Virus record (IMG/VR): IMGVR_UViG_3300009130_001805
Coordinates: 1 to 64,000 of that record
Direction: 5' to 3' (one strand)
DNA length: 64,000 nucleotides
Origin: a virus
A program made the position numbers and the translations under genes. Below are positions 1 to 64,000 of the stretch, one piece after another; within the stretch, counting starts at the first letter, position 1; each line of letters opens with the position of its first letter. A model generated the notes under the pieces. That model was not told the origin of the DNA. It saw only the letters and a list, made by a program, of their open reading frames with translations, and did not search any database.

Positions 1-160
1 TCTAGTAGGTACTGACCGCTTTCAACTAAGCGAGCGTCGAGCTTGATGCGTTCTGATTCTAGGTAAGACCCTGTTGAGTCTATATCGTCTAGTAGGTACT
101 GACCGCTTTCAACTAAGCGAGCGTCGAGTTTTAATCTTTCTGCTTCTAGGTAAGAGCCTG
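1..160 (-). repeat. 87-bp in-frame tandem repeat (29-aa unit, TGSYLExERxKLDARLVESGQYLLDDIDS)
   Basis: tctagtaggtactgaccgctttcaactaagcgagcgtcgag occurs at positions 1 and 88; period 87 = 29 codons. Confidence 0.9.
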
Positions 161-1409
161 TAGCTTCCAAATTAGACTCTAGGAGATGGCCTGAGCTTAA
201 AACTTGATATTGTAGCCCTCGTCGATCTTCCCAAAAATTAATTGGAAATTGTCTAAAATAAGCTGTATCATCACCTTTTCCTTGAACGAAAAAGTCTCCC
301 CCCTGCATTACATTAAAAGATTCTGAGCCAGTAACTTGACCAAATATAATTGAATCTCCATAAACAGCTAGAGACGCATTCGTAAGATCTGAAATCCCTT
401 CATGAGACTGCTGTGGGAAATGTTTTGGGTAATCTCCAATGGTAATCCTGCCATCTCCATTTACTACTAGGGATACTCTGTCAATCCCGTCTGCACTCCT
501 ATTTACGAAGCGAATGCCCCCGTCAGGAAAGGGCTCGACTGTATTAAAATCTGTTTTTCTGAAGGTTAAAAAATCTTTTGGAAATGGCGTACTAATTGTA
601 GGTTCACCACCTTCTAGATCATCTATTGTTTCTAGCCCTATTGTATAATAATCTTTAGTTTCATCTCCTACTGGGTAGCCAGATATCATGAACTCTCTAG
701 CTCTAAGTTCTCCAAAAACATCTACGTCAGAGTGAATTTTAAAATCATCTTCTACAGTTAATGAGCCTTTAATATGGGCGTTGCCAGAAATAGATGTGTC
801 TCCTGAGATTACAACATCCCCTCCAACGCTTGCATCCCCGCCAAAAATAGAGTCATCGAAAACTTCGAAATCATCTTCTACCAAAACGTCACCACGAGCT
901 ACCATTTTGTCCACTTTAGTGTCTCCAAGATAAAAATCTCCAGAAACATAAAGATCTCCAGAAACGGTTAGGTCTCTAAATAAATTTACATCTGAACCAA
1001 GTGGGTAGATATCATTCGGTTCTCCTAGGTAAGTTGGCCCTGATACTTTGAGCCAATCAGATATATATAAATGACTTACCGAAGAAAAATCAACGCCCGT
1101 GAAATACTGGCCATTTATGTAAATTCCTGTAAACCAAACATCATGAGTAAATTCCTTTACTCCTGTAATAGTTCCTATTCCATCTCTTTTTGTCTGGTAT
1201 TTAAAGTCTGGCGCTATTCTTTCTCTGTCTGCGAGCGTGCGCATCTCGTAAACATAAGGAATATTTTCATTAAATCCACCGGTAATAAAAAACGCTTGAA
1301 GATCAGCAACTGCAACCTGAGTCGTTAATACATTAGGCTTAGCGATGACAAGTTTGTCCATCGCATGTAGTTGTCCTAACGGCAATTCTGATATTTTTTT
1401 GTTTGGCAT
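1..1409 (-). CDS. Tail fibre/structural protein, partial (runs off the left edge)
   Basis: Not in the ORF track because it has no stop in the window. Read by hand from ATG 1409: MPNKKISELPLGQLHAMDKLVIAKP..., beta-helix-like repeats (DLTVSGDLYVSGDFYLGD, ASVGGDVVISGDTSISGNAHIKG), then 29-aa repeats at the window edge. Confidence 0.7.
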   Translation of the reverse strand, partial: MPNKKISELPLGQLHAMDKLVIAKPNVLTTQVAVADLQAFFITGGFNENIPYVYEMRTLADRERIAPDFKYQTKRDGIGTITGVKEFTHDVWFTGIYINGQYFTGVDFSSVSHLYISDWLKVSGPTYLGEPNDIYPLGSDVNLFRDLTVSGDLYVSGDFYLGDTKVDKMVARGDVLVEDDFEVFDDSIFGGDASVGGDVVISGDTSISGNAHIKGSLTVEDDFKIHSDVDVFGELRAREFMISGYPVGDETKDYYTIGLETIDDLEGGEPTISTPFPKDFLTFRKTDFNTVEPFPDGGIRFVNRSADGIDRVSLVVNGDGRITIGDYPKHFPQQSHEGISDLTNASLAVYGDSIIFGQVTGSESFNVMQGGDFFVQGKGDDTAYFRQFPINFWEDRRGLQYQVLSSGHLLESNLEATGSYLEAERLKLDARLVESGQYLLDDIDSTGSYLESERIKLDARLVESGQYLL

Positions 1410-1457
1410 TGTTTATCTTTTACACTTTATCTTAAATTTATTGCGATCAAAATCAAC

Positions 1458-2156
1458 CTAAGAAGGACAGGGCTGGAAAGACGTCTCTATATCCCCTAAA
1501 TCTTCATCTTTTTTACCGTCTCTTTCTGTGGTAAGTGCATCACTGTAATCAATTGGGCTCTCTTCTCTTACCAACAACGCTTCAGCACCAGATTCTTCTA
1601 TAATCTCGAAGCCGTCGAAATAGTCTCCATTTATAAAAACTCCTTTTTTGAAATCTCTAGCGCTTGCCATTTGGGCCGAGTAAGAAACATCTATAAATCG
1701 CCCTTGATCTCCAATGGAAAGCTGGTAGGATGTTGTATCTAAAACTGCACCGCGAATTTCATAAGACATAAATTCTTTTTTTTGTCTGTAACACATTTTT
1801 TCATCAATGCAATCTGTTCTTTTTAAAGAAATTTTTATATTATGTTTTTCGTTTCTAAGAAGCTCGCTAGTTAGATTAGTCTCGTAGATATCTGAAGCTA
1901 ATGCAGTAAAAGACATGCTGACTGTAAAGGGGAACTCCAACATCTTTGCGTAGTAAAAATTGCAGCCGAGCCTTTGTATTACAAGCCTACCTAATGGAAT
2001 ATCTACTTCAAAGCTTTGTGCGTGAAAATGTTTTGCGCTATAAAGCATTCCTTCATGTGCGAAATTTATAGTTATATCCCCCGGAGATAAAACCGCTGGA
2101 CCTCTTAGTGGGGATGCATCTGGGACGCCAAATTTAGGTACAAGACAATCAGACAT
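1458..2156 (-). CDS. Tail-tube-fold protein, homologous to the C-terminal half of the 40808-42907 protein
   Basis: LSPGDI / HAQSFEVDIPLGRLVIQRLG / LEFPFTVSMS / YEIRGAVL...SIGD align with LRPGDI / HIQSFSLSCPIGRSVIQRLG / IDFPVTMSVS / YIIAGARL...SIGD. Confidence 0.7.
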   Translation of the reverse strand: MSDCLVPKFGVPDASPLRGPAVLSPGDITINFAHEGMLYSAKHFHAQSFEVDIPLGRLVIQRLGCNFYYAKMLEFPFTVSMSFTALASDIYETNLTSELLRNEKHNIKISLKRTDCIDEKMCYRQKKEFMSYEIRGAVLDTTSYQLSIGDQGRFIDVSYSAQMASARDFKKGVFINGDYFDGFEIIEESGAEALLVREESPIDYSDALTTERDGKKDEDLGDIETSFQPCPS

Positions 2157-2163
2157 TATTTTC

Positions 2164-3294
2164 CTATGTTAAATTTATTGGAACTCCACTAGTTAAAGAG
2201 CCATTGAAATTGTCCGTCACGGTTAAATTAAGCATGGTGGAAACACTTCCTAGGCTTTGCTCGTCTATAGGCATAGTTATTTGCCCTGAAACTGTGTTAA
2301 CTCTTTCGAAATGACCGGGTTCTGGTATATCAAATAAATAAGATTTAATATAACTATTAACTCCTTTGCTTCCTTCGGCGCTAACAGAAACAGTTTCTCC
2401 AAATAGATAATTTCCACCAGTAAAACTAACTGATTCGTCGTCTCTAGTTATTTTTATTTCTGGAATTGGAAGTTCTTGTGGAATGTGGGGTAATAAAGTG
2501 TCACTTTTAAAATTAACTGCAGGGATATTTATTTGATCATAGGCGACATCGCCTTTTATGTTTGACCCCTCCATCGTGAAGGTAGCTGTAGCCGGGCTAC
2601 CAACTTCCCCTTTTGCGGAATAATTAGTTAAGAAGCAATTTCCTATGCTAATTACCGTTCTATTTGATTCTATCTCTCCATCTAGGTATTGATAATCTGC
2701 GCTTTTTTCAAAGTTTATATCTTCTCCTTCAGGAGCGGTGACAATGAATATGTTGCCCCCATCTGTTATTAAGTCCTGATCCCACACGCAATTTGCTTTG
2801 TCCTCTCCTAATTTAAGGCCTATTATGTGTTCATTTTGACCATCAGAAAGATAATAATTTGCCTGAAAGCGAACTACTGGCTCAATAAGTTCTACCCTGT
2901 CAATTCTAGCTAATTGACCAAACTGGTAGACATCTATAAAACTTCTTTCAAAACCATAGTCAGCAGATTGAATTCTTTTTAATTGTCGAACTTTATTGCC
3001 AGCATAAGAAAAGAAATCTCTGTTGCGTTGATCTGGGGCCCAGCTGCCTGTACCGGGGTAATGATTTATGTAGCCTGTTCCCTCTACTGTCCTAAGCTTT
3101 TCTGGAGAACTGTTAGCTAAATCTATAATTTTTTTCGGCAAATCCTCCCAAGGGTAGTTTTTGGGATATGTTTCAAACGCCGCATAATCATGATAGTGAT
3201 TACCTGTACCATCATGACAATAGTATACGGCTTCGGACTGATATATAATTCTGTTCCGACGCTTTTTCTTTGCGAGCTTCCTTATTATGGCCAT
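2164..3294 (-). CDS. Tail-tube-fold protein, homologous to the N-terminal half of the 40808-42907 protein, with a C-terminal Ig/PKD-like domain
   Basis: RNRIIYQSEA, LKRIQSADY...QFGQLARID, VISIGNCFLTNYS and IPAVN match RNRVIYQSEA, LSRVQTANY...QFGQLGRID, VISVGNGYITDYS and IPAVD; ends with PKD-like LNLTVTDN. Confidence 0.7.
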   Translation of the reverse strand: MAIIRKLAKKKRRNRIIYQSEAVYYCHDGTGNHYHDYAAFETYPKNYPWEDLPKKIIDLANSSPEKLRTVEGTGYINHYPGTGSWAPDQRNRDFFSYAGNKVRQLKRIQSADYGFERSFIDVYQFGQLARIDRVELIEPVVRFQANYYLSDGQNEHIIGLKLGEDKANCVWDQDLITDGGNIFIVTAPEGEDINFEKSADYQYLDGEIESNRTVISIGNCFLTNYSAKGEVGSPATATFTMEGSNIKGDVAYDQINIPAVNFKSDTLLPHIPQELPIPEIKITRDDESVSFTGGNYLFGETVSVSAEGSKGVNSYIKSYLFDIPEPGHFERVNTVSGQITMPIDEQSLGSVSTMLNLTVTDNFNGSLTSGVPINLT

Positions 3295-3343
3295 ACCTTA
3301 TCCCTTACCATTTGTGGATTACACAAATAACAAAGGATTTGAC

Positions 3344-5809
3344 CTATTTAATCAAAAAAGAATTTCCCTTTTTGGTTATTGTTATATCTCTATCTTCTTT
3401 AGTTTCAGATGAGAGCATATAGCTTGCAATAAGGTTTTCAATTTTATCGCCCAGTATTCTTTTAATTGGGCGGGCTCCTAAATTTTCTTTTTTTGCGAGT
3501 TCGGCAATTAAATTTATTGCGCTTGCAGTATAATTAAGCTTAACCCCTTTTTTAATTAATTTATTTTTAATTTTATTTAATTCAATTCTCGCAATTTTTT
3601 TTAAATCTGAATCAGAGAAGTTTTTGTAAACTACAATTTCATCTAGTCTATTAATAAATTCTGGCTTAAAACTTTTTCTAGCTAAATGTTTAACTTTGTC
3701 TCTAATTTGCTCGGAAGAATCTTCAGTAGATTGATTAAACCCAAGAGTAGCTTTGTTTGATATAATATCTGACCCAACATTACCTGTTAGGATTATTATT
3801 GAATTTGTAAAGTCAGCAGTTTTGCCAAAATTATCAGTAAGTATGCCGTCATCCATGATTTGAAGAAGGGTTTGTATTACTTCTGGATGAGCTTTTTCAA
3901 TTTCGTCAAATAAAACTACGCTATAAGGTTGGCGCCTAATGCTTTCTGTTAATTGTCCGCCCTCTTCATATCCTACATAACCCGGGGAAGCGCCAGTTAA
4001 CCTAGAAGAGCTAATTTTTTCTGAATATTCTGTCATATCAAAGCGAATTAACTTTTCTTCTCCTCCAAAAACAGACTCTGCAAGCATTTTAGCTGTATGG
4101 GTTTTCCCTGCACCAGTAGATCCTAAGAGCAAAAAGCATCCTATCGGCCTATTATCCGCACCAAGTCCACAGCGATTGCGTATGATACTTTTGCATATAG
4201 ATTTTACAGACTCTGATTGGCCGATTATTTTTTTGTTTAAAGTTGTCTCCAAGTTTAATAGCCTTTTTGATTCTGACTTTGATACTTCTTCGTAAGGAAT
4301 TCTCGTTTTGTTGGCGACCACATGATATAAATCGGCAGGCTTCACTAAAGAATTTTTATTGGAAGAACTTTTTACCCACTTCTCAAGAGCTTTCTTATAC
4401 TCTTCAAAAATTTCTGAATTTTCAGCATTAAAATCTTCAAACTCTCCAGACTGAGCTGAGTCTGCAATGGCATCTGCAATCCGCATCTCTAAGTCAACTA
4501 GCTTTTTAGGCTTTTTATTGGAGCGAACTTTTACTCTAGCTCCTGCTTGATCAATTAAGTCTATTGCTTTATCTGGCAGCCTTCTGTCGGGCATATATCT
4601 TTGGCTCAAATCAACTGCAAGATTTAGACACTGCGGTTCATAAAGTAATCCATGGTAATTTTCGTACTTGGATATTATCCCTTCTAAAATTTTGGTAGTG
4701 TCTTGTGTTGAGGGTTCTTTGACTTCTACGCACTCATATCTTCGGCCTAAAGCAGCATCTTTTGCAAAGTGTTTTTTGTACTCATTATTAGTAGTTGCTC
4801 CAATGCATGATATTTCCCCTCTGGATAATGGTGGTTTTAATATGTTTGCCGTATCTAACCCGCCTTCTGAGCTACCTGCGCCTATGATTGTATGAATTTC
4901 GTCTATAAATAAAATTATATTTTGATCTTTTTTTACTTCTGCTAAAACTTTTTTAAGGCGCTCTTCGAATTGACCCCTATATTTAGTTCCTGCAACCATT
5001 GAAGCAAGATCTAGAGCGTATATCTGCTTTGAAGATAAAAAGTCTGGAACAGATCTAGAAACTATTCTCTGAGCCAACCCTTCTACTAAAGCGGTTTTCC
5101 CCACTCCAGCTTCGCCTAGTAGTAAAGGATTGTTCTTTTTTCTTCTGCATAAAATTTCTACCATTTCATTAACTTCATGGTCTCTCCCAATAATAGAATC
5201 AAACTTGCCTTGCTGGGCTAGGGAGTTGTAATTTAGTGCAAAAGCATCTAAGGCTCTACTCGGGTCTTTTGAGTTTGGAGGGGTAGAAGAAAAAGGAGGT
5301 GGTTGGTTTTTTTCTTTTGCGTTACTCGGAGATTCTAAGCCTCTTACGAACTGAACGTGAACTGCATCCATTAATTGATTGATGGAGGCTCCAAACTTAG
5401 AAAAATAAGATAAGCAAACTGAATCGGGGTGATCTAGGAGCGCTAAAAATATATGTTCTATACCTATATAATCATGCCCTAATGTGTCTGAATAATCAGA
5501 AGCCAACTGAAGGGAGTTCACGAAAGATTCAGAAAAATAGCAATCGCTGCTTTTTACTTTTTGAGCACTGGGCACAATATCTTCAGCAATAAAAACTGCT
5601 AAATTATCTGGATCTATTGAACATGCAGATAATGTTTCTCTAATTGGCCCATACCTTAAGTTTAAAATTCCTAAAAAAAGAAATATAGGTGAAACTTCTT
5701 GTCTGTTGTATTCCAATGCAATTTCTTTGGAATATTTTATTACTTGCTGGGCTCTGGGTGTGAAATTAGGTTGTTTTTCTTTCATTCGGATATTTGAATA
5801 TACACTCAT
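3344..5809 (-). CDS. clpC: ATP-dependent Clp protease ATP-binding subunit, ClpC-like (probable start 5785, MKEKQPNFTPRAQ)
   Basis: Clp N domain (FTPRAQQV, HDYIGIEH); AAA1 RRKKNNPLLLGEAGVGKT and LFIDEIH; AAA2 GSTGAGKT, PGYVGYEEGGQLTE, LFDEIEKAHP; ClpP-docking LGF tripeptide; GARP. Confidence 0.93.
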   Translation of the reverse strand: MSVYSNIRMKEKQPNFTPRAQQVIKYSKEIALEYNRQEVSPIFLFLGILNLRYGPIRETLSACSIDPDNLAVFIAEDIVPSAQKVKSSDCYFSESFVNSLQLASDYSDTLGHDYIGIEHIFLALLDHPDSVCLSYFSKFGASINQLMDAVHVQFVRGLESPSNAKEKNQPPPFSSTPPNSKDPSRALDAFALNYNSLAQQGKFDSIIGRDHEVNEMVEILCRRKKNNPLLLGEAGVGKTALVEGLAQRIVSRSVPDFLSSKQIYALDLASMVAGTKYRGQFEERLKKVLAEVKKDQNIILFIDEIHTIIGAGSSEGGLDTANILKPPLSRGEISCIGATTNNEYKKHFAKDAALGRRYECVEVKEPSTQDTTKILEGIISKYENYHGLLYEPQCLNLAVDLSQRYMPDRRLPDKAIDLIDQAGARVKVRSNKKPKKLVDLEMRIADAIADSAQSGEFEDFNAENSEIFEEYKKALEKWVKSSSNKNSLVKPADLYHVVANKTRIPYEEVSKSESKRLLNLETTLNKKIIGQSESVKSICKSIIRNRCGLGADNRPIGCFLLLGSTGAGKTHTAKMLAESVFGGEEKLIRFDMTEYSEKISSSRLTGASPGYVGYEEGGQLTESIRRQPYSVVLFDEIEKAHPEVIQTLLQIMDDGILTDNFGKTADFTNSIIILTGNVGSDIISNKATLGFNQSTEDSSEQIRDKVKHLARKSFKPEFINRLDEIVVYKNFSDSDLKKIARIELNKIKNKLIKKGVKLNYTASAINLIAELAKKENLGARPIKRILGDKIENLIASYMLSSETKEDRDITITKKGNSFLIK

Positions 5810-5814
5810 CGCAT

Positions 5815-8424
5815 TTAAGAGAGATTAAAATCTGGATTTGTTTTTTCTTTTAAATCGCTAAGCTTCATGTAGATTTTGTGATCAACTATATCCATGTCAT
5901 CCATAAATAATATGTCCTCTCCTTTGCTGCCAGTCATCACGATGATATTATCTTTTTCTGGCCAAGATTTTCCAGAAGATTCATAGTCAGAATATCTTGG
6001 AAATCTCCTATTATCTATAAGCATCGCCTGAAAGCTACCGTATTCGTCTGAGACCACAATTTTATAATATTGATTGCCGTTGACGCTTTTTCTTTTTAAA
6101 AAGTCATCTACAACCCCTATAAATTTACCTCTAGATCTTGGCGATAAGTCATTGAAATCTTCTGAGGTCTTAAGCTTGCCTTCAGAATCAACCATAGACT
6201 CTTTTAGAGTAGTGCTGTAGCTATATCCTAATAGCTTCCTTTCGAAATACCAATTAGCAAATGATTCAAACTTTTTATTTTTTTGAAAAATAGTTTTATA
6301 TCCTGCCCATTTTTTTCTAAAAGTTTCTGACCTCCTTTTTTTCATGATCGGCTTTCCGTCATCCGCAATCATTTTATGGGTATCTCTTTCTGCGTCCAAA
6401 AGAATATCTCTAATGCATAATAGGGTATCATAGTTATACTTTTCTCCAAGAAGTCTTACGTTCCTTTTTTCTCTATCTGTTAAGATATTATAAGCATGTG
6501 CTTCCGCCACCAAGTAACAGCGACTAGTATTATAAGAAGATAGGGCTCCAGCTTGAATTAGTGAAGATAGAGTTCCTATGTTTATCCCGGATTCTTTTGC
6601 CTGCGCAAAAACGTCGTACTTATTGGGTTTATCTTTGTCTCGAAACATACAAAGAGATTCAAAAGTTTTTTCGCTAACTCCTTTTATGCTATTTAATCCA
6701 TATCTTATGTTATTTCCTTCTATGGAAAACTCCATTTTTGATAAAACTAAATCTGGAGAGAGCAGTTTAATGCCGAATCTACCCAGTTCTTGAGAAACTC
6801 TTCTTATTTCTTCTTGAGGGTTAGGCTCGAAGCGGGTCATTTTTAACAAAGATAGGAAAAACTCCTTGGGGTGCTTAAATTTTAGGTGTGTTGTCCAAGC
6901 CGCAAGAGTTGCATAGCACAGAGAGTGAGATTTATTAAAAGAATAGTTAGCGCTATCCTGAGCGACTTTCCATAAAAACTCTCCGACTTCTGGGTTTAGT
7001 GAATTCTCTTCTACTTTTTCTTCAATTTTCTTTTTCCAAGCGGGCATTTGGTCTACCTTTTTCTTGCCAACTATTCTTCTGAGCTGCTCTGATTCATCAA
7101 GCGTAAACCCGACTTTAACTGCCATTTGCATAAGCTGCTCTTGGTAGAGTGGTATTCCGCCTGTATGCATTAAGATGTCATCGAAGAAAGCGTTTTGGCT
7201 TTGGAATTCACTATCGATTGCGTAAAGAGCATATTGATCTAAAAATTCTATTGCGCCGGGCCTAGCAATCGCCACAACAGCGCTAAGCTGATCTAATGTT
7301 TTAGGCTTGATCTTTTTGCATACTCTGTAGTTTGTGTGCGCCTCAATTTGAAATAAACCATGGGGGGATTCTAGGGAATTCAGTGGATCATATACACTTT
7401 CATTTGTAAGATCAATATCTTCTGGTAAGATCCCTAGCTGATTACAGGTGTCTTGAATGACGCTTAAGGTTCTTAACCCCAAGATATCAAACTTAACCAT
7501 TAACTCTGCCACCCAATTCATGTCATAACCTGTCACTAGCGCTCCTTCATTAGTCAACTGCAATGGGCAAAGGCTTGAAGTTTCTAGGTGTGAAATTGCT
7601 ATTCCAGATGGGTGAACTCCAGTATTTTTTATTAAACCTTCGAGCTTTAAGGCTACATCGTAAACTTTCTGATTACTATCTGCCCAAGGTTTAAATTTTT
7701 CACTTTCTTCGTAAGCCGCGCTTAAGGAAGCTATTTTACCAAATTTCTTAGGAATGTAATCGCTTACTAGATTAACATCTTGTTCGCTTAGCTCTCCTAC
7801 AATTTTGCCACATTCTTTTATGCAAAGTTTACCGCTTAACTTGTTTAAGGTTAATATTTTTGCGGTTCTATTTGGGTGTTTTTTTTCAATGTAATCTATA
7901 ACCTTTTGCCTGTGCTCATAGGCTATGTCATTATCTACATCTGCAAGTAAGCTGCCATCAAGGTATACTAAGCCATTTTTTTCTATTTTACGAGCTCTGC
8001 TTTTCGAGACAAATCTTTCAAAAAATAATTCATATTTTACTGGATCAACTTGGGTTACGCCTATTAAGTATAATACTAAAGAGCCTGCGGCTGAACCTCT
8101 TCCGGGGCCTGTAGGAATATCATTTTCGTGACAATAGTTAAGTATATCCCAATTTAGTAAAACATAATCTACGAATCCTAGTTCATTGAGAATCGAAAGT
8201 TCTTTTTTAACCCTGTCATAATACTCCTGTTTGTTTTTTTGAGTATCTATGCCTTTGTCTTTTGAGCCTTTTAAACAAAGAGATCTTAAGAAATCAAAGT
8301 TTGATATATCGCTAGATACGCCAAGTTCATCATAGTGTCTTTGATCTATATCTATCTCTGGAAGCAATACGCCCGGGGGAACGCAATCTTGATAGCTCGA
8401 AAATTCTTTTAAGAAATTACTCAT
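5815..8424 (-). CDS. dnaE: DNA polymerase III alpha (family C) catalytic core, lacking the PHP domain
   Basis: GPGRGSAAGSLV, FERF, DVDND, GVHPSG, KFDILGL, YQEQLM, YSFNKSH, C-terminal OB fold; ATG 8424 overlaps the upstream stop (ATGA). Confidence 0.93.
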   Translation of the reverse strand: MSNFLKEFSSYQDCVPPGVLLPEIDIDQRHYDELGVSSDISNFDFLRSLCLKGSKDKGIDTQKNKQEYYDRVKKELSILNELGFVDYVLLNWDILNYCHENDIPTGPGRGSAAGSLVLYLIGVTQVDPVKYELFFERFVSKSRARKIEKNGLVYLDGSLLADVDNDIAYEHRQKVIDYIEKKHPNRTAKILTLNKLSGKLCIKECGKIVGELSEQDVNLVSDYIPKKFGKIASLSAAYEESEKFKPWADSNQKVYDVALKLEGLIKNTGVHPSGIAISHLETSSLCPLQLTNEGALVTGYDMNWVAELMVKFDILGLRTLSVIQDTCNQLGILPEDIDLTNESVYDPLNSLESPHGLFQIEAHTNYRVCKKIKPKTLDQLSAVVAIARPGAIEFLDQYALYAIDSEFQSQNAFFDDILMHTGGIPLYQEQLMQMAVKVGFTLDESEQLRRIVGKKKVDQMPAWKKKIEEKVEENSLNPEVGEFLWKVAQDSANYSFNKSHSLCYATLAAWTTHLKFKHPKEFFLSLLKMTRFEPNPQEEIRRVSQELGRFGIKLLSPDLVLSKMEFSIEGNNIRYGLNSIKGVSEKTFESLCMFRDKDKPNKYDVFAQAKESGINIGTLSSLIQAGALSSYNTSRCYLVAEAHAYNILTDREKRNVRLLGEKYNYDTLLCIRDILLDAERDTHKMIADDGKPIMKKRRSETFRKKWAGYKTIFQKNKKFESFANWYFERKLLGYSYSTTLKESMVDSEGKLKTSEDFNDLSPRSRGKFIGVVDDFLKRKSVNGNQYYKIVVSDEYGSFQAMLIDNRRFPRYSDYESSGKSWPEKDNIIVMTGSKGEDILFMDDMDIVDHKIYMKLSDLKEKTNPDFNLS

Positions 8425-9068
8425 AATTCTATCTCCCAAACCTGCTTGTTAAAAACCTCATAATTTTTTTCTATATCATATAAAGCATCATGCAGTTTAG
8501 ATTCGTCAAAATCTATGGAGTATTTTTGGCACAAAAACTTAAGATTAGTTTTGAGGCCCCTTTCTCTGAATCCGTTTAATTTATACTGCCAAGAAGTCAT
8601 ATCTTTTGAAGAATAACTTGGGCATGGAATTTTTCTCTCTATAGCCTTAGCAATACAATTAGTGTCTATAAGCCTATCGACGTAATTATAGTCTGGGCTC
8701 ATTCCTAGTAACTTCCTGTGAATGCCATGAATATATACATCAAATCCAAGTATGTTATGCCCTGCAATTAAGTAGTCTTCATTATACAAATACGACTCAA
8801 AATCTTTTAAGGCTATGGCTGGGTCTATGGAATTTTTGTCGTATATTTTTTTATTGAATCCAGTTATTTTTGCTGCGTCTTTTGACACTTTTATATTATC
8901 CCATTTAAGTAGATAGTTAAACTTTTTATAAATTTTACCACCATGTACTAGGCAAAAAGCCAACTGCCAAGGCTTGTTTTCTTTTGAACCTAAATTAAGA
9001 TTACAGGTTTCGTAATCAAAAAACATGTACTTTTGTGATTTAATGTGTCGTAAAAGATCTTCTCTCAT
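8421..9068 (-). CDS. DEDDh 3'-5' exonuclease (DnaQ/epsilon-like)
   Basis: ExoI FFDYET, ExoII GHNILGFD, IDT, ExoIII HDALYD. Confidence 0.88.
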   Translation of the reverse strand: MREDLLRHIKSQKYMFFDYETCNLNLGSKENKPWQLAFCLVHGGKIYKKFNYLLKWDNIKVSKDAAKITGFNKKIYDKNSIDPAIALKDFESYLYNEDYLIAGHNILGFDVYIHGIHRKLLGMSPDYNYVDRLIDTNCIAKAIERKIPCPSYSSKDMTSWQYKLNGFRERGLKTNLKFLCQKYSIDFDESKLHDALYDIEKNYEVFNKQVWEIEL

Positions 9069-9937
9069 GCGTATTCTAAAAAACTGTTGTGTTTATTTTC
9101 TCTTGCGTCAGAAACACTTTCCGATAAATAGCTAAAAAAATATTCATCTGCATTTCTCTCGTCTATCATGTCTCTGCTAACGGTAATGCTCCTATCGATT
9201 GTCTTTGTAAAATGGCCCCAGCCAGAAGGAAGGTATAACACTTCACCTTTTTTAAGAACGCCATAGTAAGGCTGGTAGCCAGAAAAATATTTTTCCTGCT
9301 CTGCTTTTAATAAATTTTTATCATTGAATTTTATATTTGGGTCAAGACCTCTATCGGACATTTCTATTGAAAAGATTTCGTCAGGTTGTATGTCACATAT
9401 TTTTTCAGACTCTTCTGGATTAAATAAAACAACTTCTTTTTTACCTTCTATTTGCATTAGGCAAGTATGTACTGCGTGGTGGTCTTGATGAAAACTACTG
9501 AGTGAATCTTCTTGGCTCATGAAAAGCCATAGATGTCTGTTTAGGTTTACGATTTTGTCTCTCCATAACTTGCTAAAATGGTCATCAAACCAATCTTCAC
9601 AAAATGAAGGCGGGATTAATATGTCTATTAAATTGGGAACGCTTTCTGATGAAAAAGATCTTACTGCCTCTTTTGTAGATTTGATGTGTGGTAGGAAGAA
9701 ATTATTTACAAAGTAAGATAGCGTGCATTCTTTTGTTTCGCCGCCATCTAAATACTTAGAGTAGCTAACTTTTTGGTCCGCAAAAAGACTCAATATTAAT
9801 TCTAAGCTCAAATTTTCACAGGGGTGCCCTTTTAAGCCATTACAAATTATTGTTGGTTTATTTCTATAAGATAGCTTAAACTCTTCTTTGCTCGGCAAGC
9901 AATTTGTTATGGTTTTAATTGGAAGCGCTCTGTTCAT
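9065..9937 (-). CDS. JmjC/cupin-like 2-oxoglutarate Fe(II) oxygenase
   Basis: F...YRNKPTII start, HQD (HxD), QIEGKKEVVLF, LKKGEVLYLPSGWGH (distal His). Confidence 0.82.
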   Translation of the reverse strand: MNRALPIKTITNCLPSKEEFKLSYRNKPTIICNGLKGHPCENLSLELILSLFADQKVSYSKYLDGGETKECTLSYFVNNFFLPHIKSTKEAVRSFSSESVPNLIDILIPPSFCEDWFDDHFSKLWRDKIVNLNRHLWLFMSQEDSLSSFHQDHHAVHTCLMQIEGKKEVVLFNPEESEKICDIQPDEIFSIEMSDRGLDPNIKFNDKNLLKAEQEKYFSGYQPYYGVLKKGEVLYLPSGWGHFTKTIDRSITVSRDMIDERNADEYFFSYLSESVSDARENKHNSFLEYA

Positions 9938-10685
9938 ACTCTAAATAGCTTTCGAAAGAAAAATCACTACTTGCTAAATGGTCTTGTTTTGGGGTGCTTA
10001 AGGTTCTTGATGAAGAAAAGCTTCTTCCACAAATGCATTTATAGGTTTGAAACGCTTCAAAGTCCGACCTATGTTTATAGTATATGCTCTTTGTGATTTC
10101 AGTATTCTTATTGTTGGATTTACAGTATGATAAGACTGCTTGCTCAACCATATTGTCAAAAGGCAAACAATTAGATTCTATAAAAAAAGTTGGATCTAGA
10201 TCTAAAAAAGGGAATGCGCAGGCGCTCCCTAGCATGGTCAAGTTGTTAAATATAAAGGAGTCATAAAATGGTACAGCAAGCTTGAGATTTTTAGAGTCCC
10301 ACATATCTATTAAATCTTTTTCGGCAATCGAGCCTTCTGTTTCACAAAAAGCGTGCGTATAAATTTTATTTAAAAGGGCGCAGCCTTCTGAGTTTTTCGC
10401 AAAAACTATTACTTTGTGTTCTGTGTTAAAGTCTTCGCCAATAAGATCTTTGTTAAAGCAAGATAATCTTAGTCCAAAGATTAGATCTTTGTTTATTGAT
10501 TCGCAAGATTTTACCGCCTCCATAAAACCGGTAAGCGAATCTTCTACTAATATAACTTTTGGGAGATTGTACTCTTCCGCTATATCAAATATGCTATCTG
10601 AGCCCTTTGGGGATTTATTTGAAGAGCTGTCTAGCGTAAGGATTGATTTTCCTATGGAGTAGTGAGATTTAAAAAGCGGTAGCAT
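9915..10685 (-). CDS. Stand-alone PHP domain of DNA polymerase III alpha
   Basis: FKSHYS...SIL, VILVED, IFGLRL and VIVFAKNSEG...L resemble DnaE PHP motifs; start placed at 10685, just after a sigma70 promoter. Confidence 0.78.
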   Translation of the reverse strand: MLPLFKSHYSIGKSILTLDSSSNKSPKGSDSIFDIAEEYNLPKVILVEDSLTGFMEAVKSCESINKDLIFGLRLSCFNKDLIGEDFNTEHKVIVFAKNSEGCALLNKIYTHAFCETEGSIAEKDLIDMWDSKNLKLAVPFYDSFIFNNLTMLGSACAFPFLDLDPTFFIESNCLPFDNMVEQAVLSYCKSNNKNTEITKSIYYKHRSDFEAFQTYKCICGRSFSSSRTLSTPKQDHLASSDFSFESYLEYEQSASN

Positions 10686-10693
10686 TACAGAAT

Positions 10694-10722
10694 ATACTAC
10701 CATAAAAATGGTTTGTTGTCAA
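10694..10722 (-). promoter_or_regulatory. Sigma70-type promoter TTGACA-N17-TAGTAT, ATG 8 nt downstream
   Basis: Read directly on the minus strand. Confidence 0.75.
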
Positions 10723-10725
10723 GCT

Positions 10726-11718
10726 TTACCGCTTCATTTCTATAAATTTTTGAGGCGTGCCACCTCTTGATATATAATCTTCTAACTCCGATAAGAATTG
10801 ATCTAAAATTAGACGGTCTTTCTTTGCAGGAGTAATTTCTCTATACTTTCTTATTGATGCTCCTGCAGCCAGTAAAAGTATGACCGCAAGAGGGTCAAAA
10901 ACGCATACTAAAATTAGTATTAAAATTCTTATTGTCCCTGCTAGTTCTACTTTAGTGCCTGATATATCTCCAACAAGCTCTGCTATATATTTTACTGGGC
11001 CAACTTCCGCTTCAATAATCTGTTTGTTTTTCAAGAGTTCTGTGCGCTTGACATTTAACTCTGACTGCTGTGACATTAATTGCTCTATTTCGCTGGATAT
11101 CTTTGAGAGTTTCTCGTCTTGGTCTTCTGATATTCTTACTGAAAGATAGGTTTGCCTGCTTAGTATTTGCTCCCTTTCTTCCTTTTGCCTTTCTCTTTCT
11201 TGCTCTACGTTTTTGCTCCTAGAAAAACCGCCTTTATCAAAAATTTCTTTAATTCTTAAGTCTAAATCTTTTACTCTCGAGGAAAGCGCCGCCATTTCGT
11301 TTACGTTTATATCTCTAGAGGATTCAGACATTCTTATAGAATCCTCTTTTCTTTTTATATTTAAATTTAAATTATTTAATTTAGTTTCAATTAAGTTGAT
11401 CTCCGATTCTTGTTGCATTACGGAGCTGTTGTGCTCAATATGAGATTTAGAAAGGAAACCAAATATACCCATACTTGTAACCGCAATTAAAATTATAACC
11501 GCAAGGGAGAGATAATACCTCATGCCTAGATTTAAATGCTTCCAGCCTTTGTGAACTAAACAGGCACATGCCAGCTTGCCCACCTCTAAGACGCAACCCA
11601 TTATAATTATAGGAAGAAATGCCCCGGGGAACATTGTCGTGAATCCTAGTATGCTGAAATATGCAGCAACAGAAGATATGCTAAGCGCAGAAGCGAGGGC
11701 GATATAAGATAAAACCAT
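10726..11718 (-). CDS. Membrane protein: three N-terminal TM helices, long coiled coil, C-terminal TM helix
   Basis: Hydrophobic N-terminus, heptad-rich middle, ILILILVCVFDPLAVILLLA. Confidence 0.65.
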   Translation of the reverse strand: MVLSYIALASALSISSVAAYFSILGFTTMFPGAFLPIIIMGCVLEVGKLACACLVHKGWKHLNLGMRYYLSLAVIILIAVTSMGIFGFLSKSHIEHNSSVMQQESEINLIETKLNNLNLNIKRKEDSIRMSESSRDINVNEMAALSSRVKDLDLRIKEIFDKGGFSRSKNVEQERERQKEEREQILSRQTYLSVRISEDQDEKLSKISSEIEQLMSQQSELNVKRTELLKNKQIIEAEVGPVKYIAELVGDISGTKVELAGTIRILILILVCVFDPLAVILLLAAGASIRKYREITPAKKDRLILDQFLSELEDYISRGGTPQKFIEMKR

Positions 11719-11731
11719 AAAGGTGAATACA

Positions 11732-12799
11732 CTATAAATGTCTAGGACATCCAGCGTACTCCCTTTTTTCTATGTGCTGATTATTTTCTAGCTTAACTTC
11801 TAAATCTAATTCATTATCCGCAGAGCTAAGTATGTTTCCTGAATCGTCTACAATAACAAAATAATCTTTCGCTTTTCTAAAGGGACATATGTAAGCCATT
11901 ACCACCTCTCCGTTTTCGTCTAAAACTGGCTCTCCTCTGCTTATTTTCGGCCCATCTTTTCCGCACATCAACTTGCCACCAAATGTTCCATCTTTAGGAT
12001 AGCCTCGATTTTCTTTGTGTTGATCAAATGCATAATTACTCATGGCAATTTCTTCCGTAAAGGACTCTAAATATTCCTGAATAGAAGACAGTTGTATTTC
12101 TAGCCCTTCTAATTCTTCGTCTGTCACGGTGTCTGCGCACATATAGCCCGACCCTTTTTCATTAAAAAGATCATTGGTTTGTAAGGGGTGCCTTAGAAAT
12201 AGAAATTCCATTTCTCTTTTTAAGAATTCTGGATAAAGGTATTTCACTGCAAGAACATATATTAGGCTCTGCATGTTGTCTGTTATTTCTTTGCCTTTAT
12301 ATACTTTTTTGTTGGTTTTAAAGTCTCTTATAATTGCCTTCGATTCTTTTTTGTAAAAGAACAACTTGTCTATAAACCCCCTTATATTATAACGCTTACC
12401 TTCTTGATCTACTCTTATTTCGAAATTTTCTTCAGATATAGATTGACTAGGTTTTGAATCGGTGTCTCCAAAGAAATCATATTTTAAGCCTTTTAATGTC
12501 ATCTCATTTATTTGGCCAAGGCATCCATCGTTATTTACTGACAGTTTTTTAGCGTGATAGATAACTAGTTTTTTTATTGGCTCAGAAGACCATATGCTAT
12601 CGTTTTTAAGAATATTGTTGTAGTGTTTTTTGTGACGAGGATTTCCTAAAATTTCAAAAATTAAATGGCATATCCATCCCATGCTCGCACCATCATTAGA
12701 AGAATCTGGAAGCTTGAGGTGGTACTTACACCAGTATGTCCAAGAACAATCTTTTGCAGTTTTTATTCTGCTGGCAGAAAGAAATAAATCTTTTTTCAT
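11732..12799 (-). CDS. PD-(D/E)XK exonuclease (RecB/AddB/Cas4-like)
   Basis: LSASRIKTAKDC..Y, RGFIDKL, IRDFKT, Q..IY, C-terminal Cys (MC, ICPF). Confidence 0.82.
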   Translation of the reverse strand: MKKDLFLSASRIKTAKDCSWTYWCKYHLKLPDSSNDGASMGWICHLIFEILGNPRHKKHYNNILKNDSIWSSEPIKKLVIYHAKKLSVNNDGCLGQINEMTLKGLKYDFFGDTDSKPSQSISEENFEIRVDQEGKRYNIRGFIDKLFFYKKESKAIIRDFKTNKKVYKGKEITDNMQSLIYVLAVKYLYPEFLKREMEFLFLRHPLQTNDLFNEKGSGYMCADTVTDEELEGLEIQLSSIQEYLESFTEEIAMSNYAFDQHKENRGYPKDGTFGGKLMCGKDGPKISRGEPVLDENGEVVMAYICPFRKAKDYFVIVDDSGNILSSADNELDLEVKLENNQHIEKREYAGCPRHL

Positions 12800-13887
12800 G
12801 AAAAAAACCTTTCTAGATCTTTATACTTTTGAATAACATCACTCTTGTTTTTGAATTTGCTTTTTAAGTTTGCTTTGAAGTATCTTAGGATATACTTTGC
12901 TTGTTCGTCTTGATCTCGATTGAGTAATCTTTCTTTCCAATCTTTAAAGTCTGAAGCGCTCATATCTCCGAAATCGTTTTTACCATTACAAGGCAAGCAT
13001 ATGACTATATCTTCATAGTTGAAGTAGTCTAATAATTTAAAATAATTTAAAATTGAGTGGTCATGACCCCTGTTATCACTAGAATTTTGATCATTATTTA
13101 GGGATATTATAATCTTATCTATATCTAGCGAGCAAAGTAAACATATTATAGAAGAAGAAATTGATAAGCCGAATGTTACTAAAACATTTTTATGCCCATT
13201 TTCATATAGGCTTAGCATATCTCCGATGCTTTCCACCAAAATGACTGAGCGTTCTTTTTGTATGGCTTCTTGCACTGGGTAATAGTCTTCTTGTGTTCGA
13301 GCATAATATGGGTATATCCACTTACTCTTCGTGCCCATATGTTTCCATTTTGCTTTTTTGTTGCCAGAGACATCTCTTCCGCTTACGCCATGAATCTTAC
13401 CATGCTTGTTGAAAATTGGAAACGTAAACCTGTTAGCCATGTCGCCTTTTGAATCTAGTCCGCAGCTAAAATTTGAAAGAGTGGCGCTTGATATACCTTT
13501 TGAGTTGTAGAACGAGTAATCTTTTTTAAGCCCATCTAAACAGCTGTCCGAGAAAATTTTCTCTACTGTTTTATTGTGTTGTGGCGACCTGCCGATAAGG
13601 CTTGATTGAGCATCATTAGATATAGAAATGTTATGAGACTTTATGAAATTGTCTATATCTTTTTTTTCAGAGGTTTCTAAGCTTAATTTTATTAACTCGT
13701 AGAAAGGAGAAAAGGTTGTGCTTTCTACGTAATCAATCCAGACCCCAGAGTCTTTGTAGATTTGTACTGCAGTCGGATTGTCTCCCCCTCTATAAGCGGC
13801 ATTGGCTTGCCAATAAGCCCCCGAATCAGAAAGATTGTAGCCTAAAGACTCTAGTGCGCCTTTAATGTTTAATGAAGAATTGTTCAT
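12796..13887 (-). CDS. DNA primase (DnaG-like TOPRIM)
   Basis: NRFTFPIFN..G.I.GVSGR, KWKH, VILVESIGD, ISLNND, KNDFGD; adjacent to DnaB. Confidence 0.82.
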   Translation of the reverse strand: MNNSSLNIKGALESLGYNLSDSGAYWQANAAYRGGDNPTAVQIYKDSGVWIDYVESTTFSPFYELIKLSLETSEKKDIDNFIKSHNISISNDAQSSLIGRSPQHNKTVEKIFSDSCLDGLKKDYSFYNSKGISSATLSNFSCGLDSKGDMANRFTFPIFNKHGKIHGVSGRDVSGNKKAKWKHMGTKSKWIYPYYARTQEDYYPVQEAIQKERSVILVESIGDMLSLYENGHKNVLVTFGLSISSSIICLLCSLDIDKIIISLNNDQNSSDNRGHDHSILNYFKLLDYFNYEDIVICLPCNGKNDFGDMSASDFKDWKERLLNRDQDEQAKYILRYFKANLKSKFKNKSDVIQKYKDLERFFS

Positions 13888-15419
13888 ATACCTTCTGGGA
13901 GTCCAAGATTGTCTTCTGCGCCGCCTTGCGCTGGCTCAACAGTGTCAGTCCTATCGGAATTTATAAAATCTACTAAATCCCCTTTTTCAATAACAGAAAA
14001 TCCATTAATCTCTAAGTTAATTTCATTTCTTCTTTGCCTGTTATTTGGCATTAATACTCTTTCTGTTGCTCTTGAAGCGTTTTTGCCTAAGAATCTATTT
14101 TTAAGTGGTTTTAATTTGTGTGTTCCAAAATCACTCTCCCTTTCCATTTCGTCTAGAGTTTTTTCTCTAAGAAGGAACATGTGTGAGCATTGCTGGGTAA
14201 TCATGTCTGACAATCCAACTTGGCCTGTATCATCATCTAGGTCAGCACTATTTCTGTTGCCCACTATACCCCCTCTATTTGCTTGAACGCTGGTTATCAT
14301 GGGGATTATAGGTTCTCCATGATGAAGTAGCTCTGCCTGAATAAATGTTTTATATTTTTGAATCATGGTTCCGACTTCCTGCCATTGAGAATTAGAACCT
14401 CTGCCCTCTATTGGGGATTTTATATAATCATAGCTAAAGATCATTGGGTTTCCCCTGCCAACCTCAGCATAATAAAATTTTTGGAGTAAATTAAGCTGCT
14501 CTTCAGTTGTATGGTTTGCTACATTATAATAGAAAAATTTCATTTTTTCTAGTTTTGGCCACCATCTTCTGACTGATTTTTGGACTTCTTCACTAGACAT
14601 ACCTCCATACTCTATGCTTCTCCATTTGCCTGTTTCAAAGTAATAAGGTGGTATTCCTGTTAATGCGGACATCTGTCTGAACATTAAGTCTCTTTTGCTC
14701 ATTTCCCCGTTGTCAAAATGAAGAATGGGGATATCGTTATATTGAGCTGAAACTTTTGTACAAAAATCCATGCAAAATTTTGTTTTACCAACCCCGCTTC
14801 TAGCCACTATAACGGTAATGTCTCCGGGCCTAAGTAGAGATCCGAAAAGCTCATGAAGCCTTTTGTGTGGGCCGACATAACCAATCTCACCAACAGGGTT
14901 GTTGCCTAGATCTTCTATCAAATCTTTGATGTCTTCGTATATATTCTCGGGGCCAGAATTGCCTTCTATATAAGAAATTTGGTTATTGTGCGCTTTATCT
15001 GCGACCGCTATGATCTCTTCTATACTGCAGTTTTTAAGAGATTTCATTTGCTCCGCAGTATTTAGCGAGCTATTATAGTACTGCCTTCTTACGGTAAATG
15101 TTTTTAGATCTTTAGCATACTGATCTATTAGCGATTCGTTGACTTGGCTATCATAGAGATTGCTTACAAAATCATAGGCATCCATTTTTTCATCCAAAAA
15201 ACAGATGCTCTCTTCTTCTAATTTGGCTGTTAGTGTCGTTGCATCTAGTCTTTCACCTTTTTCTATAGACTGCTTAAGATGGTAGAATATTTTTTTGAGG
15301 GAAGATGATGTAAAATCTTCATCTCCAATAAACCTTGCTAGGTCGTAATATTTGTCGGGGAACTTGAGTAGGCCAGCTAAAAGTTGACGCTCAAGTTTTG
15401 GTTTATGTATTAAAGCCAT
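13884..15419 (-). CDS. dnaB: Replicative DNA helicase, DnaB-like
   Basis: LERQLLAGLL N-terminus, ARSGVGKT Walker A, GEM, YDYI, QANR, KNR. Confidence 0.88.
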   Translation of the reverse strand: MALIHKPKLERQLLAGLLKFPDKYYDLARFIGDEDFTSSSLKKIFYHLKQSIEKGERLDATTLTAKLEEESICFLDEKMDAYDFVSNLYDSQVNESLIDQYAKDLKTFTVRRQYYNSSLNTAEQMKSLKNCSIEEIIAVADKAHNNQISYIEGNSGPENIYEDIKDLIEDLGNNPVGEIGYVGPHKRLHELFGSLLRPGDITVIVARSGVGKTKFCMDFCTKVSAQYNDIPILHFDNGEMSKRDLMFRQMSALTGIPPYYFETGKWRSIEYGGMSSEEVQKSVRRWWPKLEKMKFFYYNVANHTTEEQLNLLQKFYYAEVGRGNPMIFSYDYIKSPIEGRGSNSQWQEVGTMIQKYKTFIQAELLHHGEPIIPMITSVQANRGGIVGNRNSADLDDDTGQVGLSDMITQQCSHMFLLREKTLDEMERESDFGTHKLKPLKNRFLGKNASRATERVLMPNNRQRRNEINLEINGFSVIEKGDLVDFINSDRTDTVEPAQGGAEDNLGLPEGI

Positions 15420-15425
15420 AAAACA

Positions 15426-15454
15426 ATGTTATCACAGACTGACAATTTTGTCAA
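15426..15454 (-). promoter_or_regulatory. Sigma70-type promoter TTGACA-N17-TAACAT, ATG 6 nt downstream
   Basis: Read directly on the minus strand. Confidence 0.75.
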
Positions 15455-15744
15455 TTTAAATCGTCGTCAAAGTCGGAAAGATCGTCAAAACCTGTTGATG
15501 GGCCTAGTGGTCCTCCTTCTGACTCCTCTGCTTGAATTAGATATTTTTCTAGGGCTTTCCTTAGCCCCATTTCGGTAATTTGAGTATTAAATCTAGATAA
15601 AACTAATGGTTGACCATGTTGGTCTACGCAAGCAAGAATAAAACCTCTAGAAGAATCGTCTGCCCCAGTAAACTCTATAAGTTGGTCTAAAAAGCTCCGG
15701 GGGATATTGAAGTCTTCGAATTCGTCTGGATTAATATCTGACAT
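15451..15744 (-). CDS. Hypothetical acidic protein
   Basis: ORF fills the operon; preceded by a GTGTAA motif. Confidence 0.6.
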   Translation of the reverse strand: MSDINPDEFEDFNIPRSFLDQLIEFTGADDSSRGFILACVDQHGQPLVLSRFNTQITEMGLRKALEKYLIQAEESEGGPLGPSTGFDDLSDFDDDLN

Positions 15745-15769
15745 TAATAGTAGTTACACTAAATAAAAT

Positions 15770-16174
15770 TTAAATTTCTAAACCTTGAGATAGAGAGGCT
15801 GCTACATCTTCGCCATACTCGCATTCAATTAATTTTATTTCATTTATTTTACAAAAGAACCTCTTGCTTTGATCTCTTTTTACTTGGTCTAAAAATTTCA
15901 TCCTACTTTTGTTGTGAAAAAATTTATGGAATTTTGAATGTTGTGGTCCATTTGCTTCTACCGCAAGGGAACGGGTATGGTTGTAAAAGTCAAACCTTAA
16001 TTTAGATCCAACTAAAGGAAATTCTTCATAAACTAAATCATTCTTCCAAATTCTTTGAAGATTTTGTTTAACCTCTGTCTGAAATTTACTTCTGCTAGGC
16101 TCATCCCATTTTATTGAATACTTGGATGCGTTTTTTACTGAAGCGCATTTGCCTGTAGTAGTTTTAAAATTCAC
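15770..16174 (-). CDS. Small PD-(D/E)XK endonuclease (DUF559/Vsr-like)
   Basis: EEFP....LRFDFY....AVEANGPQH, RDQSK...C...IKLI. Confidence 0.7.
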   Translation of the reverse strand: MNFKTTTGKCASVKNASKYSIKWDEPSRSKFQTEVKQNLQRIWKNDLVYEEFPLVGSKLRFDFYNHTRSLAVEANGPQHSKFHKFFHNKSRMKFLDQVKRDQSKRFFCKINEIKLIECEYGEDVAASLSQGLEI

Positions 16175-17298
16175 TCTTTTTCTTTTATGATAATCTCTTT
16201 AAAATAAGAGGTTAAGAAGTTTGCTAGGCCTGAGTTTTCTTCTAAAAATAAATTAAGCTTTGACTCTCCTTGGATTTTATCTGGGCAATCAAAGCCATTG
16301 TCTTTAAGGAGATTAATAAAGTCTTCGTCAAAGCTAATCCACGCGCCTTTTTGGGAGATGAACTCCCATGCGATAAGCATGTCTATTAATTCTCTTTCAA
16401 CCCAAACTGACTTTCCTCCGGTCCTGCCATACCTTACTGGATATTCTATAGTATAGTTAGTTTTTTCGTTCGGAGATTTTTTTACGGTAACCTTTACATT
16501 ATGACCTAGGATTGGATTTTTTTGAGGGTCTATTGGTTGATTAGGCAGGGATAGTATTAAATCTTTTTTAAATCTAGGCTCAAATTCCAGAATAAAATTA
16601 GCAAAGTGAAGTAGTGCATTCCCCCCTGTGGCAGTAGTTTGCCTTATTGGGGCTTTGCTGTAAGGGTCAAGTTTTATGTCTGCGCGAACTTGAGATATAA
16701 ATATTGCCATGTGGCCTCTTTTAGCTAAGGCAATGCTCATTTTTTGCATAAACTTTGCACCCAAAAGAGCGCCTCCCGCTACTTTATGCGCATCGTCAAA
16801 AGATTTATTGAGATCATCCTTCATAATTAATCCATCAATAGAATCTAAGATAAAACAATACCTTACATTTTCTGGATTATCCATTATTAGTGTGCGCATT
16901 ATGTCTAAAACAACCTCGAATATATTACTCTCAAAAATAAAACATGATCCTGAGTCCCACTCTTCATCGCTAGAACAAAAGTTTATTCCAGACCTAGTTT
17001 TCATTTCCTTGCTTAACCGACCTTCTGCGGTAATATAAAGACCTCTAGAATTGGGCTGCTTTAGGAAATTTTTCATAACCTCTAGAGATTCCGAAGATTT
17101 GCCTCCTTCATTCATGCCGACAAATCTATGTAGGCCGGGGCCGAAGCCCCCGTTGAGTTCGAAATCCATTTTTAAACTTCCGCTGGAAATTTTATAACTT
17201 ATTTCTTCTTCAAAATTATAATGGTGTTCTTTATTTTGCTTTAAAAATCCTTTGAGCACCGATTTAGTAGACTGTTCTTCTTTTAATTTTGTAGCCAT
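16171..17298 (-). CDS. recA: RecA/UvsX-like recombinase
   Basis: KISSGSLKMD..L.GG, variant Walker A GMNEGGKS, ILDSI, FISQVR, TGGNALLHFA, I.QKGAWISF. Confidence 0.85.
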   Translation of the reverse strand: MATKLKEEQSTKSVLKGFLKQNKEHHYNFEEEISYKISSGSLKMDFELNGGFGPGLHRFVGMNEGGKSSESLEVMKNFLKQPNSRGLYITAEGRLSKEMKTRSGINFCSSDEEWDSGSCFIFESNIFEVVLDIMRTLIMDNPENVRYCFILDSIDGLIMKDDLNKSFDDAHKVAGGALLGAKFMQKMSIALAKRGHMAIFISQVRADIKLDPYSKAPIRQTTATGGNALLHFANFILEFEPRFKKDLILSLPNQPIDPQKNPILGHNVKVTVKKSPNEKTNYTIEYPVRYGRTGGKSVWVERELIDMLIAWEFISQKGAWISFDEDFINLLKDNGFDCPDKIQGESKLNLFLEENSGLANFLTSYFKEIIIKEKE

Positions 17299-17687
17299 TC
17301 TCTTATGTTTTTTGGTTTCTTTATTATATCATAATCCCTACCGCTTTTTCCAATTTCTTTCGCTTCTTTTTTCTTTGGGGGCTGATAGTTGTATTCCGTA
17401 TACATTTTTTTTACCTCCTGATCCCCTTCTTGAGTAAAGAAGTGAGCCAAGCTTCTAACCTTATAGTCAAATTCTATTTTGCTCCAAAATTTTTGATTAG
17501 GATACTTCTTGACTAAGTTAACAAGCATTCCCGCTTCTTTCTTCATTTCAGTGGGGTTTTTCTCCTTGGGGTTTAGTAGGAGAGAGTACAAAACTTTTCC
17601 GACGTTAAAAGTTAACTTTTTGTTTTTGTTATTTTTTTTAGGGCAAGGAACTTCGGAAAGGAATGAGAACTCATCTTGGTCACTCAT
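17283..17687 (-). CDS. Hypothetical protein
   Basis: ORF overlapping its neighbours within the operon. Confidence 0.55.
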   Translation of the reverse strand: MSDQDEFSFLSEVPCPKKNNKNKKLTFNVGKVLYSLLLNPKEKNPTEMKKEAGMLVNLVKKYPNQKFWSKIEFDYKVRSLAHFFTQEGDQEVKKMYTEYNYQPPKKKEAKEIGKSGRDYDIIKKPKNIREWLQN

Positions 17688-17961
17688 ATGGTGATTTTAA
17701 ATCTTTAGATTTATAGTAGTCCGTCATTAGCATTTTGAATTTAGAACTAGCTATTTGTAGTCTAATTTGCTCTCTCCTTCTATATTGATCTTTATTATCG
17801 TAGGAAGCTGCAATTTGTCTTTGGAGGTGGCCAAGGATGACTGTGCAAGCATAAAGGCGCGCTTCTTTTTCATTATCACTTATTTCAGATAAATTCTTTA
17901 AAGCCTCTATATACAAGCCTTTATCGTTTTTTTCTGTACCCAAATCTTTTGTTTCACTCAT
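17680..17961 (-). CDS. Hypothetical protein
   Basis: ORF in the operon. Confidence 0.55.
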   Translation of the reverse strand: MSETKDLGTEKNDKGLYIEALKNLSEISDNEKEARLYACTVILGHLQRQIAASYDNKDQYRRREQIRLQIASSKFKMLMTDYYKSKDLKSPYE

Positions 17962-17962
17962 T

Positions 17963-18460
17963 TTATTCTTTTAACTTTAACTCCATTTCCTCTACGGACA
18001 TACCAAATACATCAGACGGGTTGAGTTTTTTCTCTTTAACTAAGCGAATTCCTAAATCTAGCTCTTTGGTTTTTTCTTTTTTAGCCTCCCCTTCTGGAAG
18101 CATATCCACCATGCTTTTTAGTTTATCGATTTCATAATCAATTCTTTCTTCATCACTCATGCTTGATATGCGAGCTTCTTCTTCAAGCTTTTGCTTAAGT
18201 TTTTCTTTGAAGTTGTCTATAAAGTTATAGACGTCTCCCATGTCCTTGACTACCATGAAGTCGTTGATATCAAAGTCGAAAGTTTGACCTAACGTTGCCT
18301 CTAGGGATATTACTATCTCTACTAAATCTAGGGAATCTAGGCCTAAATCTTCTATGAAATCTGTTTTTTCGTTTATTGAGTCTGGATCTACTTCTAGGCC
18401 GCGTTCCTTGCACTGCTTAGAAATAATTTCATGAAGAAGTCTTTTTTCTTTTTTTGTCAT
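17963..18460 (-). CDS. Acyl carrier protein domain with C-terminal charged/coiled-coil extension
   Basis: FIEDLGLDSLDLVEIVISLE phosphopantetheine attachment motif, MGDVYNFI helix IV. Confidence 0.82.
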   Translation of the reverse strand: MTKKEKRLLHEIISKQCKERGLEVDPDSINEKTDFIEDLGLDSLDLVEIVISLEATLGQTFDFDINDFMVVKDMGDVYNFIDNFKEKLKQKLEEEARISSMSDEERIDYEIDKLKSMVDMLPEGEAKKEKTKELDLGIRLVKEKKLNPSDVFGMSVEEMELKLKE

Positions 18461-18466
18461 TGACCT

Positions 18467-18495
18467 ATATTAGCACAAGATGAAAATCTTGTCAA
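18467..18495 (-). promoter_or_regulatory. Sigma70-type promoter TTGACA-N17-TAATAT (extended -10 TG), ATG 6 nt downstream
   Basis: Read directly on the minus strand. Confidence 0.8.
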
Positions 18496-18503
18496 GCTTT
18501 TAA

Positions 18504-19511
18504 TTACAAAAGAGTTTTAAAGCTTTGGTCTGATAAGTTGTGAGAGCTGTGCAAGGGTATAGCCCATTTTTTCGAAAGGTAAGATTCTATCTCGTCTTTT
18601 TTTGAGTCATCTCCATGAATGACGCACTCAGCAAATTCTCCTGCGGGGAATTGGGTTGAGTTTCTATTTGCAAATATTCTTAAGTTAAATGTATCGGAGA
18701 TATTGTGAGAGTAGGGGGTTGTGGAACTATATTCTCCATCTACAGAGAGAGAAAGCTGTTGGAGAGTCGGATCTAAAAAGGCGCCAAAAATGTGAAAGCC
18801 TCCAAGGTGGTCAGTTGTTCCAAAATCAAGAGTTGATGATCCAGATCCAGATCCGGTTAAATTGGCGCCAGCGAACCTGTGTAGAAATTTACCTGAAGCT
18901 TTCGCGGCAAATTGAAAGTGTGTTCCTGAGCCTCCCTGCCCTATGGAGAATATGGAATCACCTCCGTTGTTGATGGCTGTAACTTTCGCTACAACATAAA
19001 TCAAGTATCTTGCGGAGCTGTTAGGAAAACCTGTATTCGAGATATTAGCTTCAAAATAATCTCCTTCTTGAATTACTGCGGTGGTGTGATTATTGTGAGA
19101 GGATGTATTTGCAAAACTGTTTGCGCTACTTTCAAAAGACACGTCGTTGTTATTTCCGCTTTGGTCGTTGAGTTCGATAACTTTTTTTAGGGTTGGATCT
19201 AGTTTGGTATCGTTTAGGTTAACCCAAAAATTCAAAGGGGAGACTGAATTTTTATGTCTATTGATGCTTAAGTTAAATGGGGTTGGCCTAAATCCAGCAT
19301 CAAAATCATCTTTAATTTCTGCAGCCAAGTCTAGATTGTACAACTTTCTGAAAAGCTCTCTGCCAGTGTGGTTTTGAAAATAAGTCTCCTTCTCCTCGCC
19401 ACCCGAAGCGAGTATGTTTTTAATTTCGCTTTTAATTGTGGCGAGCTTGGATTGCATCTCTGGTTTATCTCTTATGGTGTGAATTTCTTTATTTAACTCC
19501 TGCAAGCTCAT
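18504..19511 (-). CDS. LamG/concanavalin-A-like domain protein
   Basis: W.....D, L.DQSGNNND, LSVDG, GEFAECVIH, IESYLSKKW pattern typical of phage LamG-like domains. Confidence 0.65.
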   Translation of the reverse strand: MSLQELNKEIHTIRDKPEMQSKLATIKSEIKNILASGGEEKETYFQNHTGRELFRKLYNLDLAAEIKDDFDAGFRPTPFNLSINRHKNSVSPLNFWVNLNDTKLDPTLKKVIELNDQSGNNNDVSFESSANSFANTSSHNNHTTAVIQEGDYFEANISNTGFPNSSARYLIYVVAKVTAINNGGDSIFSIGQGGSGTHFQFAAKASGKFLHRFAGANLTGSGSGSSTLDFGTTDHLGGFHIFGAFLDPTLQQLSLSVDGEYSSTTPYSHNISDTFNLRIFANRNSTQFPAGEFAECVIHGDDSKKDEIESYLSKKWAIPLHSSHNLSDQSFKTLL

Positions 19512-19532
19512 GACTTAGTTTATTCCTGTTTA

Positions 19533-19575
19533 ATTTAAAAGGCGGGGAGAGGGACATCCCATTCCTCCCCGCCTT
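19533..19575 (-). terminator. Rho-independent terminator after hsp20
   Basis: Minus strand AAGGCGGGGAG...CTCCCCGCCTT stem followed by TTAAATT. Confidence 0.75.
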
Positions 19576-19592
19576 AGTTTTATATGTAGTTA

Positions 19593-20078
19593 CTACAAAA
19601 TCTTAATTTTCTTGGGTTTCGCTGGCTCTTTTTTTGGTATCGTTATTAGTAATATACCATTATTGAAATCAGCCTTGATTTTTTTAGAATCAGTATTATC
19701 TCCTAATTTAAAAGACCTTTTGAATGAAGACCTTTTAAGTTCTTTTCTGATATACCTTGTTTTAGTATCAGTATCATAGTTATGTCTTAATCCTGATATG
19801 GTAAGGATATCTTTTTCTAGGTCAACCGAAACCTCTTCTTTTGATAGGCCGGGGATCTCTGCCTCAATCGTTATTTTTTCGTCGTGATCAATAGCGTCAA
19901 TCTTGGGGTAACTATTTTTTTCAAAAAACTCTAGACCAAACTCTTGACTGAAACTTGGAAAAGCTTTAGAGATTACGTTATCAAACATCGCATCAAAAGG
20001 CGTGAGAAATTCATCTCTACTGAATGATGCTACTGTGGGCGACGCCTTTCGGCTTTTGGTAATAATATTATGTGTCAT
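19593..20078 (-). CDS. Small heat shock protein (Hsp20/alpha-crystallin)
   Basis: YPKID, IEAEIPGLSKEEVSV, LTISG, SFKRSF, IKADFNNGILLITIPK. Confidence 0.93.
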   Translation of the reverse strand: MTHNIITKSRKASPTVASFSRDEFLTPFDAMFDNVISKAFPSFSQEFGLEFFEKNSYPKIDAIDHDEKITIEAEIPGLSKEEVSVDLEKDILTISGLRHNYDTDTKTRYIRKELKRSSFKRSFKLGDNTDSKKIKADFNNGILLITIPKKEPAKPKKIKIL

Positions 20079-20148
20079 TTTAACTCTGTTTTGATGTTTA
20101 TAAGCCCTTTTAGGTGCTTGAAAGCCTCTTTTGAGTACTTCTAATATT

Positions 20149-20176
20149 ATTATAACACAACTCGTGCCAAAATCAA
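20149..20176 (-). promoter_or_regulatory. hsp20 promoter: TTGATT-N16-TATAAT with extended -10; spacer contains TGGCACG
   Basis: Minus strand ttgattttggcacgagttgtgttataat. Confidence 0.6.
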
Positions 20177-20700
20177 ATTTTATTTTTCGTTAAAATGTAT
20201 GTTGATACTATTTTTGTATGGTCATTAAAGAAATTATTGATCTCTTTCTCACTGCTATTTGGCCAACACATCCAGTGCCAATCTTGAAGATCGCTAAAGC
20301 CTTTTACTAGAATTATAGCTACGTCAGTTTTTTTTAAATTTTTAAAATTAATTTTTTTAATTAAGAAATTATTTTTGCGAAGATATTTTTTTAGCTCTAG
20401 TGGACAAGTTATCTTTGTGAACTCGTGTGATATAATCCCCATTATTTCTCTATAGTGGGTGTGATCTGAATCTTGGATTTCAATGCCTATCTGTATTGGA
20501 TTTTTATTTATACCGAAGTGGGATAAAGCTTGGCTGATCGCAAGAGGCCCACAGCTCACTAAGTGGCAATACTCGTAGCCCTTAAGTCTGTAGGCCTTAT
20601 GTTTTTCAGACTCTTTTGTGAAATACAGTGGGCCGCACCCGAGCGAAAAAAAGAAAAAAGTTAGGATTGTAATTTTAAGCGTGAGTTTAAGCATATTCAT
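20173..20700 (-). CDS. C39-like cysteine peptidase, possible lipoprotein
   Basis: SCGPLAI nucleophile motif, HW; hydrophobic leader ending in LGC; start placed 9 nt after a GTGTA motif. Confidence 0.6.
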   Translation of the reverse strand: MNMLKLTLKITILTFFFFSLGCGPLYFTKESEKHKAYRLKGYEYCHLVSCGPLAISQALSHFGINKNPIQIGIEIQDSDHTHYREIMGIISHEFTKITCPLELKKYLRKNNFLIKKINFKNLKKTDVAIILVKGFSDLQDWHWMCWPNSSEKEINNFFNDHTKIVSTYILTKNKI

Positions 20701-20725
20701 ACATGTGAATACACTCTTCATCTTA

Positions 20726-21643
20726 TCACTCCTTTAAGCTTTCTGGTGAATCTTGCCTAATTAAAAAGGGGAAGTTCTTGTTGAAAGATTTTTTATTTCT
20801 TGAAACTTTTAAATTACCTGTGACCGCCGAAGTTTCTATTGGTAGGTTTAATATCTCAGGTATTGATGGGGGTTTGATGGATGGATCTAGCGCCCACATA
20901 ATTCTGTGTTCTTTTGCCCACCTTTCAATTCTCCTCACTGGAACCATTAGGTTAAAACCTTCTCCTGCGCCTCTCACTATCATTCCTACGTATTCACCTG
21001 TCTGTAAGTAAACTCCACCTCCTGATGAGCCCGGAAATGCTGTAACAGTAGTTTGATCAAATTCAACTTTTCCGTGGATTCTGCCAACTTGAGAGATTAT
21101 ACCACTAGTCATACTATTGGACCCCATTTGTCCAAGTAAAGATCCTACGTGAAATAGTCTGGTTCCTATGGGTATGATGGGTTCATCTTTGTTTAGATAA
21201 AATTTGGCGCTATCTTTGCCATAGTCAAGGGCTCTGACCATGAGTAGAGCTAAATCTTCTCCGTCGTCTGCGTCGCTGTATTTAATTACAACTGCGTCCA
21301 TTTTTATTTCTCCGACCCTTCTGCCGCCTTCAATTAATTCTTTAATTATTTGAACGTCTCCAAACTCAACTAATTTTTTAGGGTTTCCATCTTCGATAAC
21401 AGTCCTAACAGATCTAAGGTTATCAACAACATGTGCGCAAGTCCAAACAAAGGTAACTGTATCCTTGCCTATTTTTCTGGTAATGAGTACTCCAGAGCCT
21501 TCTGATTTACTGTGGTAGTTTTGAGACCTTATTGTTACGGATATATCTTGTAAGTGTTTTGAAACTTTCCTTCTTTCTTCTGGATTTATAGCTAAACAGG
21601 GGAGTTGCGAGCATACCGCAATAAATAACAATAGAGTTTTCAT
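20726..21643 (-). CDS. Trypsin-like serine protease with signal peptide
   Basis: GSGVLI, TCAHV, DLALL, PGSSGG catalytic triad motifs. Confidence 0.88.
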   Translation of the reverse strand: MKTLLLFIAVCSQLPCLAINPEERRKVSKHLQDISVTIRSQNYHSKSEGSGVLITRKIGKDTVTFVWTCAHVVDNLRSVRTVIEDGNPKKLVEFGDVQIIKELIEGGRRVGEIKMDAVVIKYSDADDGEDLALLMVRALDYGKDSAKFYLNKDEPIIPIGTRLFHVGSLLGQMGSNSMTSGIISQVGRIHGKVEFDQTTVTAFPGSSGGGVYLQTGEYVGMIVRGAGEGFNLMVPVRRIERWAKEHRIMWALDPSIKPPSIPEILNLPIETSAVTGNLKVSRNKKSFNKNFPFLIRQDSPESLKE

Positions 21644-21716
21644 AACTAGTTGGGTTTTAGGTTTTACTAAGTTCTAGTTATGATTACACAAGCTAAAAGC
21701 CTGTTCGTTTTATTTT

Positions 21717-22730
21717 TTAAAAATCGTCTTCTAGAGATCCGTTTTGCTGATAGTCTCTGGATCTTCTTTCAAAGAAATTACCCATAGCTTGAACATCAAC
21801 AACTTCGCCTAACCAAGGGAAGGGGTTGTTGTCGCTTGGAAATCTATAATCAAGACCTATTGACTCTAGCCGGCGGTTGCCAATGTAGTGCATATAGTCT
21901 ATGAACATTTCTGCATTTAAGCCTAATATGCCTGTCGGTAAAACATCTCTAGCATATGCAATCTCAAGCTCTACGGCTTTCTTGATATGCTCGACAAATT
22001 CTTCTTGTATTTTCTTTGTCCAGATAGAAGGGTTTTGCTCTATTAAGGTATTAATTAGATACACTCCGAAAGCTATATGAGAGCTTTCGTCTCTTAGGGT
22101 ATACTTAATTTGATCTGAAATTCCTTGAAGCTTGTTCTGCCTCCCTAATGCGAGTAGCATAGCGAATCCACTAAAGAAGAAAGTCCCCTCGCAGACAATC
22201 CAGTAAGTTAGGAAATTTCTCAAAATTTCTTGCTTGCCTTCTTTGGAGTGAGCGTTAAAATCTTGCCTGCTTATATCATTGGTGATCTCCATTAAGAAAT
22301 CATCTTTAGCTTTAATGCTAGGTATATTTTCGTACGCAGCGAAAACTTCATCTATATCTAGATCTAAACTATCACAAATGTATACTACCGTGAGATTGTG
22401 AAGACTTTCTTCAAACGCTTGGCGCAATATGTACTGGCGGCATTCAGCGTCAGTAATATATCTAAAGGCACTAAGAAGAAGATTGTTACCAACCAAAGAC
22501 TCACTTCCAGCAAAAAATCCAAGACAGCGTTTAACAAGTAATTTTTCATCTTCTGTAATCTCATTGTTTTTCCATTGTTTTATATCCTGCTGCATTGATA
22601 TTTCTGTGGGCATCCAGTTGTTTGCGCAGCTCTTAAGAAACAATTCCCAAGCGTATTTGTGTTTATGTGGAAGTATTCTGTTTACTCCAGCTATATTTTT
22701 AGTTAATAATTCTCCGGTTTTGTCTTCCAT
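21717..22730 (-). CDS. nrdB: Ribonucleotide reductase beta subunit (class Ic-like)
   Basis: NNWMPTEI, FFAGSESLVGNN, RQAFEESLH, EGTFFFSGF, RDESSH, NFFERR..DY. Confidence 0.93.
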   Translation of the reverse strand: MEDKTGELLTKNIAGVNRILPHKHKYAWELFLKSCANNWMPTEISMQQDIKQWKNNEITEDEKLLVKRCLGFFAGSESLVGNNLLLSAFRYITDAECRQYILRQAFEESLHNLTVVYICDSLDLDIDEVFAAYENIPSIKAKDDFLMEITNDISRQDFNAHSKEGKQEILRNFLTYWIVCEGTFFFSGFAMLLALGRQNKLQGISDQIKYTLRDESSHIAFGVYLINTLIEQNPSIWTKKIQEEFVEHIKKAVELEIAYARDVLPTGILGLNAEMFIDYMHYIGNRRLESIGLDYRFPSDNNPFPWLGEVVDVQAMGNFFERRSRDYQQNGSLEDDF

Positions 22731-22754
22731 TTTTTCTTATGTGTTTATGATTGT

Positions 22755-23183
22755 TTAAATACAACGAATATTTTCTAAAGAGAGTTTAATATTTTTTTTA
22801 ATTTGTGGGTCCATGGGTTGGGGTAAATTTTCTGGAGAGAAAAAACCATATTCATCGTGCTCAAAGTTTATCTTGACTTTGGGTAGGTAATCAATAGATA
22901 GGGCGTATGCCCAAAAGTCGTATCTATTATATGTTTTGTATTTTCTTATAAATATTGGATCTCCTTTGATTTCTATACATGTTTCCTCTTTCATTTCTCT
23001 TACTGCGGCATCGAGGGGCGACTCGCCTTGCTCGATGCGACCGCCAAATAAAGACCAATTTCCTCCAAATGGAACTTTTTCTCCTTTATAAAATTCAATT
23101 CTCCTGCCTAGAAGGATTGAACTTTTACAAAAAAGAGCAATGGCTGCAGCCTTCTTATTGGCAGCTTTCACATGTTCCACCAT
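22755..23183 (-). CDS. Nudix hydrolase
   Basis: Nudix box GGRIEQGESPLDAAVREMKEET. Confidence 0.88.
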   Translation of the reverse strand: MVEHVKAANKKAAAIALFCKSSILLGRRIEFYKGEKVPFGGNWSLFGGRIEQGESPLDAAVREMKEETCIEIKGDPIFIRKYKTYNRYDFWAYALSIDYLPKVKINFEHDEYGFFSPENLPQPMDPQIKKNIKLSLENIRCI

Positions 23184-25605
23184 TTGCCATAGCCTCTAGG
23201 CTACAAGCAGAAGCTTCTGTGTTTGGTTTGGCTTCGGAGTCTGTTGATTTTTCAACTTTACTTGCAGCCCTATTTCTTAAGTAGTAAGTTGTCTTGAGTC
23301 CAGCTTCCCAGCATGCAGTATAAATATCATTTAAATATTTTAATGATGTGTTTTTATTGTAAAGGTTGAAGCTGATTGCTTGGTCTAACCATTTTTGTCT
23401 GACTGCGTTACACTCTATTAGTTTAAACATATCCCTGTCGAAGGCTGTTTTGTACTTATCTTTTACCCAAGAGGGTATTTCACCATTAAGGAGGTTAATA
23501 TCTCCGTCTACATTTTTAACCATTTTAGATAAATCATCAGACCATAACCCTAGATTTTTCATATCTTTTACAAAATAAGGGTTTGTTATATAAGAATTTC
23601 CGCTTTTATTTTCATAAACAAACAAAACTGAAAAATTTGGCTCGATACTCTGTTCCACTCCATTTATATAGCCAATAGTTGCAGTCGGTGCGATTGCCAT
23701 GGTGTTGGAATTTCTCATTCCATGTTCTTTTATTAGACCTCTAACATCCGTCCAATCAAAATTAGTTTTTTGAGATCGTTTTTTTCCTCGATAATCCATG
23801 AGGTTATTCCAGCTATCTAGTGGAAGTATGTCTTGATCCCAGAGTGACCCGGAAAAAGACTTATAAGCACCTCTTTCCTTTGCAAGCAAAGCGCTAGATC
23901 TTATTGCGTGTAAACTAAAATACTCAAATAGTTTGTCATTGAATGACACGCTATCTTTTGAATCTATATTGATATTGAGAGTATGAAGGACGTCGTGAAT
24001 GCCCATCATACCAAGGCCTATTGGTCTATGAGTTAGATTTGAATTAGCAGACTCCTTGGTTGGATAAAAATTTAAATCTATAACATTATCAAGCATTCTT
24101 ATTGCTGTAGAAATAGTACTTGATAATAATGTCCAGTCGATATCAACTCGTGATACTGAGCCATCTCTTTTATATAAGGTTCTCAGATGGTTTAAAAGAT
24201 TAATTGAACCTAGATTACATACTGCAGTTTCCCCAACTTCCTCCTTCTCTCCATTTTTGTACTTAGAGGGTTTTGTGTGCAATGTTATTTCTGTACACAA
24301 ATTAGAGCTATTAACTGGACCTTCGTGCTGATTGGTGTATCTAATATTGCAGGAGTCCTTAAAAGTATTCCACGGATGAGAGGTTTCAAATAAAACTCTA
24401 AGCATTTTTTTCCACAGGTCTTTAGCTTTAATTTTTCTGAAAGACTTTATCTCGTTATCTTCCGCCTTGCGACAATAGTAAGCGTATTTTTTGTCAAAAT
24501 CTGCGCCAAAAAGACTGTGAAGATCTTTGCATTCGCTGGGGTCGAACATATACCAGTCATCTTCATTTTTAACCCTCCTCATGAATTCATCGGGTATCCA
24601 AGAGGCTGTATTCATGTCGTGGCATCTGATTCTGTCGTCACCAGTATTTTTTCTTAGATTCAAAAAATCTTCAAAATCTAAATGCCAAGGCTCTAGGTAA
24701 GCGCACCCAGCTCCGGGTCTTTTGCCGCCTTGGTTGACTGCAATTAATGTATCATTAAAGATTTTTAGCCAAGGAACTAGACCGCTTGATATGCCATTCG
24801 TTCCCTTTATGTGAGATCCGGTTGATCTAAAATTTGTTACATCTAGACCTAGCCCTCCGGCATATTTTGATTTTCTAGCCTCTTGCCAAACTCCATCAAA
24901 AATTCCATCTATACTATCATCAAAAGTATTTAGGTAGCAGGAGCTTAGTTGAGAGTGGGTGGTGCCGCTATTAAATAATGTTGGAGTCGAGGGCGTATAC
25001 ATGAATTGACTCATTAAATTATAAAACTCAATAGCTTTATCATCTTTATCTTTTTCGTTAATTGCTAGACCCATAGCAACCCTCATCCAAAAAGATTGTG
25101 GAGCTTCAAGTATTTTCCCTTCGGATCTTATTAGGTATCTATCAAAAATAGTCTGTATCCCTAGGTATTTAAAGGACTTGTCTCTGGATATACATAAAGA
25201 CTCTGATAGCTTTTTTAAATCAAAAGATAAAAGATCCTTAGAAAGTCTGCCAAGAGAAACTAGAGATTTGACATTTTGTATAAAACTCTTTCTGTACTGC
25301 AATTCAAAGGCGTCTGAGTCGACACCCTCCTTAAATACTTCTTTGTATAAGCAATTTAATAAAATTCTTGCTGCCGCGAATGAATAATTCGGCTCTTTTT
25401 CTATTTTTTCTCTGGCTGATAGGATGAGAGCCTTATCGATTTCTTGGGTTGTTATTTTGTCAAACAATTGAAGTTTTGCATCTAAAACAATTTCACTGGC
25501 GGATATATCATCTATGTCCTCGCAGGCCCTAATTGCGCATGCGTTAATCTTGTCGACGTTAAACTCTTGCAAGCGTCCGTTTCTTTTTTTTACTTTAATG
25601 TCCAT
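23155..25605 (-). CDS. nrdA: Ribonucleotide reductase class I alpha subunit with ATP cone
   Basis: VKKRNG ATP cone, TPTLFN, LSSCY, NQGGKRPG, SNLCTEI, CNLGS, APTA, KTTYYLR, C-terminal CESC. Confidence 0.95.
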   Translation of the reverse strand: MDIKVKKRNGRLQEFNVDKINACAIRACEDIDDISASEIVLDAKLQLFDKITTQEIDKALILSAREKIEKEPNYSFAAARILLNCLYKEVFKEGVDSDAFELQYRKSFIQNVKSLVSLGRLSKDLLSFDLKKLSESLCISRDKSFKYLGIQTIFDRYLIRSEGKILEAPQSFWMRVAMGLAINEKDKDDKAIEFYNLMSQFMYTPSTPTLFNSGTTHSQLSSCYLNTFDDSIDGIFDGVWQEARKSKYAGGLGLDVTNFRSTGSHIKGTNGISSGLVPWLKIFNDTLIAVNQGGKRPGAGCAYLEPWHLDFEDFLNLRKNTGDDRIRCHDMNTASWIPDEFMRRVKNEDDWYMFDPSECKDLHSLFGADFDKKYAYYCRKAEDNEIKSFRKIKAKDLWKKMLRVLFETSHPWNTFKDSCNIRYTNQHEGPVNSSNLCTEITLHTKPSKYKNGEKEEVGETAVCNLGSINLLNHLRTLYKRDGSVSRVDIDWTLLSSTISTAIRMLDNVIDLNFYPTKESANSNLTHRPIGLGMMGIHDVLHTLNINIDSKDSVSFNDKLFEYFSLHAIRSSALLAKERGAYKSFSGSLWDQDILPLDSWNNLMDYRGKKRSQKTNFDWTDVRGLIKEHGMRNSNTMAIAPTATIGYINGVEQSIEPNFSVLFVYENKSGNSYITNPYFVKDMKNLGLWSDDLSKMVKNVDGDINLLNGEIPSWVKDKYKTAFDRDMFKLIECNAVRQKWLDQAISFNLYNKNTSLKYLNDIYTACWEAGLKTTYYLRNRAASKVEKSTDSEAKPNTEASACSLEAMANGGTCESCQ

Positions 25606-25666
25606 CGGTTTCTTTACACGAATAATAGCATATTATTGGAGAGATATCAAGAATAAAATTAGGATG

Positions 25667-26362
25667 TTAATAACATTCTGCATTACTAGGCTTAAAAAAT
25701 TTGCAACGGTTATAAAGATCATTAAATTGACTGCGCCTTGGGGTGTCGAAATAATCCTCGAGCTCTTTGTTTGCTCGAATTTTACTTGACTTTTTAACTT
25801 TAGAACAATCGAAAGATAAATTTTTCATTTTACTTAATGTTTTGATGTAGTTTGAAAACTCATTGAATGAATCGCAAATATTTTCGTATTCAACGATAGC
25901 CACATTCTCCTCTGGTAGTAATTTGACTTGGCTATTTATATAAAGAAGGTTATCTTCTTGAACTCTAGCAGCATGCAGGAGCGTCATTCCATTATGCTTA
26001 TCAAATCTTTCCCAAGAGGATAAAGTTGATTGCACAATATCTCTTAAGCAAATTATAAAAAAAAGTTTTAAATTAAAATTTTTAGAAAATAAATCATTAA
26101 ACAGTTTTATGTCAAATCTTCTCAAGGGGTCAAGTGGTCTATTGTATGGGAATGACGCTCTTTCTATGTGGTCTAAGTTTGGATGGGATGTTAAGTAATT
26201 ATTTATTTCACTCTCCTTGGTTTTATTTGAATGAAATGAAGATTTGTTAGAGAAGTAATCTAGTAATAAATCATGAAATACTTTGTCTTGTTTGAATGAG
26301 CAAGTTTCTGCGAATAGATGATGCCCTGAGCCTTCATTGCCGATTAAGAACAATATATTCAT
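25667..26362 (-). CDS. Sulfotransferase-like P-loop protein
   Basis: FLIGNEGSGHHL (5'-PSB-like), CLRD....LSS (3'-PB-like), VEYENI. Confidence 0.6.
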   Translation of the reverse strand: MNILFLIGNEGSGHHLFAETCSFKQDKVFHDLLLDYFSNKSSFHSNKTKESEINNYLTSHPNLDHIERASFPYNRPLDPLRRFDIKLFNDLFSKNFNLKLFFIICLRDIVQSTLSSWERFDKHNGMTLLHAARVQEDNLLYINSQVKLLPEENVAIVEYENICDSFNEFSNYIKTLSKMKNLSFDCSKVKKSSKIRANKELEDYFDTPRRSQFNDLYNRCKFFKPSNAECY

Positions 26363-27009
26363 TGGGCCTTATTGCTTTTGGTTAAAATTGATTCTGTGGA
26401 CCCTGAGCAAAATCTATATATATGCAGCGCGTCGTTTTCTAGGTAAATACTAGAGGATACTTTGGGGTAAAGCCTTTTGAGCCAATCTATGTCTTCCATG
26501 GATTGACCTGAGTCCCCGCTTGAATATACGCCTTTAAAAGATTCTGACCGAGCTAGGGAAGATTTCCAAACGCACCAGTGATATGGTGGGCGAAGGGTGT
26601 CTTTATACTTGCCTGTGAAAGGGTTTATTCTTACGTCTTCATGTGGGTTGCCCATCTTTGCGAAAACCTTCGCTTCTAAACCATCTAAGTAACACTGCTG
26701 GTTAAATGAGATTACATCAGTATCTGGGTTGCTGGATATAGCTTTTATTATTTTTTTAATATAATCCTCGGATATGTCGTCATCATCATCCAGAAATGTG
26801 AGATGGCCACCTCTCGCAATATTCATGAGTTCATTTCTTTTTTCAAAAATATGCAATGATTTATTGTCTAGTAATGAGAGTATCTCTACTTCGTCACTTT
26901 CTCCTATTTGAGTTGATAATTTATTTAATAAAGGTAAGAATATCTCTAGCCTACTAGGTATAGATAGAATTAAAATACTTAACTTAATGTTGTTGGGATC
27001 TTTAGGCAT
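26359..27009 (-). CDS. Glycosyltransferase family 2
   Basis: LSILILS, KRNELM..ARG..LTFLDDDD, EDIDW. Confidence 0.82.
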   Translation of the reverse strand: MPKDPNNIKLSILILSIPSRLEIFLPLLNKLSTQIGESDEVEILSLLDNKSLHIFEKRNELMNIARGGHLTFLDDDDDISEDYIKKIIKAISSNPDTDVISFNQQCYLDGLEAKVFAKMGNPHEDVRINPFTGKYKDTLRPPYHWCVWKSSLARSESFKGVYSSGDSGQSMEDIDWLKRLYPKVSSSIYLENDALHIYRFCSGSTESILTKSNKAQ

Positions 27010-27673
27010 TGTATTCTCTGGTTATAAAGTCTTGAAAGTATTCTTCCGCATCTAGTATTCTTCCGCATCCAGCATAAACCTGACCGACAAAATGCTTGGG
27101 GTCTCTAATGCCCGGCAGTGGGATTTTTTGAAAAAAAGTGTCATGTGTGTGGGATTTAGATTTGACTATTGGGTATATAATATCTCTTAGGAAATTTTGG
27201 TCGACTTGCCAGAAGTTGCCTTTGTGATATTCCTCGCATAAATCTTTCATATTTTTAAGTAGACCATTGCGTACTCCCCACATGCCTCCGAGGATGGGGA
27301 CATTATGGAATTGGTGGTCTTTTATGATATGAAAATCTTTATCACTTTTCAACCATTCTTCTACCGCTAATTTCTCTCTGAACCATAATCTGGAATCACA
27401 GTCCCTTACAATAAGGGCGTCAACGCTTTGATCGCTTGCAGCCCAAAATCGCCAAAACATACCTTTCCAGTCGCCCTCTTCATCCATATTAATAATTTCA
27501 ACATTATTGAACTCCGAGAGGTAGGTTACTATATGTTCTGGGACGCTTTTTCCTACATAAAATCTGCATACCCAATCTGGGTAAACAGACTTAGCTAGGG
27601 AGGCATTATGTAATGCACCCATAGTATATCTAGGGTTATCACCCCACAGGCTGAAAGAGATTATTTTTTTCAA
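27002..27673 (-). CDS. Putative glycosyltransferase (GT-A-like)
   Basis: KKIISFSLWG, MFWRF, RDCD (DxD), ILGGMWG, DQNFL. Confidence 0.6.
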   Translation of the reverse strand: MKKIISFSLWGDNPRYTMGALHNASLAKSVYPDWVCRFYVGKSVPEHIVTYLSEFNNVEIINMDEEGDWKGMFWRFWAASDQSVDALIVRDCDSRLWFREKLAVEEWLKSDKDFHIIKDHQFHNVPILGGMWGVRNGLLKNMKDLCEEYHKGNFWQVDQNFLRDIIYPIVKSKSHTHDTFFQKIPLPGIRDPKHFVGQVYAGCGRILDAEEYFQDFITREYNA

Positions 27674-28356
27674 AACTTTTTTAAGCTGAAGGTTAAAAAG
27701 CCATCCCCACCTTGTTTTTCTTTACTGGTTAATAGTTTATTGAAATCTACAGCAGGCCAAACATAGGAGCAATTTATGTTGAATTTAGAGGATAGGGCTA
27801 GCTGTTTACTAATGGTGTTATGTTTATGTTGGGAGTGAGTTGCTATTATAAGGTTTTTAATTATCCCGGTATCTAGGTAGTCTTTTTTAAGGTCAAGGAT
27901 AACTTTGTCTTCAGACCCTTGGATGTCCATGTGGAGTAGGTCTATGGAGGTTAAACATTCGTTTTTAAGAATTTGCTTCAAGTTAAGTTCTGGACCAAAT
28001 TTTTTAAGATTGGGTTCAATGAATAATCCTCCCCAGTGGCTGGAGCAATTGTAGCCATTAAGCCTGAAGTTATTTTTACCCCATTCGTAAAGCGGTTTTT
28101 TTAATTCTACGGTTATGTTTCTGCCGTGTGGAAACTTTTGCCTAAAAAGCAAAGACCACATACAGCAATGGCTACCTAATTCAACCATTGTTGGTGTGTT
28201 GCTTTTTATGTTTTTTATAATTTTATAAAATTCGTTTTGTTCAGCATGGGGCATGCAGATACGCTTAAAGCTGTCAAATCCGGAGCAGATTTGTGGGTCT
28301 TTAAAGTCGGCAAAAAGAAGACCTTTGTATTTGTGTATGGTGCTTGACTTGTTCAC
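27670..28356 (-). CDS. FkbM-family SAM-dependent methyltransferase
   Basis: MVELGS, IDLLHMDIQGSE. Confidence 0.75.
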   Translation of the reverse strand: MNKSSTIHKYKGLLFADFKDPQICSGFDSFKRICMPHAEQNEFYKIIKNIKSNTPTMVELGSHCCMWSLLFRQKFPHGRNITVELKKPLYEWGKNNFRLNGYNCSSHWGGLFIEPNLKKFGPELNLKQILKNECLTSIDLLHMDIQGSEDKVILDLKKDYLDTGIIKNLIIATHSQHKHNTISKQLALSSKFNINCSYVWPAVDFNKLLTSKEKQGGDGFLTFSLKKF

Positions 28357-29018
28357 TTAGGGAATCCCTCGCTTTGTCTAGATAGGAAAGTTCTTTTATC
28401 TTCTTGGTCTAACTTTTCGTTCCTGAGGTAAAGCAGGTCATAACTTGTTTCGTTGTTTGGTACTGAGTGGTGTCTGTGTCTGATTATTATGTCGTTAAAA
28501 TATTTGTATTTACCTGTCTTTTTTAGGACGTCTGTGAATTCTCTATCACACCATAAGGATTTGTAAGAGGGGTGGTATATATACCCAAATCGATCATAGT
28601 ATTTTTTACCTAATATGGATAGAGTATTAAGGTTGGAGCCTTGTATTCCATCGTTAAACCATAACACCCCGTCTGTGTCAGGGAAGAATTCTTTCATGCA
28701 GTTTACAATGATTGAGCCAAAGCCATCTACTTCTGGGTACATGTCATCACTGGCTAACAGACAGATGTCAAAATCTACATCGTCCATATCCGCATTGACC
28801 GCCTCTATCTTAGATGCATTATCTCCATGGATAACTGTGGTATTACTGAAGCCTCTGAAATAAGCTTCCATCGCTGGGTTCTGGAATGATGGGTCGTCTT
28901 TATCGCAGGATATGATAAACTTTGTGTCTTTATGTCCACACATTCTTTGATACCTCTGGAAGACCTCCATGAACCTTCCGGCTCTATTTCTTGTTGGGAA
29001 TTTAATTAGTAACTTCAT
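28353..29018 (-). CDS. Glycosyltransferase (GT2-like)
   Basis: LLIKFPTRNR, KIEAVN, ASDDM, WCD.EF, HRH. Confidence 0.75.
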   Translation of the reverse strand: MKLLIKFPTRNRAGRFMEVFQRYQRMCGHKDTKFIISCDKDDPSFQNPAMEAYFRGFSNTTVIHGDNASKIEAVNADMDDVDFDICLLASDDMYPEVDGFGSIIVNCMKEFFPDTDGVLWFNDGIQGSNLNTLSILGKKYYDRFGYIYHPSYKSLWCDREFTDVLKKTGKYKYFNDIIIRHRHHSVPNNETSYDLLYLRNEKLDQEDKRTFLSRQSEGFPK

Positions 29019-29658
29019 TTATTCCAATATCGTGGCCAAAGCCTTTTGAGTGAGTGCCGAAAGCGCCAATGTGTTGGGCGTATGTTTTTTCGCTGCAAAG
29101 CAACTTTTTATTTTTATTCTTAAGTAACTCGAAAAGCTCCCAATCCCAGTTAAACGGATCTTTATTATAGTCTACTTCTCTAAGATATTCGCAGTTAACT
29201 AGCGATGCAAAACCACCCAAGGTTTTCTTTTCATTTAATTCGTCATCATAATTTGAAATTATTTGATGGCTTTTTGTGTTAAATAAAGAGACTACACCTA
29301 TATCTGATTTAGATGTAGCTTTGGCGTAGCAGGATCTTAGGAAGTCTAACCAACCGGAGAGGTATACCCCATCTGTTTCGGCCATAAATATGTAAGGATC
29401 TTTTGTTTTGTGGTAAACAAAGTTTAATGCCATAAAGCTGTTTGCGTCGCAACCTGCATTTTCTTTAGATTGGAATATGTGTATATCTTTAGCCTTGGGG
29501 ATTTTAAAATTATTAATTAATTTTACAGTCTTTGGGTTAGAGCTAAAATCATCAAATATCCAAAGCGTATCTTCTTTGGTGAATGGAGATGACGCTAAGG
29601 ACTCAAGACATTTCTCTAAATAGTCTGGACGATTATATGTTGTTAAGATAAAATTCAT
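29002..29658 (-). CDS. Glycosyltransferase (GT2-like)
   Basis: TTYNRPDYLEKCLESL, FDDFS, ETD, WD, QHIG. Confidence 0.78.
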   Translation of the reverse strand: MNFILTTYNRPDYLEKCLESLASSPFTKEDTLWIFDDFSSNPKTVKLINNFKIPKAKDIHIFQSKENAGCDANSFMALNFVYHKTKDPYIFMAETDGVYLSGWLDFLRSCYAKATSKSDIGVVSLFNTKSHQIISNYDDELNEKKTLGGFASLVNCEYLREVDYNKDPFNWDWELFELLKNKNKKLLCSEKTYAQHIGAFGTHSKGFGHDIGINEVTN

Positions 29659-30394
29659 TATTTGTGAAGTTGAAGTTGCCTGCCCAATCTTTTACTTTTA
29701 TTGTCTCTTCGTGATCTTGGGGTGTGATTGAGTGAACACCTCCGATTGCGCCTATGTTTTGGACTCTACTCATTGTTGGAATAATTTCTTTCCGATTTTT
29801 TCTTAAGAAATTGTTAAGTAGAGCATCCCATCCTCCGTATTTGTATTGCACTTGATATATTGATCCTAAAATTAGCTCTCTATTTTCCCAAGTGCTTTTC
29901 ATTCCTCCTTTTTCTTCCCATCTATCTATCCATGTCCCCCACCCTTGATTTGAGAATCTATTTTGAAATTCATATGAAAAGTGAAGTTCCTTGGGTATAG
30001 TTTCATTTGGGTTTCTGTAATGACCTGCGCTAACTGTGTAGATCGAGTCATCGTTTTTAAAGTTTTCCCTGCAAAAATTGTGAAATAATAAAAAGTCTTG
30101 AGCTAGAACTGTATCATCTTCAATCAATATTACATAGTCACAAGATTCGAATCCTTCTTTGAGTGCGTTGTAGGTATTTAATGTATGTCCAACTCTTTGG
30201 TTATTTACTGTTAGCTTTACATCGCAAAAATCTATTGATTTAAATAGTGATATTACCTCTTCACTCATTGGCTCGACATGAGGAATGAGGGTTGCGTTTT
30301 CTACTCCTATACAACCACTTAAGGAATTAATAACTTTCTTTGTATAGTCAGGTCTATTGCAGGCCGTCATTACGATGGTGTTACTTATCGACAT
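29633..30394 (-). CDS. Glycosyltransferase (GT-A, GnT-I-like)
   Basis: TACNRPDY, ILIEDD, GWGTW..RW, WD, SRVQNIG..GVH. Confidence 0.78.
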   Translation of the reverse strand: MSISNTIVMTACNRPDYTKKVINSLSGCIGVENATLIPHVEPMSEEVISLFKSIDFCDVKLTVNNQRVGHTLNTYNALKEGFESCDYVILIEDDTVLAQDFLLFHNFCRENFKNDDSIYTVSAGHYRNPNETIPKELHFSYEFQNRFSNQGWGTWIDRWEEKGGMKSTWENRELILGSIYQVQYKYGGWDALLNNFLRKNRKEIIPTMSRVQNIGAIGGVHSITPQDHEETIKVKDWAGNFNFTNNEFYLNNI

Positions 30395-30693
30395 ATTTTT
30401 CCCTTAATGAAAGTTTGTTGATTCTTTACTACAGTTTCTAATTTCGTTGTATAACCAGACCAATTTCTTTTACGGGAGAGGTGTCCGAGCTTACATAGCC
30501 TGTTGAGGCTGCTGCGAACTGTATTCGGGTGGCACTTAATCTCCTTGGCTAAGGATTCTATGTTTAGATGGAACTCTTTGCCGTTGTATGATTTTCTGCA
30601 AAGAGCGTAATATAGCGTGCCGTCTTTGTCTTTTAGGTTGCCTGATACGATGTCTTCATGTAAGGCTTCTGGTATCATTCTGAAAAAACTCAT
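30385..30693 (-). CDS. Winged helix-turn-helix DNA-binding protein (replication-initiator N-terminal-like)
   Basis: F.MIP, LYYALC, IESLAKEIKCHPNTVRSSLNRLCKLGHL; start placed 7 nt after a -10 box. Confidence 0.7.
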   Translation of the reverse strand: MSFFRMIPEALHEDIVSGNLKDKDGTLYYALCRKSYNGKEFHLNIESLAKEIKCHPNTVRSSLNRLCKLGHLSRKRNWSGYTTKLETVVKNQQTFIKGKICR

Positions 30694-30700
30694 TCCGCAT

Positions 30701-30729
30701 ATCTTACTACGAAAACAGAAAGAAGTCAA
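30701..30729 (-). promoter_or_regulatory. Sigma70-type promoter TTGACT-N17-TAAGAT
   Basis: Read directly; ATG 7 nt downstream. Confidence 0.7.
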
Positions 30730-30737
30730 CAAAAAAA

Positions 30738-30823
30738 TGTGGGAGGGTCACAGAAAATTGTGAGTCACCTACTTTTTGCTGTGAGTCTCCCTACAAAAAA
30801 TTGTTACTTCAATATATATTATA
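30738..30823. repeat. 21-bp phased repeats with an inverted repeat and AT-rich tract (candidate origin or operator)
   Basis: TGTG(A/G)G at 30738, 30759 and 30780; tgtgagtcacctac / tgtgagtctccctac; aatatatattata at 30811. Confidence 0.55.
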
Positions 30824-30872
30824 GCCTTAATAGAGGAAATATACCCTTTATAGATGATGTCGACTTAAAGTC

Positions 30873-30901
30873 TTGACAAACAACTGGAAATAAGTTATTA
30901 T
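30873..30901 (+). promoter_or_regulatory. Sigma70-type promoter TTGACA-N17-TATTAT
   Basis: Read directly; ATG 6 nt downstream at 30908. Confidence 0.8.
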
Positions 30902-30907
30902 AGACGG

Positions 30908-31210
30908 ATGCTACTCAGAAAAGAAAAAGAAAAAGAGAGAATGTTTCTAGTGTCCTGCGCTGATTGGGAATTGGCAGTTAAGGCTAGGGACGCAGAAGAA
31001 GCTTGCACTAAAGCCATAGAAAAAATGCTGGAAGAATACGGGAAAAGAGTTAAGGTCTCGCCCGTTATGCTATCCTTTGATTTTTCTTCCTACGCAGAAG
31101 ATGCTGACTCGGATTCAGCAACTAAAATAGTAACTGCCTCATCCATGCTGGCAAACGCTGGTCACCATAAGTGGGCAAAAGGAATGAACTCTATATTCGG
31201 GAACAAATAA
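30908..31210 (+). CDS. Hypothetical protein
   Basis: First ORF after the divergent promoter. Confidence 0.6.
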   Translation: MLLRKEKEKERMFLVSCADWELAVKARDAEEACTKAIEKMLEEYGKRVKVSPVMLSFDFSSYAEDADSDSATKIVTASSMLANAGHHKWAKGMNSIFGNK

Positions 31211-31211
31211 A

Positions 31212-31712
31212 ATGGAAATAAATGTAAACTCAGAAATTAATAGTTTTAATATGCCTGCCAATCCGGGGGATGCAGGGTACGATATTACTGCACATTCAGA
31301 CCCGCACATTGAGGGCAAGAAGCACAAGTCTAGCCTGTACTCAGAAATAAGCTATATAGAGTACGATACAGGCGTAAGCCTATCTCCCAGCGAGAACCAG
31401 ATATTCACACTACTCTACCCAAGATCTTCTATCTCGAAATACAATCTCTCACTAGCTAATAGTGTTGGAGTTATTGACTCAGGCTACATAAACACAATAA
31501 AAGTCAGGTTTAAATACTACCCACAACCAGCAGATATATCGCTTGTTGATAACAAAATTTATTTTAAAATTAATAAAAATAAAATTTATAAAAAAGGGGA
31601 TAAAATAGGACAACTGATTTTTACTTACCATGTTCACCCTCAAGTAAATAGAGTTAATCAGCTAAACAATACAGTAAGGGGATTTTCCGGCTTTGGGAGC
31701 ACAGGTCTATAA
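31212..31712 (+). CDS. dut: dUTPase (trimeric)
   Basis: AGYD, PRSS, GVIDSGY, IGQL, RGFSGFGSTG. Confidence 0.92.
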   Translation: MEINVNSEINSFNMPANPGDAGYDITAHSDPHIEGKKHKSSLYSEISYIEYDTGVSLSPSENQIFTLLYPRSSISKYNLSLANSVGVIDSGYINTIKVRFKYYPQPADISLVDNKIYFKINKNKIYKKGDKIGQLIFTYHVHPQVNRVNQLNNTVRGFSGFGSTGL

Positions 31713-32278
31713 TGAACTTTCCTAAAGTCATAGGAGTCTCAGGGGTAGCGCGTTCAGGAAAAGATACATTCTGTGAAATAGCTCTTGCTTATTTTTCCCA
31801 ATGGGGTATATTAGGTCGTAGAGAAGCATTTGCGGATGAGCTAAAAAAAGACTTAGATCAATTCTTGATTGAAAAATTTAACATCAGCTCATTTACTACC
31901 AACGATGAGGAAAAGAAAATAATCCGCCCAATGATGGTTTCATATGGAGAATCCAAGCGAGACCTCACTAAGGGAATGTGCTGGATTGATAAGCTTAAAA
32001 AAAATATAGAAAAAAATATAGATCAAAATATAATAACCTTTATTAGCGACGTGAGGTACCCGAACGAATCTAATTGGATTAAAAAAGACTATAATGGAAC
32101 CACAGTACACATCAGTAGGGAAAATAACCTCCCCGCGAACGAAGAAGAGGCATACAATGATCCGTTGGTTCAGGACGTATCTGAATTCAAAATACAATGG
32201 CCTAACTTCGAAAGTGATATAAAATTAGCTAATCCCTATGTGCTCGAAACCCTTCAAGAAATCTCAAGATCCTCTTAA
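31712..32278 (+). CDS. Deoxynucleoside monophosphate kinase (T4 gp1-like)
   Basis: IGVSGVARSGKDT, FADELK, ISDVRYPNE. Confidence 0.8.
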   Translation: MNFPKVIGVSGVARSGKDTFCEIALAYFSQWGILGRREAFADELKKDLDQFLIEKFNISSFTTNDEEKKIIRPMMVSYGESKRDLTKGMCWIDKLKKNIEKNIDQNIITFISDVRYPNESNWIKKDYNGTTVHISRENNLPANEEEAYNDPLVQDVSEFKIQWPNFESDIKLANPYVLETLQEISRSS

Positions 32279-32864
32279 AAATCTTTCAGACTTAGAGTTG
32301 ATTGAAAATATTCGCAATAAAAAGAATGCAGACCAGTGTTTTAATTCTATAATGTGCAGGCATAATGGCATATACTTAGACATGGTTCATACCTACAACC
32401 AAAGAGTTGATAATGAATCTCACAAGAAAGAGTTAATTGATGAAATGCATTATAATATATATAAAGCCGTAATGAAATACGACCCCAGTAAAGGCGCGAA
32501 ATTTTCCACCCATTTAGGTAATGAAACAAAGTGGATGTGCCTAAATAGGCATAATAAAAATAGAAAAACAAAAACTTTTTTACTTGACGAAACCACTAAA
32601 AGTATGTTATCATGTTCTAATGATGGAGAAATAGCCAGATCAATCAATAACGAAATAATAGAAAAAGTTTTAGAGATTGTAGGAGATCATCCAGACAAAA
32701 GAGTAAAAAAAATATTTAAAATGAGATATATTATTGGCAATAAAAACAAGGTTATGCCTTGGAAACAAATAAGTAGCGCTATGGATATAAGCGTTCAAGG
32801 TTGTATCAATATTCATAACTCAGCTTTAAACAAGATTAAAACCAAATTAGCAAAGGAGACTTAA
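32238..32864 (+). CDS. RNA polymerase sigma factor (sigma70 family, regions 2 and 4)
   Basis: LSDLELIE, IYKAVMKYDPSKGAKFSTH (region 2), IFKMRY...WKQISSAMDIS......IHNSALNKIK (region 4 HTH). Confidence 0.85.
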   Translation: MCSKPFKKSQDPLKNLSDLELIENIRNKKNADQCFNSIMCRHNGIYLDMVHTYNQRVDNESHKKELIDEMHYNIYKAVMKYDPSKGAKFSTHLGNETKWMCLNRHNKNRKTKTFLLDETTKSMLSCSNDGEIARSINNEIIEKVLEIVGDHPDKRVKKIFKMRYIIGNKNKVMPWKQISSAMDISVQGCINIHNSALNKIKTKLAKET

Positions 32865-32865
32865 A

Positions 32866-33276
32866 ATGTTCAATAAGTTCATCGCAGTAGGAAACCTAAC
32901 TAGGGATCCAGAAACAAAATCAACAAACTCTGGTCACAGCATTTGTGAGTTCAGAGTCGCCGTAAATAATCCAAGATCTAAAGAGGATGTCCTTTTTATT
33001 GATGTAGAGACTTGGGATAAGCTTGCAGATATCTGCTCTCAGTACCTTGCTAAAGGCAAGAAAATCATCGTAGAAGGAAGGCTTAAGAATAATAGCTGGA
33101 CCACAAAAGAAGGCGAAAAAAGAAATAAAATCTTTTGCGTCGCGGACGATATTCGCTTTGTTGGTAGTAAGTCTGAAGAAGCGGAATTAACCACTCAATC
33201 AAAACCCCAAAGCAAGGCAGCTCCAGCCACAGAATCAGAGGAAGATGTTGCTGCCATGGAAGACATTCCATTCTAA
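32866..33276 (+). CDS. ssb: Single-stranded DNA-binding protein
   Basis: NK...VGNLTRDPE, LAKGKKIIVEGRL, acidic tail ending EDIPF. Confidence 0.95.
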   Translation: MFNKFIAVGNLTRDPETKSTNSGHSICEFRVAVNNPRSKEDVLFIDVETWDKLADICSQYLAKGKKIIVEGRLKNNSWTTKEGEKRNKIFCVADDIRFVGSKSEEAELTTQSKPQSKAAPATESEEDVAAMEDIPF

Positions 33277-33277
33277 T

Positions 33278-34363
33278 ATGTCTGACTTTGTCTTTAAAGC
33301 TCCTTTAAATTCATTAAGCCTTGGAAACGTCTCCTTTAACATACTAAGGGAGGCGTTTCTGCATGGATCTAATGTCTCGCTTTTTAATATAGGGCAAAAC
33401 CCAGACCTATCTGCCTACAATAAAATTGACAATGATTTCAAAGATTGGATTATAGAATCTCATAGCAAGAGATACTCTACTTCAAATAGGGATACCCCAA
33501 GCCTCCAGCTCTGGCATATCAATGGGAGCGAAAACAGAATAACTTCTCCGCAAACTCTGTTTACTTTTTACGAAGTTGATTCTCCCACTGAAACCGAAAA
33601 AAATATCGCCAACCTACAGGATAACATTGTATTCAGCAGCTCCTACGCAAAAAGAAACTTTGAAAACTCTGGGTGCAAAAATGTACATAACATCCCCCTA
33701 GGCTTCGATAACGATTTCTATATAACCAACAAAAAGTATTTAGAGGATAAAGTCCATTTTGGATTAATAGGCAAATTTGAAAAGAGAAAACATACCGCTA
33801 AAATCTTAAAAGCATGGGCTTCTAAATATGGAAATAATTATGACTACCAATTAACTTGTTGCATAACCAATCCATTCTACAAGCCAGAGCAAATGAATCA
33901 AGCTATTTCCCAAGCGTTAGACGGAGAGTCCTACGGAAATATATCTTTCTTGCCTTATTTAAAAACGAACTCAGAGGTTAATGATTTAATGAATGCTGTA
34001 GATATAGACCTTAGTGGCTTAAGCGGCGCAGAAGGTTGGAATCTTCCATCCTTTAATTGTACAGCTCTAGGTAAATGGAGTATTGTATTAAATTGCACTT
34101 CTCACTTAGACTGGGCGGATTCATCAAATTGTATACTTGTTGAGCCCGATGGTAAAATACCAATCTACGATAGCGTCTTTTTCAAGGAGGGCGGAGCGTT
34201 TAATCAAGGAAGCATGTATGACATTTCTCATGAAAAATTAATTGAAGCTTTTGAAAAAGCAGAAAAACTAGCTGGAGTTGAAAACAAAAATGGGATAAAA
34301 TTGCAGAAAAAATTTACATACAAGAAAACTTTTAGCAAACTATTAAAAATCTTAATTCCCTGA
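33278..34363 (+). CDS. Glycosyltransferase GT-B (family 4-like)
   Basis: IPLGFD, GKFEKRK, AEGWNLP....ALGK. Confidence 0.78.
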   Translation: MSDFVFKAPLNSLSLGNVSFNILREAFLHGSNVSLFNIGQNPDLSAYNKIDNDFKDWIIESHSKRYSTSNRDTPSLQLWHINGSENRITSPQTLFTFYEVDSPTETEKNIANLQDNIVFSSSYAKRNFENSGCKNVHNIPLGFDNDFYITNKKYLEDKVHFGLIGKFEKRKHTAKILKAWASKYGNNYDYQLTCCITNPFYKPEQMNQAISQALDGESYGNISFLPYLKTNSEVNDLMNAVDIDLSGLSGAEGWNLPSFNCTALGKWSIVLNCTSHLDWADSSNCILVEPDGKIPIYDSVFFKEGGAFNQGSMYDISHEKLIEAFEKAEKLAGVENKNGIKLQKKFTYKKTFSKLLKILIP

Positions 34364-34388
34364 TTATCACTGCAGTGTAATAGACTGC

Positions 34389-35192
34389 ATGGTAAGAAAA
34401 ATACTAATTATGGGTCTTCCGGGCTCCGGAAAGACAACTCTTGCTGAAATTTTAGTAAGAAAACTTAACGCCTCTTGGTTTAATGCTGATGCAGTCCGTC
34501 AAGATATATACTCAGAGCTTGGCTTTGCTGAGTCTGATAGACTTGAGCACGCCAAAAGAATGGGTAAACTTTGTGAGTGGGCTTCCTTAGGAGGAAATTA
34601 TTCCATAGCAGACTTTATTTGCCCCACTCAAGATACTAGAGATGCATTCAATGCAGACTTTACTATATGGGTTGACCGTATCACAGAAGGAAGATACGAA
34701 GATACAAACAAAATGTTTGAAAAACCCATGAATTATGATGTTAGATTAATTGAAGGGTCTGCAGAAGAATGGGCTGAAAAAGTTATTTCTAAATTAAATG
34801 AAACAGAAAAATGGAATAACCAAGCCCCCACAGCGCTACTTATTGGTAGGTATCAACCTTTTCATGTCGGCCATAAAACTCTTGTAGCCGAATCAATTAA
34901 ACGTTCAGGGCAATGCTGCATTGCACTTCGAGATGTCGGAGGTATAGACGACAGTAATCCATACGACTTTGAGAAAGTTAAGGCTGAAATTCATGCTGCT
35001 TGCATCGAGTTTGGAGATAAAATAAAAGTTGTTGAACTCCCTAATATCACGGACGTATTTTATGGAAGAGGCGTGGGCTATAATATAGAGCAATTAGAAT
35101 TAAGCAAAGAACTCCAGTCTGTATCTGCTACCAAAATTAGAGCAGGAGAAATTGGTCAAGATGGAAAACCTTTAGGAAAACGCCCGGAGTAA
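34389..35192 (+). CDS. Adenylylsulfate-kinase-like domain fused to a HIGH-family nucleotidyltransferase
   Basis: GLPGSGKTT, ADAVR, LGFAESDR, FICP, FEKP (CysC-like); then GRYQPFHVGH and SATKIR. Confidence 0.78.
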   Translation: MVRKILIMGLPGSGKTTLAEILVRKLNASWFNADAVRQDIYSELGFAESDRLEHAKRMGKLCEWASLGGNYSIADFICPTQDTRDAFNADFTIWVDRITEGRYEDTNKMFEKPMNYDVRLIEGSAEEWAEKVISKLNETEKWNNQAPTALLIGRYQPFHVGHKTLVAESIKRSGQCCIALRDVGGIDDSNPYDFEKVKAEIHAACIEFGDKIKVVELPNITDVFYGRGVGYNIEQLELSKELQSVSATKIRAGEIGQDGKPLGKRPE

Positions 35193-35226
35193 CTTTACTT
35201 TTTTTAAAAAAGGCATATAATAAAGT

Positions 35227-35613
35227 ATGCCAATATATCTCTACGAGCATCCAGAGACTCAAGAAGTTATAGAAATCGTTCAGGGCATGAACGATGATCA
35301 TACTTTTACTGATAAAGAAGGTGTAGAATGGAATAGAATATATTCTCTTCCTCAGCTTGCTTGCGAGCAAATTAATATCGATCCTTGGGATAATAAGTCA
35401 TTTGTTCATAAAACTGGAACAATGAAAGGCAGTTATGGTGACCTCCTAGACTATAGCGCAGACCTATCAAAACAAAGAGCGCAAGAGAATGGGGGAGTTG
35501 ACCCAATCCAAAAGAAGCATTTCAAAGAATACGAAAAAAGAACTGGCCAAAAGCATTTAAAAGACAGAAAGAAAACAATTGAAAACAAAAACTTCAAAAT
35601 AGACTTTGATTAG
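35227..35613 (+). CDS. FmdB-like small protein (Cys-less ribbon)
   Basis: MPIYLYE....EVIEIVQGMND...W.RIYS.P; TATAAT 5 nt before ATG. Confidence 0.55.
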   Translation: MPIYLYEHPETQEVIEIVQGMNDDHTFTDKEGVEWNRIYSLPQLACEQINIDPWDNKSFVHKTGTMKGSYGDLLDYSADLSKQRAQENGGVDPIQKKHFKEYEKRTGQKHLKDRKKTIENKNFKIDFD

Positions 35614-38600
35614 CCTTTAAGTTTCTTAATATCTTTTTTCAGTTCTTCAATTTGTTTTTGCTGTTCCTGTATTGCCCCACATAATACAGGTATGATTTGT
35701 TCATAAGAGATTGATAACGTATTCTCTAGCCCTCTTGTTTCTATCTCTTCTTCCCTTGTAGACACAGCTTCAGGTATAATTTTCTCAACCTCTTGAGCGA
35801 TAAACCCGAGACTCGTTTTGTTTTCTTCGTTTTGTATTTTATTCTTGAAAGATGAAGGCTTTAGCTTCAATGCTTTTTTCAGCAACTCTGCTGAGTTTAG
35901 TTTTTTAATATCTTTCTTTAGTCTTCTATCTGATGTTAACTTGACCGAAAGAGCATAAACTCCAGTCTTTTTTATGGCGGCCATCTCAGTATAACCTTTA
36001 GATAAATCATTTACATCCTTGGTTGTACGAAATACGAAATGCCCGTCCGTTGAGGAACCCGGCGGATTAGCTGTATCAAGGCTCCCATGCTTTCCAGACC
36101 CAGCATAAAGACACGCATGACCATTACCATCTGCAATTCTCATATGCTGATTTGTAACAAGCATTTTTTCGCCTATATATAAGCCAAGAACCTTACTGTG
36201 TTCATGACCTATTCTTAACACATCTCGACCTAATTCTTTACTCGCAGCATTAGCCGTAGCAGCATTATACCCATTATCTGAATTTAACTCAGACGGTGAG
36301 ATGGTCCAGTACCCATTATCTGTGTCTCTATATGAGTCAATGATATAATCACCCGAAGAGGTTGCGGAGCCCGGCTTTTTTAAAGTTACTTGCCCACCTT
36401 CTACTCCAAAAGTGGCATTTACATTGCTTTGGGGTGTAGGGTGGCATACTACTGCATGAAAATGCGCCGTAGCCGCCGTCGTTTCTTTTGTTGACAACCT
36501 AAGTCCATTATCATCATCAAATTCTAGACCGCAATGTCTATTCGGCAAATTGTTTATAAAATCTAAAGCGAACGAGGTGCTCGGAGAAACCCCGAGGTTA
36601 ATCTTAATATTTCCATCAGCATCCCTCTCAAGACCCTGCCCCGGATTGACTCCCGCCGAGTTTCCGTTGCTATCAATAATTGTAGCTCCGCTGGCTAAAG
36701 TAATATTTTTATTAAAAACCGGACTTTCATTAAAAACCGTGCTCTTAGTAAAAGTAGCACTTTCTTTAAATGTTGCAGCTTTATTAAATGTTGCAGTATT
36801 AGAAAATTGAGTTGTTCCACTAAATACAGTAGCTGCTGAAAAACTTGTCGAGCTACTAAATGTGGCAGCATTTTTTACTGTTAAAGCTTGTGTGGTAGTA
36901 GACCCGGTTAATGTCAAGTCACCCCCTGCGCTTAGTGAAAATTTTCCACCACCACCCGTTATTGCTTTCTGCACAGCAAGACTGTCTTTAAAATCCGCGC
37001 CTCCTTTGTAGTTTATTGCAAATTTTAAACTCCCATCAATATCTCCATCTATAAAATTGTTACTAGTCGTCTCCGTCGCCCCAGTTAACCGAAGAGTATT
37101 TTCTCCGCTTGATTGTTGAGCAAACCCAACTAAATACCCTTTTCTGGCTTTAGCTCCTTTTACTGTAAAAGGATACTCACTGGTCGGATTCCAGTTAAAA
37201 ACACCATCAAACCCAATCCCAACAGACCCATCGTTACCTAACTTAATTCCCTGCTTTGTGCCACCAGAATGGGTGATAAAATAATTCCCCATTTTTAAGT
37301 TTTGCGTGGCTACATGATTTCCCAAGTCATCTCCACTAACCGCAGCATTTACATACTCCCATATGCTATACACCTCTCCATTTACTAAATTACCAAGTGT
37401 CCCATTTGTTCTCTGAATTTTTAAAAAATCATCACTTAAAAAAGTCTTAGGTCCACCTATTAACTGAGGATAATTTTGTGTCAAAAAACCTCCAGTAGAT
37501 ATACCATCCTTAGATTGCCCCATGTCAGACATTAGAGCTTTCGACATATCCTTAAATTTAACCCTTCTTGCGGATTTTGAATTATCACTTTCTATAGTAC
37601 TTAATAAAAATAAATCGTGTGCTGCGGGGATTTCTTTAGTACCTAAATCGTATATATGTCTACCAACATCATTTCGTATTGACACAGCCCCTTGTGCAGG
37701 CAACGGTTCATTTTCAGATACTGAAGAGTGCCCAGAAACACTTCCATCTGTAAATGTTATAACAGTTCCATTTATAGATTCTATTACTTTATGAACACCA
37801 TTATGCCATACTAATTGCCCAACTACAAAGATCGTATTATTTGGAGGGCTAGATGATACTCCAGCAGCTCCAGCAGAACTTCCATCTGTAAATGTTATAA
37901 TAGACCCACTTATAGAATCTATTTGTTTTTGAACGCCATTGTGCCAAACCGTTTCCCCCACTGAAAAAGATGTGGTATTTGATAATTGAAATACAGCAGT
38001 ATACTCTTTGCTGCTATTCATTGTTATAGCTAAAGGATTAACTGCGCTTTGAAAAACACCTGCCGTATTAGTCCAATTAAGAAATTGATACCCTGAACTA
38101 GGTGCTGCAGTTAATGTAAGGCTAGTTCCTTCTTCATAACTTCCTGATGTCGCTCCAGATACAGAGCCTCCAGTAGAAGCAGAGACTTGTAAATTATAAG
38201 TTATCGACGGTATTTCCCTAATTACGGCATAGTGCTGAACATTCCAGTCCTGACCTGAGGGGGCGCCAGAGTCCCAGCGTCCTACGTCGCTTGCGTTATT
38301 AGGATTAAAAGTTCTTGAAAGTTGGCTTGGATTAGTGTCGTTATTATAGGTGGTAAGACTAAAGCTATCCTTTCCAAACCACCCTAAAAATTCATAACCA
38401 GCGGGAAGGTTGGAATATGAATATGTAATCGTAGAGCTACCATCGTATTCTCCAAATCCTGATAGTCTGCCCCAACTAGAATTCGATGATTGCGGACCAC
38501 TTGATCCGATTCCCCTCAAAGTGTCTTTTATTTCTACATCACTGTTGCTACCTACTCGAAAAGTAGAAGGATGGCTTGGATTGGTGTCGGTATATGTAAA

Positions 38601-39434
38601 GGTTGAATCAGACCCAATCCACTCAATGATTCCTAATTCTACTGTACCGTCGATAATAATTTTTTCCTCGAAAACCGCATAAAAACTATTATTCATAGTC
38701 ACGGTGTGAGAAAAGGTTTTATTAGTAGTTATTTGAGTTCCACTCGCATCACTTCCACTCACCCACTTAACAAATCGATGGCTATTCTGTGGTGTCGCTG
38801 TAATAACGGCAGTTTCACCTTGTGTGTAAGTAATATCAGAGGTGCCATTTGATACAGCTGAACCGGAAGCATCTGTTTCCACTGCGCCACCTGCATTACC
38901 TCCGATGGTTATGGTATATTGCGGGGTATCTTGCTCAAAAATTGCCTGAATGATCATGTAATCATCCTCATCTACCCCGATATGAGTAGGAGTTATGTCG
39001 ACGCTATTGCTGGCAGTTGTGACCATTCCTTCGTCTACAGTACGCGTCAATGGATTCTCTGTTACCACCCGACTTAGGGTATAATTTGGATGAACATGCG
39101 TTCGATCCCCGACTTCAAGAAGATAATCTATTATCCCGAGAGAGAAAAGATACCACCCTTTAAATTTATACCCTGCATTCGGCGTTGCCGTAAGTGTTAG
39201 CTGAGTATCATCTTTAATATATTCTCTGAAGTCAAGACCGGACGCCACCTTATTTACAGCGTCATCTGCGCCACCCGGCTGCACTGTCTCACTGAAAGCG
39301 GTACCGTCGACCTTAGTTCCATTGACTTGAACCGAGCCCTGACCTATAGCCTCCCCAAACTCTGCTTTGGCGTGAGGCCTCCATTTCAGTTCGTCAGTCT
39401 CATGATTCGGAATATTTACATGTAGTGTAGCCAT
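35610..39434 (-). CDS. Tail fibre/spike with InlB-B-like repeats and C-terminal intramolecular chaperone (peptidase S74)
   Basis: Repeats LTLTATPNAGYKFKGW, ITATPQNSHRFVKW, LTLTAAPSSGYQFLNW; hexapeptide xxFxxx repeats; TSDRRLKKDI, LGFIAQEVE, YEQIIPVL..AIQEQ. Confidence 0.85.
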   Translation of the reverse strand: MATLHVNIPNHETDELKWRPHAKAEFGEAIGQGSVQVNGTKVDGTAFSETVQPGGADDAVNKVASGLDFREYIKDDTQLTLTATPNAGYKFKGWYLFSLGIIDYLLEVGDRTHVHPNYTLSRVVTENPLTRTVDEGMVTTASNSVDITPTHIGVDEDDYMIIQAIFEQDTPQYTITIGGNAGGAVETDASGSAVSNGTSDITYTQGETAVITATPQNSHRFVKWVSGSDASGTQITTNKTFSHTVTMNNSFYAVFEEKIIIDGTVELGIIEWIGSDSTFTYTDTNPSHPSTFRVGSNSDVEIKDTLRGIGSSGPQSSNSSWGRLSGFGEYDGSSTITYSYSNLPAGYEFLGWFGKDSFSLTTYNNDTNPSQLSRTFNPNNASDVGRWDSGAPSGQDWNVQHYAVIREIPSITYNLQVSASTGGSVSGATSGSYEEGTSLTLTAAPSSGYQFLNWTNTAGVFQSAVNPLAITMNSSKEYTAVFQLSNTTSFSVGETVWHNGVQKQIDSISGSIITFTDGSSAGAAGVSSSPPNNTIFVVGQLVWHNGVHKVIESINGTVITFTDGSVSGHSSVSENEPLPAQGAVSIRNDVGRHIYDLGTKEIPAAHDLFLLSTIESDNSKSARRVKFKDMSKALMSDMGQSKDGISTGGFLTQNYPQLIGGPKTFLSDDFLKIQRTNGTLGNLVNGEVYSIWEYVNAAVSGDDLGNHVATQNLKMGNYFITHSGGTKQGIKLGNDGSVGIGFDGVFNWNPTSEYPFTVKGAKARKGYLVGFAQQSSGENTLRLTGATETTSNNFIDGDIDGSLKFAINYKGGADFKDSLAVQKAITGGGGKFSLSAGGDLTLTGSTTTQALTVKNAATFSSSTSFSAATVFSGTTQFSNTATFNKAATFKESATFTKSTVFNESPVFNKNITLASGATIIDSNGNSAGVNPGQGLERDADGNIKINLGVSPSTSFALDFINNLPNRHCGLEFDDDNGLRLSTKETTAATAHFHAVVCHPTPQSNVNATFGVEGGQVTLKKPGSATSSGDYIIDSYRDTDNGYWTISPSELNSDNGYNAATANAASKELGRDVLRIGHEHSKVLGLYIGEKMLVTNQHMRIADGNGHACLYAGSGKHGSLDTANPPGSSTDGHFVFRTTKDVNDLSKGYTEMAAIKKTGVYALSVKLTSDRRLKKDIKKLNSAELLKKALKLKPSSFKNKIQNEENKTSLGFIAQEVEKIIPEAVSTREEEIETRGLENTLSISYEQIIPVLCGAIQEQQKQIEELKKDIKKLKG
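36700..36876 (-). repeat. Hexapeptide repeat (ATFSSS TSFSAA TVFSGT TQFSNT ATFNKA ATFKES ATFTKS TVFNES PVFNKN)
   Basis: Phe every 6 residues; beta-helix shaft-like. Confidence 0.75.
37741..37950 (-). repeat. 138-bp-period duplication in the fibre (VG..VWHNGV.K.I.SI.G..ITFTDGS x2)
   Basis: cttccatctgtaaatgttataa at 37741 and 37879. Confidence 0.8.
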
Positions 39435-39446
39435 AACTAAATAGAG

Positions 39447-40727
39447 TTACACAAAAAACCTCTCTCCTCTGTCAGAAATAATCCAAGCAGATTCATCCCT
39501 CAAAAATCTCTCTTCATCGTACATATATATACCATTAAATCCATCATCATCCGGCGCAGAGTCAACTTCAAATTGTATAGTCGACATCATATTATCTCCA
39601 ATTCCTACGTTAAAAGACTGTCCCGCAAGGGTCGCCCCTTTATAAATCATACCCAACACTAAACCATGGCGTCCGTCACAATTAGTTTTTCTTTCGTAGC
39701 CCCAAATATCATCATTATTGTAAGGGTTTGTCAAGTTCATCTTAGGGTAATAACATCGAATACCAACATTATATGTTTTATCGTCAGTCAATATCGACTT
39801 AAGAGCACCAACCTCCAGCTCTCTAACCAAGACATCCATATTTAAATTAGACACAATTGGAAATCTAATCTTTCTATCACCAACATAGTTACTGCCAAAC
39901 CTCCTAATAGCCTTCCTATTCATACTTAATGAAACATCTACAGACTGTATTGCGGTTTTCTCAAAAGAGACTAAAGAATTTCCTCCAATTCCTTTTTCAA
40001 AATCTTCATTTAATGACTCGTATATATCAACCCTTATATCTCCCCTTCCAAAAGTTGGAACACTAACGCCATTACTAAAAGGCCTAACAATTTTAGGGTT
40101 TAATGAGGCTCCGGAAAATCTTCCATAAGAAGCGTGATTTGGATCTTCCGTTCTTGGCTTCCCTAAGTAGGAGTTTACTGACGGAAGCTCTGCCCCAGTA
40201 TTAATATTAAATGTCTGAAAGCTCATGTTTGACCCAAGCAAACCAAGCTCAACAGTAGGAAAAGAATCTACGCCCAACCTTAAATTATAAGAATTTAAAT
40301 AACAATTACCGAACCCGATAACATCATCCCCATGATAATTATCTTTAAAATATGCATCCTCACCTTCATTAACGCCAACGACAACAAAATCCATTGAATC
40401 GTCAATTCTATTAATGTTATTCTGGATCATGTCGTTAAACATTCCATACCAACCATTTGGTCCGTTTACGTAAAATCCTAAGTTCTTTTCATTATTTCCA
40501 TCACTTAATAAGTAAGACACCGATAAATTTACATCTGGAGCTTGTAGCACTTGGTTTGCCGCTAACCCAAACTTACCAACCTGTCCAGCCTTAAACCTGT
40601 TTGCCTCAAAATTAAAACCAATAGACTGCACCCTGTCTAGATTCTTAAAGTCTCCAGCGGCATCAGTAAACCCGTGGCCTTTGCCAACCGCAACAGCCAA
40701 ACTTGGGTAGTGAAGTCTATTCCTCAT
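39447..40727 (-). CDS. Tail-tube-fold paralogue
   Basis: MRNRLHY, LDRVQS...QVGKFG...APDVNLSVSYLLSDGNNE..LGF, VIGFGNCYL, IQSVDVSL...IRRFG...FP align with 40808-42907. Confidence 0.7.
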   Translation of the reverse strand: MRNRLHYPSLAVAVGKGHGFTDAAGDFKNLDRVQSIGFNFEANRFKAGQVGKFGLAANQVLQAPDVNLSVSYLLSDGNNEKNLGFYVNGPNGWYGMFNDMIQNNINRIDDSMDFVVVGVNEGEDAYFKDNYHGDDVIGFGNCYLNSYNLRLGVDSFPTVELGLLGSNMSFQTFNINTGAELPSVNSYLGKPRTEDPNHASYGRFSGASLNPKIVRPFSNGVSVPTFGRGDIRVDIYESLNEDFEKGIGGNSLVSFEKTAIQSVDVSLSMNRKAIRRFGSNYVGDRKIRFPIVSNLNMDVLVRELEVGALKSILTDDKTYNVGIRCYYPKMNLTNPYNNDDIWGYERKTNCDGRHGLVLGMIYKGATLAGQSFNVGIGDNMMSTIQFEVDSAPDDDGFNGIYMYDEERFLRDESAWIISDRGERFFV

Positions 40728-40749
40728 TTGTTATCCTTATTCCTTGTCT

Positions 40750-40792
40750 ATAAACAAATACACCACAGCCCGAAGACTGTGGTGTATTTTTT
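40750..40792 (-). terminator. Terminator hairpin with cUUCGg loop after the putative major tail gene
   Basis: Minus strand AAATACACCACAGTC-TTCG-GGCTGTGGTGTATTT-GTTT. Confidence 0.85.
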
Positions 40793-40807
40793 AAAATTTA
40801 CTTTTAA

Positions 40808-42907
40808 TTATAAGTCTACCCAGTTGTCCCCCGAATCAAAGTAACGAGGATTACGCTTAGATCCGCTTCCGAAAATAAACAATCCATTACTCTTATCATT
40901 TGGACCACCAAGTTGAGCATTAAAAGTGAGATCAACAGTCTTATTGTCTCCAATTGAAGAACTGTAGTTTTCACTTTCAAGTCTTGCTCCAGCAATAATG
41001 TAAACCAATTTCTTCGCTGGCCTAGTCTTAGGATCTGGGCAGCGTGGGTCTTTTGGTTCATTAAGAGCAATAGCTAAGTTGCATGTAGGATTAGTATAAA
41101 GTCTTTCAATTAAGTTAGCTTCTTCAAGCTCAGAAAGAATAGCATTAACTGAAACTGACATAGTTACCGGGAAGTCAATTGATCGACCAAACCCAAACTG
41201 GTTACCAAGCCTCTGAATAACACTTCTTCCAATCGGGCAACTAAGCGAAAAGCTTTGAATGTGAGATCCGCCTTCTCCATGGATGTCAGCTAAAAGCGAG
41301 CTTTCATTCCCTGATCCGGGCACATCTCCAAGATATAATTCAATATCTCCGGGACGAAGTGCGGAAATTTCTCCAGCCTCATTGTCTTTTACGGCTGGAG
41401 GAAGTTCAAAGTACTCATCACAGATCATCAATCCATCATTGCCTGCACTTTTTCCTTCTGTATCAACAGCGGGGATACGCAATCCATCTGCAGTTGCGCT
41501 AGCAATAGAATCGCTCTTGATATTAAATCCCTCTACTGTAAGACTTGCTGTTGGTAAACCCCCAACCGCAGCCTCAATAGAATAGTCAGTAATATATCCA
41601 TTCCCTACAGAAATAACGCTCTTATCTGCGTCAGCAGCGTTTGACCCAATAGCATCATCTCCCTCAGGAACCGTAAGTACGAAATAGTTGTTTCCGTCTT
41701 TAGAATCTTCACTTGCGTGCCAACTTAAAGCAGAAGTAGCTCCGGCGAGCGCTGTATTAATATCAGCTGTACCCAACTTTGATCCGGGGAGTGATCCTGC
41801 ATCATTAGTATTAAAACCTAGCAATCTTTCATTTTCTCCGTTTGTTAACAAGTAACTAAAGTCGAGTCCGACTGTTGGAGCTTCAAGAACAAGACTATCA
41901 ATTCGACCAAGCTGACCAAATTGATTAACGTCTGTACGATTGATTGTGAAATTATAGTTTGCAGTTTGAACTCGGCTAAGTTGTGTAACTACCGTTTCTC
42001 CATCTGTGCCAGCCGGTACAACGCCAGTCACAGCTGAAATTTCTAGCTCTTCTTCAACGTCTTCAAGACCCACTGTGCCATCATCAACTTCAAATTGTTT
42101 AAGAAATCTTACGATTTCATCAGTAACACCAGCCGCATGCACCGCGTATCCATTTCCAGCGGTAGAAATATCAACTTCGGTGATGTAACCAACTTCTTCC
42201 GTTACTTCTTCCCAATCCGCAGAAGTTCCGGGCAATTGGTTACTTGGTACTCCAGCGCCAACAAATGTTGGTGACAAAGTTCCTGCCCCCCCGAGGCCAA
42301 GGTTAACTCTTTTCCAAATTTTGCCATTGTATTTAACCAAGGGAATATTACCGGGATCTTTTCCGTAGTCAAATTGACCATCGACATTTCCTGCATATTC
42401 CCATAAAGCTAGCGCGTTTAAATCGGTTGCCGCTCCACCTGTGGCTGCCGAATCAGTACAAGGGGACCAGTCAGCTACTGTAGTAGGATTACTTCCAACA
42501 GCTGCTCCAGCAGCATTAGTCACAACATATAGAGCAAGAGCTCCGCCAGTTTCATAGGTAACTATCTCTCCGACAGTGTAAGCTTTAGTTGCATCATAAA
42601 GATCAGCTCCGCCATAGCAGTCTTGATCTACTTTACTGATTGTAACAACTCCGCCCTGTCCGCCGCTATCAGAAACAGTGGTTACACTTTGTTCTCCAAC
42701 CTTCCATACAGGATAAAAGTTTTCGGAGGTTTGCGCCCGAATTGCACCCTTAGTAGCAGGGATCGTTAATGTTTTAATTCCATCGTTAGCTCCCGGCGTG
42801 CCTTTACTGGATAAGCCTTTGTTGCCTGCGGATTTAAAGTGGAAAGATGTCGAATTTGGGCTTACAAACAAAGCCTCACTCTGATAAATTACTCTATTGC
42901 GTGCCAT
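40808..42907 (-). CDS. Putative major tail tube protein with inserted CBM-like domains
   Basis: Sits after the neck genes and before a strong terminator; two similar tube-fold halves; YDATKAYTVGEIVTYE CBM5/12-like insert. Confidence 0.7.
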   Translation of the reverse strand: MARNRVIYQSEALFVSPNSTSFHFKSAGNKGLSSKGTPGANDGIKTLTIPATKGAIRAQTSENFYPVWKVGEQSVTTVSDSGGQGGVVTISKVDQDCYGGADLYDATKAYTVGEIVTYETGGALALYVVTNAAGAAVGSNPTTVADWSPCTDSAATGGAATDLNALALWEYAGNVDGQFDYGKDPGNIPLVKYNGKIWKRVNLGLGGAGTLSPTFVGAGVPSNQLPGTSADWEEVTEEVGYITEVDISTAGNGYAVHAAGVTDEIVRFLKQFEVDDGTVGLEDVEEELEISAVTGVVPAGTDGETVVTQLSRVQTANYNFTINRTDVNQFGQLGRIDSLVLEAPTVGLDFSYLLTNGENERLLGFNTNDAGSLPGSKLGTADINTALAGATSALSWHASEDSKDGNNYFVLTVPEGDDAIGSNAADADKSVISVGNGYITDYSIEAAVGGLPTASLTVEGFNIKSDSIASATADGLRIPAVDTEGKSAGNDGLMICDEYFELPPAVKDNEAGEISALRPGDIELYLGDVPGSGNESSLLADIHGEGGSHIQSFSLSCPIGRSVIQRLGNQFGFGRSIDFPVTMSVSVNAILSELEEANLIERLYTNPTCNLAIALNEPKDPRCPDPKTRPAKKLVYIIAGARLESENYSSSIGDNKTVDLTFNAQLGGPNDKSNGLFIFGSGSKRNPRYFDSGDNWVDL

Positions 42908-43012
42908 TTTATTTTCTTGATTAGGTTATAAAAGGTTGGATTGTTTGAATTTACAAGAAATATATCTTTATGGGAAAGTTTTTTTTCTTTTTTTTAAATT
43001 TTTTAAAAACTG

Positions 43013-43924
43013 TTAGGCTCGGGGGTATCTAAATTTTGAAACCTCAATATCTATGAAACCTATAAATAAACTGGGACTAATCTTTGTATCCACCTTATCA
43101 CTAAGCTTTGAGACCACTACATTTGATATTACATAGGGGCTCTTAATTTCTTCAAAAGGTAGGTCGCAGTATTTATATATACTATTTGTAGCGACGCCAT
43201 TAATTACACTTTTTACGTCCCCAAACTCATCTACAGGGTGATCGTCATATGATACTTGATAAAATATTTCATCCTTTGAATCATTAAATACGGATAGTGC
43301 GCCGTCTAGTTGGTATAAGTTCTCAGCGAATACCACACATCTAAACATTGTTATTGTATTATTCAGACCCCCAAAAGCCATAGGTTCGTTCCTGCTTCCT
43401 TGATTGGCGATGAAAATTGCTGGAACTACTTGAGTATATGGATCAATTGGCGTAACAACCTCAAAAAACCTGCTATTTGTATCATATTTATCTTCTACAA
43501 CAAGAGATTCTTCAGATTCATCTGTCGCATATATATTAAAATCTTTAACTGCAACTCCTGATATTGAAACATTTCTAGCAGATGTTATATCTTTATTAAA
43601 AATAACCCTACCATTTAAATAATCTATTGACATTTTAGGGTCTACTCCCGCTCCATCATTAGTTGTACTCCTATTCCAAGTCGCTCCATCTACAGTAACT
43701 TCACTAACTATTGTGGCTCCAGCTATATCTGAATCAAAAACCCACTGCTTATAAGGACTAGAATAAGCAATATAAGCAGGATCCAACCTTCCATCATTTA
43801 AGTATTGCAACTGCATAGTTCCACTTGTAGGTAAATTCCTATAAGCCTCTCCTTTTTTAAGAAGAAAATGATCAAACCACAAGGTAAAACTATTTGTAAG
43901 AGTGTGCTGGAACAGTGGTTTCAT
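43013..43924 (-). CDS. Putative tail terminator/neck protein
   Basis: Position just upstream of the tube gene; VPAIFI...N.P.AFGG. Assignment is positional. Confidence 0.45.
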   Translation of the reverse strand: MKPLFQHTLTNSFTLWFDHFLLKKGEAYRNLPTSGTMQLQYLNDGRLDPAYIAYSSPYKQWVFDSDIAGATIVSEVTVDGATWNRSTTNDGAGVDPKMSIDYLNGRVIFNKDITSARNVSISGVAVKDFNIYATDESEESLVVEDKYDTNSRFFEVVTPIDPYTQVVPAIFIANQGSRNEPMAFGGLNNTITMFRCVVFAENLYQLDGALSVFNDSKDEIFYQVSYDDHPVDEFGDVKSVINGVATNSIYKYCDLPFEEIKSPYVISNVVVSKLSDKVDTKISPSLFIGFIDIEVSKFRYPRA

Positions 43925-44520
43925 AAAATTAAGTTTTCTATTTTACTTCTAGCGCTTGCTATGATCGCCGACATATACTGCACAGGCCTGTAGTTCGCTG
44001 TTCTAAGATTATTCTCAGACTGAACGGCGGTTCCAGACCTACTATTTTGAATTGTTTTTTTACTGTATGCGTATTGGCCTAAGCCGGACATCCCTGCTTC
44101 TATCCCTCTCGCCCAACTTCTTCCTGCAGCCCAAGGCATTGGAGTATTCATATATACCTCTTCTATATCAGGCAAGAAAAACTCAAAATATGTCATTCCA
44201 GCTATTGGTGGCGCTAGCCTTACATATGATCTAGTAATTAGTCTCCTGATCGGCTCTACAGGTTTAGTTCCTCCTTCGAACCCTATAAAGCTAAAAAGAT
44301 TTCCCTTTCCTCCAAGCGTTCCACTTATGTTAGCCGATCTTGCCCCGCCTTCTATCTCTCTAGTAACAGGATGGGAATTAAAATCCCTAAGCATTTCTCT
44401 TTTTATTCTTTCAAAAGAAATTCTAACCCTCCTTAAAGCGGAAGGCCCAATAGCTACAGCAACCTGCTTACTTGTAAGCTGGTTAATATTTTTAATAGAA
44501 TTTGCTTTAGCCATAATCAA
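43921..44520 (-). CDS. Putative neck/tail completion protein
   Basis: Basic protein; positional; PW...SWARGIE.G motif. Confidence 0.45.
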   Translation of the reverse strand: MIMAKANSIKNINQLTSKQVAVAIGPSALRRVRISFERIKREMLRDFNSHPVTREIEGGARSANISGTLGGKGNLFSFIGFEGGTKPVEPIRRLITRSYVRLAPPIAGMTYFEFFLPDIEEVYMNTPMPWAAGRSWARGIEAGMSGLGQYAYSKKTIQNSRSGTAVQSENNLRTANYRPVQYMSAIIASARSKIENLIL

Positions 44521-44969
44521 TCTGCCGGCTGAAGATAAAAACTATAAATATGAGGAGAAAAAACTCCATGAGGCCTCTCCTGCCCTGTCATTATAAAAGT
44601 CTTTCCATCAAAAGTTACTCTTTTTGCATCCTTTAAATACTCATACGCGTCTTGTTTCACTTTTATTCTCACGGACCCCACAGGAAGCTCTACTTTTATT
44701 TGTGCATTTGCTTCATCTACATTTTCTTCGTCCTGATATTTGCCGTATAAAATCGTAGCCTTAAACTCCTGAACCACAGGAACATTATCTATACTCTCCT
44801 GCTTTCCTCTTACATTGTTGTACAGCATGTTATAGTTTTCATTTTTTGTGGTTATTAAAACCCTTTGGGCTTCCTTGTAAACGAAAATACTCCTAGAGAA
44901 AGTGTCATGCACGGTTTCAACCGCCGCCTTCATTGCCGCCTTCGCAGCGTCTGATATTAAACTTGCCAT
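44517..44969 (-). CDS. Putative head-tail joining protein
   Basis: About 150 aa, beta-rich, RVTFDGKTF; positional. Confidence 0.45.
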   Translation of the reverse strand: MASLISDAAKAAMKAAVETVHDTFSRSIFVYKEAQRVLITTKNENYNMLYNNVRGKQESIDNVPVVQEFKATILYGKYQDEENVDEANAQIKVELPVGSVRIKVKQDAYEYLKDAKRVTFDGKTFIMTGQERPHGVFSPHIYSFYLQPAD

Positions 44970-45031
44970 AAATTATTTTACACTTAAATTGAATTTTTTC
45001 TCACTGTCTTTATTATTACTTAGGAATAAGG

Positions 45032-45322
45032 ATGCAAGCAAGCGATTTTTTAGCAGATATCTGTAGTAAGAACACTACGACTCTCTTTAAAGGTTTTCTA
45101 CACTTAGTGGAAGATCTTAAAAGCGAGCACGACTCTAATTTTAAAAAACTTAAGGAGGCTTTGCCCGAAGAATATCACAGCTTAATAAATCAAGCAGACT
45201 ATTTTGACGACGCTAAAATGCAACATCTTAGAAAAAGAATTCTAGATGTAGGCAACGAGAGTTTAAGAAATATTTTATACGAAGTTGAGAATTTTACTAT
45301 AACTTTTGATTTTGGAAATTAA
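45032..45322 (+). CDS. Hypothetical protein
   Basis: SD-like AGGAATAAGG before ATG. Confidence 0.6.
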   Translation: MQASDFLADICSKNTTTLFKGFLHLVEDLKSEHDSNFKKLKEALPEEYHSLINQADYFDDAKMQHLRKRILDVGNESLRNILYEVENFTITFDFGN

Positions 45323-45344
45323 TATATTATAAGGAAAAAGGAAA

Positions 45345-46142
45345 ATGGCAGACTCAGATACAAAAAAAGAACAAAAAACGATTTATAGCTTCTTGGTTGA
45401 AAAAGAAGAAGAAGTCGAGCAGACTGAAACCAAGAAGGTCAAAAACGAAGACACTGGTAAGACGGAAGAAGTCAAAGAGACCCGCAAGGTTAAAGAAAGC
45501 GTGCCCTATAGAGTTATCATCCGACAGCCCGGCAGAAGGGAAATGGAAGAAGCGGACATGGAGTACAGCATAGAGATGAGTAAATGCATCAAGAACGGCA
45601 TTCTCACAAAAGCCATGCTTGCTAAACAGTACAGTGATACAGGAGGGTTAATGACAGAAGAGGATGCTAAATTTCTAGACAGAAAATACGGCACCCTTGC
45701 AGATCTTCAAAATAAATTTACCAAACTTAGCGCCAAACAAAAGCGCACAGACGCAGACGAGCAAAAAATTAAAGAAATTACAGAGGAGCTTGCTGCGACA
45801 AGAAAAGTGATTATCGACCTAGAGACAAACTACTCCTCTCTATTTAATCACACCGCAGATTCGAAGGCTCAAAACAAAGCCATCATGTGGTATCTCGTCA
45901 ATCTCACTTCAATCAAAAAGGATGAAGATGAAGACGAAATGTTAGAGCCTTTATTTAAAGGAGAGTCTTTCGAAGAAAAGAAAGATTACTACTATGATCT
46001 TGAAGAGACTGGAGAAGACGAAATTTTTAATCTAGTTAATAATAAACTTACCACCCTTTTAAGTTTCTGGTATTTTAGCACATCAGCAACGAAAGATGAC
46101 TTTGAGCGTTTAGAAAAAGACATCGAAGAAGGTAACGTTTAA
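45345..46142 (+). CDS. Hypothetical protein, possible tail assembly chaperone
   Basis: Acidic and helical; upstream of the tape measure gene; SD AAGGAAAAGG. Confidence 0.5.
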   Translation: MADSDTKKEQKTIYSFLVEKEEEVEQTETKKVKNEDTGKTEEVKETRKVKESVPYRVIIRQPGRREMEEADMEYSIEMSKCIKNGILTKAMLAKQYSDTGGLMTEEDAKFLDRKYGTLADLQNKFTKLSAKQKRTDADEQKIKEITEELAATRKVIIDLETNYSSLFNHTADSKAQNKAIMWYLVNLTSIKKDEDEDEMLEPLFKGESFEEKKDYYYDLEETGEDEIFNLVNNKLTTLLSFWYFSTSATKDDFERLEKDIEEGNV

Positions 46143-46155
46143 ACTCTAAAATCAT

Positions 46156-47181
46156 GTGGCTGAGTCAACTGAGCCAGAGAGCTTCTTTAGGAAGATCTTT
46201 AGAGATATATCTAGAGGCTTTTCTAAAGAAAAGCTAGGTAATGATATTATATACATAAAACATCTTTCCCAAGATGATCAAGTTGAGCTTGATGATATTG
46301 AAGATGAATACCTAAAGGCTGCAAAAAAAAGAGGCCTACCATCCGAGCAGGAAATGCTTGACCTCCTAAAAGAACAGGGTGTCTGGGGTGATAAAGAAGA
46401 GGATGAGATAGCTGCAGACAGATTATTCATACAAACTCTTACTGACGCAAAAAGAACGCTTGTACTAAAGAGTCAAATAGACAAGAAGAATCAACAGATT
46501 GAAGAAGCCTCAAAAGAGCTTGAAAAAAAAGTTCACGATAGATATCAAGTTTTAGGTAATACTGCTGAAAAATATGCAAAAGAAAAATCCAATGACCACT
46601 ATATAATTCGTTCGTTTTTTAGTAATAAGAAATTAGATAAACCAATCTTTACTGAAAAAGACTTTTGGAGTCTAGATGACCGCCACCTACAAAAGGCGGT
46701 AGTTAAATACAACTCATTTTTTTCATCTTTTTCTGAGGATAATATTAGGCATTTATGTCTACAGGATTTTTATTATTCGTATTTCCCTTTTTCTGAATCT
46801 CCGGTAGATTTTTTTGGGCAAGCGATTGTAAATTTAACCTATAATCAATTAAGGCTTATAGTATATACTAAAATTTTCAAAAATATCTTTGAGAGAAATG
46901 ACGCTATACCTTATCAAATAAAAAAAGATCCAGACGCCTTATTAGACTTTGGCAGTATCTCCGAAGAAACCAAAGAAAAAATTAAAGAAAAAATGGATGT
47001 TGATGGTGCTACAAGTTTCGTTGGCGCAACGAAGGAAGACCTTGATTATCTTAACCTTAGGGAGAAAAAAGAAGGTGATAGTGTAAGGACTGTATCACTA
47101 ACAGAAGAGGCCAAAAAGAAAGGTGGAAGCTTAAACATGGAAGACCTAATGCGGATGCAGGGAATGGATGTAGGAGATTAA
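46156..47181 (+). CDS. Hypothetical protein, possible tail assembly chaperone
   Basis: Immediately upstream of the tape measure gene. Confidence 0.5.
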   Translation: MAESTEPESFFRKIFRDISRGFSKEKLGNDIIYIKHLSQDDQVELDDIEDEYLKAAKKRGLPSEQEMLDLLKEQGVWGDKEEDEIAADRLFIQTLTDAKRTLVLKSQIDKKNQQIEEASKELEKKVHDRYQVLGNTAEKYAKEKSNDHYIIRSFFSNKKLDKPIFTEKDFWSLDDRHLQKAVVKYNSFFSSFSEDNIRHLCLQDFYYSYFPFSESPVDFFGQAIVNLTYNQLRLIVYTKIFKNIFERNDAIPYQIKKDPDALLDFGSISEETKEKIKEKMDVDGATSFVGATKEDLDYLNLREKKEGDSVRTVSLTEEAKKKGGSLNMEDLMRMQGMDVGD

Positions 47182-47234
47182 TTTAGTAAAGACGCTTTTT
47201 TCTGTGTAATTCCCCGTTGGAAAAAGGAATTAAA

Positions 47235-50200
47235 ATGGCACGCCCAGTAAGGATACCAGCACAGCAACAAGGATTTGAGAAGTCCGTTATGGACGCCGTT
47301 AATCGGCTGAACAGAAGCGGACAGCTCAAACTTAATGTAAACTCTAGATCTTTTACCCAACCTCTGGGGAAGATCACTGCCAGCGCGGATGAGTTTACAA
47401 AGTCTCTCGAAGCTTCTAATGCTCGTGTTATTGCTTTCGGGGCTTCTGTAGGAATCATTAATGCGGTTAGCAATGCTTTTAAAAGTTTGGTGATCCAAAC
47501 AATGGAAGTCCAAAAGCAAATGGCTGAAATTAACGTCGTTATGCAGACAGGAACCGAAGGGCTTCAGAAAATGCAGACTGGGTTATTTAAAATAGCCAAA
47601 GAAACTGCTCAATCTTTTAGTGTTGTCACCGAGGCTGCTCTTGAATTTTCGCGTCAAGGCTTGTCTATGGAAAAAACTCTTCTTGCTACAAAGCAAGCCA
47701 TGATTCTTACTAGAATTACAGCTCTGGATGCTGCCGAAGCTGTAAAAGGTCTTACTGCTGCGGTCAATGGATTTGTAGATGCAGGCATTAGCCACACTCA
47801 AGTTGTTAACAAAATGTCTGCTGTCGATGTTAATTTCGCAGTCAGTACGGAAGATTTAATTCACGGTCTTGAGCGAGCTGGAGCTGTTGCTCAGGACGCT
47901 AAAGTAAATTTTGATGAGCTAATGGGCGCCATTACTGCTGCGCAGCAAATAACCGCTCGAGGTGGTAATGTAATAGGTAACTCATTTAAAACTATTTTTA
48001 CCCGTATACAAAGAAGCTCCACAATAAACCGACTAGAAGAGCTTGGCATCGCTGTTAAAGATCTGGAGGGTCGTACGCTTCCTGCGATGAAAATACTAAA
48101 GGAGCTTGCTATAACATATGACGGCTTAGCAGATTCAACAAAAGCTGCTGTAGCCGAGCAAGTCGGTGGGGTTTTCCAGATTAACATTTTAAAAGCTGCC
48201 CTTAAAGACCTTGGCAGGGAAAATAGCGTATTCGCTAGAGCTACAGAAATATCTAATAGAGCTACAGATGAAGCCACAAAGAAAAATGAAGCCTTAAATA
48301 AGACTCTTTCAGCTCTTGCGGCCCAAACAGGCACATCAATCCAGCAGCTTTCAGAAGCTATTGGAAAGCTCTCAATGGGAGGAGGAATTGAAAAAGTTTT
48401 AAAAACTATCAATACTATCGCAGAAGGAATGTTCAAAGGCATAGAGTCTGAAGGCATTGGTGGAGATCTAGCTAGAGGACTGCTAAAAGGTATGGGCAAT
48501 ATACTTTCTGGGCCCGGATTAATACTTGTGGGCGGCATGTTTGTTAAACTATTTGGTGAGGTTACAAAGTTTGCCACAAAAAGTATGGCTAACATTATTG
48601 GGATTACCACTCAAAAGCAAAAACAAAAAGCGGTAGAAGAAGCGATCCTTAAGGTTATGATGGAAAATGAAGGCATTGAAGCTTCATTGCTTGCGATGGG
48701 TAAAAACAGAGTTCTGCAAGAAGAGCATGTACTGAAACTTATAAAACAGCAAGCAGCTGCTGCTCGAGAAAGAGCTGCTATAGCTGCGGCAGTTGCCCCG
48801 GGCCTAGTTAGGTCTGGAGTTAAAGGGCCTAGTCTTTCAATTAAGGGTGGCGCTGCTGGAGGAATCATTCCAGCTTCTGAAAGAAATGCAGAGAGAAAAG
48901 GCGCAATATCAGCTGGATACTCTCCCGGAAAAGTTTCTTCTACAAAAATAAAAGGAGTTGGAGATGTCGTATATAACAAAGCTGAATCGATAAAAGAATT
49001 TCCGGGTATGCAGCAAAAGGCTATCATGCCTCCAGAGTCTAGCAGAGCTGGCTCTAAATATGCAAAAGCGTTCAAGAAAGCTCATGGATTTGACCCCTAT
49101 GCGCCATCAGGCTTTATTCCTAATTATGGAATTGTTGGCGCTCGTGGCTCAGCTTCACTAGCTTTATCCAGAACAAATATGGTGACCCATGGAACCGGGC
49201 GAGGGCAAAATACTCGTGCCATGGACAAGAAGTATGGAGAAAGCGGAGAAAAGTTATTTGCAACAGAGACTGCTAGATTTGTAAATAAAAACACTCCAGA
49301 AGAAAAAAGAAACCTATTAGGCAGGATAATGACACGCTTGCTAGACAAAGGAATTGTTAACTTTACTCGCCCCGGATATTTTCAAAAAGAGTCTTTTAAA
49401 ACAAATAGAAGAAGCTCCGAAAAAGATTTCGATCAATTCGAGAGGCATATGGTCAAACAATTATCTAGCGAAGGATATAAAAGCACAGGTAGAGTTATAG
49501 ATCCCAAAACAAGAAAAGTCGAAGCAGGAAACAATCAATACCCTCAAGATGCTTTTGCCAAAGGCAAGGTTCCTCGAGAATTTAAAATTAATAGAATTGA
49601 CGAGAAAGACATATTAAGTAAGTCAATAAGAAGGACTACCGATCTCGACCCTCAAGACATCCTTAATGGCAAATATACAAGGGGAGATATTACAAAAGGC
49701 AATGAATTTATACAAGTCTTAAGAAATAACTTCGGCCCAAGCTCAGGCAATCACGATGAAATCTTAATGGGTTTAGTAAACAAGTTTCAAAAGTCTAACC
49801 TAGATTCAGCTTTGAATTTATTACGCCAGAAAAAGATTGATGTTCCCGCTGGAGAAGAAGCTTACACTGCCGCTATTCATGGCTTACATCGGGGCTTTAT
49901 TCCTAACTATATTGGAAGAAGGCGTATGCCGTCAAAAGCGCATCTCGAAAAAGCAAAAAAATCTATAGATATATACAGAAAGCTTACATTAAGCAGAAAA
50001 AGATCAAGAGACTACGACGGGAACCTTGCCACAGAAATTAGTAATGCTTGGGGACTTAAAGACCCAACTCACTCTACAATAGTAAAAACTTTCGGAAGGA
50101 TTAAAACCGATAAGTCGGCCCACAAAACTGTCAACGAGGAAGTTCTTGACATAATGGCAAACCCCGCAAAATATAAAGACCTTTTTAAGAAAAATAATTT

Positions 50201-53200
50201 ACCTGCACCAGACTGGTCGGCGAGCCAAGGCAAATCTGCACTAAACCTTTTTACAAAAGAAGGAAAATTTGGCACCCTAGATAAGGTAAAAATGGGCCAA
50301 AAGAGCAAGCTTGATGGAGACGACTGGGAGCAGACGGTAAGGGATATTTTTAAGAAAGGAATCAAATCTGGCTCAATAACCGACCTTAATACTATTAAAA
50401 AGAATTTTCCTTTAGACTTCAAAGGTGACAAGGGATTTCTCGATGCAACTCTAAATGTTCACAAGCTGAGAGTTATGCACCATAAAATTGCGAGAACACT
50501 AGCTCAACAAAACCCCTCTGCACTTAAAAGATTACTATTAAAAGGAAAGGATTTTGATGGGGTTGAAGCTCTTGGAGGGTTGGCGGAAATCTCTAAAGTT
50601 TCTTCTGGCATTAGAAGTCTTTCTAGAATGAAAAATAGTCGCTCTTTATTCCCTGAAGGTAAATTTGTCGGAGGCGTCGGGCAATCTACTGAAGATTTTT
50701 CTAGAAACATGCAAAAATGGTATGATGGATTAACTCCTGCCCAACAGAGTACAGCTCAATCGTCCCAAATGAGTGGATCTTGGAAGGTTCAATCTCCCCA
50801 AGAGTATCAAATGGCCGCAAGCGGGTTTGTGCCAAACTTTATTAGGATGATAAACCCATCAAAAGACAGAAGTTTTTTGCTTAAAATGTGGCAAGATAAG
50901 CTCAAGAAAGCAAAAAGCATTAGTCGTTCAGGCAAACCTAGAATAGAAACAGACCCTCAAGTTTCAAAACTTAACGCTGAAGCAAATCACATATGGGATC
51001 AAATACAATTACTAAAGAAGGGTAAGCCATATTCTATTCCTAATTTTGCAAACATATCAAAAATTAGAGAGCTAGCCAAGAGGGGTAAAGGTGGAGAAAA
51101 AGCTAATGCTCAAAGAATGCTAGAGAAGTTTTCTATAAAATCTAAAGGCATGTTTGATGATATGATTATTGATGATTTCTTAAGGGATCCAAAGATGTCA
51201 TATAAAGGGCCTTGGGGGGACACAGTAACAGATTACTTATTAAGCAAAGGTTACGATAAAAATCAAATATTAAAAGCCTCAAAAAGTCCTAGTTCATATG
51301 CCCGCGCCGCAGGAGGTGTGATCCCAAATTTTGTCCGCTGGATTAAAAATCCCAAAGGGGGCAAAGACCTTCCCAGTCCAGATATAGATCCAAGAACAGG
51401 TAGGCCAAGCGGAATATACACCAGCAGAGATATCCACGAAATGAAAGCCAAAGGCTACATGCGAACAGACGAAAAAGGCTGGCACTATGTAGGAAAAGGA
51501 AAAGTTAAATCCGCAGAAGCTAAGATAAAAGAAGAGCGCCGTTTGATGGCCATGGCTACGATTGGCCTCAGGGGAAGCGGAAAAGCTTGGATGCATCCAA
51601 AAACAGGCAAAATGTATACTGGGTCCGACCACCAACAAATTGCTGCAGATAACGGCTTATTTAACAATGGCATGGTTCGTGACTATGTTCGAATAACAAA
51701 ATCAGACCGCTCTCTTTACATAGATAAAAAAGGCCTTGATGTTAGTTCTGAGGCGATGGGTAAGCTTAAAAATATAGCTCAAGACGATTACTATAAAATC
51801 ATAGAAGACCGAGGCATACTGGGCGAAAAAGTATTATTTGACCCAAAAACAGGACCCTTCTCTGGAGGACACGTTCCTAATTTCGCAATGGCGGATGTGA
51901 TAAGAAAATATCAATCAAGAAAATCTTCCAGATTAAATAAAGATCAATTTAACGCTACAAGCGCTGCGCTAACTAAATTTAATGCCGTTAATGGATTGTT
52001 TGCTCGTACGGCCTTAGCTGGAACTAGCAGAGTTAGACTCACTGAAAGAAATTTTAATAAAGTTAGGCAATTCATTAACAGTAAAGAATTTAGACAATTA
52101 GACAAATTAACACAAAATAAAGTACTTGTCGATTTAAAATCTCAGTCCCAGTCTTTAGGATTGCCAGATGTTACTAGGGGCTACGGCCAGCATCGCAACC
52201 CTCTATTCGAAGGTCGAATTGCCGCCTCAAGCGGATTAATCCCGAACTTTTCAAACCCCCTTTCTCAGGCAATATCTAGAGAAAAAGCTGCGGGCGTGCC
52301 TGAAAACATGATAAGAATTTCTCAGTCTGACAGGCTTAAGGGGCCTAAAAACCCTAGTGGGCTTGCAGTAATAAATACTAGAGATGAACCGATGGGGATA
52401 AATCAAGGTATCAATAGATCTATTTCAATGGGGATTGACCCTAAGAGCCATGGAGCAAGCCAAGGCGTTGTTCCTAATTTTACAAATCCTCTTGCTCCCG
52501 GTAGCGTTGGACCCGCCGGCAGTCAGCTTTCAGATATATTAAAAAAAATAGGGGTATCAGGAAACCAATTAGTTTCCATCCTTACTCAATTAACTCCGGA
52601 GTTTAATAAATTTAGAGCCAACTTAAGTTCGGGCGGTACAGCAGCCAATCAACACGCCAGAAAAGTTACCTCAATGATTTCAAGTCTTGGGCTGGAAGAA
52701 GCCCAGACTAAACAGCTTATGAGGGAATTTTCTAATTTGGGCACCACTGCCAACACGGGGGCAAGCAAGCTAAAATCTTTCATAAGTCAGCTGGGCGCCA
52801 AATTAGGCCAAGGCCCACTTGGTCAAGCCGCCTCTGATGTAATGAAAAGCGGGCCAGTTCAAGCTGTAGCAGGTTCAGGCGGAATGTTTTCTATGTTCAA
52901 TCAGGGCCTTCAAGGGAATGTAACTCCATCCACTTCTAGGGCCGGTCGAGCGGGGCAAGCTGTCAATAAGTTACATGGTAAAGTCTCAAGCCCGGGAATG
53001 CAAATGGGAATGATGATGGCTCCCATGATGACTGAAATGATGGCGGAGAGCATCAGGGGCAATAAACCAAAATACGAAAGAAGTAAAGCTTCAAGAGCAA
53101 CGACAGGCGCTATATCTGGGCTCGGAGATATTGCTATGTATACAGCAATGGGAAGTATGTTCGGGCCTTGGGGAACGGCAATAGGAGCTGCGGTTGGCGC

Positions 53201-56200
53201 AACAATTGCATTAACAAAAGTTTTTAACGAAGCTTCATTATCACTAGAAGATATACAACAAAGGAACGCCAGTTACGCCGCAGAAATGCAAAAAGTCACG
53301 GGCTCCATACAGGGTTATGAAAAATCAGTTGCTGCAGTTAATCAAGCCAGAAAGTCAGGAAACTTTAACGCCACAGTAAGAGCTTCTCAAAATGAAATGA
53401 ACGCCCGCGCAGATCTGAGATTGTCAATGGGCTCTAGCTTTGCGGATAAATATATAAAAGAAACTGATAAAAATAAGAAAGCAGAATTAGCTCTAAAAGC
53501 TTTTGATGCGCAGGCTGCAGTTTCCTCCCTAGCGTCCTCCGAAGAACTTATCAAAGGACTCTCAGAACAAGATTTAGCGGGTTGGTCCCTTGTAAACTTT
53601 GGCGGAGAAGCTAGCGATGATATCAGACAGGCTGCGAATGATAACAGCAAAAACGCACAAGCATACCAATCTGCAGAAAACTCAATGATGAGAGCGGGTC
53701 GAAACTTGCAATCACTTGAAGGCGTTCTAGATGACCGAGGCAAGGAAGAATTAAAAGACTTTTTTAACGACGACAGATTCAACCGACTTGCAACGGGAAC
53801 TGGGACAGGCCCGAGCTACTCGAACGACGTAGCTGAAGATATGGCAGAAGAACTCAGCGAATTAATGCTTAGGCTTCAAGGCAATATAGATGACGATATT
53901 GGAGGTGAAAACCTAGCTCTTATTCAAAAACAATTACGTGCATTTTCTGACACAATAGGAGATCTAGATGAATCAGATGAAATTCAAGCTACCTTTGGCA
54001 ACTTAAAGAAAGGTATGGATTTGCGAGTAAGAGAAGAGCTTGATCTTCGAAGCAAGCATGCAAGACAATTAATGCAGGAATTTAACCGCTTTGAAAGGCA
54101 ACTCTCTGTGGTTTTCGCGGATATAACTCATCAATTTAAATCCATAGACATTATGGACGGTGCAATCTCTGCCGGGCAAAGACAGAGTTCAGAAATGATG
54201 ATGAGGTCTGTTGAATCTACTGGAATGCTCGGACTAGAGACTCAAGCTAGGCTGCGCGGAAGTTTACAATCAGACCAGATTAGCTCAAAATACTCGCAAG
54301 AAATTTCTGGCGCTCGCAGAGACGCTCAATTAGGATTTTCTAAACAGTTAAGCGGCAAGAATTTTTCTGAAGCCCTAACCGGCTCCCTAGGTGACCCAAG
54401 CAAATCAGGTAAAACCATGCTCCCTAAAGTGATGGGGGAATTTCTTAAAGACTCTAGTCAGTCTATTGAAGAAAGAGAGAAATTAATGCAGGGAGAAATT
54501 ACAGACGGCTTCAAAAATTTTGTTTTAAATAGAACTGAAGATTTAAACTTTAAAGCATTAAAGGATGAAATTGAGAGTGAAGGTTTTTCTAAAATAGACA
54601 AGCAAATATCTGACTCTGAGGGGCTGCTAGCAAAATACAGGAAGGGTAATGACGGAAGGACAGAATTTCAAGGAGGCAAGTCCGAATCCATATATAGAAG
54701 TCAAGGAGAGGGCATGCCGGGAGTGGGCCAAGATCTTATAAATAAAGGAGGTACGGTAGCAAAAGATTTTGCATTTAAAGGAAGTGGGAGTTCATATGAA
54801 TCGCTAAGTCATCTTTTCGATATTAAAGGTCAGGAAGGAAAAGGCTCTATAAATAATGCGAGAATACGAAGAAACTTAACTTTTACAGACACTGAAAAGG
54901 ATTTAAACGACATTTCGTCGGGAGGAATAAATTATTTTAACGATACGATAAAGCATCTTATAAAAAAATCTCTTGGATCCGACCCGAAAGTTGCAGGCTT
55001 TGAAAATGTAGACGAGATCAATCAGGCTTTTGATGATTTCATGCAGCGAAAAGTTACAGAGACGGCCACGATAGTAGGCGCAGGAGTATCCTACTCAGAA
55101 CAAGGGACTTTAGATTTTTCTGATGTGTTAAATGATGAGATCAAGTCACAAGTAGAATCCATTAGGCAAAGCGCTATAGACAAAATTAAAAAAGGGAATG
55201 AGCTGGATCAAATAAAGTCAATGCTTGACCCATCGAGCGATGGATTTTCAAAAGACATAAAAGAGATCTCAGAGTCATTAAAAACGACAGATGTAGGAAA
55301 GGAGCTTTTTAAAAGTCTCGAAGAGTTGGACCGAGTACAATCTCTTTTGAAGCAAAGAATGGCCGCAGAAGAAGCTTTACTAAAACAACAGACTGAATTT
55401 GCTATTGCTCAAGCTGGGATAATGGACGCAAGCCAAGCTCAAATTAGAGAAGCACAAAGAAGTCTCTCAAGAGTAGAATTAAATAATCAAGGGCAATTTG
55501 TTAACAAAGGAATAGAAGCTGAAAAAAGAGCTTTGAAGGCTGCCAATGCTAGAGAGCTTGAAATGTCAGCAGCTCAAGCTAATTATAATAATATAGGGCT
55601 AACATCTGGAAGCAAAGAGTTTCTTGCTACCCGAGCGGTAGAAGATAAACGAAAACTTCAAGAGCCAGCATTAATTGCAAAAGAAACAGAGATAGCATCT
55701 GAAAAAATTAATCAATTATTTACTCCAGAAAAATATGCTACACTCCTTCCTCCTGCTTTAGAGCTTGGAGAAGTGGCAAAAGAAAGAGCGGCTGATTTAG
55801 AGCGCCAGAGAAAAGACAATGAAAAAAATATTGAAATATTCAAGAGATCTTTCAGAACAGTCATGGGTGTCGCTGAAGATGCGGAGATTGAAGGCAAGGG
55901 AGGCGTTAAGGCTCAATACACAGAAGCATCCACGACAGACAAACCACCATCACAAGCCCAAACTGACGCATATAATAATTTAATTAATGCCGAATCAAAA
56001 AGAGGTTTCTTAGCTGATCAACAAAGCAAAGCAGGAGGCCCACATACAAAAGTAGTCCTAGATGCAATGAACTCCTATCAAGAGGATATCACTGCTTATA
56101 ACGACTCATTCAAAGGTATTTCTGACGCTTTCAAAAATGCTCCACGCGACAATGAAAAAGACCTGAGTGCAGCCGTAGAAGGCCTGAAGGCTAGCATTGG

Positions 56201-59200
56201 AGAAGAGATATTAAAATTTTATAGCAAAGATACTGCATTTGGTACTAAAGATCAATTTCAAAATTTATTAAAAGGAGCAGGGGAGGGCACTGCTGACTAT
56301 CAAGCCCTACAGGTTGCCAACAACCAATTCCAATCCAATAAAGAAGCCTTTATAACTAAAAATGGTGAAGCTAATATTGGAAAATTGGGGGAAAATTTTG
56401 AGGATATGCTCAATGAAGCGACAACATCAGTAGCAAACCTCAGAGAAGCCTTCCAACAAGCGGGTAAGGATGCTTCAGCTGCGGAGAAAGAAATCGCCCT
56501 ACAAAGAATCGCAAACGACAAAGCTGCTACTGCTGCTACAAAACTTGCGGCACGAACTAGATCTGTAGCAGACAGCATGACCGATCTTGGTTCAGCCTTG
56601 TCCCACATTAATGAACTTAGCTTGCAATTCATACAAGCTTCCCTTGATACAGATATGGGTCAAGCGGGAATGACTTCCTCGCAGATCTCCAAGAGGCAAA
56701 GAGATTTTGATTTAATTCGCGAGGTATCACAAGGTCGAGACCAATTACAAAGACAAAGCAAAGAAGCCACGTCGAGTTTTATTAGCCAAATTCAAGGGTT
56801 AGACATTGACGATTCAATCAAAAAAGAATTTCTTGGCAATTTCGATAACAAAGAAACTAAAGCAGGGATTGTAAATGCAGAAAGCTTCAAAGCCGCTGCG
56901 GAAAATGTTCTAAGCAACACTAATTTTTATTCTGATGCAAAATTTGCACAAGGGGTTCCAGCTTTTGGTAAAAAAGGAGCCAGCGAGGAAGACATAAACA
57001 ATTTCGCAAACAACACTTCCGCCCGAGAAGCGCTAAGAGCAGAAATTGAGAAGTCAACAAATGCTATTAAATTAAATGAACAAACAATTGGTAGAGAAGT
57101 TTCTTATAGACAAAGACTTAATTCTCTATTAGATCAAAATGCTAGATACATGCAAAGCTTTGGGGCAGGAGTCTCTGGAGCAATGAGCTCAATTAAGGAG
57201 AGATTAGAAAACTTCCGCCGTACCGAAGGAGAAACCTTAGTTAGTTCGATGAACGAAGGATTCAAGAGAAATGCCATGGGCGACTACGGAGAAGGAGAAA
57301 GTTTCTTTTCTATAATAAATGATCGCAATAGAGAGATCGTAGCCCAAAGAAATGCAGACGCTGCTACAAATATTGTATTTGGAGACCAAATTGGAAAAAC
57401 ATTGGAGGCTTTTGGGGTTGAGGGTGCCGCTGAAAAATATGACATGGGCAAATTCTGGGACCCAGAAGGTAACGAGCAAAAGCGTGCAAACGAAAAAATG
57501 CTCACAAGCTTTAATGAAACAGGAAGCCTTGGAGACGACAGTCTAGATTTCTTAAGAAGCGATCTTTTAAGCTCAAAAGATATTCAAGCTGTAACCGCAG
57601 ATAATACCCGTAAAATGGTTGAGCTACTTCAGAGCATGAAAGAGCAAGGTTTCGCGGGTGGAAATATGGGGGACGGCTCTACAGTCATGAGCCAAGAAAC
57701 CGCCACAAAAGAAGGGCAGCAAAGAATGGTTGGGGCATTAAACAACCAAACAAAACAAGACGCAACAAACACAGACTCGCTCAAGAGCACTGTCACTCAA
57801 TCAAGCAGTGATAGCGCAGGCGTAATTAGCACCATGCTTGGATCTGCGATTGGTACGTTTAAAAGCGTAAGCGGAATTAATAACGATTTCCAAAGCGGGC
57901 AGTGGGGCGACGCAGGAAGAAGTGTTTTTGACGGAGCAAGGGCTGCTACTACAAAAGTCGGAGATTGGCTTGATGATGATGAAAAGAAAGCTTTTCGCGG
58001 AGGATATATTTCAAGATTTAACTTCGGTGGGCGCGTTCCTCAATTTGGAGGAGATCATAATACCGATAATGTTCCTGCATTACTTACTGGAGGAGAATAT
58101 GTTATAAGAAAAGATTCGGTAGAAAAATATGGAAAAGATTATTTTGAAAAACTTAATAAAGGATTAATCCCTAAAGAATTTGAAGACGGGGGTGATGTCA
58201 AGAAGGCGGAAAGAAGCTGGCTTTCGAAGAAAATAACTAAAATGCAAAGTAATTTTTCTAACGAAATGAATCAGTTCAAAAACATGAAGCAGGGCATGGA
58301 GGCAAGCGAAGGAAGTTTTGCTAGCATGTTTGGAAGTGGCAAGACAAATCGCCGATCCAAAGTAAACATGGGTATGACCAAAAATGAAGGTACTGGCAGT
58401 TTTTGGACTCAACCAAAAGTTTCTAAGGACGATTTTGGTAATGACGTGGTTGAGCTTAACAGTGATCTCACCGGCCCTGCAGAAACTGAAATGAACTGGA
58501 GTAACATTGGAAATGCAGCACAACAAGGTTTAAACTTAGTAGGTAACGTTGCTAAAGGTTATCAAAACTATAAACAAGGTAAAAAAAATAGAGCCGCCGA
58601 ACTAGCCAAAGCAAGAGCGCAAGAAGACGAAAAACGTAGAAAAAGAGATTATCAGCTACTTAAACCTTTAGAGTATTATGATATGGCTGCAACTCAAATT
58701 GATCTAGGCGGACTATCAGGAAAAAGTTCAATTGACCAAGGCAAGCTTAGGCTTTCTGCCGCAGCAATGACCGGACAAATTCAAGGAGATCGATACGGAA
58801 CACTTTTAGTTAATGTTCAAAGAGCTACTCATCAAAATAAAATTAATGATAGACTTTTTGATATTGAATATGCAAAACAGGCAGCCTACGCAAAAGCAGT
58901 TGATAAGTACGAAAAGAAAAAAATGATTGCTGATTCTCTGATTCAAGTTGGTGGGTCTATAGCTAGTTTTGCTGGAGCTGGACAATTCATGCAAGTAGCA
59001 AACATGACAAAAGATTTAGCGGGAGGAGCACAAGCTTTATTTGGAGTTCAAGACCGAAGCCAAGTAAAGCCAGCAAGCCTCAGTGAAGTCATGAAGCAAT
59101 CCAAAGAAAGAAGAGAAGATTTTTCTGGCCCAGCAATGGATATCCATCAGTACGGAAGTTTTCAAAGATTGCAACAAAGATACGCAAATGTTAAATCTGG

Positions 59201-60494
59201 ATCCACTAGTGGAGCAGATTTATACCTTGGAGGATTTGAGTTAACCCAACCCGGACAGAGAGTAAGAAACCCAGCTTTATATGGTAAGACGAGAAAAGAA
59301 AGACAAGGAAAATTTTTAGGAGGATTAATAAAGCTCGCCGGAGGCGGAACTGTTAATTATGACGCTTCAAGAGTTACAAGGTCTTCTCGCCCCGATGTGG
59401 CTGGCTCAGAAAGGTCAGGAAGGGCGATGACAGGATATGATACAAAAGGTAGAGATATATATAACTCTTTTGCGATGGGAGGCCAAGTCCCGACACTTCA
59501 GAAAAAAGATATTTCTATTGGGCATGATTTAATAGATAGAATCTCTACCCCAGATAGCTTGAATCTTAACCTTGATGACTTTGAGGTTCAAGAGGTGGAT
59601 AATGCTTTTCAGCTTCCTGATTCTATTCTCAATTCTGTTTCTAATAAAGGTTCTGTTTTTAATCCCGCTATAATTTCTACGATGGCAAAAGGGTTTGACT
59701 ATCTTGCCTCAAGAAAGCAAAAGGGTGGAGATATAACTGCCCCGCTAGACCCCATGGGAATGCTGGCGCTAGCGCTTGGCGGAGTAGTTAACTCTTCAAA
59801 AAAAATTGCATCTTCTGTTTTAGGTTTAGCAAAAGGAGGTTTAACAAATTTAAAAATCAAACCTGATCTTTCTACTGGGGTCACTGCTCACTTATTAAGT
59901 ACCTACAAAAATAGTAATCGCCATGGCAAGGCAGGCGCAGACTCTATGTTCTCACAACTAGGAGCAACGATAAAAACCGCAGGACTAAGACATAACAATG
60001 AAAATCAAACTACAGGCAAAATACAGAAATCTCACATCCTTAGCGAAAAGGCTCTCGGAGGCCCCATTGAATTACAAGCGCTAACAAAATATTCTTCTGG
60101 AGGCAATGTAACCGGAGGTTCTGGAGTAAGAGATGATGTCCCTGCTCTCTTATCTGAGGGAGAGTATGTTATAAGAAAAAGCTCTGCCCAAAAATATGGA
60201 GCAAACTTTCTCAACCAACTTAATGCGGGTACTAAAGCGGTTAGCAGATTTGCTGAAGGCGGGGCAGTTGGGGAAACAGAATCTTCTCCGTCCATCTCTG
60301 AGTCTAAAGAAGTCACTCATAATATATCTCAGAATTTTACTTTTAATATTTCAAAAGATGGGTCAAGCTCCGAAAGTGAAGAAGGTGACGACATGAGCGA
60401 AAACGAAAGAGAAAAAGAATTTGGAAGAAGGGTGCGCGTAGCCTGCCTTAAGGTTATAGAAGAAGAGCGCAGAATTGGAGGCTTACTGCATTAA
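47235..60494 (+). CDS. Giant tape measure protein (about 4,420 aa) with internal cassettes
   Basis: TP901-like N-terminal core (EFSRQG, GNVIGNSFKTIFTRI, VGGVFQINIL), long helical regions, two D.VPALL..GEYVIRK modules; ATG 47235 follows SD AAGGA. Confidence 0.88.
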   Translation: MARPVRIPAQQQGFEKSVMDAVNRLNRSGQLKLNVNSRSFTQPLGKITASADEFTKSLEASNARVIAFGASVGIINAVSNAFKSLVIQTMEVQKQMAEINVVMQTGTEGLQKMQTGLFKIAKETAQSFSVVTEAALEFSRQGLSMEKTLLATKQAMILTRITALDAAEAVKGLTAAVNGFVDAGISHTQVVNKMSAVDVNFAVSTEDLIHGLERAGAVAQDAKVNFDELMGAITAAQQITARGGNVIGNSFKTIFTRIQRSSTINRLEELGIAVKDLEGRTLPAMKILKELAITYDGLADSTKAAVAEQVGGVFQINILKAALKDLGRENSVFARATEISNRATDEATKKNEALNKTLSALAAQTGTSIQQLSEAIGKLSMGGGIEKVLKTINTIAEGMFKGIESEGIGGDLARGLLKGMGNILSGPGLILVGGMFVKLFGEVTKFATKSMANIIGITTQKQKQKAVEEAILKVMMENEGIEASLLAMGKNRVLQEEHVLKLIKQQAAAARERAAIAAAVAPGLVRSGVKGPSLSIKGGAAGGIIPASERNAERKGAISAGYSPGKVSSTKIKGVGDVVYNKAESIKEFPGMQQKAIMPPESSRAGSKYAKAFKKAHGFDPYAPSGFIPNYGIVGARGSASLALSRTNMVTHGTGRGQNTRAMDKKYGESGEKLFATETARFVNKNTPEEKRNLLGRIMTRLLDKGIVNFTRPGYFQKESFKTNRRSSEKDFDQFERHMVKQLSSEGYKSTGRVIDPKTRKVEAGNNQYPQDAFAKGKVPREFKINRIDEKDILSKSIRRTTDLDPQDILNGKYTRGDITKGNEFIQVLRNNFGPSSGNHDEILMGLVNKFQKSNLDSALNLLRQKKIDVPAGEEAYTAAIHGLHRGFIPNYIGRRRMPSKAHLEKAKKSIDIYRKLTLSRKRSRDYDGNLATEISNAWGLKDPTHSTIVKTFGRIKTDKSAHKTVNEEVLDIMANPAKYKDLFKKNNLPAPDWSASQGKSALNLFTKEGKFGTLDKVKMGQKSKLDGDDWEQTVRDIFKKGIKSGSITDLNTIKKNFPLDFKGDKGFLDATLNVHKLRVMHHKIARTLAQQNPSALKRLLLKGKDFDGVEALGGLAEISKVSSGIRSLSRMKNSRSLFPEGKFVGGVGQSTEDFSRNMQKWYDGLTPAQQSTAQSSQMSGSWKVQSPQEYQMAASGFVPNFIRMINPSKDRSFLLKMWQDKLKKAKSISRSGKPRIETDPQVSKLNAEANHIWDQIQLLKKGKPYSIPNFANISKIRELAKRGKGGEKANAQRMLEKFSIKSKGMFDDMIIDDFLRDPKMSYKGPWGDTVTDYLLSKGYDKNQILKASKSPSSYARAAGGVIPNFVRWIKNPKGGKDLPSPDIDPRTGRPSGIYTSRDIHEMKAKGYMRTDEKGWHYVGKGKVKSAEAKIKEERRLMAMATIGLRGSGKAWMHPKTGKMYTGSDHQQIAADNGLFNNGMVRDYVRITKSDRSLYIDKKGLDVSSEAMGKLKNIAQDDYYKIIEDRGILGEKVLFDPKTGPFSGGHVPNFAMADVIRKYQSRKSSRLNKDQFNATSAALTKFNAVNGLFARTALAGTSRVRLTERNFNKVRQFINSKEFRQLDKLTQNKVLVDLKSQSQSLGLPDVTRGYGQHRNPLFEGRIAASSGLIPNFSNPLSQAISREKAAGVPENMIRISQSDRLKGPKNPSGLAVINTRDEPMGINQGINRSISMGIDPKSHGASQGVVPNFTNPLAPGSVGPAGSQLSDILKKIGVSGNQLVSILTQLTPEFNKFRANLSSGGTAANQHARKVTSMISSLGLEEAQTKQLMREFSNLGTTANTGASKLKSFISQLGAKLGQGPLGQAASDVMKSGPVQAVAGSGGMFSMFNQGLQGNVTPSTSRAGRAGQAVNKLHGKVSSPGMQMGMMMAPMMTEMMAESIRGNKPKYERSKASRATTGAISGLGDIAMYTAMGSMFGPWGTAIGAAVGATIALTKVFNEASLSLEDIQQRNASYAAEMQKVTGSIQGYEKSVAAVNQARKSGNFNATVRASQNEMNARADLRLSMGSSFADKYIKETDKNKKAELALKAFDAQAAVSSLASSEELIKGLSEQDLAGWSLVNFGGEASDDIRQAANDNSKNAQAYQSAENSMMRAGRNLQSLEGVLDDRGKEELKDFFNDDRFNRLATGTGTGPSYSNDVAEDMAEELSELMLRLQGNIDDDIGGENLALIQKQLRAFSDTIGDLDESDEIQATFGNLKKGMDLRVREELDLRSKHARQLMQEFNRFERQLSVVFADITHQFKSIDIMDGAISAGQRQSSEMMMRSVESTGMLGLETQARLRGSLQSDQISSKYSQEISGARRDAQLGFSKQLSGKNFSEALTGSLGDPSKSGKTMLPKVMGEFLKDSSQSIEEREKLMQGEITDGFKNFVLNRTEDLNFKALKDEIESEGFSKIDKQISDSEGLLAKYRKGNDGRTEFQGGKSESIYRSQGEGMPGVGQDLINKGGTVAKDFAFKGSGSSYESLSHLFDIKGQEGKGSINNARIRRNLTFTDTEKDLNDISSGGINYFNDTIKHLIKKSLGSDPKVAGFENVDEINQAFDDFMQRKVTETATIVGAGVSYSEQGTLDFSDVLNDEIKSQVESIRQSAIDKIKKGNELDQIKSMLDPSSDGFSKDIKEISESLKTTDVGKELFKSLEELDRVQSLLKQRMAAEEALLKQQTEFAIAQAGIMDASQAQIREAQRSLSRVELNNQGQFVNKGIEAEKRALKAANARELEMSAAQANYNNIGLTSGSKEFLATRAVEDKRKLQEPALIAKETEIASEKINQLFTPEKYATLLPPALELGEVAKERAADLERQRKDNEKNIEIFKRSFRTVMGVAEDAEIEGKGGVKAQYTEASTTDKPPSQAQTDAYNNLINAESKRGFLADQQSKAGGPHTKVVLDAMNSYQEDITAYNDSFKGISDAFKNAPRDNEKDLSAAVEGLKASIGEEILKFYSKDTAFGTKDQFQNLLKGAGEGTADYQALQVANNQFQSNKEAFITKNGEANIGKLGENFEDMLNEATTSVANLREAFQQAGKDASAAEKEIALQRIANDKAATAATKLAARTRSVADSMTDLGSALSHINELSLQFIQASLDTDMGQAGMTSSQISKRQRDFDLIREVSQGRDQLQRQSKEATSSFISQIQGLDIDDSIKKEFLGNFDNKETKAGIVNAESFKAAAENVLSNTNFYSDAKFAQGVPAFGKKGASEEDINNFANNTSAREALRAEIEKSTNAIKLNEQTIGREVSYRQRLNSLLDQNARYMQSFGAGVSGAMSSIKERLENFRRTEGETLVSSMNEGFKRNAMGDYGEGESFFSIINDRNREIVAQRNADAATNIVFGDQIGKTLEAFGVEGAAEKYDMGKFWDPEGNEQKRANEKMLTSFNETGSLGDDSLDFLRSDLLSSKDIQAVTADNTRKMVELLQSMKEQGFAGGNMGDGSTVMSQETATKEGQQRMVGALNNQTKQDATNTDSLKSTVTQSSSDSAGVISTMLGSAIGTFKSVSGINNDFQSGQWGDAGRSVFDGARAATTKVGDWLDDDEKKAFRGGYISRFNFGGRVPQFGGDHNTDNVPALLTGGEYVIRKDSVEKYGKDYFEKLNKGLIPKEFEDGGDVKKAERSWLSKKITKMQSNFSNEMNQFKNMKQGMEASEGSFASMFGSGKTNRRSKVNMGMTKNEGTGSFWTQPKVSKDDFGNDVVELNSDLTGPAETEMNWSNIGNAAQQGLNLVGNVAKGYQNYKQGKKNRAAELAKARAQEDEKRRKRDYQLLKPLEYYDMAATQIDLGGLSGKSSIDQGKLRLSAAAMTGQIQGDRYGTLLVNVQRATHQNKINDRLFDIEYAKQAAYAKAVDKYEKKKMIADSLIQVGGSIASFAGAGQFMQVANMTKDLAGGAQALFGVQDRSQVKPASLSEVMKQSKERREDFSGPAMDIHQYGSFQRLQQRYANVKSGSTSGADLYLGGFELTQPGQRVRNPALYGKTRKERQGKFLGGLIKLAGGGTVNYDASRVTRSSRPDVAGSERSGRAMTGYDTKGRDIYNSFAMGGQVPTLQKKDISIGHDLIDRISTPDSLNLNLDDFEVQEVDNAFQLPDSILNSVSNKGSVFNPAIISTMAKGFDYLASRKQKGGDITAPLDPMGMLALALGGVVNSSKKIASSVLGLAKGGLTNLKIKPDLSTGVTAHLLSTYKNSNRHGKAGADSMFSQLGATIKTAGLRHNNENQTTGKIQKSHILSEKALGGPIELQALTKYSSGGNVTGGSGVRDDVPALLSEGEYVIRKSSAQKYGANFLNQLNAGTKAVSRFAEGGAVGETESSPSISESKEVTHNISQNFTFNISKDGSSSESEEGDDMSENEREKEFGRRVRVACLKVIEEERRIGGLLH

Positions 60495-60499
60495 TTATT

Positions 60500-62491
60500 A
60501 TGAGCATTCGTTCTAGCTTAGGCTCTTATGAGCAGAGAGTGCTAATCAACAACACTTTTATACCCGGCGTAATAAGTTTTGATGCGTCATACCAAACCTC
60601 CGAAGTTCCTGTAAACGCAATCGGAAAAGGGTATGCCCAAAGCTTAATCGAGTCTCCTCCAGCAGGAGCCTTTAGTATGACAAGGAACCTTATCTACGCC
60701 GACCCATTAATAAATTTTACAGGAGACAACCCAATGAAAATAAGAGTTGTTTATCCTGATGGCAGCAATGTCGGAGATGGATCTTTAGACATCAAGGACG
60801 CCTATCTAGGCGAATATTCAGTCAACTGCTCAATAGGAGATTTACCTAAAATATCAACGACTTTCGATGTTTATGATGAGATGGGGTCTACTATATTTTT
60901 TGATGATAATTATATAGACCCAAATTTTTTAAATCGCTCCGTATGGAAAAATGAATCAGTAGAAATCAATCCCGATACTAATGGCTTTCCCACTGAAAGT
61001 CCCCGAGGATTAGCAGAGGCAGCTGTAATCAAATTTGGAAATGACTCGACTGGCAAATCAAGAATTAAAGCGCTCTTGCAAGGAGCAGCAATGCAAGACT
61101 CTTTTCTTTTAAGCTTTCAAGTTAAACCTATAACCACCCCATTAGGAAGCCAGCTATCTATATATCTAACTGGTTGCAATGCCGGCTCAAAAGGCAGGAA
61201 GGATATCGACATAAATCAACTCACTGAAGGGGAGTGGACAAAAGTTAGCGTAGAATTAGTTAGGGATCAAACAGACGGCATAAGTGCAAACCCAGATCTA
61301 ATCATAGAAGGAACTCCGGACTTAAAGCTTGGATTATTTAATTTTAACTTTATTAAAACTGAAGAATTAGAAATTCCAGAGAAAGAAATTATTCCTACTA
61401 TGGGAAGCATTCATGTATCTTGCGATGGGAGTGAAACAAACTCAGTCACTAGTTTCAACTATTCTATAAGCATAAACCGAAAACCTTTTCATGTCGTCGG
61501 TGACCTCAAGCCGAAAGAGATAGAAACAATATACCCATTTGCTATTTCTGCAGACTTCACTATGGAATTGAACGATTATGAAGTTCGGAATATGAAAGAC
61601 GTATTTACCGGAAGGAGAGAAAGAGACGTCAATATCAAAATAAAAGGGAGGCAAAATACAATCAATGCAGAATCTGAATTCTCCCATATAACAGATACTA
61701 TGAGTAGGCCTGACAGCAGGCCATTTAATAGCTTACTTAATGGACTTACTTCTAAAGATTCTACAAATCTTTTTAGCGACACAAATTACGGTGGAACACC
61801 GATTCCAGTAACACCCAGTTCGCCAGCTAAAGGAGCTAGCGTATGGAGAATTTTTAAGAAACGAGCTTTTAAGAATGATCGCTCTTTTTTAGTCGGCGTA
61901 ATAGGCAGATCAATTAAAGATTATTTCGGTTTTGGAACTCCTTATACATTTTCGACTCATGCATGGGTTCCAGCTTTCATGAATGCAGGTAATGATTTTC
62001 AACAAATTACTGCGGGACAATATGATAGCTCAAGCTTGACTAGCATAGATCAAATTTTAGTTAAAATTGGAACTCCAGAAGTCATAGACATAGCAGACCC
62101 CTCAAGCGTTAATCCAATAAACAATTTTGACTTAGAATTTTGGCAGAGACCATCTATAAGTTTTACTCCATCCGCAAGCGATTCAACCACTCACCCTGAC
62201 TTTTTTGTAATTTATTCTGTGGATCTTCCTGATACCCTTGACGCTTATATTTATCTTTCTTCTCTGCAAATCGAAAACGCGTCAAAACCTTCTTCTGTTG
62301 GTGAAGACACAGTTTTCAATCTTTCAGTAACAAACGCTCAACTGGTCGGCGAAACTTTTGGTGGAGATTCAAATGATGGATCAGTTGTTAATTTATCTTA
62401 TAAAGGCTATATTAATAAACCCCCTCCAAAGTGCGTTGGCGGCGGATCAACAATGGAAAGCTTTAAAGAAATTAATTGGGACGCAGTATGA
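60500..62491 (+). CDS. Tail-tube-fold/baseplate-proximal protein with inserted carbohydrate-binding-like domains
   Basis: DAYLGEYSVNCSIGDLPKIS and VTSFNYSISINRKPFHVVG...YPF resemble the tube paralogues; follows the TMP. Confidence 0.55.
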   Translation: MSIRSSLGSYEQRVLINNTFIPGVISFDASYQTSEVPVNAIGKGYAQSLIESPPAGAFSMTRNLIYADPLINFTGDNPMKIRVVYPDGSNVGDGSLDIKDAYLGEYSVNCSIGDLPKISTTFDVYDEMGSTIFFDDNYIDPNFLNRSVWKNESVEINPDTNGFPTESPRGLAEAAVIKFGNDSTGKSRIKALLQGAAMQDSFLLSFQVKPITTPLGSQLSIYLTGCNAGSKGRKDIDINQLTEGEWTKVSVELVRDQTDGISANPDLIIEGTPDLKLGLFNFNFIKTEELEIPEKEIIPTMGSIHVSCDGSETNSVTSFNYSISINRKPFHVVGDLKPKEIETIYPFAISADFTMELNDYEVRNMKDVFTGRRERDVNIKIKGRQNTINAESEFSHITDTMSRPDSRPFNSLLNGLTSKDSTNLFSDTNYGGTPIPVTPSSPAKGASVWRIFKKRAFKNDRSFLVGVIGRSIKDYFGFGTPYTFSTHAWVPAFMNAGNDFQQITAGQYDSSSLTSIDQILVKIGTPEVIDIADPSSVNPINNFDLEFWQRPSISFTPSASDSTTHPDFFVIYSVDLPDTLDAYIYLSSLQIENASKPSSVGEDTVFNLSVTNAQLVGETFGGDSNDGSVVNLSYKGYINKPPPKCVGGGSTMESFKEINWDAV

Positions 62492-64000
62492 ATTACATTA
62501 ATTACAGTGAATGCATTGTCACCCTGAACAATCGCCGAGTATTTGCCACTAAAGCCTCGATTTCGGTAAACAACAATGTTAAAGGCACTAGAAATATTGA
62601 CTCTACTCCTCATAGGCAAGTTATGTCTAGCCCTATACAAGGCAAAATGGATTTAGACTTTTACATCACAGATGAATTTGAAGATCTAAACCCAATGAGA
62701 ATTTCAAATTGTTCCGTGGAGGCGAACATAGTTAGAAACTCTAATTTTAGTAGCTCCAGACAAAACCCATTAATAAACGAATACGAGCGGAGCTCTAAAT
62801 ACCCCAGAGGAAACTACGGAGAGTTTTCTTCAAATAACCAAATGCTTGCAGGATGGAATTTTAAAACTAGCCATAAGACTATAGAGGTAAAAGTTGGACT
62901 TCCTGAATTCAAAGAGGGTGGGGCAAATTATCAGGGGCATGGAATAGGTAATGGCTCAGCATTGGTTATAATAAATAAAAGAGACAATCATCCCGATTGG
63001 GACAGCGAAAATAATTACGCCGAAAAAGATGTAGTAAAATTCGGCCAAAATTGGTGGAGAAGTTTATCTAACAATAAAAATTCAATGCCTCAATTAGGTT
63101 TAGATTGGGAAATTTACCCCAAAAACTGGGACTCTGATAGTGATTACAAACTCGGGGACATAGTATCCTATAACAGCATTCACTGGAGAGCTAAAAGAGC
63201 AAGCAGAAACATAGATCCTGCAACTGGAGATTACTGGGAAAAGTATCACAGTTTACTCGGCGCTGGCGCAGCAGAAATTTCTCAAAAGGATATTTTTGAA
63301 GTTGGGGAAAATTATATGGTAGAGATCATTGCCAAGTCTAAGATTGGCAAAATGAACACAGCCATCCGAGTAAACGATGCGAATGAAGTGGGCATTTTGT
63401 CCGATCAATATCAGACTTATTTATTTGAAGTTACCGCCAGCAGTAAAGACTTAAGGTTTCAATTTAAAGGAGATGATTTTTTTGGCCAGACAGTTTATAT
63501 TGGGTCGGTTAAGGCTTACTTGAAGAAAGGCGATAGATTCCACGATGGATTTTCTGGATCTATTGGAGCCTTAACTTTTAGCGATGCCTACATGACTAAA
63601 TTTTCTTTTTCGGCAAGGCCTTTTTCTCCCATTTTAGCTAGCGCATCATTCGATATATATGGGCCAGTATCAGGTCAACCTTCTAGAGATAGCTTTTGCG
63701 AAGGGAATTCAAATTTTCATAATAATGGAATACTTAATGTAAATGACAATGAAGAAATTTTTGACTCTAATATTCCGCACTCCGCGAAGAGTTTATTTTA
63801 TTCTCTTACTGATGTAGGCATATCAGACAGCCTTGAATTTTCATATAACCTTTCTATAGGCCGGAAAGCTAGTCATCAAATTGGAGATTTATTTCCCCGT
63901 ACAGTTACCAGAGGAAGTAGTTCTGTCTCTATGACCCTCAGGGGAGAAGGCCTGAAAGACGCCTTATCGTTTAACGGCAATGACGCATCAATCTCAATCT
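62488..64000 (+). CDS. Tail-tube-fold/baseplate protein with CBM5/12-like repeats, partial (runs off the right edge)
   Basis: ATG overlaps the upstream TGA; MNYINYSECIVTLNNRRVFA...; WDSENNYAEKDVVKFGQNWWR, WDSDSDYKLGDIVSYNSIHWRAK; FSDAYMTKFSFS; EFSYNLSIGRK...IGD. Confidence 0.6.
   Translation, partial: MNYINYSECIVTLNNRRVFATKASISVNNNVKGTRNIDSTPHRQVMSSPIQGKMDLDFYITDEFEDLNPMRISNCSVEANIVRNSNFSSSRQNPLINEYERSSKYPRGNYGEFSSNNQMLAGWNFKTSHKTIEVKVGLPEFKEGGANYQGHGIGNGSALVIINKRDNHPDWDSENNYAEKDVVKFGQNWWRSLSNNKNSMPQLGLDWEIYPKNWDSDSDYKLGDIVSYNSIHWRAKRASRNIDPATGDYWEKYHSLLGAGAAEISQKDIFEVGENYMVEIIAKSKIGKMNTAIRVNDANEVGILSDQYQTYLFEVTASSKDLRFQFKGDDFFGQTVYIGSVKAYLKKGDRFHDGFSGSIGALTFSDAYMTKFSFSARPFSPILASASFDIYGPVSGQPSRDSFCEGNSNFHNNGILNVNDNEEIFDSNIPHSAKSLFYSLTDVGISDSLEFSYNLSIGRKASHQIGDLFPRTVTRGSSSVSMTLRGEGLKDALSFNGNDASISI

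Follow-up and report, generated by a model that had tools for sequence, protein, structure and literature searches.

Tape measure proteins (TMPs) are usually viewed as passive rulers and channel formers, and for T5 and lambda it is established that the TMP exits the tail ahead of the DNA. In polymorphic toxins short conserved pre-toxin peptides, VENN in CdiA and ELYN in MafB, mark the exchange point of variable modules. The nearest known kinds to the protein described here can be classed as TMPs with embedded enzymes, polyvalent proteins and MARTX-like effector arrays. T5 pb2, a trimer in the tail, has a muralytic domain and is cut after R1127, between a hydrophobic stretch and the enzyme domain (PMC10038345); the TMP of mycobacteriophage TM4 carries a wall-hydrolase motif (Piuri and Hatfull 2006, as cited in PMC13277306). 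Polyvalent proteins of phages and conjugative elements, in an account that never mentions TMPs (Iyer et al. 2017, PMC5512222), are giant, combine unrelated enzymes, undergo extensive domain shuffling and presumably reach the host together with the DNA. MARTX toxins hold a central array of exchangeable effectors in one delivery polypeptide, whose linkers are cut for release (PMC6315884). The Sle1 and Tme effectors of contractile injection systems (CIS) join a TMP-like carrier to an exchangeable functional domain and are loaded in the tube lumen and ejected (PMC13277306).

Our window, i.e. the whole stretch of DNA analysed, comprises 64,000 nucleotides of the virus record IMGVR_UViG_3300009130_001805 and encodes a TMP in which eight modules are fenced by the peptide G-x-I/V-P-N-F/Y (PNF). 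No published description of such a motif-fenced TMP was found. Like T5 pb2 and the TM4 protein it is a TMP family member with non-ruler domains inside the ruler. In contrast, these two have one embedded wall-degrading domain and no repeated delimiter, against 8-23 unrelated modules in the PNF family; their cargo targets peptidoglycan and not nucleic acid, and T5 pb2 is cut after Arg, at a site that does not resemble PNF. With polyvalent proteins the PNF family shares giant size and extensive module shuffling, and it may share the combination of unrelated enzymes and entry into the host; their processing is attributed to an embedded metallopeptidase (zincin-like MPTase), none of which was detected in the PNF TMP, and the account names no common short delimiter. 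Should PNF be a cleavage site, MARTX toxins would offer the nearest functional parallel, one of principle only. They differ in being exotoxins of bacteria and in having RTX repeats, their own cysteine protease domain, at most five effectors and eukaryotic targets, and have no homology to the PNF TMP, in which Pfam gave no matches for RTX repeats or the inositol-phosphate-activated cysteine protease domain. Sle1 and Tme have a single C-terminal functional domain without a motif fence and are parts of CIS particles of actinobacteria rather than of phage tails. The VENN and ELYN proteins have one boundary each, a single C-terminal toxin, a different secretion context and no sequence similarity to the PNF TMP.

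The TMP open frame (47217..60494, 4,425 codons) opens at TTG 47217, and ATG 47235 is the probable start (Table 1). A database protein (P0002) is 100% identical over 4,419 aa. PF10145 scores 77.5 bits against a Pfam cut-off of 33.2 and PHROG TMP families match with a best E of 2e-50; as judged by these matches, the protein is a true TP901-type TMP family member, and its gene is the largest of the tail module. The module array lies in the head-proximal 40% of the TMP, between the N-terminal part with PF10145 and the hydrophobic segment and the acidic body, which is presumed to be the length-setting part, helical as judged from composition. Net charge of the array is ~+87, and proline reaches 5-6% across most of it versus 0-3% in the body. 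The three upstream genes adjoin the TMP in 50, 60 and 64 of 88 loci; together with the downstream gene they show synteny with it in 40-64 of the 88. They have no Pfam or PHROG match and are candidate tail tube, chaperone or partner proteins, while one gene downstream of the TMP has a weak tail-fibre PHROG match. No counterpart was found among 50,697 deposited phage genomes.

Table 1. Features of the TMP locus (coordinates of the window; aa positions of the TMP).
Feature	Coordinates	Strand	Basis or remark
Three genes 5' of TMP (96, 265, 341 aa)	45032..47181	+	Synteny with PNF-bearing TMPs
TMP gene	47235..60494	+	4,419 aa from ATG 47235
PhageMin_Tail (PF10145) domain, aa 127-318	47595..48170	+	Pfam
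Hydrophobic segment, aa 425-453, shortly 5' of module array	48489..48575	+	Kyte-Doolittle, 19-aa windows, peak 1.67
Decayed motif AAGGIIPA, aa 546-553	48852..48875	+	Canonical PNF at equivalent position in relatives
Module 1, aa 554-637, constant first "bookend"	48876..49127	+	Ends GFIPNY (49110-49127)
Module 2, aa 638-898, nuclease-like	49128..49910	+	Ends GFIPNY (49893-49910)
Module 3, aa 899-1208	49911..50840	+	Ends GFVPNF (50823-50840)
Module 4, aa 1209-1277, helical hairpin	50841..51047	+	Ends YSIPNF (51030-51047)
Module 5, aa 1278-1372, small, helical	51048..51332	+	Ends GVIPNF (51315-51332)
Module 6, aa 1373-1556, rare family	51333..51884	+	Ends GHVPNF (51867-51884)
Module 7, aa 1557-1678, helical bundle, pI 11.2	51885..52250	+	Ends GLIPNF (52233-52250)
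Module 8, aa 1679-1755, constant last "bookend"	52251..52481	+	Ends GVVPNF (52464-52481)
Acidic, proline-poor long body, aa 2101-3600	53517..58016	+	Composition: net charge ~-51, Pro 0-3%
Degenerate motif-like GGRVPQF, then first DxVPALLxxGEYVI module	58029..58109	+	Sequence
Degenerate motif-like GGQVPTL	59481..59501	+	Sequence
Second DxVPALLxxGEYVI module, close to TMP C-terminus	60132..60176	+	Sequence

Exact [IV]PN[FY] occurs at TMP aa 634, 895, 1205, 1274, 1369, 1553, 1675 and 1752, i.e. eight copies within aa 634-1755 compared to 0.04 on average and at most 2 in 2,000 protein shuffles; the consensus is A-[SA]-x-G-[FL]-[IV]-P-N-F-[AS]. The preliminary description had located these copies to within 6 nt, and its ninth, degenerate copy is genuine too, the module that follows (aa 554-637) having a family with canonical PNF on both sides in relatives. 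Spacings between motifs are 84, 261, 310, 69, 95, 184, 122 and 77 aa. In a motif-free HMM search, 133 module-8 cores were recovered, with an exact motif directly upstream in 84% and directly downstream in 90%; natural variants at otherwise conserved joints are IPSF, VSNF, IPRF and IPNL. The motif was found neither in other frames of the 78.9-kb contig nor in 381,000 aa of other frames in related loci, and across these it is restricted to TMP genes. Since each synonymous site differs between some of the eight copies (GGC/GGG/GGT/GGA, CCT/CCA/CCG, AAT/AAC, TTT/TTC/TAT), selection is shown, at the level of codon comparison, to act on the peptide and not on the DNA, and the peptide is retained across TMPs of 20-50% identity. 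The 14-nt identity noticed earlier between copies 2 and 3 is real but confined to that one pair. In AlphaFold2 (AF2) monomer models the motifs ending modules 1 and 4-7 are low-pLDDT linkers, and the one ending module 8 forms beta-bridges onto the module-8 domain with good predicted confidence. The motif also flanks the long body segment and C-terminal modules in some relatives and is therefore not purely a cargo fence.

All eight window modules have a pI of 9.7-11.2 and are mutually dissimilar apart from the motif, just as first described; the accompanying remark that they do not look like the helical TMP body holds in part: none is a long coiled coil, but AF2 predicts short helical hairpins or bundles for modules 4, 5 and 7. 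Uniform basicity would also suit packing against an acidic tube lumen, a structural reading that counts against carriage of cargo. Modules 1 and 8 are predicted as small alpha/beta domains: module 1 (47 family members, profile E = 3e-38) as alpha-beta4-alpha with pLDDT 77-85, module 8 as alpha-beta-beta-alpha with pLDDT 91-96 and invariant R, E, N, P, G, Q and R columns. Module 8 is the most widely conserved element and the sole match in most of the 716 clusters (50% identity, E below 1e-3) of the family. The first ~120 aa of module 3 form a confident helical domain in AF2, and the module has a conserved PxD...DxT...H pattern; the module 5 family has 40 members, and AF2 resolved no fold for module 6. 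By our estimate, a tail-tube lumen of ~4 nm would leave too little room for folded domains of 260-310 aa in three copies, which also counts against the cargo reading.

Within the window an enzyme-like residue set is found in module 2 only. E742 (49440), D778 (49548), E788 (49578) and K790 (49584), or E105, D141, E151 and K153 in module numbering, are invariant as E-D-ExK over 10 sequences of 20-25% identity (alignment A8), and E-D-K is invariant in alignment A9. Their order fits the notoriously divergent PD-(D/E)xK superfamily (Glu, then (P)D, then (D/E)xK), while the AF2 pLDDT of 26-60 is too low for reading an alpha-beta-beta-beta-alpha-beta core. No described family was detected by PDB profile search, in Pfam down to E = 10 or in the Atlas; hhalign (probability 98.4%) and an HMM search (E = 4e-24) link module 2 to the most abundant of the large module families. 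Fold searches, uninformative for module 2, matched no window module to a solved or predicted structure.

The family stems from uncultured phages, mostly aquatic, and modularity was examined by comparison among its members. All 68 giant relatives carry 3-17 motifs, and among them 61 different module orders occur; 43 family pairs are seen in both orders, five tandem duplications were found and over half of the module families were seen once. Relatives with identical collinear cassettes, which would have refuted the preliminary description, are thus not the pattern. BLAST HSP ends lie no more than 5 aa from a motif in 45% of cases versus 4.5% for random positions, and the median distance of a homology breakpoint to the motif is 6 aa versus 62 aa. 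An 88%-identical relative (P0004/L002) lacks exactly modules 6 and 7, another (P0005) has three additional modules at one motif, and both indels have their limits at motif ends. Between TMPs with backbones of 49% identity, module 5 reaches 83%. The exchange points lie within the motif itself, which at one of them has a chimeric look. A pI above 9 was calculated for 86% of 416 modules. The swappable, motif-delimited module set proposed in the preliminary description is thus borne out by gain, loss and reordering at the motif: alignments of relatives show that modules between bookends 1 and 8 are gained, lost, duplicated, reordered and laterally exchanged at the peptide. We hold the motif-fenced rack, as an architecture, with high confidence.

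Some modules of relatives match known enzymes. Staphylococcal nuclease (SNase) modules (PF00565) in P0035 and P0029 score 25.2 and 31.3 bits against a cut-off of 21 and carry DGD, R-x4-D-x2-E and YGRGL/YRRG, which we take to be the catalytic Asp, Arg and Glu residues. A complete CCA-adding enzyme forms one module in another locus (L045:3482-5008): the head, RNA-binding and domain-2 Pfam models score 72.0, 22.7 and 30.5 bits against cut-offs of 23, 22 and 27, and GGAPRD...DWD (GG-x-x-RD...DxD) and RRDLTIN (RRD) are present. By these residues, both kinds of module are catalytically intact. The earlier notion of "effector domains" gains partial support from such modules and from E-D-ExK in module 2; no window module found a fold match, however, and 88 of 93 module clusters are without a Pfam family. 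Pfam detected no peptidase family in the whole TMP or in the 93 module representatives, a search that a divergent peptidase might escape. Two abundant large module families, for which no stand-alone homologues were found, therefore look like TMP-specific parts and not borrowed effectors.

As modules are exchanged exactly at the peptide, the tail is probably the vehicle by which an interchangeable protein set enters the host. Small, separately folding, basic domains would be strung in the TMP, each ending in the peptide within a flexible linker. Because TMPs leave the tail before the DNA, these domains would enter the host envelope or cytoplasm with the ejected TMP, where some may act on nucleic acids, given the intact SNase and CCA-adding enzymes of relatives and the nuclease-like module 2. 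Our best guess is that the peptide serves as a standard joint read by a protein partner. We lean slightly towards this cargo reading as a whole. For the peptide itself, a processing site cut after Phe, freeing the modules, is the most likely option, if a tentative one; a docking site comes close behind. Doubtful, too, is the bolder version in which the peptide signals programmed release or translocation and the TMP is an injected polyprotein, cut after each Phe to free up to ~23 proteins in the host, among them nucleases, a tRNA-repair enzyme and many of no known family.

The rival that survives best, although we judge it unlikely, sees the motif as a docking peptide, for the tube lumen, a tail assembly chaperone or the register of three TMP chains (kept e.g. 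through strand addition to modules 1 and 8), with basic modules as packing against the acidic lumen rather than effectors and their diversity as relaxed constraint. Packing does not readily account for intact SNase and CCA-adding enzymes, lateral movement of individual modules and the many families seen once are the pattern of conflict-driven cargo, and the other motifs are predicted to be disordered in the monomer. Docking would nevertheless fit the exclusiveness of the motif to TMPs, the constancy of modules 1 and 8, the beta-bridges of the last motif, a basicity that is uniform whatever the module family, abundant modules without stand-alone homologues, the conservation of upstream tail genes together with the TMP and the body segments flanked by the motif. 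Improbable is a scenario in which basic nuclease-fold modules bind the leading genome end (or host nucleic acid) without cutting and drag or protect the DNA, the motif being a hinge. Array charge and head-proximal position would suit it, and nuclease-like folds are common DNA binders, but invariant E-D-ExK and intact SNase residues favour catalysis, a hinge needs no six-residue invariant peptide, and a CCA-adding enzyme is unsuited to the role. Self-cleavage, in which the invariant Asn cyclises and the chain is cut after PN without any protease, appears very improbable: it could draw on an almost invariant Asn in flexible surroundings and on Pfam searches that detected no protease domain, but the variants at conserved joints speak against it, and the Asn lyases known to us need a structured active site whereas the motifs are mostly predicted to be disordered. 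The DNA-level recombination joint suggested earlier (a recombination signal or microhomology with peptide conservation as by-product) could draw on junctions inside the motif, one chimeric-looking, and on the 14-nt identity, but it is the least probable reading and largely refuted by variation at all synonymous positions among the eight copies of a peptide kept between distant TMPs, and selection of in-frame joints in flexible linkers explains the junctions equally well.

Returning to the tail as a probable carrier of protein cargo, folded domains travelling in, or with, a tail tube ~4 nm wide pose a physical puzzle, and for engineering phage tails to carry proteins the six-residue joint would offer a natural point of insertion. 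Several hundred sequence clusters give 430 to > 5,000 residues to a standardised, fast-reshuffled rack, in which some modules are, by their residues, intact nucleic-acid enzymes. In the bolder version above, the rack would be an "effector magazine" in which one universal delimiter accepts any module and recombination renews the load in the arms race against host defences. Should delivery take place, the modules would form a large, unmapped store of phage proteins that strike first, in advance of any phage gene expression, and would be plausible counter-defence or host-takeover factors.

The window spans the initial 64 kb of a viral contig of 78.9 kb in IMG/VR (estimated completeness 56%), and the motif array sits within a single frame of 4,425 codons (47217..60494). 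The ATG at 47235 is the likely start, because the 4,419-aa protein P0002 in the database shows 100% identity. Pfam family PF10145 was matched with 77.5 bits (cut-off 33.2) and tape measure families of PHROG with a best E of 2e-50; judged by these matches, the product is a TP901-type tape measure protein (TMP). The three genes directly upstream matched no Pfam or PHROG family and presumably encode the tail tube and chaperone in a lineage not yet charted.

The preliminary description had reported a repeated G-x-[IV]-P-N-[FY] peptide (PNF motif) separating unrelated, basic cassettes, and both observations hold. Eight exact [IV]PN[FY] sites lie at aa 634-1755 (shuffled protein: mean 0.04, maximum 2), with intervals of 84, 261, 310, 69, 95, 184, 122 and 77 aa (n=8). 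All eight modules have a pI of 9.7-11.2 and share no mutual BLAST similarity beyond the motif; modules 1, 5 and 8 remained without detectable mutual relationship after motif removal. Family profiles cover all eight modules end to end, one profile each. The degenerate copy AAGGIIPA, likewise reported before, is a decayed joint, because the 47-member family of the following module has canonical PNF motifs on both sides in relatives. Beyond the array the TMP holds only two degenerate look-alikes, GGRVPQF and GGQVPTL. The C-terminal end of some relatives carries canonical PNF motifs and a module-1-like unit as well.

Features of the TMP region, with predicted folds of the array modules (aa, TMP residues; pLDDT, AlphaFold2 confidence)
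Feature	Position	Properties
Orientation switch	window about 44969-45032	minus-strand genes upstream; plus-strand tail operon from 45032
Three upstream genes (96, 265, 341 aa)	window 45032-47181	syntenic in 50-64 of 88 loci
PF10145 match	aa 127-318	
Hydrophobic segment	aa 425-453	closes the N-terminal PF10145 part
Motif array	aa 546-1755	net charge about +87; Pro mostly 5-6%
Module 1		alpha-beta4-alpha domain; pLDDT 77-85
Module 2		no confident fold; pLDDT 26-60
Module 3		helical domain in first ~120 aa, pLDDT 70-93; no confident fold beyond
Module 4		helical hairpin; pLDDT 66-89 (10-residue block means)
Module 5		short helical bundle; pLDDT 56-81 (block means)
Module 6		no confident fold; pLDDT 30-74 (block means)
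Module 7		short helical bundle; pLDDT 53-87 (block means)
Module 8		alpha-beta-beta-alpha domain; pLDDT 91-96
Module 8 core	window 52374-52430	invariant N-x-RDEP-x-G-x-x-QGI
Gly/Met-rich stretch	between array and acidic body	
Long body	aa 2101-3600	acidic, proline-poor; net charge about -51
C-terminal part		holds the two DxVPALLxxGEYVI modules
DxVPALLxxGEYVI(R)K, first copy	window 58029-58109	preceded by degenerate PNF-like GGRVPQF
GGQVPTL	window 59481-59501	
DxVPALLxxGEYVI(R)K, second copy	window 60132-60176	

Our comparison with relatives bears out the prediction that number and identity of the cassettes vary at the motif. A search with the array region returned 68 giant TMPs (2,490-6,251 aa), all 68 with 3-17 motifs, and these show 61 different architectures. 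Cut at the motifs, they give 458 internal segments, which group into 140 families; 77 families occur a single time, 43 family pairs occur in both orders, and five tandem duplications were found. Whole-protein BLAST, which is independent of these cuts, gave 11,264 HSP ends, 45% of them within 5 aa of a motif versus 4.5% of random positions (median distance 6 versus 62 aa). The alignment with P0004, a TMP 88% identical to that of the window, breaks at the motif whose last residue is aa 1372 and restarts at the one whose last residue is aa 1678; P0004 therefore lacks exactly modules 6 and 7. In the DNA of this same junction (locus L002) the left side matches module 5 at 84-87% and the right side module 8 at 93-94%, and the motif between them has the look of two window copies fused into a chimera. 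Another relative, P0005, has three additional modules at the motif ending at aa 1208. P0010 shares module 5 at 83% identity and the N-terminal backbone at just 49%; 32 cases of this kind were counted, with the module at least 25 points more identical than the backbone. The shortest common architecture runs from module 1 through one large module to module 8, and the window TMP is, by this comparison, an expanded version with six modules between two constant bookends.

The family is large. An exhaustive HMMER search (E < 1e-3) found 716 clusters at 50% identity, the majority matching module 8 alone, and module-8 relatives are encoded in 230 IMG/VR stretches. In 80 loci from these, TMP frames range between roughly 2,000 aa (1-5 motifs) and over 6,700 aa (22-23 motifs), the latter open at the locus edge; the biggest racks (L045:1-20225 and L071:1-20228) have TMP frames of at least 6,741 aa spanning the 20-kb locus. 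No match to the array was found by tblastn in 50,697 deposited phages. The extended consensus, drawn from 474 distinct contexts, reads A-[SA]-x-G(92%)-[FL]-[IV]-P-N-F(88%)/Y-[AS]. Since modules had been cut by regular expression, a motif-free HMM for module-8 cores was applied to proteins chosen without regard to the motif: the exact motif lies directly upstream of 84% and directly downstream of 90% of 133 cores, and the remaining flanks are mostly near-variants such as IPSF, VSNF and TPNF. In P0029 a variant joint with Ser for Asn (GGFIPSF, aa 860-866) divides a 420-aa stretch that the regular expression had scored as a single module, so the real number of joints lies somewhat above these counts.

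In its behaviour the motif is a short linear motif of the kind recognised by a protein partner. AlphaFold2 places the copies that follow modules 1 and 4-7 in unstructured linkers of low confidence; only the copy closing module 8 makes beta-bridges at good confidence. The joint peptide would be either a putative cutting site or a putative docking site for the tube, a chaperone or modules 1 and 8; small residues follow the motif Phe (Ala in 47%, Ser in 14%), as would suit a cutting site. The existence of IPSF and VSNF joints makes a strict dependence on the motif Asn improbable. The recombination joint also proposed in the preliminary description does not stand as a DNA-level signal, because synonymous positions all vary among the eight copies. 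A general virion-protease site is ruled out by the confinement of the motif to TMP frames: the other frames of the 78.9-kb contig hold none, and 381,000 aa of non-TMP frames in related loci gave only five matches, apparent fragments of broken TMP genes. Three further likenesses were set aside as well, namely the F|A site cleaved by Prp-type proteases in Firmicutes and the sites of prohead proteases, as the motif is missing from every non-TMP frame, and the outer-membrane-protein beta-signal (zeta-x-G-x-x-aromatic-x-aromatic), as Pro occupies the position needing a hydrophobic strand residue. A small frame that precedes the TMP gene and lies outside it (L016:3-437, L017:1332-1928, L018:1332-1928) carries ...NRVPNYIG just before its stop; this sole PNF-like site outside the TMP may be due to chance.

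The proposal that the cassettes are effector domains is borne out in part. Two kinds of module in relatives retain the catalytic signatures of enzymes as sequence motifs: a staphylococcal-nuclease domain occupies a single module in P0035 and P0029, and another module makes up an entire nucleotidyltransferase of the CCA-adding/poly(A)-polymerase type, whose three domains all score over cut-off. In the latter (L045:3482-5008, 509 aa) the GG..RD...DxD and RRD motifs are intact; an enzyme of tRNA-repair type within a tape measure protein is unexpected. On the other side, 88 of the 93 module-cluster representatives had no match in the Pfam census. Module 2 belongs, as a divergent member, to the commonest large module family (hhalign 98.4%, HMM E = 4e-24), in whose alignment at 20-25% identity E742, D778, E788 and K790 are invariant (E...PxD...ExK). 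Another abundant family, which usually supplies the middle module in shorter TMPs, keeps FE...PFD...DAK; the two profiles align weakly (probability 40%) with coinciding Glu and Asp columns. At the level of sequence both are the PD-(D/E)xK pattern, and we lean slightly towards a nuclease fold for module 2. Weak Pfam matches of 38 nuclease-like modules converged on no PD-(D/E)xK family, and stand-alone homologues of the two large families amounted to one fragment and none, respectively, with none of domain size. Module 3 is not supported as a second nuclease, as it conserves PxD...DxT...H alone, lacking the Lys and varying at the Glu. Of 416 modules across the family, 86% have a pI above 9, independent of module family.

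Module structures were modeled with AlphaFold2 using the checked alignments A3 and A5; the mixed-fragment alignment A2 was left out owing to MAFFT misalignment via the shared motif. Foldseek searches of both models against PDB, and of the model of modules 4-8 against BFVD, gave no match at E <= 0.001. No solved or predicted structure was matched to the window modules, which is weak evidence because the queries were multi-domain. ESM Atlas gave nothing usable for module 2 and one cluster-4 module. Profile searches of PDB with the module-8, module-2 and cluster-4 alignments gave nothing beyond one match at E = 0.13, a resemblance of the module-8 core to the HORMA closure motif of C. elegans HIM-3, which is probably chance.

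The window protein is a member of the TP901-type TMPs. No paper was found on a repeated delimiting peptide in TMPs, nor on "tape measure protein" together with IPNF. There is a likeness in principle to polyvalent proteins (PMC5512222), which are described there without TMPs and with a predicted processing peptidase that Pfam did not detect in the window TMP; to MARTX effector arrays (PMC6315884); and to TMP-derived CIS effectors (PMC13277306), which have one exchangeable domain. In other phages the TMP fills the tail tube as a trimer and exits before the DNA does, and in T5 pb2 a cut separates the hydrophobic stretch from the enzyme domain (PMC10038345).

For the host, the only matches were MAG contigs, and their bins fall in five unrelated lineages. 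A single Halobacteriovorax MAG has two contigs (PBIO01000001.1 and PBIO01000004.1; loci L085 and L086) that carry at their ends the halves of one closely related TMP gene, about 85% identical, and are probably a phage genome binned with that MAG; this sole hint of Halobacteriovorax as host is weak. Whatever the host, the module rack would enter it together with the TMP, some of the delivered modules would act on nucleic acids, and the turnover of modules would reflect conflict with hosts.
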